Positions 1 to 64,000 of a DNA stretch of 64,000 bases are shown here, piece by piece. Each line of letters opens with the position of its first letter. Position 1 is the stretch's first letter. The notes under the pieces were generated by a model. That model worked only from the letters and a program-made list of their open reading frames with translations, did no database searches and had not been told where the DNA came from. The stretch is from Octopus vulgaris (Eukaryota), in assembly GCA_951406725.2 (NCBI GenBank), contig OX597823.1, forward strand, positions 39,742,001 to 39,806,000, read 5' to 3'. A program made the position numbers and the translations under genes.

Positions 1-382
1 GTCTCAGTGATTTAAATGACCGTAACAGAAACACCGATCCAACGAACAACCCTTTGTGTGGTCATCCAGTTTGCGAGAAACAAAAGCCAAACTTCCCTTA
101 AATAACATCCTACCATCTTGGAAACAAAAAGGAAAGCAAAAAAAACAATAAAAGAAAGAAAACAGAAAAGACAAGACACATTTAATTATGGAGATAACCA
201 GCATATATATAAGAATTTGCTGGGTTAACTATGCTCATTGTTCAGTTCCATCACGGTTGTTTGGAGGTAGTCAATAGCAACACCTAGTTGGGTGTCCAAT
301 AAAGCAGCTTCAACGTGGTCCATCGACATGCTACAGATAGTAGTCGAATAGCCCCAAATCATAATATTTTGTCGTCGTCGCC

Positions 383-575
383 TTCTTCTTCTTCTTCTTC
401 TTCTTCTTCTTCTTCTTCTTCTTCTTCTTCTTCTTCTTCTTCTTCTTCTTCTTCTTCTTCTTCTTCTTCTTCTTCTTCTTCTTCTTCTTCTTCTTCTTCT
501 TCTTCTTCTTCTTCTTCTTCTTCTTCTTCCTCCTCCCCTCCTCCTTCCCCTCCTCCACCTTCATCTTCTTCTTCT
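383..575. repeat. (TTC)n microsatellite grading into (TCC)n
   Basis: Long pure TTC run; explains the poly-S/K/E ORFs at 315-680. Confidence 0.97.
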
Positions 576-774
576 TTACATGTTTCCAAAAAGCACGAGA
601 GATACTTTATTGTCTTATACGTATCACTAAAACGTATAGAGGGTCACGGCTGGATTGATTATGATAATAGATTAGCTTGATCAAGGATATCTTGGGATGA
701 AACTTGTGCAACAGCCACAATAGCAACAACAACAACAGTAACTACAGGACATCACTGTTCCAGAACTCATTGAA

Positions 775-998
775 CAGAAGCTTAACACGGTTTCCATACC
801 GCAAAAGTGATCTGAGATCCCAACGTACCCCTGAACGGACGACCGTCCGTCACAAGGTTGCTCATTTACAGCTGAATGGAATGGAATAATGTGAAATGAA
901 GCGTTTTGCTCTAGAACACAACCCACCGTCTGATCCAGGGATCGAAGTCCCTGATATTGCGATTGTGAATGCAATACCCTAGCTATGCTCCTTCACAC
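775..998 (-). mobile_element. Diverged SINE family C (tRNA head + CORE-like domain)
   Basis: Aligns by eye with the copy at 27671-27927 (catttacagctgaatgga...gaaatgaagcgttttgctctagaacacaac...gggatcgaa). Confidence 0.7.
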
Positions 999-1102
999 AA
1001 TACAGTAATCCTTCTTCATATCGCGGTTTATTATTTAAGCTTACGTCATTTCCTCCGTGGTGTTGTTTTGCATTTATAATAAGATAAATATATACAAATT
1101 AT

Positions 1103-1406
1103 TGTTTATTCCTTCTCGAGCCACGCCTGGCTCATTAGGGCCGGTTTCCCAGTTTCCTTGGCGTATAGGTTCCCCACCTGAACGGGACGTCGGTCCGTCG
1201 CAGGTGAGCTGCAAGATGCAGGAGGAAAGAGTGAGAGAAAGTTGTAGCGAAAGAGTCAGCAGAAGTTCGCTATTACCTTCTGCCGGAGCCGCGTGGAGCT
1301 TTAGGTGTTTCGCTCATTAACATACACATCGCTCGGTCTGAGATTCGAACCCGCGATCCCTCGACCGCGAGTCCGCTGCTCTAACCACAAGGCCATGTGC
1401 CTCCAC
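1103..1406 (-). mobile_element. SINE family C variant with replaced central domain, 14-bp TSD
   Basis: TSD TATATACAAATTAT at 1089-1102 and 1407-1420. tRNA-like head (gtggaggcacatggcc...gggttcgaatc). Tail shared with the 27671 copy. Confidence 0.85.
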
Positions 1407-2159
1407 TATATACAAATTATAAAGATAATTTTTAAAAAAGCATACAGTACAGTACTGTTTCTACTTCGCGGATTTTCACCTGTCCCACGGCGGGGTGGGC
1501 GGTGATGGAACGTAACACCCACGATAGTTGAGGGATTGCTGTACATCAGAAAGTAAGACAAATAAAATGAGAGTAATGTAGCATTGACCAACCTTAGTTG
1601 GCAAATAATTCACAATTCACAGCACAAGCAACTTTTTAAAATAAAAAAAAAAAACCGAAAAATCCTCCGAGATTGTGAAGATCCTTAATTTCCGTACCAA
1701 TTGCCATGTGATAGTAGCATTCATTGAACTGATAATTAGACAACGCGAAATAAAATGCTTTGCTTAAGGATACAACGCGCGTATCGAAACCACAATCTTG
1801 CAATCCTAAGTGCCACACCCTAACCACTTAGCCACGCGTCATCACCACTACCACCACCAACAACAGCAACATCTTAATCAACTGGAATGTTTGAGTCTAG
1901 TTTTGGCGGGAACATTACCTTCTTATCTCTATTTACCTAACCCTGCCAGTTATCTTCTCCCTAGTGTATCACCTCGCGCCTCACTAATTTCTTTCTTCTT
2001 TCATTGGATGTCTTTCAAATTTCTTTTATCCTTTTTCATTGTACTTGCTTTTCATTTTTTTTTTCCAATTATTCTTTCTTTTTACTTGGTTTTAGTTTTC
2101 CTTTCACTTCTTTTCTTACACTTCTTCCTTTTTTCCCACTCCTATTTCCTCTTTGTTGT

Positions 2160-2530
2160 TGCTCTTCTTCTTCCTTCTCCTCCTCTCCTCTCTTCCCCTC
2201 CTCCTCTCCTCTCTTCCCCTCCTCCTCTCCTCTCTTCCCCTCCTCCTCACCTTCTTCTTCTTCTTTTTCTTCTTCCTCCTCTTCTTTTTCTTCTTCCTCC
2301 TCTTCTTTTCTTCTTCCTCCTCTTCTTCTTTTTCTTCTTCCCCCTCTTCTTCTTTTTCTTCTTCTTCTTCCTCCTCCTCTTCTTTTTCTTCTTTTTTCTT
2401 TTTCTTCTTCTTCTTCTTCTTCTTCTTCTTCTTCTTCTTCTTCTTCTCCTCCTCACCTCCTTCTCCACCTCCTTCTCCACCTCCTTCTCCACCTCCTTCT
2501 CCACCTCCTCCTCCTCCTCCTCCTCCGCCT
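2160..2530. repeat. Pyrimidine-rich compound repeat: (TTC)n, a 21-bp unit x3 and (CACCTCCTTCTC)x4
   Basis: Directly visible; source of the low-complexity ORFs at 1810-2683. Confidence 0.9.
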
Positions 2531-2924
2531 CTACCCTATTTCTTCCGCTACTCACTCCCTCATCCGCTCTGTCCCCAGCTTTTTTCCCCACAATCCTCTT
2601 CTCTCGACAATTTTTACTCCATCCATCCCTCGGAGGGCAACTTCCATTATAACATGAATCTTACTTGGCATACTATCTACTAATGCAATCACTGATTCTC
2701 CTGATAAACACGAAAGTTCTGAAAATCCCGCCTTTTTACATTACGAATATTAACAAGGCGACGAAACTGTATAAATCCTCTACTCATTCTCTTTCTCTTT
2801 CTCTTTCTCTTTCATTCCTTTATTTTTCTTTATTTCATTATTTATCTCTCATTCCATTTACCTTTCATCCCTCTCCGTCACTCTTTCTATCCTTTCTCTC
2901 TTGTTACTTTAATAACTGTCCCAT

Positions 2925-3100
2925 ATTTTTGGCACAAAGCCAGCAATTTTAGGAAGAGTCGATAAGTTGAGCATACCGACCCAGTGCTCAACTACTACTT
3001 CATTGTATCGACTCCGAAAGGACGAAATACAAACTTGACCTCGTTAAAGAGCAAGAAGAAATGCCGCTAAACATTTTGTCGGTGCACTAATGATTCTGCG
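2925..3100 (-). mobile_element. Degenerate SINE family A2 (Meta-like domain, alternative tail)
   Basis: ttttggcacaaagccagcaatttt...cgacccagtgctcaact...cgactccgaaaggacgaaa matches the copies at 30020 and 51855. Confidence 0.65.
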
Positions 3101-3333
3101 ACATTTTTATTGCTTGTAACAGGAATGGTGTTGTTAGTTAATTTCTTTGTTGCATTTTAAGCTAATTCTGTTCGGATCCCGTGAATATTTGAGGTTGTTA
3201 CTTACCTTCAGTCTCTGCACTGGTGAGGCAATATTGCAGTAATCCTTACCATGCTAGCTCTATAGCGACGGGCTGCAAAGTACGCGGCAGTTTTACTGAT
3301 ATAACTGTTTCAGTGATAAATTATATAATTACC

Positions 3334-3569
3334 TATTGTTTTACTACCCACAAAGGGGCTAAACGCAGAGGGGACAAACAAAGACAGACAAACGGATTAA
3401 GTCGATTACATCGACCCCAGTGCGTAACTGGCACTTAATTTATCGACCCCGAAAGGATGAAAGGCAAAGTCGACCTCGGCGGAATTTGAACTCAGAACGT
3501 AACGGCAGACGAAATACGGCTACGCATTTCTCCCGGCGTGCTATCGTTTCTGCCAGTTCGCTGCCTTTA
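3334..3569 (-). mobile_element. SINE family A (tRNA head, Meta-like domain gcctttcatcctttcggggtcgat), full length, 23-bp TSD
   Basis: TSD CAGTGATAAATTATATAATTACC at 3311-3333 and 3570-3592; closely similar to the copies at 15842 and 21000. Confidence 0.92.
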
Positions 3570-3781
3570 CAGTGATAAATTATATAATTACCGTGAAGGT
3601 GTGTGAACTTGTGGTTACGATGCTTGACTCAAGAAGGCAATGTCGTGACTTCAGTTCCTGGTTGAAGCAGTGAGTTAACTTAATCCACTATCTATATAAA
3701 TTAACGGAATACGAATTGTTAATCTCTCGATCAATGAATGTTATTTCTTCAATACGAATTACTTCCTATTAAATTATAAGA

Positions 3782-3955
3782 GCAGGAGTGGCCGTGTGGC
3801 AAGTAGCTTGCTTACCAACTACATAGTTCCAGGTTCAGTCCCACTGCGTGGCATCTTGGGCAAGTGTCTTCTACTATAGCCTCGGGCCGACCAAAGCCTT
3901 GTGAATGGATTTGGTAGACGGAAACTGGAAGAAATCCGTCGTATATATGTATGTG

Positions 3956-4027
<72 letters not shown>

Positions 4028-4260
4028 TGTGTGTGTTTGTGTGTGTGTTTATGTGTCTGTGATTGTCCCTGCAACATCACTTGACAAACGATCTTGGTGT
4101 GTTTACGTCCCCGTAACTTAGCGGTTCGGCAAAAGAGACCGATAGAATAAGTACTAGGCTTACAAAGAATAAGTCCTGGGATCGATTTCCTCGACTAAAG
4201 GCGATGCTCCAGCATGACCGCAGTCAAATGACTGAAACAAGTAAAATAGTAAAAGAGTAA
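3782..4260 (+). mobile_element. SINE family B (tRNA head, CORE-like gtggcatcttgggcaagtgtc, internal (TG)n, tail ...gactgaaacaagtaaaagagt)
   Basis: Pol III A/B-box-like head; homologous copies at 11765, 60645, 25838 and 38330. Confidence 0.9.
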
Positions 4261-4264
4261 ATTA

Positions 4265-4570
4265 CAGGCTTTTCCGCCTTTTATACGTTCTGGTTTCAAA
4301 TGTCACCGAGGTCGATTTTGCCTTTCATCGTTTCAGCATACCTGTTCAACACTGGGGTCGATTTGATCAGCATTCCCCTCCTCTCATCCTCTCAAAACTT
4401 ATGCCGAAATTAGAAAGGTTATTATGTTACAGTCCAAGGACGGTGTATTGACAGAATAGATAGAGCGTCGGTAAAAATGCTTTGCAGCTCTCTACGTTCT
4501 GAGTTCAGATCCCACTGTAGTCAAATTTGCCTTTCATCCCTCCGAGGTCGATGAAATAAATTACTAGTGT
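4265..4570 (+). mobile_element. Two partial SINE A/A2 copies in tandem
   Basis: acgttctggtttcaaatgtcaccgaggtcgattttgcctttcatcg and acgttctgagttcagatccc...gcctttcatccctccgaggtcgat. Confidence 0.75.
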
Positions 4571-5134
4571 TGGTACCTTCTACCTAAGAACAGTCAAACA
4601 GTCCTAGATCAAAGGCGAGAGGCGTGGCACAACAAAACTTGTTTACCGCCGGGCACAACATTTTGCAATATTTGTCCTGGTACATTACATTAATCTTTCA
4701 TTCTTCCAAAGCTGATAAAATAAAGTACCTGCCATATGCTGGGGCCCATATCATCGGCAGATTCTCCGCTCCCCCTCATTTCTGTTTTTTTTTAAAATTT
4801 AATCCTGGATCATTCCTGGTCAAGCAAACCAAAGATTGAAAGAGCTTCCAGACATATATTATCCTAGCATTTCTTTTTTTAGGAAAAGTGTATCTAAGAC
4901 TGCATCATCCCCTATGTCCTTTCTTTCTTTTTCTTTTTTCTTTTATCTAATACATTTTATATGAAAAAAGATTTGCTCGCTATATTTCTATAAGTGGAGC
5001 ATCCAAATAGAGGGACCTTAACTGAATTACTAAGTAACTAAATACAAAAAGTAATTCTTTCGCTCCATAAGACGATGCTTAGCTCCAATTTCTGGAACTC
5101 TAAGAAAGTAAATAAAATAAACCTTATATAACAA

Positions 5135-5350
5135 GGGCACATGGCCTAGTATTTATGGTGTTGCATTCACGATTGCAACATCATTGTTTCAATTCCCAGA
5201 CTTGGCGGTGCGATATGTTCTTGAGCAAAACACTTCATTTCACGTTACGTCAGTCGATTGAGCTGTAAATGAGTAACCCTGCAACAAAGTGGAATCTCGT
5301 ACAAAGAGGAATATTGAGATTTCAATGACTTACACGCCATGAAAACCGAG
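5135..5350 (+). mobile_element. SINE family C, diverged
   Basis: ggcacatggcctagt...gtttcaattccc...tgttcttgagcaaaacacttcatttcacgtt. Confidence 0.75.
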
Positions 5351-5974
5351 TTATGGTAGTAATATCCAAGGGGGAATGATGATATAGCTAAGGCCTAAGT
5401 CTTATAGGTAACAATCCTACAAAATCTTAATACCATTATTTCCCAACTGAGCAAGCTAAAACATAGCGGAATCAAGGGTCCGACCTAGAAACGCAACAAT
5501 TTCTATATAACAGGTTTCAACTAATGAAGACATTTCGCTTTTATACATTCGGGTCCTAAAGACAAACTGTATTTCTTCTCCCAACATTCTGTATCAATGA
5601 GAAGACGAAATACAGAGACTGTATTCATCATTTTTTCTTCCTCTGCTATGGGGTCGAACAAGTTAAGATGATTTTTAAAAAACCCTCCTTCTTAACCTTA
5701 TTAAACATGGAAATGTGTCCTCTGCTTATTCTATCTTTATAACTCTTATCCAAAGGTGAATCAAAGGTTAAACTAAAGAACCGACGGATTGTGAGTTCAG
5801 CTCCAGAATCAATTACATATAGTGTCATGAAGGAAGAAAGGATTCTGCTTTCGTATAGGGAGTGGTATTGCACGGTACGTAGGATGCACCTGGGTGTGTC
5901 TTTCCCAGTAATGGGGCAGAATATTATTATAGAAATTAAATTTCACGCGAGTTTAAAATAAGTAATAATGAATA

Positions 5975-6246
5975 CTAGTGTGATCCGTGAATATTTCACG
6001 GAATTAATAGTAAACGTATTGGATTATTCATGAAAACTTTATCAAAAACCGCATGTCATGGACGCTTCTCTTTCCCTCTTTTTCTTTCTCTCTTTCTGCC
6101 TCACTCTTCACCTTATCCGCTTTTTCTCTCTTCCTCTTTTCTTTCTCCCTCTTTTTCTCTAATCACGTGAAAGCGTTACTGGCGGGCTAAGTAACGTAAT
6201 GGCAAGCAGAATTATTATAAAATATTTGCACGTATTATACATGTGC

Positions 6247-6295
<49 letters not shown>

Positions 6296-6707
6296 TAAAT
6301 TTTTTTATCGCTATTTTCGTGGATTCCCATGATTTTCGGTTATCCAATTCCATTATTATGAATTTGAATTGGGAGCTTGAGTTATAGTGAATCTTTCACT
6401 AGCTGATTATGCAACAATTAATGCCACCCCTATGAATGCGTTGCCGTTACTCACTTAATAGGGCTTGGTGACCCTAACCATTAAAATTTTTAAAATTCCT
6501 CCGTTCATCAGTTGGCTCACTTGAATTCTTCCGCTGCTTCTTCACAATCCGCCATGCTGCAGTCTCATGACATCGTACTACTTTTGGCTGGGTGGTTGAA
6601 CGGGCGCTATGCTTTGCCAAAGGGCAGCCCTTGATTATGCAGGTTATACTTGACACTCCGTGAAATATTTTCAAACTACCCGCATATCCAAGTACAAAAA
6701 TAAAAGA
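5975..6707 (-). mobile_element. Non-autonomous Helitron-like element
   Basis: On the minus strand it starts TC (6707), ends CTAG (5975) and sits between A and T. Subterminal hairpin TCCGTGAA-TAT-TTCACGGA at 5984-6002. Confidence 0.6.
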
Positions 6708-6894
6708 TGTATACGTATATATGATATTATATCATCATTTACTTAAAATGTTATACAGATGTAACCGGAAATATAAGAAACGGAGCACAAATATTTTCCT
6801 ACGTAAATCTTTACAGCTGTTTCAAAACTTCAGTGATTATATTTGTGTATATGCGTATACAGAGAAAGAAATCTATAGATTTATATTTGTATCC

Positions 6895-6896
6895 TT

Positions 6897-6977
<81 letters not shown>

Positions 6978-7146
6978 CAGACAGACATACATCGGCATAA
7001 ATATAGACATAGGTAGAAATAAAAAAAAACAAATATGCCTGCCTACCAAGTTCTATATATAATGGTGCTTATAGTTGTTCATGTATGTTTGTTCAAAAGA
7101 GTATATAGGGACAGCTTACTGAACATTTTTTATTCCTATAGATGTG

Positions 7147-7227
<81 letters not shown>

Positions 7228-7777
7228 ACCTATATACATATATGAACAAATACTGCTGTCAAAATATTTTTACGTATCGTCTCCACAGTGATAAGCCTTT
7301 CGCTCACAATTTGGTTTATTAATACCTACAGTCTACCTTGCGTATTTATTCACAGCACAGACCTGATATACATTGACAGACATATAACGTGTGTATTTCT
7401 ATCTCTAGTTCTTTCTTTCTCTCTTTCTTTCTATCTATTTATCTATCTATCTCTATCTAGCTAATTGTCCGTCCGTCTGTCTGTCTGTCTGTCAGCCTAT
7501 ATTTATCTATCTATATATGGGGTTCGTGTCCCACGGGAAGCCTTCAAATTCTATCTAAACGGTTTTTTAACCCAATATTTACACGCTATCACGAACAGCC
7601 TTATCTGCTTCAAGTTTCGCCGTTGCAATAAATACTTATTTTACGTTCTCTCGAAGTTTGAAAATTTTTATGACATCAGCAATACATATATACGTACTTA
7701 TGTATGTATGTATGTATGTATGTATGTATGTATGTATGTATGTATGTATGTATGTATGTATGTATGTATGTATGTAT

Positions 7778-7817
<40 letters not shown>

Positions 7818-8027
7818 ATATATATATATATATACATACATACATACATACATACATACATACACATATATATGTGTGTGAGTGTATATATATGTATATA
7901 CATATTTATATATATAGCTATACACACACACACATATATATATATATATACTTGTTTACGTGAGAAAAACTAAAGCGCATTAAATGTCCACATAGAAGCA
8001 ATATATATTTATGCATATTTCTACATC

Positions 8028-8062
<35 letters not shown>

Positions 8063-8735
8063 ATATATATATATATGGGTATATCTGTATTTGTCTATGA
8101 ATGTATACACTCACACACACACACATATATATAATGTGAGTGTGTGTGGTTGCATATGTGCGTGTGGGGGGTTGCATATGCGCGTGTATGTGGAGTGCAT
8201 GTGTGTGTGCGCGCGCGAGTACGTGTGTACGTGTGTGTGTATGTGTGTGTGTGCATATATGTGTGCGTGTGTGCGTGTAATATAATTTTGGAAAGTTATA
8301 AAGTTATGGTAGAACTAGAACGTGATGTTGTGCCAATATCTTTAAAAGATGATGCAGAAATTCTGCAAGAAATATTTCTGGCCAATGGCATCGAAGAACA
8401 AAGGGAATGGTTGATGCTTTGAGAAGAGAAGAGATAATGGAGATGTAGAATAACGGCAGAGATAACATTTACAGATAACAATATCAATGTATTCTAAGAA
8501 TTGATAACAGAACAGTTTCTTGGTGAAGTGCTTCTTTAGATGACTGCTGTCCATGTGGTAGGTTGCCTGGTTGTTGAGCGGAGCTGTTTGGTTAGTCGGG
8601 GACTTGGGTGTTGGTGGTGGTGGTGGTGGTGGTATTGGGGGGGGGTAGCGGTGGTACATTGATGATGCTCATGACAAATGTCGTGAAGATGATGATAATG
8701 ATGAAGGTGATGATAAAGATGATGATAATGATAAA

Positions 8736-8778
<43 letters not shown>

Positions 8779-8868
8779 TAATCTCAGAACAGGAGTGTAA
8801 ATTAAGGGTGTGTATGTCTACACATCTGTATGCACATATACATATCTATGAATCTATCTTTCTTTCTC

Positions 8869-8943
<75 letters not shown>

Positions 8944-9372
8944 TATACTTACATGCATACATACACACATACATACATACATGCATGCATATATACATAC
9001 ATACATATATGCATACATACATACATACATACATGCATGCATGCATGCATTCATACATACATGCATACATACATACATACATACATACATACTTGCATAC
9101 ATACATACATGCATGCATGCATGCATTCATACATACATGCATACATACATACATACATACATACATACATACATACATACTTGCATACATACATACATGC
9201 ATGCATGCATGCATGCGTGCATGCATACATACATACATACATACATACATACATACATACATACACACATACATACTTGCATACATGCATACATACACAC
9301 ATACATACATACATACATACATACATACATACATACATACATACATACATACATACATACATACATACATAC
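6895..9372. repeat. Microsatellite cluster: (GATA)n, (TG)n, (ATGT)n, (TC)n, (TA)n, (GAT)n and a long (CATA)/(CATG) mosaic
   Basis: Directly visible; explains the YIHT/MYVC ORFs. Confidence 0.95.
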
Positions 9373-9921
9373 AAATGCATATTTTAAATTTTACATTATA
9401 AGAATATGAAGAAAACTAAGTTTCTTAACGGTGGAACTCTCGAAGTAGATAATGCTATAGTTAATAGCATGTAAACATCACAGACAAACTCTAACAGTTA
9501 GTCTTCGGCTTCTCTCCATCCAAGGGTCTTCAGCCCAATATTTACATGTCATTGTTTATAGTTTTATCTACTTAATGTTGACAAATAATCTTGCTTCCTA
9601 TGTAGATATTTACAAAGATTGCACAAAGTTAATGATGGTATAGTTTCTTAGAATTGGTTTTATGTACAGTCCGACTGCACGGTAACTTGTGCAAGTGTCT
9701 TCCATAGCCTCGGGCTGACCAAAGTCTTGTGAGTGGATTTAGTGGACGGAAACAGAAAAAAAACTCATCATATATACACACATACATGCATGCATACATA
9801 CATATATATGTGTGCGTGAAAGGCAGAAACAAGGAAAATGCCACTTATATTTGAACACTATACAAATATTCTTTTAAAAAAAACTCTTCTTTTAATTTTT
9901 CTAAACTTAATTATTTAATCG

Positions 9922-9964
9922 TTACAGTTGAAAAGGTCTCAGATGACTGAAACCTGTACTGAAA
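9922..9964 (+). ncRNA. Minimal type I hammerhead ribozyme-like motif, U3-A8 core
   Basis: UUACAG-UUGAAAA-GGUC-ucagau-GACU-GAAA-CCUG-UA-CUGAAA: stem I with one mismatch, 4-bp stem II, near-palindromic stem III, GUA triplet. Confidence 0.6.
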
Positions 9965-10196
9965 TGTTCTTTATAAAATTATTTTAGCATTTTCTATCTT
10001 GACTTGTTTTTTCATATATATATATATATATAATGTATATGTATGTATGTATGTATGAATGTATGTATGTATGTATGTATGTATATATGTATGTATGTAT
10101 GTATGTATGTACGTATGTATGTATGTATGTATGTATCTATATCTATATCTATATATATATGCACTCACCCATATATATGTATTTATATAGATAGAT

Positions 10197-10252
<56 letters not shown>

Positions 10253-10369
10253 TATACATAATATATATACAAACACACACACACACACACTGACAGGAGT
10301 GATAACCGCCCCATGAGCGACTCTAGGATCACTGAACTAGCCTAGTTTCGCCTATCAGTTGTAGTGTGT

Positions 10370-10379
10370 CTGTGTGTAT

Positions 10380-10413
<34 letters not shown>

Positions 10414-10635
10414 CTGTCTGTGTGTCTGTGTTCGTCTCCCATCGCCGCTTGACAGCCAGTGTTGATGTACTAACGTCCCCGTATATTGCGGCTCGGCAAA
10501 ACAGATCGATACACTTCAAGAGATCAAAACAAAAAGCAAAAAATAGTTAATAGTAATATGTATTGCAGTTAGTTCATTCGACTCCAGCATGGCCGCAGTC
10601 TAATGACTGAAACAAGTAACAGACAAAAGATAAAA
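10370..10635 (+). mobile_element. SINE family B, 3' half
   Basis: (TG)n followed by cgccgcttgacagccagtgttg...cagcatggccgcagtctaatgactgaaacaagtaac. Confidence 0.75.
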
Positions 10636-10757
10636 GCGGTATAAATGGATTTTTAAAAATATTCTAAGAGATATGAAAGGGCGTGAAATACTTCTTAGCT
10701 CTTGACGTCTTTCAGAGTCAGTTTCTGCTGAAGAAAACGTTTATATTATATACATGA

Positions 10758-10861
<104 letters not shown>

Positions 10862-11274
10862 ACATACATATATATATACTATCTATCTATCTATATAAAT
10901 GCATATATATGGGTGAGTGCATATATATATAGATATAGATATACATACATACATACATACATACATACATACATACATACATACATACGTACATACTTAC
11001 ATGCATACATACATGCATGCGCACATACATACATACATACATACTTACATACATACGTACATACATACATGCACACGTACAAACGTACGTACGCACATCC
11101 ACACACTATAAACGGATCGGTTACAATGCGACATTCTTTGAGCACAAATTACACCAGAAAATACGAAAGAAGGTGGAGTTATAGATTCTATATGTGTTAT
11201 GTTAAATCCTGTTGATGTTAATTTGTTGTATAACACATATTAAAGACAACTACACAAATATCTGACAGAGACAA

Positions 11275-11657
11275 TCTCTCTCTATATAAACGGCAGTTTG
11301 TCTATGCGTTTTCTGTGTGTCTGTTTTCTCGTACCCTCACTCTGACCACGGCTTTCAACCGATTCTGATGAAACTTGACACACACATAGCCCAATGTCAT
11401 AATTCAAAACTAACGCAGCGAAAATTTTGAAAAGTTCCCCCAGTTCTGAAAAAAATCGATAAATTCGACATGGGGTCGAGAATCAGAAACCCAAACCACA
11501 GACCGTCTAGGGGACGCAACTCCACCTTTTTTAACTCTCAAAAAAATTTACCATCATTTTTTTTCCATTTTTTTGCTATTTTTTGGCTATAACTCTCTAA
11601 AAATGCTTTATAGTTATTTCCCTTACAAACCTGAGCAACGCCGGGCGATACTGCTAG
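11275..11657 (+). mobile_element. Non-autonomous Helitron
   Basis: 5' TC(TC)TATATAAA; 3' GC-rich imperfect hairpin cctgagcaacgccggg then CTAG; inserted at A|T. Same 3' end as 40244-40870. Confidence 0.85.
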
Positions 11658-11764
11658 TTACAAATAAATGCTTAACTAGATAAGTTTATATTTAGGTAGT
11701 AAGAAGAGGAAGTAATTCATATGTTTACAGAGTGAGTTGGTGATTCACAGTAGATTTACGATTT

Positions 11765-11925
11765 AAGTAGCTTGTCTACCAACCACATGGTTCCGGGTTC
11801 AGTCCCACTGCGTGGCACCTTGGGCAAGTGTCTTCTACTACAGCCTCGGGCCGACCAAAGCCTTGTGAGTGGATTTGGTAGACGGAAACTGAAAGAAGCC
11901 CGTCGTATATATGTATATATATGTA

Positions 11926-11984
<59 letters not shown>

Positions 11985-12172
11985 CCCCCTAGCATTGCTT
12001 GACAACCGATGCTGGTGTGTGTATGTCCCCGTTACTTAGCGGTTCGGCAAAAGAGACCGATAGAATAAGTACTGGGCTTACAAAAGAATAAGTCCCGGGG
12101 TCGAGTTGCTCGGTCAAAGACGGTGCTCCAGCATGGCCTCAGTCAAATGACTGAAACAAGTAAAAAGAGAGA
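11765..12172 (+). mobile_element. SINE family B, slightly 5'-truncated
   Basis: Closely similar to 3782-4260. Confidence 0.9.
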
Positions 12173-12312
12173 GGTTAGAGGTAAGAATTAAAGAAAATTA
12201 AGAGTGAAATTTTAACTAATCAGAACTGGTTCATTTTTCATTACCTATATCTGTTTTAACTATTACAGTTATAATTTTCTTTAATCAAACTACTAATACG
12301 CTAGAATTTACA

Positions 12313-12490
12313 AAGGCGGCGAGCTGGTAGATTCGTCAGCATGCGAGGCAAGATGCTTAGCGCCATTTCGTCCGTCTGTGTGTTCTGAGTTCAAATTTCA
12401 CCTAGGTCGATTTTGCCTTTCATCCTTTCGGGGTCGATAATATGGGTACCAGTTGAGAACTGGGACCAATGTAATCGATTACCTAGATCT
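12313..12490 (+). mobile_element. SINE family A/A2, 3'-truncated
   Basis: aggcggcgagctggtagattcgtcagc...gcctttcatcctttcggggtcgat. Confidence 0.85.
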
Positions 12491-12579
12491 CCGAATTAGC
12501 TGGATGTCAAGCGGTGGTGGGGGACACACAAAGGTACACACATACACATATATATACATCCACTCATTTGCGAAAATCT

Positions 12580-13122
12580 GTCCATTTTTTAATTTTTGTC
12601 CTAATGTATTTGACGCGTTCCATATCTCTTATCATTATACTTGGATACTGTGAATTTTGCCTTTGTTTCTTTAGGTTATGTGATTGCCTTTTGCTTAAGA
12701 TAAGTGTTTGATTAGTTATTGTTTTAAAATTTTTCACTTTGTTTCATGATTGGCAAATTTGTTTTGGTGACGTTAAAAATGTTTTGGTGATGCGGATTGT
12801 GTGTTACTAGAAATAGTATTGTGTTCCGTTGATGAGTTCATCTTCCTCATGTTGCCCTAAGCTGTTTTATATGCTCGTTGTATGCTATTTTCTATCTGTA
12901 GGAGAGGCTAATTTTGCTTGAGCAGAAATCCTTTGAGTTCTATATGTGGTATGTTCCTGGTATTTGGGTCATCTACTATAGTACAAATTTTCCTGGCTAG
13001 ACAGTATGGGATGTTGCGTTTTGTGTGTGTTGGGTAGCAATATTTGAAATTTAGGTTCTGGTGTGCATCTGTGCGTTTGTAATGAATATCATTTGTGATT
13101 GTGGTGTTTGTTTTTAATTACC
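12580..13122 (-). pseudogene. Penelope-like retroelement RT thumb/linker fragment (decayed)
   Basis: Manual minus-strand translation gives DIHYKRTDAHQNLNFKYCYPTHTKRNIPYCLARKICTIV, matching the PLE consensus DIYYKPTDSHQYL.F.S.HP.HTKRNIPY.LARRIC, followed by the KRQSHNLKK linker. Confidence 0.8.
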
Positions 13123-13130
13123 ATATATAT

Positions 13131-13320
13131 TTAAGTTGAAAAGGTTGCAAGACGCAACGAAAATTTTAGGAAAATAAAAAAATAAGAAAAATGTGGAAAT
13201 TTGACCGGTGAGTGTGTTATATTATAAGGCACAAAAAGAAAATGACTCTCCCCAGACACAACAGAATATGCTTCAACACACGAACTCATATAGGGAATCT
13301 TGCAAACCAAATCCAAAACG
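13131..13320. mobile_element. Probable Penelope-type terminal repeat fragment between (TA)n tracts
   Basis: Abuts the PLE RT fragment; contains UUGAAAA-G-GUUGC-aagac-GCAAC-GAAA at 13136-13162. Confidence 0.4.
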
Positions 13321-14636
13321 ATATATATATATATATATACACAATATATATGTGTGTATGTACACACACAAACATATATTTATATTTCTACGACGGGATT
13401 CCACACAGTTTCCGTTGCTCATCAGATCAACCTGGGGCTATAGAAGAAGAATGTCCAAGGTGCTGTAGAGTGGGATTGAACGGAAAACATGTTGTTGCAT
13501 TTCGAACGTCTTAACCACACAGTCAACCTGAATACCGCAATAAATAAATAAAAACTTAGAGCCATTTAACACAAAAACCACATTAACAATATCCACATCT
13601 TCGCATTCGTGTGTTTTACACATACGATACTTAGAACAGGAAAATACCTCGTGTTTTCCTTCTAGGAGGAGATAACTGTATGACATTTCCTGCACATGAC
13701 AAATGAGCAAATGAATGTGCGATGCATTTTCTAATGATTTTTCAACCAATCAAATCACAATAAGAAAACAACAAATCATAAACGCATCGAAATCATATTT
13801 CGGTGGGTTTCCGAATATCGTTACTTGTATATTGTCACGCTACTTCTCTACTGCCATCTCTTAAATTATCGGAGACAGTAAGCACGGGGTTGCGAGTCAA
13901 GAAATTCAGCTTCTAATCAATTTTAGCAAGTTATACAGAATCTCGAATTTGTATTCAGTACTTTATCCGTTTACACCCGACACTCATCAAAAGAATACTT
14001 ATCTTTTGATATGCAAAAAAACTTAGAAAAGCTACTCTGGGGTCGAAAGTTTCGTTCTTGGCACTTACCTGTTACTCGTCAGGTGCGAAACGTTTTCCTT
14101 CAGTGAATTTTGTGACCTTCAGTAGATTAAAAAATATGTATAAAGATATATATACTTATGGATCGAGTTCACTTTCTCCTGTGTGTTTTACCAAACGCGC
14201 GCGCGCGCGCGCGCGTGTGTGTGTCTGTGTGTGCATCTTTCTGTGTGCGCGCGCGTACATGTGTACACACACACACTCACACACACACACAAGGCAGGAG
14301 CAAAACAAATCTCATTTTCAAGGTTATTAGGATAGAGAGGGCCAATTTATGACGTTTGTGATATTCTGAACTACATAAACAACTTAAATGGAAAGATTCC
14401 AAATGAGTAGCGAAACCGGATTGGTGGTTTTGAATCGACGTCAACGTACTCCCGGAACATAGGGATTGCTTTGTCTATTTTATAAGTATACATACATACA
14501 TACAAACATACATACATACATACATGCATACATACATACATACATACATACATACATACATACATACATACATACATACATACATACATACATACATACA
14601 TACATACATAATATATACATACATCATAATATATAT

Positions 14637-14671
<35 letters not shown>

Positions 14672-14921
14672 TCATATATATATATACATATATATATACA
14701 TATATACATATATAGAAACATATTTGCGTAGTTTCATACATAGTTACATACATACACATATGCATATGTACATGCATAGATACATGCTACCCTAGTCACA
14801 TTTAGTGTCAATTGTAATTGTCCTTTTTGGTGAAACATTGTAGCCTGGTGTTTACATTAGTTACATGCATATTATATATATATATATATATATGTATGTA
14901 GAGAGAGAGAGAGAGAGAAGG

Positions 14922-14955
<34 letters not shown>

Positions 14956-15335
14956 CATACAAACATACATGCATCAATGTATGCGTATACATGCGCAAGC
15001 TAGCATGCATATGTACATGCATACACACGTGCATGCTTTCAAATGTGCGCGCATGCAAGCTTACATCCATATGAGCACGTATTCTTGCATGTGCACATAT
15101 GTACATTCATACATACCTATACAAACATCTAACACGCACATTAAAAATACAATTTGTAAGCGGAACAGTAAAAATATGCAAGACTTTTCTCAAGTTCAAA
15201 GTGTGACATTGATTATGTTATTTATATTCTAACGACAGAGATTTGTATCTTTGTTAGAAAGCGGCTCCGCCCTTACGGGAAGACTTCAAGTAAATATACA
15301 TATATATACTTACTTAAAAGCTTGCTTGCATGAAC

Positions 15336-15404
<69 letters not shown>

Positions 15405-15729
15405 AGCTAGCTTTTATAAGCATTATATCAAGTACTCACCCGCAGAGTCATGTTTGAATGCTTACGCTTCTGTATGTATGTGTGTGTCTGTGTGTGTGTT
15501 TTTATGTGTGTCTGCGGTTATATTACTCTATATAGACAAACGTCCTGAACCCCATCCCTCTTTGGATTCTAAATTACATCAACCTTTCTTTATTTTCTTC
15601 TTTCTCTCTTATTTTCTTCTCTGAAATAATGTCTCGATCCTCTAAACTTGTGATTTGTCCTATCAACGATGCAAACAGTTTTCTCCCTTTCATTTTTTTT
15701 TTCCTCCCATTCAATACATAACTTTTAAA

Positions 15730-16142
15730 TTTTACTTGTTTCAGTCATTTGACTGCGTCCATACTGGGGCACTTCCCTGAAAGGTGCAGTGGAAAAAAAA
15801 TCTATCTTAGTACTTAGAATTTTACGTCTGATACTTATACCTATTTCTTTACTACCCACAAGGGGCTAAACACAGAGGGGACAAACAAGGACAGACAAGG
15901 GGATTAAGTCGATTATATCGACCCCAGTGCGTAACTGGTACTTAATTTATCGACCTCGAAAGGATGAAAGGCAAAGTCGACCTCGGCGGAATTTGAACTC
16001 AGAACGTAACGGTAGACGAAATACCGCAAAGCATTTCGCCCGGCGTGCTAACGTTTGTGCCAGTTCGCCGCCGTCTGATACTTATACCATCTGTTTCTTT
16101 CTCCGAAACGCAATTTTACGGGGACGTAAACAAACCATCACC
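15730..16142 (-). mobile_element. SINE B-type 3' half interrupted by a SINE A insertion
   Basis: tttacttgtttcagtcatttgactgcg... resumes after 16088 with ...tacggggacgtaaacaaacc. Confidence 0.7.
15842..16071 (-). mobile_element. SINE family A, full length, 17-bp TSD
   Basis: TSD CGTCTGATACTTATACC at 15825-15841 and 16072-16088. Confidence 0.92.
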
Positions 16143-16512
16143 TTTTATCACTTTATTACACGCTCAAGCTATCCTGTTATTATAATCAACTCTTGTTCCG
16201 CGGGATTATTGTTCCCCTGATTAGGAAGATGGATTTTAAGTGTTTTGGACCTTCAAGAGCGCTAATCTGGTATCCACCACTTATAACAGCGTCTCCACAC
16301 ATATTGCACTGTATATGCGCACACGCACACATACACACACATATGTACACACATGCACACACACATATGTATATATATTGTATATACATAGATACATACA
16401 CACGTACATGCATATATATATGCATGTATGTATATATAATGCATACATGCACGTATTTTATATGTTTGTGTATACATATATATATGTATATATACATATA
16501 TATATATATGTA

Positions 16513-16589
<77 letters not shown>

Positions 16590-16694
16590 ATATATATATA
16601 TATATATAATCAGATTTATGCATGTTTGTCCGACTGTGTATATATGTGTGGGAGGTGTATACAGATACGCAAATTCATATATGTTTATCTGTGA

Positions 16695-16733
<39 letters not shown>

Positions 16734-17106
16734 TGTATGTATGTATGTATGTATGTATGTATGTATGTATTATGCTTTCAGTGTCTAAAGAAAACTAATT
16801 TCCTGCCTTTCTGTCGAAGTCTCCAAAGAAGCAAAAGACCGTAAGATGATGTGCAAAAGGAAATCTATGCCGTAAGTAAAATTGAAATAAGTTGCAATCG
16901 CGAATCGAAAATAGATGTTTTGGGTCTCACCGGGTGTTATTCTCCATTCTATAACACTCACGACCCCTATGGTGCTCACTATTTTTCTATGCAGTATTAT
17001 ATCTCTATAGAAAGTAACCAGTGGAATAGCGTAAACAATAACGTAACAGAGTCAGTGCTTTATGCTACTAAGTAACGTTTTCTCCGCTCTCATTTCAAAA
17101 TTCAAG

Positions 17107-17201
<95 letters not shown>

Positions 17202-17679
17202 TAATCATATACTGAAATATGTGTAACCATATACTGGGACATATCGGTTTACATTTGCAGACATAATAAAGGCGAATCGGAAGATTTTTTTCAAGGACAA
17301 CGAAAGGTTTGTTGATTGCTATTTAAATATTTATGGAGAACAGAATCCCTTAACTTATTTTCTGTGAGATAAGTCAAAGAAGTAGGTCAGATTCATATGA
17401 CGTTTGTATACCTCAGCTCCTTACAGATTGGCGAAATCGATGGAATTAGTGAGCAACGATCAACGATTTTTTTTTTTTGTTTTTTTTTTTTGGTAAGAAA
17501 ATGAGATGGTCAAGAAAAGAGGGAGTTACTGAAAGCTGGGGACTGGGAGAAGGACTAATCAAAGTAATAATAATATTTTTCTAATTTTGGTACAACGCCA
17601 AACACCTATGGTCAAACGATCAACTTGCTGTAACTTGTAGTATTTGAGTAAGACCTAGAACAAAGCAATAACAACGTAA

Positions 17680-18125
17680 TCATCATCATTGTTCGACCGT
17701 GATCGAGACAATGGAATTTACCATGCTACGCCAGACTTCACGGTCCATCATGGCATTACGGAGGTCCTGTTGCTAGATGCCTGTATCCCTGGAGATTACA
17801 TCAGGGTAGGAGAGTGTGCGCCCTCTGGTATTACGAGTAGATGGCTTCCAGAGGAGAAGAGTAGAAATTACTTTTTTTTCAGCTCTACAACAACTGGACT
17901 CTCCTACCTTTCACAAGAGATGACACAGGTGGTAGTTTCCCATATATTTGCATTTTGGTTGGATGGCGCTTCCACGAGAGATTTTGAGCTCTCATGAGGC
18001 GAGTGTAGGTTCCATCCAACCGCCTCTCAAGCTTCTTTGATAACGTCCAGGTTTCTGAGCCATATAGTAGAATTGGTTCGACTGTGGCTTTGAATATTTC
18101 AAGTTTGAAGTCTCTACTTAGATTT
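17680..18125 (-). mobile_element. RTE-clade LINE 3' end fragment with (TGA)n tail
   Basis: Manual minus-strand translation: FKLEIFKATVEPILLYGSETWTLSKKLERRLDGTYTRLMRAQNLSW...LLLWKPSTRNTRGRTLSYPDVISRDTG...MMDREVWR. Confidence 0.85.
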
Positions 18126-18159
18126 GAACAACGTAAACGACAACAACAACAATAATAAT

Positions 18160-18583
18160 GGTTTCAAATTTTGGTACAAGGTCAGTAATTGTAGAAGGAG
18201 TAAGTTGATATCATCGACCCCAGTGTTTGACTGATACTTATTTTATTGACCCCGAAAAGATGAAAGGCAAAGTCAACCCGGAGCGGGATTTGAACTCAGG
18301 ACGTAGAGCCAGAAGAAATGCCGCTGAGTATTTTGTCTGGTTCGTCGCCTTTCCAACAACAGAAATAACCCTTTTTACTGTAGACACAAAGCTTGAACTT
18401 TGGGGGGAGGGGGCTAGTCGATTGTATCAACTCCACTGTGTAACTGGTACTTATTTCATCGACCCCGAAAGGATTGAAAGACAAAGTCGACCTCGGCGGA
18501 ATTTGAACTCAGAATTTAAAGACGGATGAAATGCTGCCAAGCATGTCACCCGGTGTGCTAACGAGTCTGCCAGCTCGCCGCCT
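18160..18583 (-). mobile_element. Two SINE A-group copies in tandem with different tails (18160-18335 and 18364-18583)
   Basis: Both carry gaccccgaaa(a/g)gat(t)gaaag(g/a)caaagtc; the second has the full head ...ctgccagctcgccgcct. Confidence 0.8.
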
Positions 18584-18636
18584 TTCAAGAACAATAATGA
18601 TAATTATAAATTTCTTCATTAGCCACAAGATGAAAA

Positions 18637-18692
<56 letters not shown>

Positions 18693-18861
18693 TCACCACT
18701 ACAACCACCACCACCACCACCACCACCAATACTACTACTACCACCACCGCCATTACCACTACTGCTGCTGCTGCTTCTGCTGCTGCTTCTGCTGCTGCTT
18801 CTGCTTCTGCTACTACTACTACTGCTACTACTGATAATGATGGTGATGATGATGATGATGA

Positions 18862-19420
18862 TTCTTTTAGCCACAGGGGACATCACAAAGATAGTCAACA
18901 CTTTCTGTGGAGGTTTACGTGAAAGATGAGGAGAAAGAATTGGAAAAGACGGTGGAATGAAATAAAGAAAATTATAGCTAGTACACAAAGAATGTCATAA
19001 CATGAATGATACCGTCCTCTTGATACAAGAGAAACTCCACCTTGGGCCAATCAAGGAAGTCCACAGATCCAGAATTTCCCTGACTCACTAAAGGCACAAG
19101 CCCTCTCCCAACTGTTGTTCTCCAATCTACAGGCGCATGCTTAGAATAGGGCCATTTACACTCCGTTTATTAATTTTTTTTGTTGTTCTTTTTTTGCTAC
19201 ACTCATCCATCTTTTTCACAAACTCACTGTGAGGTAGCAATTCCCTCTCCACCCTCACGTCCCTTTCCAAGTGGAACTTTTAAAAAAATGATGAGGGTTT
19301 GACCGAAGAGGAAGGTGTCTTTCTTTAATTTTTCAGCCTTGTCCACTACAAAACCTATTTCGCCATAGCCACTTGATAGAGGAACACTGCCTACCTTGCC
19401 TTGTTAAATGTGAAAGCCTT
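18862..19420 (-). mobile_element. L1/Tx1-like LINE 3' end, decayed
   Basis: 19240-19420 aligns with 30610-30785; the 3' terminus ttcttttagccacagggg abuts (GAT)n. Confidence 0.7.
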
Positions 19421-19489
19421 GCAATTTCCTGCTGAACAACCACACAGTTAATTTGTTTATAGTGATCATATGTTTGATTTACACATAAA

Positions 19490-19672
19490 CTCACTCCCCT
19501 CATCAGATTGACATTACCTGTACAGGTGCATGATGTACAACATGTCAGAAGATGAGATGATCACAGAGCAATGTGAAATTAAGTGTTTTACTCAAAACAA
19601 TGCAACATCTGGTCTGAGAATCAAAACCACGTTCTCACAATCGTGAGTGCAACACCCTAACTATTAAGCCAT
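19490..19672 (-). mobile_element. SINE family C 5' part, diverged
   Basis: agagcaatgtgaaattaagtgttttactcaaaac...gagaatcaaaaccacg...caccctaactattaagcc. Confidence 0.65.
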
Positions 19673-19702
19673 ATATATACATATACATATATGTGTGTGT
19701 GA

Positions 19703-19744
<42 letters not shown>

Positions 19745-19860
19745 TGAATAAACTTAAAACATGGTCTGGTTTTCACGTTTTTTATTATGGTATTTAAACA
19801 TAAAAAAATATATTTTGTAATGCTCATAAAGTTAAATAAGCGCTTTCATACATAGAAAAA

Positions 19861-19891
<31 letters not shown>

Positions 19892-20164
19892 TATACGAAG
19901 GGGGGTGTCTTACGAACTAACACTGAAATCGGTCCGATATGGTAATAATGGAATTTTTTAGAAATTTCTGTCGACCTTTTTTGAGTAGCGTGCGTATTGT
20001 GAAAAAATTATAATGGTTATGGACAATGTGTTTAATTTCGGCATATCTGGCATTAGAAATTTTTTCGTTTGCCCTTATTTATAAGTTGTCTGTGTATGTA
20101 TGTATATAAAGGAGGCGCTCCAGCATGGCCGCAGTCAAATGACTGAAACAAGTAAAAGAATATA

Positions 20165-21711
20165 CAGGATGCGGTGAATAAATTGTTGCTTGAATTACGC
20201 AAATGTGAAAATAACACTGACATCTCATTTTAACAGAAATAGTTACCAAAATTACATGAAAATATCTTGAAATACTAAAGAGTAAATTTATTCACTAAAA
20301 TCGCCATTGGCTTCAACCTCTGCCGCCAGACGACTTTGGAATCTTATCCAACTCTTCTAGACAGTCTCCTTGTTTAAGTCGGTGAATTCTGCCATAATCT
20401 TTGCTTTCATTTCATCTTTGGTGTTACAAGGAGTTTTGTTGGTCTCTCGCTCAACTGCGCCCCACACATAATAATCAAGGGGGTTACAGTCTGGGGAGTT
20501 AGGTGACAAGATGTTTGGGGTGATGTGGTCGCAGAAATTGCCTGACAACCAGGACTGGGTTCGCCTGCTTGTGCGGCATGGTGCAGAGTCCTGTTGCCAG
20601 ACATAGGCTCTTCCGGCATCCACTCTCTTGACCCAGGGCAGTACTACCTCCTCCAGGTACTTGTTGTAGGCTTCCGTGTTGAGACTGAGGCCGTGTAGGA
20701 ACATGGATGGAGGCATAACGTCGCCATCACTAGTTATCACTCCATGATGTTGATTGGATGTTTGATTTTTTATACTCTCAGTACATGTTTTGGGGACACG
20801 GCAAGCCAACGGTTGTTCTGTGTTCACTATTTGATCTTGGCAGAAATTTTTCTCGTCTGAAAAACACCAAAGCATGTCCAGTTGGAGGGAATGCTAGAAT
20901 TTGTTGAAAAGCTTCGTAGTGTGGTCTTTCCTCTTGTCCTTGATGGCTTGGGATAAAAATTGGCCCTTTCTCATCTTGTATGAGGAATACTGAATGCCTA
21001 TTTCTTTATTACCCACAAGGGGCTAAACATAGAAGCGACAAAGACAGACAAAGGTATTAAGTCGATTACATCGACCCCAGTGCGTAACTGGTACTTAACT
21101 TATCGACCCCGAAAGGATGAAAGGCAAAGTCGACCTCGGCGGAATTTGAACTCATAACGTAACGCCAGACGAATTACGGCTACGCATTTCGCCCGGCGTG
21201 CTAACGTTTCTGCCAGCTCGCCGCCTTATTCAGGAATACTGAATGCCTTCATGCAATACCTACCTGATAAGAAACTCAGACACTCTCATGTCTCGGGCGA
21301 TGGACCTGATTGACTTGGAGGGATCGTTGTCAATCATGACCTGGGCCTCACCAACAAATTCAGTTTTTTTTTCTGATCAGAATGAGCAGAGTGAGTTTTC
21401 CTATCTGCCGTACCTTCGTAATCACCATTACACTCATCCAACTCTTTCCAAATCCTCTGCACTGGCCTCAGACTGCCACTCAAACACTCTAAAATGTTCG
21501 TATTGGAGCTTCCGGCGCGAATGCCAAGTAGTACAGCATTTCGTTTCCAAATTACTGGCGGCGGAGTGAATTGCATCATGGTGCTGCTTTTTCACAGACG
21601 GTGCCCAACTGACTCTGCTATACTGTGTTGCCGACAAAATCAAAAACAAACAATGCGCATGCGCGAAATTAAAATTATATAATGGCGACAATTTACCCAT
21701 CGCACTGTTTG
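20165..21711 (-). mobile_element. Tc1/mariner DD37D (maT-type) transposon, decayed, with nested SINE
   Basis: ORF 20357-20875: FSDEKNF...WQQDSAP...SPNSPDCNPLDYYVWG, with 37 residues between the 2nd and 3rd D. Imperfect TIRs cagg(a/g)tgcg(g/a)tg..taaattgt; TA at the left end. Confidence 0.9.
21000..21231 (-). mobile_element. SINE family A inserted in the maT transposase, 17-bp TSD
   Basis: TSD AGGAATACTGAATGCCT at 20983-20999 and 21232-21248. Confidence 0.93.
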
Positions 21712-21718
21712 TATATGT

Positions 21719-21756
<38 letters not shown>

Positions 21757-21980
21757 CAAAATTAGTTAAATTAATTAATAGAGACGTCATCCTTTTGGTT
21801 CAGTTAGTTCAATTTTAAAATCCTAATCCTATAACATCTTATTCCTCACTTCCACCCAAAAGAAAACATTCTAAAGAACATCTTCCATGTTTAATGAAAT
21901 GGAAGCATCAGTTCCATTTCATTACTTTCTTTCTTCGTCCATGCTTTCTCGCCTCCAAACAGATCCTTTCGGGTCATTGA

Positions 21981-22174
21981 TCTTCTTCTCCTTCTTCTTC
22001 TTCTTCTTCTTCTTCTTCTTCTTCTTCTTCTTCTTCTTCTTCTTCTTCTCCTCCTCCTCCTCCTCCTCTTCTTCTTCTTCTTCTTCTTCTTCTTCTTCTT
22101 CTGCTTCTTCTTCTTCTGCTTCTTCTTCTTCTTCTTCTTCTTCTTCTTCTTCATCATCTTCTTCTTCCTCTTCC

Positions 22175-22205
<31 letters not shown>

Positions 22206-22336
22206 CTTCTGCTTCTTCTGCTTCTTCTTCTTCTTCTTCTTCTTCTTCTTCTTCTTCTCCTTCTCCTCCTCCTCCTCCTCCTTCTTCTTCTTCTTCTTCT
22301 TCTTCTTCTTCCTCTTCCACTTCTTCTTCCTCTTCC

Positions 22337-22367
<31 letters not shown>

Positions 22368-22697
22368 CTTCTTCTTCTTCTTCTGCTTCTTCTTCTGCTT
22401 CTTCTGCTTCTTCTTCTGCTTCTTCTTCTTCTTCTTCTTCTTCTTCTTCTTCTTCTTCTTCTTCTTCTTCTTCTTCTCCTCCTCCTCCCCTCCCCCTCCA
22501 CTTCTCTTCTTTCTCTTTCTACTCCTTTTTCTCGTCCTCCTTCACGTGGTTATTTTTATGGTAGTTATAAATTCATTATCATTATTATTATTATTACTGG
22601 CCCTTGTGGCCAATAAAAGAAATCATTATTATTATTATTATTCTAGTTATTGTAGTTATTATCATTTTTGCTATCATCATCATCATCATCTCATCAA

Positions 22698-22792
<95 letters not shown>

Positions 22793-22820
22793 TATCCTCC
22801 TCTTTCTGCTGTCATCATCA
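21981..22820. repeat. (TTC)n/(TCC)n compound array followed by (ATT)n and (ATC)n
   Basis: Directly visible. Confidence 0.95.
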
Positions 22821-23267
22821 TCTGACTGATAGGTTTTTCCAGCGCCATATTTTACGTTCATCTGATCTTTCGGTTGACATTTGGGATTGAAGTGTAGAAT
22901 CTTCTCATTTCAAATAAAACAATTGATATTTCTGGTTGAGAACATACATACGTACATACATGCACACACGTATACACGAATATACGCAGATATATCCGCA
23001 TATTAAATATATATATGTGTGTGTGTATGTGTTGCAAAAATACATACATACATACATACATGCTTTCACACACATGCATACACATGCATACAGATACAAC
23101 AGATACACATGCATACACATATACATATACTTATTCACACATACTCATACACACACACATAATCATGTATAGATACACACATATACACAAACATACGCAC
23201 ATACATACATACACACACACATACATACATACATACATACATACACACACACACATACATACATATA

Positions 23268-23301
<34 letters not shown>

Positions 23302-23350
23302 CATACATACATACATATATACATACATACATACATACATATATACATAC

Positions 23351-23381
<31 letters not shown>

Positions 23382-23829
23382 CATACATACATACATACAT
23401 ACATACATACATACATACATACATACACACAAATGTATGTCAATCTTTTATCAAAACATTTAGCTTTTATTTCACTCGTGAAGCAAAAGTTAAACGAAAA
23501 CAGCAGAAGAAAAGAATATTCTTATTCTTGTTCTCGTTGTTATTATTATTATTATTGTTAGGCTTTGTGTTTTTAGTAGAAAGAATTATTATTGTTGTTG
23601 TTGTTATTATTGTTGTAGTCGTCGTTGTTTGAAAGGAAAGATTCCGTTTAGAAATCATGGCTCTTTCCTCATTGCAGATTGCCCTATACTAAAAGAAATG
23701 ATAAAACCACCGTTGGTGTGCTTGTCTTTCTTGTGTTATTTTGTGCTGGTTAAGGCTGGTTACTTGACATTTAACTACCACGAACAATAAGGAAAAACTA
23801 AAGGGGGTTCTACTTAGATTTCCATTCTA

Positions 23830-24026
23830 ACGACTCTACTTCATGTCGAACCGTTAATTTTTACACACTTTTTTTTCTCTCTCCGTTTTCTTTTTCCTTC
23901 TCAATCCTTTCTGTCGAAGAGTGTAGGTTTGAAACGTCAAAGACTTTTCCATTCTTGTCGGGCATCAAACTAATACACCAGCTTTGTTCCTTCACCTGTC
24001 TTCGTCTTTTGTCTTCTGTAAATTTG

Positions 24027-24030
<4 letters not shown>
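23830..24030 (+). mobile_element. Penelope-type terminal fragment with decayed hammerhead motif (23907-23942)
   Basis: CUUU-CUGUCGA-A-GAGU-guag-GUUU-GAAA-CG-UC-AAAG. Ends tctgtaaatttgaac|tata; the reverse complement of this end recurs at 63985-64000. Confidence 0.5.
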
Positions 24031-24060
<30 letters not shown>

Positions 24061-24063
<3 letters not shown>

Positions 24064-24258
24064 AATATGAGAGAATCCACTATGTGGATGCTCTTATGCT
24101 AAAGATAGATCCGCAAGGGTCTCAACCACTAAGAATTGTTCTCAAGAAAAATTTAGCACACTAAATTTTTCTTGAGAACAATTCTTAGTGGTTGGGACCC
24201 CTGAGGATCTATCTCTAGCGTAAGAGCGTCCACATAGTGGATTCTCTCTCATATTTGT
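24061..24258. repeat. About 200-bp near-perfect palindrome
   Basis: Arms of about 96 bp around a CACA loop near 24157-24160; about 6 substitutions and a 2-bp indel. Confidence 0.95.
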
Positions 24259-24367
24259 GTATTAATAATATTTACTGAATCTCAGTCTTTTATGCGCTAG
24301 ACCACTGGTGTTTAAATTGATGTTGTTAAATTAATATCCAATTTTTTCACCCTCATTTTGATTTTAA

Positions 24368-24413
<46 letters not shown>

Positions 24414-24857
24414 TCAATGAACTTGTTAAACTTTTTTATATTCTCAACATACTGTTGTCACCAAAGACTGTATATTTATATGGATTATAGTACTCTGTGT
24501 CAACCAATATTCTGTGCATGTTTGAATATACAGATACAGTACCAATATCAATTCCTTCTGGAAACTATCTTAAGTATGTCCTTGAGAACGATTATTTATG
24601 TAATCTTTTTTGCCCAATATTTTAAGGAACTTGTTGAACTGTTTTATGTCCTTAACATGTCCCTGTTACCAAAGACTGTATATATATATATATGTAATGT
24701 AGCAATTTGCAACAACCAATAATTAACGCAACCAAACTTCCACATGTTACTTTTGACAATCTTTTTCCAAAGAGTGAAACCGGTAAAGTAAATAGACATC
24801 TTTTAAATTGCATTTTCAAACCTTCTTTCGTATATATATATATATATATATATATAG

Positions 24858-25135
24858 CGTGGCTAAGAAGTGGCTAGGGTCTTCGACTCATGATAGTAAG
24901 GTCGTGAAATCGATTCTTGGTGGTGCCTTCTGTCCTTGAGCGAGGCAAGACACTTTGTTTCACGTTGCTCCTGTCTGTTCAGGTGGCAAAAATGAGTAGC
25001 ATTTGTATTTCAAAGGACCAGCCTTGTGACGTTCTGTGTCATGATGGATATTCCCTGAAAACTACGCTAAGGATACACGTGCCTGCGGAGTGCTTAACCA
25101 TTTGCACGTTAATTCCACGAGCAGGTTGTTCTACT
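24858..25135 (+). mobile_element. SINE C-group copy with alternative tail
   Basis: gcgtggctaagaagtggctagggtcttcgactcatg...gtccttgagcgaggcaagacactttgtttcacgttgctcc. Confidence 0.65.
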
Positions 25136-25157
25136 GATGGGAGTGCCAATGCCAGTG

Positions 25158-25208
<51 letters not shown>

Positions 25209-25381
25209 TGTGTGTGTTCTTGTGTGTGCTTTTTTCTACTGCTTTCTTTACCACTGTTCCTCTTCCCCCTTTCTCTCCATCTCTCTTTACTACTTTATAT
25301 TTCTGCTATCATTTATATCTATTTCTCTCCTGTTTTATATACATTCCCACCAGCTCTACTCCTCACCCTCTCTCTCTCTCC

Positions 25382-25437
<56 letters not shown>

Positions 25438-25733
25438 ATTTATTTATCTCTCTCTATCTCACACGCGCACATACACACTTCCTCCTTTGCTCTCTTTATC
25501 CACCCCCCTCTCTCTCTCTCTCTACCTCCCAACCATGCTCTTATCGCTCCGTATGCCAAAAGACAATTACTCTTTCACAGTCTAATATCTTTGACATGAA
25601 ATCCGGGAGAAAGCAACAGACGATGAAATTAACGTTGTGGCTGTAAATAGAGAGAGTAGTGGGGTGAGGTGACATGGATGACATGTATTGGTCGTTGTGA
25701 CACTATGAATGCATGTGCGTTTGTGTTGTGTGT

Positions 25734-25798
<65 letters not shown>

Positions 25799-25837
25799 CT
25801 TCTATATGAAAGTCTGTTGGGCAAAAGTGCGTGCTGC

Positions 25838-26247
25838 TCTTTTCTTTCACCCGTTTTAATCACTGTACCGTAGCCATGCTGGAGCACCACCTTGAAGGGG
25901 CTTTTAATCGAAAACATCGTTGCCGTACTTATTTTTGTTTTAAAATCTAGTACTTATTCTATCGGTTTCTTTTGCCGAGCGGCTAAATTATAAGGACGTA
26001 AAGAAACCAACAACGGATGTCAAGAAGTGTTGAGGATCGACAAAAGCAGACGCAAAAACACACACACGCACACGTATTTCTACGATGGGCTTCTACGCAA
26101 TTTCCGTTCTACCAAATCCACTCACAAGGCACGAGTCGACCCGGGAGTATAGCAGAAACACACATCCAAGGTATCGTCGTCCAGTGGGAATGAACCCCAG
26201 ACCACGTAATTGTAAAGCGAGCTTCTTAATCACACATATACTGCCTA
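25838..26247 (-). mobile_element. SINE family B variant
   Basis: gccatgctggagcaccaccttg...ctaccaaatccactcacaaggc...ccaaggt...cagtgggaatgaaccc. Confidence 0.75.
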
Positions 26248-26367
26248 TTAGATGTGTAATATAAAGCATTCCATCTGTGACCAACACACCTGTGACTTTA
26301 TTGTATAGTCTACTTTGACTAAAACAACCTTATAAAGGCGTTCCAGCTTTGACAGCCTTGACAGTGA

Positions 26368-26783
26368 AGGCGGTGAGCTGGCAGAAACGTTAGCATCCCG
26401 GGCGAAATGCTTAGCGGTATTTCGTCTGCCGCTACGTTCTGAGTTCAAATTCCGTCGAGGTCAACTTTGCCTTTCATCCTTTCGGGGTCGATTAAATAAG
26501 TACCAGTTGCACACTGGGGTTGATAATCGACTTAATGCATTTGTCTGTCCTTGTTTGTCCTCTCTGTGTTTAGCCCCTTGTGGGTAGTAAAGAAATAGGT
26601 ATTTCGTTTGCCGTTACGTTCTGAGTTCAAATTCCGCCGAGGTCGACTTTGCCTTTTATCCTTTCGGGGTCGATTAAATAAGTACCAGTTATGCACTGGG
26701 GTAGATATAATCGACTTAATCCGTTTGTGTGTCCTTGTTTGTTCTCTCTGTGTTTAGCCCCTTGTGGGTAGTAAAGAAATAAG
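26368..26783 (+). mobile_element. SINE family A dimer (head + body + body)
   Basis: The second body starts at the junction aaagaaatag|gtatttcgtttgccg, near 26598. Confidence 0.9.
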
Positions 26784-27670
26784 TATTGGCTTTCCCGGAC
26801 AGAGTGAACCAAATTATATACTACTGTTTCCTAATCTGGACTGCACTATTTAATGTGTCCTTCTTTTTTAAAACAGTTGAATGTAGTTTGAAAGGGATTT
26901 GACTGCCTGCAGATCAAACGATTGCTTTGACATTCCTTATTTGTCTCTAGAGAGTGTTTTTACTCTCTAGTGTTGGTACTGTTTAACTTCTGATCGACCC
27001 TGTTCGACTATACGATAAAAGATATTCTAGTAGTGACCAACCCACCTTTTATCCAGGTACATTGCACTCAGAACCGTATTATTCAAGGTGTTTCTCTTTC
27101 TGAGACAGTAGTGTTGAGGATCCTGCAGTAGCTCAACTGCATATCAAAGTTCAAAGTGTGTTTACATCCACTTTGAACTTTGATAGGGAAACAACAGCGG
27201 AAATCGGTCCTAGCCAGTGAAATATGATGATTCTTTTACTGTAAAACCTCTCTGTTGACTACAAACAAGAAGCACTAAAATTTATTCAGTGAATACAGTA
27301 ATTTAATAATGTGTGTCTGAATGCGCGCGCGCGTGTGGTAGAAGAGTTCATTGCCTTAGTGTAGCAGTTGTTAATCAGACATAAGAAGATGACTATCCTC
27401 ATCCTTCGGGATTTCACCGAGAAGGGAAACGATGCAAAACGGAACAAAGTAAATGGAATAAGGAAAGGGTTTATAAAGTCAGGGACAGTTGCTAGGGTTG
27501 TTGATAGATCTTCGTTGGAGAGATTTTGCGTGGGGGTGGGGATTAACTCTGTAAGGATGGTGGGGTCCATACTAGCAGCAGCATTCTGAACAAAGCGGGG
27601 TAACAGAATCTATCTGCAAACATTCAGTCTGCTAGAAACAGCAGCCAAATCTCTTTCAAATGATACTATA

Positions 27671-27927
27671 AAAATAAATAAATGTTCCTTCTCGAGCCAT
27701 GCCAGGCTCATAAGGGCCGGTTTCCCGGTTTCAGTGGCATAAAAATTCCCCACCTGGACGGGACGCCGTCGCAGGATTACTCATTTTTGCCAGCTGAGTG
27801 GATTGGAGCAACGGGAAAATGAAGTGTTTTGCTCAAGAACACAACGCATCGCCCGGTCCAGGAATCGAAACTACAACCTTACGATCATGAGTTCAACACC
27901 CTAACCACTAAGCCACGGGCCTCCACA
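27671..27927 (-). mobile_element. SINE family C, full length, 13-bp TSD
   Basis: TSD AAATGATACTATA at 27658-27670 and 27928-27940; tRNA-like head, CORE-like tgttcttgagcaaaaacacttc, (ATTT)n tail. Confidence 0.9.
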
Positions 27928-29136
27928 AAATGATACTATACCGTCTAAGAAATAAATTAATAAATGTAAGAAATATTCGATGGTGTGTAAACTGTGCTTA
28001 AATAAAACACTGGATTGTCTCTGTTGGATTGACTTTCACCATAAGCTGGTCTAAACCAAAATAGGAACTACTCCTCATCAAGGCAACAAAGGATTTGGTA
28101 TTCTTAACATGTTATTCAGCCTGCTACACATAATAGCCAAATGATTTTCAAATTATATGCTGTGTTTTAGGAAGAGGAAGGACGCTTTAAACAATATAGT
28201 TGTAGATATGGTATGTCCGAGAAAGAAAAATTGGTTGAAATAGTTTGAGGGTCTAGATTCCTTTGTTTGCTGGGTGTAGCCTGACCTGGGGTTAAATAAC
28301 AACAGCAACAGCTCCACAATCAGAACAAGATCAACATCAGTAATAGTACTGATATATACCGCTTTCAACGAAACAGAGGAACCTCTCTTTGGCTGCTAGG
28401 TTTGCTAAGAATGGTTGTGAAATCCTCCTCAAATGTATCGCCATAAGAAAGGAAAGACAAATCAGATAATATAGTTCGGAGTATAAATAATAGCTGAAAA
28501 ATATAAACAAATGGGATGGTCATTGCTGGAATGTCTTTTTTAAAGACTGTTCCATCAGAGCTGATCTTTTACTAAACAAACCCCTAAGGACTACCGTCAC
28601 TACTAGTCAACATAACTGACAGTTTCTATTTATCATATTGCTGCTCCTTGCACTTAAATACATGAACATTAGTCAAATTACTGTGTTCCTTAAGGACCAT
28701 TCCTTACTTATTGTTTCATGGGGTTAAGGGGATGAGAAGTCGATCAATATTTCCCCGTGTCAGAGACACGGTAATATAAACCCAATAATTAGTTACCTGC
28801 AACAATTATATCCTACACTTCAGCAACTCTGCCAACACTAAAGCCGCATCTTAGCAACACCTTCAGTCGTAAACACCACACGTTAACAACACACTATTAG
28901 CACTAATACCATGCGTTAGCAACACTTAACAATTCTGCCATTTATTACTACTTTACTGAGACATCTTCCGAAATCAGCATCACCACAACTACAGCTGCTT
29001 CCCCTAACACAACCATCGTTACAATCACACTCATCATAATCATCCCCCCACAAACCACCACCACCACACCACCATCAACAACAACAACAATACCGTTCCT
29101 ACCATCATTAGCACCACCAACACCAACACCAATACC

Positions 29137-29546
29137 TATTTCTTTATTACCCACAAGGGGCTAAACACAGAGGGGACAAACAAGGACAGACATAGGTATT
29201 AAGTCGATTACATCGACCCCAGTGCGTAACTGGTACTTGATTTTTCGACCCCGAAAGGATGAAAGGCAAAGTCGACCTCGGCGGAATTTGAACTCACAAC
29301 GTAACGGCAGACGAAATACCTATTTCTTTATTACCCACAAGGGGCTAAACACAGAGAGGACAAACAAGGACAGACAAACGGATTAAGTCGATTAGATCGA
29401 CCCCAGTGTGTAACCGGTACTTATTTAATCGACCCCGAAAGGATGAAAGGCAAAGTCAACCTCGGCGGAATTTGAACTCGGAACGTAACGACAGACGAAA
29501 TACGGCTACGCATTTCGCCCGGCGTGCTAACGTTTCTGCCAGCTTG
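29137..29546 (-). mobile_element. SINE family A dimer, 8-bp TSD
   Basis: Same junction as the 26368 dimer (gacgaaatac|ctatttcttt, near 29319); CCAATACC at 29129-29136 and 29547-29554. Confidence 0.9.
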
Positions 29547-30019
29547 CCAATACCGTCGCTGTCACCAACACCACCGCCGCCGCCGCCACCACCACAATCA
29601 ACAACAACAACAAAACCAACACCACCAACAACAATAACACTAACATCAACATCGCTACCACCATCACCAGCACTACCCCCACCAATACCGCCGTTGCCAC
29701 TTCTACCACCACCACCACCGCCGCCGCCGCCGCCATCTCCATCTCCATCCCCATCCACCAACACCTCCTGTTGCCAACCTCCCCTGCACCGCTCTTATCT
29801 TAAATCTCTTTATAGAACCACAAACAAAACTTATCATTCTCACTTTATTTGACATTCTACCGTCGATTGTCATGTTGTTGCTGTTGTTGTTATTGTTATT
29901 ACCGTTGTTGCTGTGGTGGTGGTGGCGGTGATGGTGGTGGTGGTGGTGGTGGTGGTGGTGGTGGTAGTTGTGATGATGTTGATGGCGCAGCGATTGTAGC
30001 AATAATTACAACAAAAACT

Positions 30020-30228
30020 CGGCGAGCTGGCAAAATCGTTAGCATGCCGGGCAAAATGCTTAGCGGCATTTCGACCGACTTTACGTTCTGAGTTCAAATT
30101 CTGCCGCGGTTGACTTTTCCTTTCATTCTTTCGGGGTCGATAAAATAAGTACTAGTTGAGCACTGGGGTCGATGTAATCGATTTACCCCCTACCCCGAAA
30201 TTGCTGGCCTTGTGCTAAATTTTCAAAC
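30020..30228 (+). mobile_element. SINE family A2
   Basis: ggcgagctggcaaaatcgttagc...ctttcattctttcggggtcgataaaataagtac...ttgctggccttgtgctaaattttcaaac. Confidence 0.85.
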
Positions 30229-30263
30229 TAAATTTGCAACTGAAACTTTTATAATAACAATAA

Positions 30264-33200
30264 TGATTTCTTTTATTTGCCACCAGGGCGAATGATGAGG
30301 GTAACAATACAAAGACAGACATAAAATGTGGGGGTTTACATATAATGGAATGACAAAAGAAAAATGAAGAAGTACACACAGTATACGGCAATAATAAAAA
30401 GCAATTGTGTTGGGTGGGGTCATCCTAATACAGGAAGATTTCTGGGGATGATCAAGAAACCCCACAATCCAAGATCACCCTGAATACTATGGAAAATATT
30501 TTTTCCAACTCCTTTCCTCCGACTCACAGGTCTATACTGAGAGTGGCATCACCCACTCTTGCCATTTTCGCACCTTCCACCCATTTTTTCATAAATTCAC
30601 TCGAGGACAGTACCTTCCTCTCCACCCACACTTTCCTTTTCAAATGAAACTTGAAAAAGTCGATGAAGGCTTTACCAAAGAGGTATGTCTCTGTCCTCAT
30701 TCCTTTCAGCCTCGTCCACCAGACAACCTTTTTGACCACAGCAACGAGGCAAAGAAAAACTGCCTTGCCTGCTCGATTAAAGGGAGGGAGGCGGGGCAAT
30801 CATCACTATGGACTCGGATGACGGACGTATCCGTCCCACATGGAACAGCAGCTGTTCGACATAACTCCACAAGTCAGTAATTACCGGACACTGAATGAGT
30901 GCATACCGAACGGTTTCGTCGTTCTACGCGCACCTCGGACCAGGGTTGCCACTCATCAAATAATAAAACACCCAGATTATTTACTGCAAAAAACCCAGAT
31001 CCTATTTTATAAACCCAGATGTTAGAAAACAGGTATTTAAATGGTAATTTAATGATAAAATATGTTGTATGACAAAATGAATACAGAATTTAATATTTAC
31101 TTTATATCACATGGCAGCTAATTGTCAATTTCGTACATATCCACATCATCTTCATTCACTCCTTCAATGGTGATAAACTCATTTTCTTCCTTTTTGAAGT
31201 TCAATCTACTCGCATATCTACGATGACAAGGCCCATCCACTACATCTTTAATAAGTTTAGCGTTCGGCTCCCAAGAAATGCATAACGCTCCCTTTCTTGT
31301 TTAGCGATAAGATGATCGGTGATCATTTCGGCCTTCAACCTATTAGTGAACTTTGTCTTTGTGCAATTTACTTGGGAAAATATGCGCTCCACGCACGCTG
31401 ATGAATGAGGTAACACCGTCAAATTAGTCATGAATTGTGACAGCCTCTCAAATTTAGAGTGGTCAAGCCCTGTCTTTAAGATTACGTATGGAATACTAGA
31501 ACTCAGGGATGCTTTTTGAGGAAACAGGAATATCTTTATTATATTGCTGAAATAATCTCCACTCATCGTCTAGTTCATCAAGTGTGTTTTCTGGTGCAAT
31601 TGCTAGAAATTTTAATGCCAAGGGAATTATCGACTGAGGAGAGTTAGTGAGCTCGCGCGCTATTTTTGGATCAAGTATTTCTAAGAGAGCAAACACTCCA
31701 GCTTCATCGAGTGGAAAGCGCATTTTTATTTGAAAGCATAATTCTATTAAAAAGATTTTGCAATCAGTTTTGAATCTCGCTGAGTCACCAACGATGGGGT
31801 TTTGTTCTTGATATCTCATTGCGCATCTACTGAGGTAAATATCACTCATATCTTTGTGATTTGTTGTGTTATTAAGATCAATATCTGATAATTTAGATAC
31901 AGCTAAAACATTCTCTTTTATAAAGCAACAAAGGATATTTTATATTCACTAGATACAAGTATATGCAACAGATGCAGCCGAAAGTGTTCTGATTCAAACT
32001 CGACATTAAGAGCATTCACTTTTTTAAATATGTAATGTAAGAAGAGCAGCATGTACTTTGTCCTTTTGTTAATCATTATTTCATAGATCCTTTTTGCTCT
32101 GTCCACTTTTCTACTTTAGCCTCTGACTGAAAATAAAGTACAAGGACATCCCACTGCTCTATTATAACGTTAATTACATTTTCACACGACAACCATCTAG
32201 CTTGCAAAAGCTTTGGAATCTTTTCTTTCTTTTTTTTTTGTGCCAACAACACTTGGTATCATATTGAAGTCATTGACGTTTACTACTTCATCAAAAGTAA
32301 AAAGTTAAGTCCTTTAAAAAGGACTCGAGATACGAAGGTAACACTTTCACTGCATGATTTGAACAAAGTGCAAACGAATGGCAAACATAAGATATTGTAA
32401 ATACAGTCGGAATATCGTTTCTCAATAACTTTTGAAACCTGCTCTTATTACCCATCATTGTTGAACAATTATCGCTGGCAAATCCAAGTATGTTGCTCAT
32501 AGATACATCTTCTTTTGGAAGCAAGACTTGACAACGTTGTACAAATCCTGAGACGAACAATTTTCTATTACAATTGCATCCAGAAGAGCATCCTTGACAT
32601 TAAGCAATTGTTCATAAAAAAAGTGAAAAACTATTGCTAAGATTTGTGTCACTGAGATGTTTGTACTCTCATCTATCAATAATGAAAACTTTTGCTTCTT
32701 GAGAACTTTCAAGAATTCCCCTTGTTCATAATGTGCAATATATGTTAATTTTGTGGTTTTCATTTCTTGATTTTAACCTATTTAACTATCGGGAAAAGCC
32801 TTTTTACAAATTTCAGCCTAAATGATTTATATGCATGAAAGGTACGTGATGTTCAGCAACATAACCTGTTAGTAACAAGTCTGCCTTAGCTACTTTTTCA
32901 CTTAATATATCATCTGCTTTTTTTTAACAATAAATGATTCTAATTTAATTGCAGATTTCGCACAATCAAAAGCTTTCTTGTGTTTTACAGTGTTTTTATG
33001 AGCTAACAGTATTGATTTGTTAGCATTTTTCAACACAACGTTACAACAAACACAGTAGCAGGTGTCAGGAATTTTATCATTTTGCCGAACCAGTCTTTAA
33101 GCTCAGCATCCTCCAACCACGACTTCTTAAAACTTTGGGTATACCACTTCCTCTTTTTGGACACACTATTGTCTGCAATTACTTCGCAAAGGGTTACAAA

Positions 33201-33823
33201 ACAAAAACACTCACTCAAAATGTTGTTTAAACAAATTTTAAATCGTGAGTAACAACACAGTCAAGCTGTCAACTGGTGATGTCAGAGTTTCAGACAAGTG
33301 TACAAGCGACCACCAACACGCTATAACTTGCAGTTGGTCGGTATGATACAAGTGTAAACAAATAATGAACGCATACGATCGGTAATTACGTCACATAAAT
33401 ATTTGTATCGATAAATTCATTACGTGAGATGATTATGGATGATATATAGAAAGTTTACAAAATATTAGAAGAGTTGCAACTTTGGTACATATTGCATGCA
33501 AAGAGTATGACACCGAATTCTCTTTAAAAGATAAGTTTGCAGCCAAAACTAACTTAAAAATCCAGATTTAATGTAAATTTGGAAATTAAATCCCATAAAC
33601 CCATTATTGCTTCAAAAAACCCAGATCTGCGTGGAAAACCCATCAGTGGCATCCCTGCCTCGGACAAGCCCTTCTGACAGCACATACGTGCCTATAGAGT
33701 TTATCTCGAACTGGCAGTGTCCCCGGTAGCACTGCCTAGCTAAAAACATCTGAAAATTGTCCATAATAGTCCCCGACCGAAAAGTCCTTCGGAACAGACA
33801 AGTCAGTTTATCTTCGTCAACGA
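30264..33823 (-). mobile_element. L1/Tx1-like LINE 3' fragment (zf-RVT region + 3' UTR) split by the hAT insertion
   Basis: ORFs 30524-30799 and 33612-33839 (RQCYRG.LPVRDKLYRH across a frameshift...FFKFHLKRKVWVER) are homologous to 49637-51120. Removing the hAT restores C-P-R-C. Confidence 0.85.
30941..33657 (-). mobile_element. Full-length decayed hAT transposon (Blackjack-like TIR)
   Basis: TIRs CAGGGTTGCCACTCAT / CAGGGATGCCACTGAT (14/16). 8-bp TSD CCTCGGAC at 30933-30940 and 33658-33665. Transposase fragments: FKKSWL (TTF-type zinc finger), LLIDESTNIS, GFASDNCSTMMG, CHSFALC, LPHSSACVERIFSQVN. Confidence 0.95.
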
Positions 33824-33923
33824 AGTTTATCTTCGTCAACGAAGTTTATCTTCGTCAACGAAGTTTATCTTCGTCAACGAAGTTTATCTTCGTCAACGAA
33901 GTTTATCTTCGTCAGTTTATCTT
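33805..33923. repeat. 19-bp tandem repeat AGTTTATCTTCGTCAACGA, 5 units + 2 partial
   Basis: Identical units at the 5' truncation point of the Tx1-like LINE. Confidence 0.95.
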
Positions 33924-33944
33924 AGTCGCACTTTTCCGCCATTA

Positions 33945-34520
33945 ATCTTCTATAAATAGCAAGTGGAACATGTCCGTCTGTCTATCTGTTCCTCTTCACA
34001 GTCAAACGGCTGGACCAATGGTCACGATGTTTTCCAGGATTACGAAGGAAGTAATCAGGAAGGCTTTTAACGAAAAAAATGTGACAAAGCATGATTATTA
34101 AGTAGATATTGAGTTTTGTATTAATAAATCACCTTTGTCTTTTTGTTTTTGTTTATGTTTTTTTTTTGCTTAAATTCCGACGACTAGGATTAGTTCTGGA
34201 TTTCTTCCCCATATAGCGCGTGAATTTAGAGGGTTTAGATTTGCAATACTATCCCTTTATTTCTCATCATAGATGGGCAGATTTGCCATCTTACTATATT
34301 GGGCGTCACGTCCGTCTCTTTGTCTGTTCCCTCTTCACGGCCAGACGGCTGGACTAATGATTACGATAGTTTTCGGGATGACAAAGACAGTCGTATGATT
34401 ATGTCGTGGATATCGAAATATGTATGATTATCGATTTTTGAATTGATAAACTACCTTCGCATTTTTATTAAAAATTCAGTGACCAAGAGTAACTCAGGAT
34501 TTTAATCGTATAGCTCGTGG
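33945..34520 (+). mobile_element. Two tandem diverged copies (about 340 bp apart) of a Helitron-like 5' region
   Basis: atcttctata...tgtccgtctgtct...cttcacagtcaaacggctggaccaatg at 33945 versus atcttactata...gtccgtctct...cttcacggccagacggctggactaatg at 34288. Confidence 0.5.
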
Positions 34521-35784
34521 CCCCATCGTAGATACGAAGGGGGTAGCGAAAATAAAATGGGAAAAGCTTGTTTCAGTATATAATGTGTATGATTATTTAG
34601 TGGTTATTGAAGTGTCAGTCCCGAGTAGGATTCGAAACGGCTAATTGAAGTGGCTGTTGGTTACATCTCAGTTTTGTCAATCAAAATAACCCATGGTGCC
34701 AGAACATCTAGACATTATTCGTATAGAACAGTGCATTCACAGCAAACAAGGAACAGAGCCAGACTTTAGAACATGTAGGTGTATTTTTACCCACTCTGAT
34801 ATCGCGTGGGCAGAGTTACAGAGGCGATCACCCCATGAAAGCAAAATTTCAAAACATTCAAAACTTTCAGAAGAAATAAGTTGTACTTATCAATAAAAAA
34901 TAGCGCACCTTGTTTACAATACTTGTCTTGCTTGTGTTCTGAAACCCACTCTAAGCCACACTGTGAGAAGGGATTTGCAAGAGAGATGCAGGCAGACAGA
35001 CAGACAGACAGAAAAAAGAGAGAGGGGAGAGAGAAAGAGAGTTAGTGAGGTTAAGGAATGTTCCCTTACACTGGTGATTCGCGTGTGTTATAAACATACA
35101 TCATCCAATGAGAGGAGATATTCTCTGATGATGAAAAACAACAGGGATCAGATATTTACGTCCGAAATGTACTTGAATGGATTCCTGTTGTTCTGTGAGC
35201 ACCCCAAGGATGATTATTTGTTTGGTAGACTTCAGTACATATCAGCAAATAATTTATTTGTTGATATTAATAAACAAGATTCTGTACTCATGTTAGATTC
35301 ATTGTCCGGGGATAGATTTAACTGAAGAGACACACAATAAGGCCGAAACGCAACAGTATCTCAAAGCCCACTTACATCAATGAGTAGAGTGTTATGAAGA
35401 CTTCGTCAAAAGGAAGACATTCTCAGACGACGAGAAAAAACAGCGATTAGTGTCATCATATTCGAATCTGCTTTAACAGTACTTATCGATGACGAATGGA
35501 TATGTTAATGTAGGGAAGTATGCCTTTATTAAAGCTATAGAAAGAAACGTCTAACAGTTTGAAGTTGTCTCCCTTGTGTTGTAAACCTACAAATATGAAA
35601 AGTCTTCTCCCTTGTTCTCATATAATTATGAACGGAATATATATATGTTATTTGGATGTGCTTTTTTAAATTTTCAGCAAACAGAATCCATCCCATTTCA
35701 ACACTTATCTCCCCAGCAAGTTAACATCTCATTAACCCATTCCGTATCTTCCTTCAGCGGTTCTAGTTACGAAAATACTTCCAC

Positions 35785-35832
<48 letters not shown>

Positions 35833-36362
35833 AGTATGTGTGTGTGTGTGTGTGTGTGTGTTTGTGTGCGTGCGTGCATGTGTGTGTGCATATTTATATA
35901 TGTATATGCATATGCACATACATATATATATTATTCACACACACACATATATAGAAAGAGAGTGACAGAAAGAGAGGCAGAGAAAGACAGAGAGATAAAG
36001 GAAAAACCTTATGTAAATATACATACATGTATATATACATACACATGTCATGTATGTATATGTGTATGCTTATAGGGAGGATATATTCATGGATGTTCAA
36101 AATCTGTTCCAAATGTTGAAAACCTTTCTCATAGTTGCAATGTTAACACCAAACACAAGTATAATCAAATAGACAGATAATTCATTACATGTTATAATAA
36201 CCATCCCGTCTCGAAAACTTGTCTTCTCACCTACCAATAAAAATCTTATGAAACGCAATAAATAAGATAAGCTATTGCTTCTAAGCACAGCACTTAGATA
36301 TTATCTCATAGCTGGATCATCATAATTCTATAGAATGTATATACATCACTCAGCAAGCAATG

Positions 36363-36405
<43 letters not shown>

Positions 36406-36614
36406 CGGTGTAGCAAAAAATTCTAGATTCACTGTTCTTGATGAATGTTTCAACAGCAAACACAGTTCAAACCATAATGGTGACTGAAAACAAACGGTTA
36501 TTAAACATTAGCTTCATGGAAAGAGCACCACCATCAGCCTAACATCACGGCAGCGGGAGGTGTTTCTACTGCACACAGTCTACATATGTGTGTGTGCTTA
36601 CGTAATCACATGTG

Positions 36615-36800
36615 AATCGTTGGCGATTTTCTTCCTCCGTCTTCCTTTCTATTGGACTTAACTCTGATACTGAAGAAGAGCATTGCTCGAAACGTTAAAC
36701 CATCTTTCTTTCCTTCCCTGAGCGTCTGCTAATACTTCACATGTACCCCGTCCTCGCGTTGTTGTTTTTTGTGTTTGTTGTTCTTCTTTTGGGGGGCTTA
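36615..36800 (+). mobile_element. Penelope-type terminal element with hammerhead-like motif (36670-36696)
   Basis: CUGAAGA-A-GAGC-auu-GCUC-GAAA-CG-UU; homologous to both arms of 45336-45714; ends at (TA)n. Confidence 0.65.
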
Positions 36801-36803
36801 CTA

Positions 36804-36847
<44 letters not shown>

Positions 36848-36855
<8 letters not shown>

Positions 36856-37062
36856 GCGCCCTTTTAAAGCCTAGCCACGGTTTCAATGGCGTATGTGTTC
36901 CCCAGCTGGATGGGACTCCAGTCCATCGCAGCGTTACGCAGCGTTCATAGCAACGTGAAATGAAGTGTTTGCTCAAGAACACAACGCGTCGCCCGGTCCA
37001 GGAATGGAAACCATAATCTTACGGTCATGATGCTGACACCCTAACCACGAAACCACGCGGCT

Positions 37063-37065
<3 letters not shown>
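36848..37065 (-). mobile_element. SINE family C with internal deletion
   Basis: agcaacgtgaaatgaagtgtttgctcaagaacacaacgcgtcgcccggtccaggaat matches the 27671 copy. Confidence 0.85.
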
Positions 37066-37099
<34 letters not shown>

Positions 37100-37124
37100 C
37101 ATACATACATACACACACATACAT

Positions 37125-37196
<72 letters not shown>

Positions 37197-37804
37197 GAAT
37201 AGCTTTGAATAGCTTTGCGTAAACCATGGTCCGTTTTGTTCTCTTACTTTGTTATCATCTTATAATCATCTCATAATAATGACTTTTATGACTCGTATTA
37301 CTACCTCAGTCAATCTAAATGTATATATTTGTCGTTACCTGTCATAAATAGCCTTTTTTTTTATTTACAATGTACATTTTCGTTGATTCTTCATATTTTA
37401 CCCTTACATTTCCACGTGTATTTTATATTTTCTTTTCGTAACATATTTCTACTATATATATATATATATACGCATACGTATGCATGCAAGCATTATATAT
37501 GTAAGAACGTGAATGTATGTGTGTGAGAAATTGTTTGGATATATATGTCCCAGCATGGCCGCAACCTAATGAATAGACCAACTAAAAGGTAAAAGATGCA
37601 TACATATATGTGTGTGTTTGTGTGTGTGTGTATGTATGTATGTATGTATGTATGCATGTATGTATGTATGTTTGTATGTATGTATGTATATATGTATATA
37701 TGTATGTATGGTGTCCATTTGTTCGACTAAAGCAGCGCTCCAGAATGGGCGCAGTCAAATGACTGAAACAAGTAAAAGAATATGTGTATGTACATGTGTA
37801 TGGC

Positions 37805-37859
<55 letters not shown>

Positions 37860-38329
37860 ATGTATATACACACACAGATAAAGATATGTATGTGTGTAGA
37901 TATGTTTGTGTGTGTGCGCGTATGTTTGTCAGTGTGTGTACGTACGTTTGTGTGTGCATGCGCGCGTGTGTGTTTGTGTGCGTATATACTGAAGATAAGG
38001 TGTCGTATAACAGCAGTATGCAACACAGTTGTTCTGTACCGACATCAAATCTCAAAGGATTTCTCTATTACCTCGAAGCCGATTGTGAGAGCAACACCAC
38101 ATCTGGTGAGATGGTAAGATAATCATTTAATCCATCTGTGTAGATAGTATATTCAGCTTGTTCCAGATTTATAATACACAATCCATGCTAATCCAAAGCA
38201 TATTCATCTCCGTATCTAGGACACTATAAAAACATTTATTAAAGTTAGGTGCTAAGATAATATTGGGTTGTCAAATAAATCCATTTGGTTTTTTTTTGTT
38301 GTTTTTTTTGGGGGGGTTTTTCATCTTTT

Positions 38330-38493
38330 ATCTGTTATTTGTTTCAGTCATTAGACTGAGGCCATGCTGGGGCACCCCATTGAAGAATTTTGTGTCCGTG
38401 TTTGTCTGTCGGTCCCTTTTGCCGAAGCGTTAAGTTACGGGGACGTAAACACACAGACACAGACGCAAAGACACATGTACGCACACACACACA

Positions 38494-38534
<41 letters not shown>

Positions 38535-38645
38535 CGGGATTCTTTCAGTTTCCGACTACGAAATCCACTAACAAGGCTTCGGTCAGTGCTACACAGAGGA
38601 ACCATATGGTTAAGAAGCAAACTTCTTGTCACACAACAATTCCTA
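38330..38645 (-). mobile_element. SINE family B, internally deleted
   Basis: tgtttcagtcattagactgaggccatgctgg...(CA)n...cgacgggattctttcagtttccgactac. Confidence 0.8.
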
Positions 38646-38649
38646 CATA

Positions 38650-39042
38650 TCTATAATATAAACCCCGTTCTGTCTGTGTGTCTGTAAAAGATTATAACGG
38701 CCGTACTTTTCAACAGATTTTCTCCAAACTGGGAACACACATCATTAATGTTCCAGGGATGGTTTTAACCTCTTAAAATTTTTAACATAATAAGCAACGG
38801 GACTCTGGGGGCAGAAAACACCTATTCCTGGGTTACGTGGAGAAAGGAGGTAACTATTTGCGAAGTAACTTTCAGAAATTGCTTTTAATATAAGATTCCC
38901 GTCTTTACAAGTTTTCAGAAAATATTTCCAGTTTTCTAGCGTCAGTGACATCTATATCTCTCTCTATCTCTATCTCCCTATATCTCTTTATCCATCTCTA
39001 TCTCTATAGTTATCTATCTCTCCGTATCTATCTGTTTATATG

Positions 39043-39100
<58 letters not shown>

Positions 39101-40165
39101 CTATCTTATTTGTCTAGCTAGCTACCTATCTCTCCCACTCTATATCTGATTCACTATTTACCTTTACAAGCTTTTTTTTGCCGGAATTACTGATAAAAGT
39201 AAGTTCATAATTTACTGACAGAAGTAACTTCAAAAATTTCACTTAAATCTGTACAGTTAGTTAATTTCCCTAAAAATTTCTTATTTTTGCAAGGGTTTTG
39301 TATTTTTCTTTTGTTCAAGGCTTTTTTCTGGTTCCTTCGAAACTGGCTCTTTGTTTCACTGACAAATTTCGCTTCAACCCGTACAATTCTTTATTTTGCA
39401 TAAAAATTTCTTATTTACTTTCTGCACGTCGTATTAAGAAATATAATTTCCGTTACCCAATTATTTTCATTGTTTACTATTTTCTGCACCCATGTATTTC
39501 TATATACGTATATAACCATGCCTAGAAGGAAAGTGTCAAATTTGTCTACAATGTCATATTCAGCCAAAAGAACGTTTTGGTCCAGGGAAAGAGAGACAGC
39601 TGCAAAAAGGGAAGTATACCAAGAAACGAACAGACTGTGCTCTACAAAAGCCAGAGCATCTCAAAGTGATGTACAGAGGTATGCACGGCTGACAAGGAAT
39701 AGGATCTCCACTGCAGAACGAAGAGTAGTTGCAACAGCTCAGAGAAACAACTTCTATGAAGCAGCTTTCAATTATGATCTAGCAGTTCATTATGCAGAGG
39801 TTACACTAGAGTTTCCATTGGTGCAATGACAACTGAGTGCATATATTGTAAAGCAAAGAAGTAGTCTGGAGAGACACCTGTACTGTGCTGCAGTGGTGGA
39901 AAGGTTAAACTCCCTGCAATCTCCCAACCTCCGGAGCCAATGAAGAAACTCTTGTCATCAACTGACCAAGATTCCAAGCACTTTCAACACAAAATTAGAC
40001 AATACAACGTTGCACTACAGATAACATCATTTGGTGCCACAAGAGATCTAACTGAGCCAGGATTCGTGCAAACTTTCAAGATCCAAGTTCAGATTTATCA
40101 TCGGATTCGCTCTCTACTACCTCTGTCAAATGAATCCCCCAAATCGGCCATTCATTGTTTATAAT
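38650..40165 (+). mobile_element. Autonomous Helitron remnant (5' end + N-terminal zinc finger/Rep region), 3'-truncated
   Basis: 5' TCTATAATATAAA. 39740-40140 reads AAFNYD...IGAMTTECIYCKAKK*SGETPVLCCSGGKVKLP...KIRQYNVALQITSFGA...TFKIQVQIYHRIRSLLP, the typical Helitron RepHel N-terminus. Confidence 0.88.
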
Positions 40166-40243
40166 CTATACCAGTTTTTTTGGTTACGAAATAAGCTACA
40201 CAAAACGTGTTTTTGAATTACGTGTATTTACTTTATATACATA

Positions 40244-40870
40244 CTAGCAGTATCGCCCGGCGTTGCTCGGGTTTGTAAGGGAAATAACTATATAAGCATT
40301 TTTAGAGAGTTATAGCCAAAAAATAGCAAAAAATGCATTAAAAATGGAAAAAATATGATGGTAAATTTTTTTTAAAATCGTTGACTCATCGTAGACATTT
40401 TTAGAGAGTTACTTCCCTTATATAATAGCGAAAAAATGCATTAAAATGGAAAAAAAACGATGGTAAATTTTTTTTTAAATCGTAGACGCTTTCTTAGCCA
40501 TTTCTGTTTTGGTGTCTTCAAGCCATGAAGTCGTTGTTCTAAAAGAACGCTGGTCTCCTTGACAACGCATTACGACGTTGATTTCCTTACACTCCCTTCC
40601 CCACAGGTGCAGGTGTGAGCGTGGACGCCAACTCCGCTGCCATTGACACACGAAAAATTATGCATTAAAATGGAATAAAAAATGATGTTAAATTATTTTT
40701 AAAATCGTAGACTCATCGTAGATGCGCGCTAATACTCAGACGGGCTTGATATGAATCACGACTATAAGCTACCCGAATTTGGTTAAACTGCACCGCAAAA
40801 TGTGGGAGTAGTTAGGAATCTAAATCGAAGGGGACAGACACTCACACAACTACAGTTTTATATATATAGA
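40244..40870 (-). mobile_element. Non-autonomous Helitron
   Basis: Minus strand TCTATATATATAAAACTG...cccgagcaacgccgggcgatactgCTAG; 3' end matches 11275-11657. Confidence 0.88.
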
Positions 40871-40894
40871 TATACATAGCGCAGTAGTGGTGAG

Positions 40895-41478
40895 ATGTGA
40901 CAGCAAAGAAAAGCATACATTCACTCTCTGCATGCAATTAGACTCGGAAAGTTCGTGAGGAACCCATTGACCCAATTTGCTGACTTTTCCGATAGCACAC
41001 AGGTCTCAATGAATGGTTGAATGACCAAATCCAAGCTTCTCTGCTAGTTCCTCAACAGTTACGATGAGATTTTGTTCCACCAGGGTTTTCAGGATGTCCT
41101 TGTCGAGTTCTACAGATCTTTCAGGATGAGGCTCGTCTTCTAGGCTGTAGTTTATGGCTCGGAATTTCTGGAACCACCATTGACACTGCCTTACGCTTAT
41201 TGTCCAATCCCCATATACTGCATTAATATTTCTTGTACTTTCCGTTGCGTTGTTGTCTTTATTGAACTCATAAAGCAAAATATGCCAAATATGCTCCTTT
41301 GTTACTTCCAACATAGCTTTGAAAAAAATAGCTGTTAAAATCGAAATGCACTCTTCAAAACTTGCACTATGAATAAGGACAAGATAAAATTACTACCTGC
41401 TTTTATAGCAAGTTAATATAAGTAGTTTATCCCATTCCCCTCTGACTTTTAGTTCAAGCTGTTGAAAAAACCGCATTA
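40895..41478 (-). mobile_element. mariner (Mos1-type) transposase 5' half, decayed
   Basis: ORF 41006-41314 encodes an HTH region (HIWHILLYEF...QWWFQKFR...LEDEPHPER), followed by KLGQWVPHELSE. Confidence 0.88.
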
Positions 41479-41604
41479 TTATATATATATACATACATAC
41501 ATACATACATATACACACACACTCTCTCTCTCACACACATGCACACATTTATATTCTGTTATTCTTTTATATGTTTCAGCCTTGAGGTTGTGGCCATGCT
41601 GGAT

Positions 41605-41642
<38 letters not shown>

Positions 41643-41744
41643 TATCTGTCTGTCTGTCTGTATGTATATATGTATATGTATGTGTGTGAACAATAATATT
41701 TTCAACAGATGTGTTGCAAATGTATCTGATTGTTCTCAAGCTTC

Positions 41745-41800
<56 letters not shown>

Positions 41801-41815
41801 ATGTATGTATGTATG

Positions 41816-41846
<31 letters not shown>

Positions 41847-42199
41847 GTGTGTATGTATGTGTGTGTATGTATGTATGTGTGTATGTGTGTGTGTGTATGT
41901 ATGTATGTATGTATGAGTGTATGTTTACTTTATTACTAACACAAGCCACTACGGTTATTTAATGTAAAGTCTTCCTCAAATCACTCTCTCTTGCTATTTA
42001 CTCTCTTCCAAGAACATTTTCACTCACTCTTATGTCTTAGCTTCCCATACATTTTACTCATGTATCTATCAGCGTCATAGACAGAAACAAATATTACATC
42101 GCCATCGTCACCGCATTCTATTGTCTACCTGTCAACACACTGAATTACTTTCACTTTATTCGTAGCACACTGTGTGTGTGCGTTTGCGTGTGCTGTAAA

Positions 42200-42416
42200 C
42201 CTGACTAAGAAAAGCATTTGACACACACACCAGAATGTGAGTTTTCTGTAAATTTTGCTTAATTGGAGTTAAAATTTTAAAAACTGGACCTGGCATGACG
42301 CGATGCATTGTACTCTTAAAAATGCAAGGTAAATTGTAATTGAAGAAATCCTATATTGTAGATTTGTATAACTCCCAAAGGGAGGCAGATAAAATCTGCC
42401 TTTTATAATAAGAGAT
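42200..42416 (-). mobile_element. Helitron-like 5' end fragment (a separate plus-strand Helitron-like 3' hairpin lies at 42556-42584)
   Basis: Minus strand TCTCTTATTATAAAAGGCAG...ttatacaaatctacaat resembles the start of the 62927 element; cccgggaaacgccggg...ctgctaat. Confidence 0.5.
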
Positions 42417-42921
42417 ATGAGTTGAAAACTTTCTGTTAACATTTCACTTAACTGTGTTTCATGCTGGCATGGGTTGGACAGTTATTAATGAAGAAAGTTG
42501 GTATCTCAGACCTGCGTAATCTAGATGGCGTTTTTAAATTTCACTACTTTCTTTAACCCGGGAAACGCCGGGTATTTCTGCTAATATGTGTGTGTGTGTG
42601 TGTTTTTTTTTTTTTTGTATGTACGTGTGTATATAAACACACACACGCGCGCCTATACCTGCTATAATTATACACATAAGTATGGAAGCAGAAATCTACA
42701 ATTAATTACGATTATTTTTATATTTTCTATATCTTCCAGAATGTTTCAGCCAAGTGCTTATAATCGAGTTATCAATGCATGCTGCTTTTAAATTCTAAAT
42801 AGACTCAGTTTACCGTAGATTTTCTACTCACTGCATTACATATGTGATAGCAAACTGTATTCGTATTCAATATGTGAAACACTTTCCTTAGAGAATTCCC
42901 CTTGGTTATATATTGCGTGGA

Positions 42922-42978
<57 letters not shown>

Positions 42979-42983
42979 CTGTG

Positions 42984-43022
<39 letters not shown>

Positions 43023-43791
43023 AAGCGTGCGTGCAATGATATATTTGTATCCATACTATGAGCTGGTGCAATGCTATCTTGATTGATATCTTTATTAATA
43101 TCTGGCAATAGGAATAAGAGAAGGACCTTTGAATGTTACTTCCAATCCCTTATGAATATAATTTTCTCATAATTGAAGTTTTTGAGCAGGAAACATATCA
43201 AATGTTAAAAGATATTTCCATTATTAATCTCTAGAGAACACACTTATCTACATGCATACACGCACACATAGGCACACATACATACACACACACACACACA
43301 TACACACACACATACACACACACACAAACAGCCACGCATACACACTTCTAGTGCGTATGTTTTTGGTTATCATACGAAACATTAAAAATGTCTTAGTACA
43401 TGTTTCTAGAGAAAGCATGAAGAACCTTGTTAAACGTGCATGTGTACGTTTATATACGCGTGTGTGTGCATGTACGTATATATATACGTATGTGCGAGTG
43501 TGTGTATATGTGTATGTTTGTGTGTGTGTGTGTGTGTACGTGTGTAGAGAACTATGCAATTAAATCTATAGCCTCGTTTATGCAGGTATACGAGCGTATA
43601 TTTACAATCCTCAGTGGATATGAATAATACCTCTGCTGATATATGCAGCGTGTATGCACTCGGATACCTGTACGAAAACCAAGGTGTGGATTTAATTAAC
43701 TTACAGATTTATTCAACATACATACACACCAACGCGCATGTGTGTATGCATATAGATGCATGTGTGCATGCCTGTATGCAAATAAATATAT

Positions 43792-43844
<53 letters not shown>

Positions 43845-44307
43845 ATATATGTGTGTGTGCGTGTATATGTATATATATATATATATATATATTTATGTAT
43901 ACATATATACATATGTATGTATGTATGGATTGATGGATTGATGGATGGATGCACCTATATACACATACATATAAATATATACACATACAAATACATGTAC
44001 GAGTTTTTAATAAATCAAAAATTTATGTTGTTTGGTATTTGATTTACCTATATTTGTGTGTGCGTGTGTGTGTGAGTGTGTGTGTGGGGGGGAGGGCGTG
44101 TGTGTGTGTGTAAATCTTTTCCAGTGTTAATCTGCATGTAAAAATATTTTACCTTTTTTTATTAATTTCGGACGTTTTTGTAAACTATACCGTATAGCCT
44201 AATGTCTTCATTAATGCGACCTTTCACCCCCAATGCATGTGACCTTTGACTTTGTGCTTTTACTACTGTTACATTTTGCATACTCTCCACATATACATAC
44301 ATACATA

Positions 44308-44376
<69 letters not shown>

Positions 44377-44384
44377 CATACATA

Positions 44385-44965
44385 CAGGTGTTGGACAAAA
44401 TATTGAAAACACCTAGCATCATAGCATCATAATTTTGAAATATCTATAAAATTGTCAAAATCTCGTTTATTTTTATGTTTTTTGGTTCATTATTAGTATT
44501 GCTTAATATGTTTTGCTAAAATTGCTGGGGGTTTTTTCCAGATATCATCAGAAAAAGGTAATTCAAATTCATTAAAATGACAGATTTAACGGACTTTCAA
44601 AGAGGTCAAATTGTTGGTGCTCGTATGACAAGCGCTAGCGTAACGAAAACACCTGAAATGTTTGGTGTATTAAGAAGTACTGTCTCGAATTCACACGGCT
44701 AAAGTTGTTACTGAATGGCACGAGGAACATTCTAGTGAAGTTTAACATCTTATCTGGCCACCACAGTCCCCAGATCTCAATATTATTGAACATATATGGT
44801 GCATTTTAGAAAAACAAGTAAGGAGTCGATATCCTTCACCATGATCGCTACAAGAACTGGAGACTGTTTTAGCTGAGGAATGGACAAAAATTTATTTGGA
44901 AACAATTGAAACTTTGTAGGAGTCCATACCTCGTAGAATTCAAACTGTAATTACTGCCAAAGGCA
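44385..44965 (+). mobile_element. Tc1-type transposon, internally deleted
   Basis: TA|CAGGTGTTGGACAAAA left end; MTDLTDFQRGQIVGAR...RSTVS, then WPPQSPDLNIIEHIW...LQELETVLAEEWTKI. Confidence 0.85.
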
Positions 44966-45086
44966 GTAATTTGTTAAATTAAATTTGGTAGCCAATATCT
45001 GTGGATGAGCTTTGTATAGCATACTATAAGGTTTTTACGCAATGTTATTCTACTATACGTACATATCTATCTACATACATACATAA

Positions 45087-45121
<35 letters not shown>

Positions 45122-45335
45122 TACACACACACACACATATATATACATACATACATACATACATACATACATACATACATACATACATACATACACGTGT
45201 GTGTTTGTGTGTGTGTGTGCAATAATTCACAATCAAGGTGCAGAAATGACGTACTTCGAATGAATAAGGTGATATAATCTGATGGTAGAAAGAATTCCGC
45301 GAATTAGGTACTCCAAAGCCAGTCGGAAGGGCTAA

Positions 45336-45714
45336 AAAAAACGGAGAAAAAAGACAAGAAAAATAACAACGTGAGGACATAGTACATGCAAAGTATTAAA
45401 GAGATGTTCAGAAAAGGAAAGAGAGAGTGGTTGTTTTACGTTTCGAGCATAGCTCTTCTTCGGATACAGGAAATATAGAAAAGTCCAAAAGAAAAAGGAG
45501 GAAAAATATCGCCGTCGACTGTTGGCAATTTTTTTCCTCCTTCTTTTTCTTTTGGACTTTCCTATGTCTCCTCTTTCCGAAGAAGAGCGATGCTTGAAAC
45601 GTAAAACAACCACTCTTTCTTTCTTTCTCTGAGCGTCTCATTAATATTTTGCATGTACAACATCCTTACGATGTTGTTTTTTCTTGTCTTTTTCTCCGTT
45701 TTTTAAAAATTAAC
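45336..45714. repeat. About 370-bp head-to-head inverted repeat of a Penelope-type terminal element, one hammerhead-like motif per arm
   Basis: Arms 45336-45513 and 45521-45704 are diverged reverse complements; motifs at 45431-45468 (-) and 45572-45608 (+). Confidence 0.9.
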
Positions 45715-45813
45715 TATATATATGTAGATAGAGAGGCAGATGATTGATACATAGATAGACAGATGTATATATGTGTGTATGTATGTATGTATGTATGTAT
45801 GAGTGTATATATA

Positions 45814-45865
<52 letters not shown>

Positions 45866-45867
<2 letters not shown>

Positions 45868-48512
45868 TAGTTAGTTAGTTAGTTAATTTGGCTCAAAAGC
45901 AAATAGCAAGGCCATGTAGGGGGACATGGAGTTAAGTACAGGGTGGTGTTCATGTAAAGAGTTCAGGCCACTTGAGGTCCAGGGAGGCTTTGGACAAAGC
46001 GGTCGTCGGCATCTTCACCATCTCGTCTGGCAGCTTGTTCCACGGATCCGCAACCCGGACGGAGAAAGCTCCTCTCCTTCGGTTGAGATGAAATCGTCGC
46101 AGGTAGAGCTTTTCGGAATGACCCCGCAGCCGACGCTCCGGAGCAGGAGTGAAGAACAGCTCTTTCGAGAGGTTACACTTCCCGCTTATGATGTTGTGGG
46201 CGAGAATGAGATCACCACGGCGGCGGCGTTTTTCAAGAGAATAAAGGTCGAGCGTCCTCAGCCTTTCTTCGTAGGACAAATTTTTGAGACCATGAACCAT
46301 GCGGGTAGCCAGCCTCTGGACTCTTTCGAGATGCTGTATGTCTTTGAGGAGATAAGGAGAAGAGGCTTGAATCCCATACTCCAATATGGGTCTCACCAGC
46401 GTGACATAGAGTGGCAGGAATATGGCTGCTGTGAGCATTCCGAATGACCGTTGAATCAAAAACAGAATACCGCGCGCTTTGTTGGCAGCATGGACGCACT
46501 GGGCCGAAGGCGAAAAGGAGGAATCCACCAAGATACCCAGGTCCTTTACCTGATCGGTCCTCTCCAGCAGCAGACGGCCCGGCTCGAAATCAAGTTGAGT
46601 TGCAGGAGTAGAGCCGACAGGCAGATGACAGCACTTTGACACGTTCAGACACAGGTCCCAATCGTTAGACCACTTCCAAATTTGGTGGAGGCATCGACGA
46701 AGATCCTCTATACTACCGCGAGGAGCGACCAGTTTGATATCGTCGGCAAATAGAAGGGTGTGTTGCGTGAGGTCGTCGGGCAAGTCATTTATGAAGACTA
46801 AGAACAACAAGGGCCCAAGCACTGAACCTTGAGGCACGCCACTGCTCGCACTGGAGACGTCGGACCGCGAACCATTAACTTGAACTTGGAAGGAGCGATC
46901 TGAGAGGAAGGCACCAACCCATCGTACAATATCCGGATGGAAACTATATGCTTGAAGCTTGACAAGTAGTAGGCGGTGCTTTACCGAGTCAAAAGCTTTG
47001 GCAAAGTCCAATAAAACGATGTCAACAGCATCACTATCATCGAGGATGCGCGTCACCAATTCTTCCATTACTATTAAGTTGGTCAAGCATGATCTCTTCG
47101 GCACGAAGCCGTGTTGGGAATCAGTGATTGAGGCTGTGTTTAGGAGGTGGAGCATCATACTTTTCTTAAGGATGGTTTCGAACATCTTGCTGATTATTGA
47201 TGTAAGGGAAACCGGTCGGTAGTTAAGCGGGTCTTCGCGGCTCCCTTTCTTGAAAATTGGACAGATTATCGCTGTTCTCCAGTCTGCAGGTATAACACCC
47301 ATCGCCAATGACATATTGAATAGTCGTGTTAAGGGCTCGCAGATGACCGGAGCCAACGCTTTGATAACCCGTGGGTGTATGCCGTCAGGGCCGTGACCCT
47401 TGTTGACATCGAGGCCTTGAATAACACGTTTGACTTGGTCCCGCGTGATGATCAATCGAAGCATTGGAGGTACCGATCTATCAAATGGAGGGGTTTCACG
47501 ACCATCATCTTGTTTGAAAATAGTTGAAAAAGCCTCGGCAAATAATTGACTCTGTTGATAAGGGTCCTCAATCGATATGCCTGTTGAGTCTACCAACGTT
47601 GCAATCTGGTTGTTCAAGCGGGAATTCCGCTGGACATGGGCAAAGAAGGTTTTTGGATTGCTACTGGCATTTGCCGGGATTTTGTATTCATAACTGAAGC
47701 GTTCTTTCTTTTCAATTTTCACGGCTCGGTCTCGTTGAGTTTTGTACACCTCAAAAGCTGCAGTCGAATCCAGATTTTTGAATTCAGCCCAAGCAATATC
47801 TCTGAGTCGACGTTCTCGTTTAACCTTCTTCGTCACCCAGGGCTTGTGTTTTCTTCCTCTTGGGAAGCCCAACGGGAACTGCCTGGTCAGTCAAACAGAT
47901 TACATATGCTTTGAGGAATGACCATAGTTCCTCAACTGAGGACAACGTCATCAGGGATCGCCAGTCCAGAAGCGCGGAAGCCTCGGTTAGAATTTCAAGA
48001 TTAATTGCAGAGAAGACTCTACGTGGCAGCGAAGTAATCGTGGGCGTGGAAAAAGTTGTGTGCATGACGAACTTCAGGACCGCATGATCACTCTTACCAG
48101 ATCTAGCATAGATGGCTGCTGCCCAGACCGATGCCTTGTCGGATATTCAACATGTTGCGATAGAAAACAATCTTCAGCCACGTCAAGAAGGGCCTGGCCG
48201 AACCGGGAAGATGTTGTACAAATTGATGCGGGCCAATCGATCGTGGGAGCGTTGAAGTCGCCTAGTACCAAGCAGTCATGCGAAGCTGAAACGAATCTTA
48301 TCGCTTCGAGTAGATGAGCATCGTCCTGGGGGTCGGCTAGAGGCGGCCTGTAGACAGCCAACACGGGCAGGCAAAACTCAGATAGGCTCGGCTTGCAATA
48401 GACGGCATCGAATTTGGTTGTAGGTTGAGCATTTGTGGGTAGAATACCGCAGGACGGTTTGTGCTCAGACTTAACATACACAGCAACACCTCCACCTCGC
48501 CTTTTTCCTCTC
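45866..48512 (-). mobile_element. CR1-clade LINE, 5'-truncated, (TAAC)n tail
   Basis: APE motifs GGGVAVYVK, YRPP, VLGDFNAP, PTR, LDL and GKSDH (with frameshifts), followed by the RT ORF; tail (GTTA)x5 at 45866-45885. Confidence 0.95.
45950..47872 (-). CDS. CR1-like LINE reverse transcriptase and C-terminal domain (640-aa open segment of ORF2)
   Basis: GPDGIHP, YRPVSLTS, QHGF, DFAKAFDSV, GVPQGSVLGPLLF, FADD, DLGI, RRRGDLI, RGHSEKL, WNKLP. Confidence 0.9.
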   Translation of the reverse strand: MGFPRGRKHKPWVTKKVKRERRLRDIAWAEFKNLDSTAAFEVYKTQRDRAVKIEKKERFSYEYKIPANASSNPKTFFAHVQRNSRLNNQIATLVDSTGISIEDPYQQSQLFAEAFSTIFKQDDGRETPPFDRSVPPMLRLIITRDQVKRVIQGLDVNKGHGPDGIHPRVIKALAPVICEPLTRLFNMSLAMGVIPADWRTAIICPIFKKGSREDPLNYRPVSLTSIISKMFETILKKSMMLHLLNTASITDSQHGFVPKRSCLTNLIVMEELVTRILDDSDAVDIVLLDFAKAFDSVKHRLLLVKLQAYSFHPDIVRWVGAFLSDRSFQVQVNGSRSDVSSASSGVPQGSVLGPLLFLVFINDLPDDLTQHTLLFADDIKLVAPRGSIEDLRRCLHQIWKWSNDWDLCLNVSKCCHLPVGSTPATQLDFEPGRLLLERTDQVKDLGILVDSSFSPSAQCVHAANKARGILFLIQRSFGMLTAAIFLPLYVTLVRPILEYGIQASSPYLLKDIQHLERVQRLATRMVHGLKNLSYEERLRTLDLYSLEKRRRRGDLILAHNIISGKCNLSKELFFTPAPERRLRGHSEKLYLRRFHLNRRRGAFSVRVADPWNKLPDEMVKMPTTALSKASLDLKWPELFT

Positions 48513-48574
48513 TCTCTATATATATATATACATGCATATATGTGTGTGTGTGTGTATACATACACATATCTGAC

Positions 48575-48663
<89 letters not shown>

Positions 48664-49547
48664 GATAGATAGATAGATAGATGTGTCTATTGATATGCAT
48701 ATAAACACACACACAATATATATAATGATCTATCAATTAATCTAACTGTCTGTATGTCTGTCTGTCTCACTATTTATCTGTCTCTCTCTCTGACTATCTC
48801 TCTCTCTCTCTCGATCTATCTATTTATCTATCTGTACTCATACCCATAAACATTGGTATAGTCAAGGCATGAACCAATGTATTGTTACTAATAGTCTCAT
48901 AACACGATTAGAATTCCCATGAATCTTCGGACATTATAAGACTAACGACTATGAAAAATTGAATATATAAATATCAAAATGAACCTTGTTCAGCATCCAA
49001 TGTCTTACTATGTAGTTTTATCCCATCCACACGACAGGATGTTTTCTTTTCTTTTTTTTTTACGTCTGTAAAACTTTTACTAATGCAGATATAAGTTCAA
49101 TATCCATAGTTTTTACATATAACTTTGTGAAATATGAATATTTCAATGTGCAAAATACAAAATATAAAATACAAATTACACTATTCAAAGTTGAGACTAT
49201 TGCAGCCAAAAATTGCACCTCATTTTCTAGATGATGTTTACTGTATATTTATCAAAGATGTGTCACTTGGTTTTGTGTTCAAATTGACTGTGCAATAAGA
49301 ATGTGTACCTGGGGATTACGGGATCGTGACTTTTGTGCATTCCCATACAATTGTCAGTGCCAATCTAGGTCCTACGAAGAATCCGTCGACGTTTTAGGGT
49401 ATACAATGTTTCGTAAATCAAAGGAGGAGTAAAATTTTAATTCTTGTTTGCATTGAAATATGAGCCTGGGATTTGGATTGTTAGCAAAAGGCTGAAATTC
49501 TTACTGCAGCAGCCCTGGATTTCAGATGCAGTGGTAGGAGAATTTTT

Positions 49548-49635
<88 letters not shown>

Positions 49636-49636
49636 C

Positions 49637-51120
49637 GAGATTCAAGCCTATGCCGTCCAACAGCGTCTCCATCGTGGGACACTGGACCAATGGACCGGTT
49701 AAATTGCTCGGGTCTGGTTCGGTCTGGACCTCCAAATAGAAAAGAACTGGGACGATATAACGAGTAGGGTAGTCACTCTGACCCAGCAATGGGCCGAGAG
49801 GAAGCTTCCCTAAAAGGTTGGGCGGATGTGGCGAATGCATACATCGCGTTCGCTATCTATTACCGTCTAACCATCGTGCCTTGTCCCGTCCTTACCATCA
49901 CCAAAATTGAACGCATACTCTTCCACTTTTTGTGGAAGGGAAGCGTTCCGATGGCTAGCCAATCTATTTGCTGCCAAAACCCGTTAAATGGAGGGCTGGG
50001 CATGCCATGGTTGGTGGTACGCAGACATGCGCTAAGACTGCGACATTTCCAGCGCTTCATAGACGACAGTGAACAGGTGTGGTCGCCGTTTGTGAGTCGC
50101 GCTTTCCAGCAATTTGTCTCTTTGGCTGAACTACAGTCATGGATCGAAGCTGGGCGAATGGTACAGCGTATAATCGCTATGCTCTAGAGCAACTCTGCTG
50201 TCCGGGACCAAACTTGTGCAACTCTACTTCCACAAAAGTGTTCTATAGAGGATTGGTGGAGGGGAGATGCGACGATGTTCTCGGGGAGAATCTGGGCGTC
50301 AATGAGGAACACCTGAGCCGCCTCTTCAGACTTTCGGGCCGGGACCTGTGGACAATCACCAGTGTCCCTGGCCTGGCAGTGCTATCGGGAAGCATTGCCC
50401 GTTCGAGATAAGCTCCACAGATACGGCTCAAGAAACGCCGAACCGACCTGCCAGAGATGCCGTCAGAGCGACGAAACCGTTCTGCATGCGCTCGTGCAGT
50501 GTCCAACCATTTCAGACCTGTGGGCTTATGTCGAACAGCTGCTGGCACGTGTGGGACGAATTCGGTTATCGGCCGAGTCTATCATGAATGTTACCCCATC
50601 ACCTTCCTTTAACTGGTGGCTATGATGAAAGAAAGTGTATGGTGGAGGCGTTTGAAAGATTTAGGAGTTTGAAAGATTTAGAGACAAACGCTTTCCTCTC
50701 TGGCCAATCGCTCATCAACTTTTTCAAGTACCACTTGAAAAGGAAGGTGAGAATAGAGAGGGAAGCTTTGTCTCATGAAAATTTCAATAAAAGGTGGGTA
50801 GCAAAGATGGTACGTGTGAATGACGAAACCACTTTGAGCATGATTCTGTAAATCCAAAAGTGAGAGAGAGGGCGCTTTGCTCTCATGTGTTCTTTCCCCG
50901 CCTGAGGTTACCGTGGCCTTTTTCGTAGGCTTTTCTTTTCACGAATAAACCTAATCTGTATTACTTTTTACCCTCACTCTGGGGAACGCTATTATAGATG
51001 GAACATTGTTATTTTGCTGTTTACACGTCCCAAACGCTTTCGATCCCTTTTGATCATATTTCGTTTTCTGAAAATAAATGTTCTACATTGTATTGCCCCT
51101 CTGCATGACAGAGAAATCTA
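49637..51120 (+). mobile_element. L1/Tx1-like LINE 3' half, decayed
   Basis: SLKGWADVANAYIA...FHFLWKG...GGLGMP; LAWQCYREALPVRDKL...CQRC...ETVLHALVQCP (zf-RVT); FFKYHLKRKVRIER. Confidence 0.9.
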
Positions 51121-51854
51121 TAGTACTATGTATAACAAAATTAAATTTTATTGTATGGTAGAGAAAATTCCTACTGGATGTAGAAACCATATTCTAGACA
51201 TAGACTAATCATTAGCAAAGGAATATCCCAGCTTTACAACATTGGAATAAATCCTGCAAATAAACCTATTTCAAATTATATGCCATCACAATCCATTTTT
51301 CTTTCTTTCTTTTTTTTTTTTTGTACATAACATTTCATTTATGGCAACTTAGTAAATAACACATTAAATATTCGTAAAATTTGAAATAAAAATCTTTCTT
51401 ACTTTTAATTTTCTGAGAATTTTCTATTCAACAACAGACAGTCAGACAGACATCTGAAATACTTTACCATCTGCTTAATCCCAAAGAACTGATAAAAGAA
51501 TTTATTCGTTCTAAAGAGATTCATTTCACTCTTTATCAGTTCCTCCAAGAAAAACGGCCAGCTTCTTTACCTCTTACAATGCTATTAACCTGAGGAAGTT
51601 GATAAAGCATAAAGCTCATATGTTTCTGCCATACTTTTTATTTGTAATTCTACAGGTACTTGGTAAAGATACATGACAATACGGGCTGTCAGCACATTTA
51701 CATATTTAACAAAATGAACCAAGAAATTAGGATCAATTACTGTTTTCAACGACATAAGAGGCACATATTTCTTTTCATTTTTTTTTTCGCAATGAAATGC
51801 CTCAAAAATCACCCCAGATCCTATATGTGAAGTAGGGCTTCCCATAAGCTAGTA

Positions 51855-52297
51855 TTGGTTTTAAATTTTGGTACAAGGCCAGCAAATTCATGGGAAGGAG
51901 TAAGTAGATTAGACATGAGTGCCCATAATTTACTTGTTTTATCAATCTCAGAAGGGATGAATGGCAAAGTCGACACTGGTGACATTTGAACATAGAATGT
52001 AAAATCAAAAGAAAGAAGCATTTTGTCCGGTGTGGTAACAATTCTGCCAGTTCTCCGCCTTACCCTATAAGATAATATTACAGGCTTTAATAAGGAGGTC
52101 AGTTAGCAGAATCATTAGCATGCTTGGAAAATGCAAAGCAGCATTCCATCTGGCTTCACATTCTCAGTTCAAATTCCACTGAGGTTGACTTTGCTTTCAT
52201 CCTTTGGGGTCAATCAAATAAGTACTACTTGAGAACTGGTTCAATGTAATTGGCTTCTTCCACACTTGCTGACCTTGTGCCAAAATTTAAAACCAAT
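51855..52297. mobile_element. Head-to-head pair of SINE A2 copies (51855-52060 minus, 52095-52297 plus)
   Basis: The outer ends attggttttaaattttggtacaaggccagca and tgctgaccttgtgccaaaatttaaaaccaat are near reverse complements. Confidence 0.8.
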
Positions 52298-52845
52298 ATC
52301 ACAAGCTTTAATGAACTAAAACCTTTTATTTTTTTTTCCATACACTGCTGAAACTAGTGGGATGTCTAATATGCCCATTTGTCTTTTATGCCACTAAATA
52401 TGGTTAATTTGTACCTATGGTGTGGAGATATACTTGTTAATATAACAATCTTCTCCTTGATCATGTCTTTCCTACAGACGCCAACCTGCAACAGTTTAAA
52501 CTAAACATTTATGGAATCATTTTCATGGTTCTTGAATAAGTCATTAGTAGTATTCTCATTGAACAAGATCCGAGACAGAGATGAGCTAAATGATGAGTGT
52601 ATTATGTAGACCCAGGTCAGCTCTGTACAGGCTGATCGATTATCGAATTCATAGGTAATATGATGCACGCACACAACATATTATATGAGAAAGTTGGTTT
52701 GGGAAAGCACGTGGTTGAATATACAGAAAATAGTAAAAAGTGAAAAAACTACAGAAGGCTTGTTTTAAAAGGTTAAAAAAATTATATTTGAGTCAATATG
52801 TCTGAAGAATGTTATCAATTTTTTTCTTACAATGACATAGTTTAC

Positions 52846-52885
52846 AAGAAATGACCGGTTTCGCATTCAGCTTTTCAAATTTCTT
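52846..52885 (-). ncRNA. Minimal type I hammerhead ribozyme motif, U3-A8 core
   Basis: AAGAAAU-UUGAAAA-GC-ugaau-GC-GAAA-CCGG-UC-AUUUCUU on the minus strand. Confidence 0.75.
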
Positions 52886-53990
52886 ACATCGTTATGTTTA
52901 TGTTGAGAAGAGTTATCGTTATGTTTATGTTGAAAAGAGTTCCAAATAAGGGGAGGTAATGAGTGATTTCTTCCGGTGTAAGGGAGATAATCGCTTAAAA
53001 ATTTTGTCTTTCCTTTGGAGTGAATTTCTCTGTATAAGTATGTTGGAATGGTTAAGTCTGGGCTTGTACTTTTCAATGAAGAATGTTTCCTTGTTTAGTC
53101 TAATTTGTGTTGGTGTTCCGATAGCACATTGGTAAAATGGAAAGATTAAAAATTGTGGTAGTAGTTGCTTTGCGCATTTCTCAATGTGCTCACTAAAGGG
53201 TATCATTCTGTATTCTGGGAATGCAATCTGTTGTCGATGCAGTGTGCATCTACGTCTGAGTGATAGTCCCGTGGATCCCACGTAGTCTTGGTGGCAGCCC
53301 GAGCATTTTATGACATAAATTATGTTTTCAGAGGCACAAGTAAAATTAGATTTGATCTTGAATTTTTTTAATTAGTATATCCAAGAATGGGAGCTCCTTT
53401 TGGTTGTATTCCATTGTGAACTGTATATTTGGGTTTATGCTGTTCAATAGGTTTTTAAATTTTAGGAGTTTATCTGTGTTTTCATTCCAGAGTATAAAAC
53501 AATCGTCCAGGAATCATTTCCAATTCTCTTTTAAGTATTAAGAGAGGGGGTTTCCAAAGATTGATAAAGATTCCTGGTAAATGATTATTTCCAGGTAGCC
53601 CATTGTTAGGTTCGCAATGACTGGTGCTGCCCTTGTACCCATAGCAATTCCGGATTTTTGGCGGTAAAATGTATTGCGAAAATCACCAAATCATTAAAAG
53701 CTACAAACAACTACTACCACACTTTTTAATCTTTCCATTTTACCAATGTGCTATCGGAACACCAACACAAATTAGACTAAACAAGGAAACATTCTTCATT
53801 GAAAAGTACAAGCCCAGACTTAACCATTCCAACATACTTATACAGAGAAATTCACTCCAAAAGAAAGACAAAAATTTTTAAGCGATTATCTCCCTTACAC
53901 CGGAAGAAATCACTCATTACCTCCCCTTATTTGGAACTCTTCTCAACGTAAACATAACGATAACTCTTCTCAACATAAACATAACGATGT

Positions 53991-54030
53991 AAGAAATTTG
54001 AAAAGCTGAACGCGAAACCGGTCATTTCTT
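53991..54030 (+). ncRNA. Minimal type I hammerhead ribozyme motif, U3-A8 core
   Basis: AAGAAAU-UUGAAAA-GC-ugaac-GC-GAAA-CCGG-UC-AUUUCUU: perfect 7-bp stem I, palindromic ACCGGU stem III, GUC triplet. Confidence 0.78.
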
Positions 54031-54154
54031 GTAAATTATGTCATTGTAAGAAAAAAATTATATTCTTCAGACATATTGACTCAAATATAAATTTTTTAAC
54101 CTTTTAAAACAAGCCTTCTGTAGTTTTTTACTTTTTACTATTTTCTCTCTCTCA

Positions 54155-54233
<79 letters not shown>

Positions 54234-54476
54234 ATATATATATCAGACCTTCAGCTGATTAAATCATTCAACCTATGCCACCATGAAAATGGGCGTTAAA
54301 TGATGATGATGATCTATATGCTGGCAGGCATGATTGTGTGATCAAGAAGTTAGCATTGGAACCACATAGCAAAGGGTTCAGTCCTGCCCAACTATACCCA
54401 CTATTTGACCAATACCATGTGCATGGAATAGGTAGACAAAACGTGGAATAAACCTGTCATATCTGTATGTGAATGT

Positions 54477-56141
54477 TGTCATAATCCAATGTCAGACTGT
54501 TATAACATCCACTCTGGTATAGAAGTATAGTTAGTTAGACACTCCGGTATAGTACTATAGTTAGTTAGATACGACTTTCTATGACCAACTACCCCGACTT
54601 CTCGACATCACAGTATTTGTAACGACTACACATACCACTCGTCACCATAGGCTGGGTGTTCTATTATTATTATTAACCCCATGACATCTCCCCTTTTAAA
54701 TTTTCTTGTTTTTTTAGGGAAGGTTATTTTATTTCTTTTTATTTGCAATAATTTTTACATAACCTCACCTCCCTTTTTTTAGTTTTTTTTTCTCATACAA
54801 TTACAAATTTAATATTTTTCTCGTTTGGCATCCACTTCCAGGAACTCCTTACATTTTCTTTTTCTTTCACTTGTGCATCTGGGTTCAATAATTTGTAGTG
54901 GCATTGGTATTTGAAAAGTATCATATTCCATTGTTTCTTCCATTCTCTTGGGTTCGCTCTCAACGAATCCTTTTTTAGTTGATTTATATGTCTCTTATAT
55001 ACTCCTTTTACCAAGTATAGCATTTCCTATGTGTTTGGTAATCATGCCATCTTCCCAACTTTGTTTTCCTTATTTATATATCCTAACAAATTCATTTTCT
55101 CCAATTTTGAAATATCTTGCTGTATCCATTGCAATTTTTCTTTCCTTATCTGGTAGTAATTTGTCAAAGCCTGATTTTATTTTCCTTGCAAACATCAGGT
55201 CTGCTGATGACAAACCTGCTGATGTATTTGGATTTGGTGTCACACAGTATACTCTTAAGAACTGGTGTAGAGCTACCTCATCTGTGTCTTCCTTATTCAA
55301 CTTTCTTAGGGCTTTCTTGAACTTATCAACAAATGTTCTGCTTGACCATTAGACCTGCGATAGTATGGTGTGGTAGTTACCTGTTCTACGGCGAATGTTT
55401 TACAAAACTTTTTAAACTCAAAAGACACAAATTATGTTCCATTATCAGACTCTATAGTGCCTGGGATGCCGAATCTCGCCAAGCAGCTCATGTAGAAAGT
55501 TTGTCATAGTTGAGGATGTTGACATTTTACACTTACAAATTAGGTTCGACATTTCTAGCATGGATTGAACAATGAGCTTTTCTCGCTAAAAGATGCACAC
55601 AATATGTCTTGTATTTTTAAAGTTTATGCCAGAAGGTTTTTTCGGGAGTACGTAATTGCTGTAACACTCATGTTTTCCTGCTGCCGCTTTTCTCAGGATT
55701 AGACGCGTTTTGATATTGTCGTCCCAATCTTTGCACTTTTTATTGAAGATCTGTTCGTATCTTCTATAGTAGGACTCCTGCGTCTGGTTCATACTTAAAT
55801 TCCATTATTGAGTTTGCAACATAATCTGGAGAGAACATCTTTTCAGCATTTTTGGACGACTTGCTATTCATTAATTGCAGCATTTGTTCTTATAATAGTA
55901 ATTGTTATTGTTCTTGCAGTGGTAACTGTTGTTGTCATAATAATTGCTGTTGTCATAACAATTGTTGTTGTTGTTCTTGCAGCTGTTATTGCTACTGTTG
56001 TTGCTGCTGCTGTTGTTATTGCTGCCATCACTGTTACTGCTGTTGCTGTTGCTGTGATAGTTGTTTTTGCTCTCGTGATTGTTACAGGCTTTGCTGCTAT
56101 TGTTGTTGTTGTTATTGTTGTTATTGTTAGTTGTTTGTTGT

Positions 56142-56184
<43 letters not shown>

Positions 56185-56200
56185 CATTTTTCTATTTCCA
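54477..56200 (-). mobile_element. Gypsy-type LTR retrotransposon remnant (polyQ-rich gag, integrase, PPT, 3' LTR)
   Basis: LTR 54477-54686 with TGTCAT...ATGACA termini, preceded by PPT AAAAGGGGAGA. Integrase SDNGT...PYYRRSNGQAE...LHQFLRVYCVTPNP...SSADLMFARKI. gag YRRYEQIF...WDDNIKTRLILRK...YSNYVLPKKP. Most of pol is deleted. Confidence 0.85.
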
Positions 56201-56866
56201 TCTCAGCTTTGTTAAAAGTGCTTTCTATCCTTTCTGCATTTCCTCTCTGATTACAAATAAAGCTTTTTCGGAAATCATTGAAGATAACCAAATATCACCA
56301 AACTGGATTATGACTTGCACGGTTCAGTGATCAGAAATAATATTATCTCAGCTCACTATCACCATTGCTAACATTAAATATTATTATCACAGTTTGTTAT
56401 TGGAGTAGCTAACATTTAATATTTATTAATCAGTTTTATTTGACACAACAAAATCTTTTTCTCTGTAAATGTTTTATTTGCAAAAGCAGTTTCACTTTAC
56501 TTTAATTTGCCTCCACTCCACTCTCCTCACTCCCAACACCCACCCAAAACCACTGCCACCACCACCACCATGCCACCACCGTGCCACCACCGCTACCACC
56601 AGCTTCCCCATCACCGTTAACACCACAAACTATCACTACCACATCCATCATTACTAAAACACCCCACAACCACCACCACTATCTCCATCTTGAAAAATGT
56701 TTATTATGAGAATTTTAATAATTATCATAGAATCATTGAAAAATCTAAACAGTGTATCAAAACAAATTCTACATCTGCAACTACCGGTAATAGAGTTGTA
56801 AACACGTTTATACATATATATATATATATATATATACATACATACATACATATATATATACACATG

Positions 56867-56920
<54 letters not shown>

Positions 56921-57280
56921 TATATATATATGTACATTCTTTTATTCCTTTTCTTGTTTTATCCACCCGACTGCAGCCATGCTGGAGCACCATCTTATAA
57001 ATCCACACACACACGTATACATGTAAATATGTGTGTGTGTATCTGTATACGTTTGTATGTATGTATTTATGTATATGCATATACACTTACACAAACATGC
57101 ATATATATATATATATCCGAAATCTGCGATGAGGGATCAGTTTCTGACTGAAGAATGAAGGCTTTGAATGACCCGTTTGTCTTTTTGTTCGTCCCTTCGT
57201 GTATTTCACGTTATTTATTTGTGTAAAGGTTTATTATATATTTCGCAGCGTACGTGCATAATAACTTCTTTATGTTTATC

Positions 57281-57311
<31 letters not shown>

Positions 57312-57377
57312 CATATATATATATACATACACACACACACACATATATATATACATATATATATATGCATACATACA

Positions 57378-57450
<73 letters not shown>

Positions 57451-57858
57451 GTATGTGTGTATGCATGAGTTTCTGTTTGTGTGTGTGTGTATCTGGCTGA
57501 ATGAAAGGATGTACAAGTATCATCTAGATTATTATATTTTGTTTATAAAGCTTAAGTGAACACACCTGGCCAGTTGCTAGAATCAGCCACTTAACAAATT
57601 TATCATTTAAAACAACGGTGAAATCATAATGATACTTGCCATTGGCAAACAGCCACAAATTGAAGAGTTGGGAAGAGTGGTGTAGTGGATTTTTATTTAC
57701 ACTACTAATGATTTAATTATTAGTACTTTCATAATTATCAAAATCAAAGTAAAATAAAAACCAGCAGGTAAAAGGACATAACCAAATACAACAAAGTGAT
57801 TTTCTTAAGTGCTTTTCTGATTATCTAATTTCACTGCCTTTCACATATTTCACATGAA

Positions 57859-58288
57859 GGATCTTTTTGGTTTGAATGGCAGTTTTTAACATAATTTCTA
57901 GGTGACTAAAAAATTTTAAACTTCGTATACTGGTAGAATGTGTTTATAAAACATCTTTTTCTCTTGGCTTTATTGAGAAAATTCTATAGTTTGTAAGATA
58001 TTTGTTGTTTTTTTCTTCAATTGCTGCAATTTCAACCAATCACTGACGTCTATTGAGGTAAAAAACATTCTGTGCCGTATGAATATGTCCCTCGTTTAAG
58101 AAATAGACTGGGTTTATTTACATTTGTGAAGAAAAAAAAAGCCTTCCCCCCACCCCTAACCCTAACCCTAACTAACCTTAACCCTAAAAGAGGTTGAAAT
58201 GCAATAGATCGATACTAGGGTCATAATTATGGGTGACAATTTCATATGACACCGCTAGAAGAAACTGCTGTTCAAACCGAAAAGATCC
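57859..58288. mobile_element. MITE with about 29-bp TIRs and 8-bp TSD (GG termini, Merlin-like), internal (CCCTAA)n
   Basis: GGATCTTTTTGGTTTGAATGGCAGTTT / AAACTGCTGTTCAAACCGAAAAGATCC; TSD CACATGAA at 57851-57858 and 58289-58296. Confidence 0.88.
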
Positions 58289-58553
58289 CACATGAATCCT
58301 AACAGACACAAAAATTCCAGTATCTTTTTGGTCAGGGTGAGCATGTAGTTTAGTTTTAGTCTCTTGTGATAATCTTATTCATATCAAAAACTGTTTATGG
58401 AAATATCACATTGACCCCAGTATATGACTGATACTTTATGTTCTTGATCCTGGATAGAGGAAAAATATAAAGTTGATCTCAGTTGGATTTGAAACAGAAT
58501 GTAAAAAGATGTGACTAAATACAGCAGCTCAGTTTGTCCCATGTTTTACTCCA

Positions 58554-58609
<56 letters not shown>

Positions 58610-58624
58610 CACCACGAAATGATG

Positions 58625-58679
<55 letters not shown>

Positions 58680-58693
58680 TGATGATGATGATG

Positions 58694-58893
58694 ATTTCAA
58701 ATTTTGCCACAAGGGCAGTAATTTTGATGGGGCCTGTCAATTATATCGACACTATGGCTAGAACTTCTTTTATGAACCACAAAAGGATGAAAGGTAAAGT
58801 CGACCGTGGTAGGGTTTCAGCTCAGAACGTAAAGACAGAAGAAATGCCACTGAGTATTTGTCTGGTATGCTAATAATTATGCTAGCTTGCTGC
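58694..58893 (-). mobile_element. SINE family A2, diverged
   Basis: tttcaaattttgccacaagggcagtaatttt...aaaaggatgaaaggtaaagtcgacc...ctcagaacgtaaagac. Confidence 0.75.
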
Positions 58894-58894
58894 T

Positions 58895-58928
<34 letters not shown>

Positions 58929-59277
58929 TAATAATTAATTCTTTTTATTGGCCACAAGGGCTGACAAACATGATTGGAAAACATAAAGGAATAATAATAT
59001 TAATGTTTCTAATTTGTTGCCCATAATTAAAAAAAAACACTCTGAAAGAAGATTTGGGCAGTTGTATGTATGTCTGTCTGTCTGTCTGTCTGTCTGTATG
59101 CATGTATGTATGTATGCATGTATGTATGTATGTATGTATGTATGTATGTATGCATGTATGTGTATGTATATGTGTGTCTGTATGTGTGTATATGTATATG
59201 TATGTATGTATGCATGTATGTGTATGTATATGTGTGTCTGTATGTGTGTATATGTATATGTATGTATGTATGTATGT

Positions 59278-60540
59278 CATTATTCAAGATTTCTTGCCAA
59301 TAGAGAAAGTATTGCATTCTAACCTAGATCCAAGGCTCCTTCATTAGAATTTCAAAATCAACAACAGGGTATGTATGTATGTATGTATGTATGTATGTAT
59401 GTATGTATGTATGTATGTATGTATGTATGTATATGTACAGATTTGTATGTTTTGCTTTATGTATATATTTTCTTGCATATAGTAGCATATCTAGACATGC
59501 TCATATATATTTAAATAATAAACTTCTGGAAGGTTTTACAGATTTTTACAGTTCCAGTGATGGATGGATCTGTAGTCTTTGAATCAGCTTTCTCCTTTTA
59601 GGTTTTGAGAAGCCTAATTTCTCAAGATTGATATTTAGGTAGTGTGTTACATATCGCAGGGCCCCAATAATTACAGGTATAAACCTGAACTTGTAGTCTG
59701 AATAGAGTAACTGCAGATTTCTCAATAGTTCAGCGTAGATATTCTCTTTTTCACTGATCTTCAGCTGTATATTAACATCTGCTGGGCAGCTAATTTTCAC
59801 AATTGTACACAGATTCTCTTCTCTACCCTAGATCAGATCTGCTGTGCTTACATTTTATTGAGGTCATCACTGGAACATTCCACCAGTACTTCTTTTTATT
59901 AAGAGTGGTTATGGCTTCTACTATACTGTGAGTTTTTACTTTTTTGTCCTTGGGTTTATCCTTCTGACAGATTTCATTCCAGATTGTCCTAGCTACAGCA
60001 TCATGTCTCATCAGTAGATGACATTTTCTGACAACTGCTTATGATGTAGGTGATATCTTCAGTGTTAACACTACAAAGTCTCCATTGGTTGTCACATTTT
60101 ACAGTTTTTTCTGCATCTTTATCCCCTTTGTCCATCAGGTATTTGGTAGATATTTCTTGTTCCTGGATTCCAAATGCAAAGTGGGAGGTAGTAGTCCAGC
60201 TATTGATCCATGATAGACTGCGTTGATGATAAATATTACTATCATCTCAGAGCTTTCTACTAACATATCTATGCATAGTCTTCTGCTCATATAGGCTCAT
60301 CCTTTCATCTGATGATACGTAGAGTCATGCAACTTCTTTGAGTAAATTTTCTAGGTTATCAGACAAAGAATGTTGCTCAAGAAGCTGCCTTCCAAGTCCT
60401 ATAATGTTATCAGCTTCATGTATGCATACTTGGTCAAGGGATGTACTTCAACACTTGTTGATTAAATGATGTTGCTGAAGGGATAATGATATGAAATTCA
60501 AAGGCATTTTGGATCGATGTTAAGTTTCTGCTGCCATGTT
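59278..60540 (-). mobile_element. R4/Dong-like non-LTR retrotransposon 3' part (zinc knuckle + restriction-like endonuclease), decayed
   Basis: AFGIQEQEISTKYL, RLC...EDITYIISSC, RHDAVAR, WWNVPVMT...HSRSDL, ISCPAD...EKENIY..L, IPVIIGAL. A second copy of the 3' end lies at 61100-61173. Confidence 0.82.
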
Positions 60541-60644
60541 GTCGTTTTGGGTAGCAGTGGTCTATGTCACTGTTTATCTGGAAATTATGCGTGCTTGTTT
60601 ACATTTTTGGGGGTTTTCACATCTATGTATGTATGTCATTCTTT

Positions 60645-60886
60645 CTTTCTTTTCTTTGTTTCAGTCATTTGACTGTGGCCATGCTGGAGCACCGCCTTTA
60701 GTCGAGCAAATCGACCCCAGGACTTATTCTTTGTAAGCCTAGTACTTATTCTATCAGTCTCTCTTGCTGAACTGCTAAGTGACTGGGACGTAAACACACC
60801 AGTGTCATTTGTCAAGCGATGTTGAGGTGACAAAAACAGATACACAAACATATACACATACACAGACACACACACACACACACACA

Positions 60887-60921
<35 letters not shown>

Positions 60922-61096
60922 GCACACATATATACGACGGGCTTCTTTCAGTTTCCGTCTACCAGATCCACTTACAAGGCTTTGGTCAGCCCAAGGCTAT
61001 AGTAGAAGACACTTGCCCAAGGTGCCACACAGTGGGACTGAACCTGGAACCATGTGGTTGGTAAGCAAGCTACTTACCACACAGCCACTCCTGCGC
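60645..61096 (-). mobile_element. SINE family B, full length
   Basis: Reverse complement of 3782-4260 with internal (CA)n(TA)n. Confidence 0.92.
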
Positions 61097-62063
61097 CTGT
61101 TCAGTTTTATTTCAAGATTTCTTGCCAATGGAGAAAAAGCCAGTTTCTAATCTAGATTCAAGGCTCCTTCATTGTATGTATGTATGTATGTATGTATGTA
61201 TGTATGTATGTGTATGCATGTATATATGGATGGAGATAGATAGATAGATAGATAGATAGACTTTATAGATCACTGTAGTGAATAAGAACTATTAGAAAAT
61301 TTTATATTTAATTAACAAAGATATTAAAAAATATTTTATGTGTAGGTTATTTCCCTTGAAATTCAAGACGATAAACACATCACCGACAGAAACTAACTTT
61401 ACAACACAAAACATGGGAGCGAACTCTAGTATGACATAAGTGATAAAAGGGAAATAACTTGCCGATAAATTTAATTACAAATATTTTTGTTTTGTATTTT
61501 TCTCCTATTTTTAAATATGAAAGTTTGTAATAAATGTTTCTAATTTTGGCGAAATATTTGAGGAAAAAGATTAACCAATTACATCAGTTCAATAATTGAT
61601 CAGCACTTTCTTTTATCGACCCTGGAAGGGTGATTAGTGGGATTAAATATAAACGTATAAATATAAACTACTCACGCTTATACTTCGTCTGAATTTCTGA
61701 GATAATATATTACTGATATTGTACATTGATACAGTCTGGCTAATGTCTTCATCTTCCTCGCTATTGGCAACGTTTCGGCCGCTTCACTCTCCGCTCGTCT
61801 TCTGATGTCTGTTTAGTGGATAACATAGTCGGAATTTAAACTAAATTGTTTTATTGAATCGGCGGGAGAATATAAGCTGTGTAAACACAAATGTAAGTCA
61901 TAAATTTTTCTTTCATGATTTCATGATCTATATTGGAAATGCGTCTAATATTGAAGAAGAACTGGATTTGGTCACATATATCTACAAAGCTATCATAAGC
62001 AATGCTTGAGTGAACGAACAAAATTTCAGGATATAATTTTAAAATTCGGTAGTGGAACATATA

Positions 62064-62926
62064 CAGGGTGCGATGGGTAAATTGTCGCCATTATATATTT
62101 TTAATTTTGGGCATGTGCATTGTTAGTTTTTGATTTTGTTGTATACACAGTATAGTAGGGTCAGTTGGGCACCATCTGTGAGAAAATCATCACGATGCAA
62201 TTTCCTCTCCCAGAAATTTGGAAACGACATGCTGTACAGCTTGACATTCGCGCCTGAAGCTCCAATACGAACACTTCAGAGTGTTTAGGTGTCACTCTAA
62301 GGACATGTACCGAGAGTGATAAAAATCAAACATCCAATCAACAACATGGAGTTTGGAGTGATCACTAGTGATAGCAACGTTATGCTTCCATTCATCTTTC
62401 TACATGGCCTCAGGTTCAATACGGAAGCCTACATCACGTGCCTAGAGAAGGTAGTGCTGTCCTGGGTCAAGAGAGTGGATGCTGGAAGACCCCTATGTCT
62501 AGCAACAGGATTCTGCATCATGTCACACAAGGAGGAGTACCCAGTCATGGCTGTCAAACAATTTCTGCAGCCACATCACCCCTAACATCTGGCTACCTAA
62601 CTCCCCAGACTGCAACCCCCTTGATCAGTATGTGTGGGGCACAGTTGAGTGAGAGACCAAAAAAACTCCTTGTAACACCAAACATGAACTGAAAGCAAGG
62701 ATTATGGTAGCATTTACCAACTTAAACAATGAGACCGTCCAAAAGATTGCAGTAGATTCCGAAGTCGTCTGGAGTCCGTGGTTGAAGCCAATGGTGATTT
62801 TATTGAATAAATTTATTCTTTAGTATTTCAAGATATTTTAATGTAATTTTGGTAAATCTGTTAAAATGGGATGTCAGTGTTTTATTGTTTTTTTTTCATT
62901 ATTGCGTAATTTAGACGACGAATATA
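62064..62926 (+). mobile_element. Second maT (DD37D) copy, internally deleted, right TIR truncated
   Basis: TA|CAGGGTGCGATGGGTAAATTGTCGCC; homologous to 20165-21711 with a deletion near 62303. Confidence 0.88.
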
Positions 62927-63299
62927 TCTCTATATATATAAACGGCAAAATGTCTGTCTGTGTGTGTATATATCCTTTATACAAATCCACAATTTTTCAG
63001 TTAGAGGGCTCGCACTTTCTATAACACATTCAAAACCGTCCAAGGATGGTCGTGCACATCTTTACCTTTCCCCAGTCACCTCGCAAAGGCATTAAAAAAT
63101 CAATAGAAGTGACTTATTTATGAATTTTCTATCAAAAACCTAATCAAAATGCGCGAAACTTGATACGCCAATTGAATGCCAGCTAGCTGTATGTGATTGG
63201 TCGGAGATTTGGACAGTACTCGCGTGCATGTGCGCACGCACGCAGCTGTATATGCATGCACTTGCAATATGACCCGGCGTTGCCGGGTCATAGTACTAG
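62927..63299 (+). mobile_element. Non-autonomous Helitron
   Basis: A|TCTCTATATATATAAACGGC...; perfect hairpin TATGACCCGGC-GTT-GCCGGGTCATA at 63268-63292; ends CTAG|T. Confidence 0.9.
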
Positions 63300-63628
63300 T
63301 ATATATATATATATACGCTGGAGTTGAACTAGGGACAGCTGATGAAGGGGATTTCTCCTTGTGTAGTTTGTCTTGTACTCTGTTTTTTCGTTGTTAAAAA
63401 AGCTCCGTTTCCATGTTTGTTTTTACGTTTTCGTTTCTTGTTGAGTTCTACGTCTATTTGTGGTGTCCTGTACTCACGTATATATATTTATATATGCATG
63501 TATATATACATGTAGATGTAGGTACGTACATATATGTATGTATGCATATATTTTATTTATTACACTATTGTATGACTGAGCGCCCTCGCATCGATTCAAT
63601 TCGTTTCGTTTCGTTTCATCTCCTCCAA

Positions 63629-63670
<42 letters not shown>

Positions 63671-63749
63671 GCATGTATGTATGTATGTATGTATGTATGT
63701 ATGTATGTATGCATGTATGTATGTAATAAACCGAGGGCATTTACACAGC

Positions 63750-63895
63750 GAATTTAAGTCAATACCTGGTTTCCTCATCTGAAATAAGACTAGCATTCGG
63801 AACGTTAAGCCTCTTTTCCTTCCTTTCAAGCGTTAAGCTAATACATAACTTGGTAAAACTTGTCCCTCTTGCGCTGTACTCTTTCATTGCTTTCG
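63750..63895 (+). mobile_element. Diverged relative of the 36615/45521 Penelope-type terminal element
   Basis: ctgaaataagactagcattcggaacgttaagcctcttttccttcctttcaagcgttaagctaatac resembles 36670-36735; ribozyme core decayed. Confidence 0.45.
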
Positions 63896-63906
63896 TTACA
63901 TATACA

Positions 63907-63937
<31 letters not shown>

Positions 63938-64000
63938 TTATACGTTACATACACACTCATATACATACATATATATATATATATAGTTGAAATTTACAGA

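Follow-up and report, generated by a model that had tools for sequence, protein, structure and literature searches.

A dead, inverted Penelope-like insertion in Octopus vulgaris carrying a minimal U3-A8 hammerhead motif predicted to fold as a dimer

Analysis of a 64,000-nucleotide stretch of the Octopus vulgaris genome (contig OX597823.1; here termed the window, with positions counted from its first letter) revealed a single insertion event at 52685-54146. The inserted sequence is a 5'-truncated and internally deleted member of a Penelope-like family encoding a reverse transcriptase (RT) and a GIY-YIG endonuclease. Its main arm (52725-53365, minus strand) comprises the endonuclease coding part and the 3' pLTR; the coding part matches residues 352-487 of the family protein at 88%, and the DNA is 95-98% identical to other family copies. 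An RT fragment (53361-53676, minus strand; 95% to residues 52-150 of the family protein) is joined to the endonuclease part over an internal deletion of approximately 580 nt, where other copies hold about 580 more bases covering the remainder of the RT, the thumb and the linker zinc finger. The inversion junction (53677-53709, plus strand) contains a 26-nt piece of the linker region in the opposite orientation (53684-53709), which is a 100% match to L102:3696-3721 and likely originated from a template switch. The inverted shorter arm follows (53705-54146, plus strand). It consists of the C-terminal endonuclease part and the 3' pLTR, matches the left arm at 96.6% and terminates with a (CT)n(AT)n microsatellite. 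Comparison of the two arms (52725-53170 and 53705-54146) gave 447 columns with 8 substitutions and 6 gap columns. The initial annotation had placed the start of the element at 52725. This position was corrected to 52685, because the left arm carries an additional 40-nt "tail" of family sequence (52685-52724, minus strand), which matches the full-length copies L062 and L102, in which it separates the short 3' end from the start of the ORF. The tail is absent at the right end, where the arm terminates at 54146.

Each arm contains a 40-nt motif with the layout of a minimal type I hammerhead, a U3-A8 core and a GUC triplet, at 53991-54030 on the plus strand (C17 = 54023) and at 52846-52885 on the minus strand (C17 = 52853). 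Both places, the setting in a Penelope-like pLTR and the type I geometry had been recognized in the initial annotation and were upheld; the claimed position shortly after the GIY-YIG C-terminus was also found, with the KPRLN end at 53825, 165 nt ahead of the motif. On the plus strand, AAGAAAU (53991-53997) is followed by U3-A9 (UUGAAAA, 53998-54004), a GC/GC stem II (54005-54006 and 54012-54013) with a 5-nt loop, G12-A15.1 (54014-54017), CCGG, U16.1 (54022), C17 (54023) and the 3' strand of stem I (54024-54030). The minus-strand motif, read from 52885 to 52846, differs from this copy in loop II only. The two motifs are a duplicate within one insertion and not two independent observations. A 27-nt tandem duplication is located directly upstream of the motif in both arms (52888-52941 and 53935-53988); it is a family trait that differs among subfamilies. 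Inspection of the core identified Y3-U4-G5-A6-N7-R8-A9, G12-A13-A14, A15.1-U16.1, H17 and a Watson-Crick 3-8 pair, which was U3-A8 in 52 to 53 of the 56 family copies compared (see below). An extra base between A9 and position 10.1, common but not defining in the consensus given in PMC4209133, is absent, and A9 abuts G10.1 in the family of the window copy (family A).

Searching the genome with a 3' marker of family A yielded 3,496 exact matches, corresponding to approximately 3,500 family 3' ends, and a 33-nt motif pattern had 1,023 exact matches versus 0 for the reversed control. In family copies, a single frame of 491 to 850 aa encodes the RT, a CX4CxxC linker and GIY-YIG. The RVT_1 profile scored above its cut-off in family A and in two related families, B and C; GIY-YIG was above the cut-off in family C and below it in the window piece (E 0.0015; 19.2 bits versus a cut-off of 22.6). 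An RT followed by a C-terminal GIY-YIG domain in one ORF, partial-tandem pLTRs or an inverted 5'-truncated copy, and a 30- to 40-bp tail on one end are all present, as in EN+ Penelope-like elements. The family copies further contain the linker finger of the CX2-5CxxC type and two cysteines inside GIY-YIG (CGRPNCATC and IYVIKCSGCHQDYVG); in the window copy, the linker belongs to the deleted part. These characters resemble those described for the EN+ elements Neptune and Nematis (Craig et al., bioRxiv 10.1101/2021.04.23.441226), which have a C-terminal GIY-YIG with CCHH cysteines and the same linker, and which likewise show partial tandems, inverted 5'-truncated copies, 30- to 40-bp tails and microsatellite targets. 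With the linker as the distinguishing character, the octopus element would be of the Neptune type. Homologues bearing a species name include molluscs, with an argonaut as the best. In the full-length copies L062, L102, L107, L108 and L111, pairs of motifs occur on the same strand 3,977 to 3,996 nt apart, and the upstream motif is located about 200 nt before the ATG (195 nt in L062).

To assess conservation, copies were picked by a marker 90 to 110 nt downstream of the motif, so that the core itself was not used for selection; 56 of 97 such copies span the region. The initial annotation had stated that a core and a stem I no more conserved than the flanking pLTR would speak against a ribozyme. 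In the 56 copies, the majority base is retained in 97% of cases at 11 core positions, versus 84% at 146 flank positions, and among all windows of 40 nt the one beginning at 53991 is the best conserved. At position 17, C is present in 26 copies, A in 18, U in 9, a gap in 3 and G in none, and 1 of 72 copies of families B to E has G there, where all such counts come from related copies and are not independent trials. Position 7 is free and position 17 avoids G, as in hammerheads.

Stem I, moreover, covaries across families. When the two strands were paired within the same family or with a partner swapped from another family, the number of pairs out of 6 was 6.0 versus 1.3 in family A, 5.5 versus 2.6 in B, 3.6 versus 2.0 in C and 4.5 versus 2.3 in D (67 of 127 A copies, namely those with A1.1, 15 B, 31 C and 22 D copies; 11 unassigned matches were left out). 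Compensatory pairs were observed at 2.1-1.1 (U-A/G-C), 2.2-1.2 (A-U/U-A), 2.3-1.3 (A-U/C-G) and 2.7-1.7 (A-U/G-C), and stem II has G10.1-C11.1 in families A, C and E. A cross-family MAFFT alignment was discarded, as it misplaced the core. These sequence comparisons show selection acting on the motif, and the refuting condition named in the initial annotation does not hold.

Families B and C were obtained by a protein search with a distant homologue, and their proteins are 57-59% identical to that of family A. Their 3' UTRs are unalignable, yet UUGANAA...AACCGGU is found at the same place before the ATG. This finding bears on the view that a chance hammerhead-like string is hitch-hiking in a high-copy element. 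The sequence is AT-rich, an Rfam scan of 50000-57000 at E<=10 detected no hammerhead, monomer folding gave z values below 1 and the counted copies are related, all of which would be expected of such a string. It would not, however, recur at one place in families with unrelated UTRs, show compensatory changes in stems I and II, or form the best conserved window. The cross-family covariation refutes it in practice, and we regard a chance origin as extremely improbable. The Rfam result also bears out the assertion of the initial annotation that standard searches overlook the motif.

Family B (L122-L133, L145, L146) is very young, with dozens of near-identical endonuclease frames; its 3' UTR of about 1.5 kb is largely microsatellite, and its motif has U-U at 10.1-11.1 and a stem I of UUACUU/AAGUAA. 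Family C (L140-L144, L177-L206) has about 2,300 motif matches, with A13C and a weak stem I, and many of its copies are very short inverted pairs in which the sequence changes just upstream of the core. One locus (L144:885-2006, minus strand) holds another type of GIY-YIG element, which lacks the linker finger and is joined to an inverted family C copy. In family D (L147-L176, L270, L271), stem II has 4 bp and stem I is closed by a G-C pair; just 1 of 22 copies has remains of an endonuclease upstream. Family D and the older relatives E were found by patterns that left stem I and positions 7 and 17 free and contained ACCGGU, so core identity in these two families is partly circular. Throughout the genome, the U3-A8/ACCGGU form accounts for 2,076, about 2,300 and about 5,200 matches over control. 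Since Rfam misses this very common form, hammerheads are undercounted by annotation in the octopus genome.

Folding predictions were made for the motif as a monomer and as a dimer. The initial annotation had described ACCGGU as a self-complementary stem III. As a palindrome that allows dimerization this was confirmed; within one molecule the stem cannot form, the monomer hammerhead fold having an energy of +3.5 kcal/mol, and monomer folding was no better than that of shuffled sequences (z 0.2-0.9). The proposed dimer through ACCGGU was reproduced in silico: the predicted minimum-energy fold of the homodimer is a double hammerhead (-13.3 kcal/mol), in which ACCGGU pairs between the molecules and the stem I strands are swapped, and for the window type this fold is kept with 25-nt flanks. 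The energy gain on dimerization is ordinary, with 115 of 300 shuffles as low; in these models it is the shape, and not the energy gain, that counts. With 25-nt flanks the prediction is lost for a young subfamily of family A, and the double hammerhead is not the best predicted dimer fold for U3-G8/GUC, family B or family C. Across the 18 predicted dimer folds, intermolecular pairing of the invariant ACCGGU was seen in 16.

The initial annotation had envisaged an efficient variant ribozyme acting at this locus, with one on each strand. The subfamily of the window has the cleanest geometry among those folded, U3-A8 hammerheads have been reported to be active in vitro (PMC3088659), and a pLTR promoter or a start between the arms could yield a single motif unaccompanied by its antisense. 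RNA transcribed across both arms, in contrast, is predicted to form a 447-bp hairpin in which 39 to 40 of the 40 motif bases are paired with the opposite arm, and a second motif copy on the same strand was found neither at the locus nor elsewhere in the 64-kb window. The 2-bp stem II, the missing monomer fold, the deletion in this copy and the age of its subfamily, the oldest of family A, also speak against efficient local cleavage, which we consider very unlikely. Given the hairpin in read-through RNA and the missing same-strand partner, the motif would likely act in tandem transcripts made from full-length copies.

We therefore favor, with a probability of roughly three in four, a model in which this copy is a dead insertion, inverted and truncated at its 5' end, and its motif is the conserved minimal hammerhead of an abundant family, of the published U3-A8 type; it is predicted to fold only as a dimer via ACCGGU and would likely cleave slowly at best, in full-length tandem transcripts and not here. 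Two motifs, located either in both pLTRs of a single tandem RNA or in two separate RNAs, would pair through A15.1-CCGG-U16.1 and swap their stem I strands, and the resulting double hammerhead is predicted to cut after position 17. The protein of the element would have begun to copy the RNA at two points downstream of the cut site, at distances of about 120 and 165 nt, and thereby produced the long tailed arm and the short inverted arm, while read-through RNA from the present locus would form the long hairpin and leave the motif inert. With respect to activity, deep mutational scanning of a single type III hammerhead identified the G3-C8 swap as the only change to rescue the 3-8 region (PMC9901934), so a U3-A8 pair can be poorly active.

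The 5' ends of family copies were examined at 99 of the first 100 marker places. In 77 of these 99 copies, the sequence extends upstream through the cut site; hence, most templates were probably uncut or re-joined at the 3' motif. No pile-up of 5' junctions was detected at the cut site, with 5 of 99 within 5 nt versus about 3 expected from 32 junctions in the neighboring 110 nt, end positions being noisy near A-tracts. These data are also what would be expected if the motif no longer needed to cut and were retained as a scaffold for dimerization or protein binding, through ACCGGU pairing and its stems, while the catalytic core decays. Such a role would account for the invariance and predicted intermolecular pairing of ACCGGU and for the failure of core geometry in successful lineages (no A1.1, U3-G8, A13C in family C and U-U at 10.1-11.1 in family B), and it would agree with a report that hammerhead mutants left insertion in vitro unaffected (PMC11167929). 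On the other hand, ACCGGU was part of the D and E queries, the avoidance of G at position 17 together with the freedom of position 7 is the pattern of catalysis, and a young abundant branch has a perfect junction again. A scaffold with a decaying core is an unlikely explanation, and a slow, dimer-dependent hammerhead is preferred.

The history of the motif was traced within family A, which contains 2,076 motifs. In about half of these (1,057; the two patterns differ slightly) A1.1 closes stem I, and 178 U3-G8 motifs were found. A search for C3 relatives with the same stem II gave 13 matches; 5 of these are family copies with C3-A8, each a single one, and the flanks of the other 8 are unrelated. 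For the phylogeny, 48 copies were used with the motif excised, and the tree was rooted on two older copies; rows with fewer than 1,150 aligned bases and one short older copy were left out. The subfamily of the window branches at the base and, at a mean pairwise distance of 2.9%, is the oldest in family A. The next branches are without A1.1, and U3-G8 subfamilies (1.4-1.9%) arise from them. A young GUA subfamily (1.4%), nested among the A1.1-less lineages, carries A1.1 again. The distribution of A1.1 requires two changes, and a single split was rejected (p-AU 4e-5, for a group defined after the first tree). These results indicate that A1.1 was likely regained in the young branch, which may have occurred by mutation or by local recombination. 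The copies of this GUA subfamily (L110-L119, L138) have a perfect 7-bp stem I, and many keep frames of about 811 aa.

The pair U3-G8 had been considered as an intermediate from C3-G8. This was ruled out by the trees, in which U3-G8 derives from U3-A8. A transition from C3-G8 to U3-A8 was not visible among the families examined: every one already has U3-A8, and the joint change of C3 to U and G8 to A proposed in the initial annotation was not found as an event. Lineages with cores predicted to be weak, namely those without A1.1, with U3-G8 or, in family C, with A13C, were still amplified. A tentative and rather doubtful extension would be that the clade offers a dated series of natural alleles of a single ribozyme, in which transposition went on despite loss of the stem I closing pair, then despite the change to U3-G8 and, within a sister family, despite A13C, and in which a young abundant branch rebuilt the perfect junction. 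If so, selection would be strong on dimerization by ACCGGU and weak or intermittent on cleavage.

The U3-A8 variant is not new, having already been published for Penelope-like elements. Cervera and De la Pena (2014, PMC4209133) described U3-A8 hammerheads in the pLTRs of Schistosoma Cercyon elements, with about 1,300 hits of a dedicated descriptor, and reported low activity of such hammerheads, by dimers only. The octopus motif resembles those of the S. mansoni Cercyon elements in being of type I, in the pLTR, U3-A8 and, here by prediction, dimer dependent; S. mansoni(4) has UUGAAAA, as in the octopus, and S. mansoni(3) has UUGAUAA. Opposite-strand pairs occur there 100 to 700 bp apart, and the legend of Fig. 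S4A mentions a copy truncated at its 5' end whose second motif lies on the other strand. Unlike Cercyon, the octopus motif has a stem II of just 2 bp, no extra base after A9 and a stem I of 7 bp, and it resides in a cephalopod host and in an element with a Neptune/Nematis linker. The CCGG between A15.1 and U16.1 is nearer to the "small palindromic helix III" class of the same paper. Natural covariation to U3-A8 was also reported by Perreault et al. (2011, PMC3088659) for hammerheads that, unlike the present motif, are monomeric, stabilized by tertiary contacts and mostly microbial. In that study, insertions beside C3 (variants 2a/2b) impaired cleavage, and their geometry corresponds to that of the A1.1-less subfamilies.

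The Poseidon element of Anolis carolinensis (PAc; Frangieh et al. 2024, PMC11167929) likewise has a pLTR hammerhead, a tail on one end and copies that run through the cut site, as well as internal RT starts downstream of the hammerhead such as those postulated here. In PAc, uncut RNA was the main template and two start sites explained the tail, with which the mostly uncut or re-joined templates suggested for the octopus would fit. Cleavage of PAc required protein, and RNA ends at the site were not detected. Unlike the octopus motif about 200 nt upstream of the ATG, the PAc hammerhead has a canonical C3-G8 core and overlaps the start codon. A search of the literature on octopus or cephalopod Penelope hammerheads and U3-A8 found no description of the octopus family, which is likewise not mentioned in the available text of PMC6765202, PMC6962438 and a 2026 retrozyme preprint; other papers on hammerhead variants may list such variants. 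With the octopus motif, the published variant gains a further host lineage. What hammerheads do in Penelope-like elements continues to be described as an open question (PMC11167929; Craig et al.). Natural subfamily variants with known amplification success make this question testable, and the wider value of the octopus data lies in the subfamily series.

Related copies were also detected in contig data of five organism sets; among the differences listed, those within the motif affected loop II or consisted in the loss of 54024. Among 122 frames of at least 75 aa in the window, domain searches gave no host gene, only transposon domains and two weak sub-cut-off DUF hits, and an intron is possible. 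The other transposon sequences of the window include a second, more distant Penelope-like RT/thumb fragment (12730-13117, minus strand; 45-48% to families A to C), LINE remains with a 646-aa RT frame and an endonuclease part split by a microsatellite (45953-48736, minus strand), a second LINE tail with zf-RVT (49768-50848, plus strand), and remains of hAT (31243-32772, minus strand) and Mariner (Mos1 HTH; 41009-41389, minus strand) transposases.
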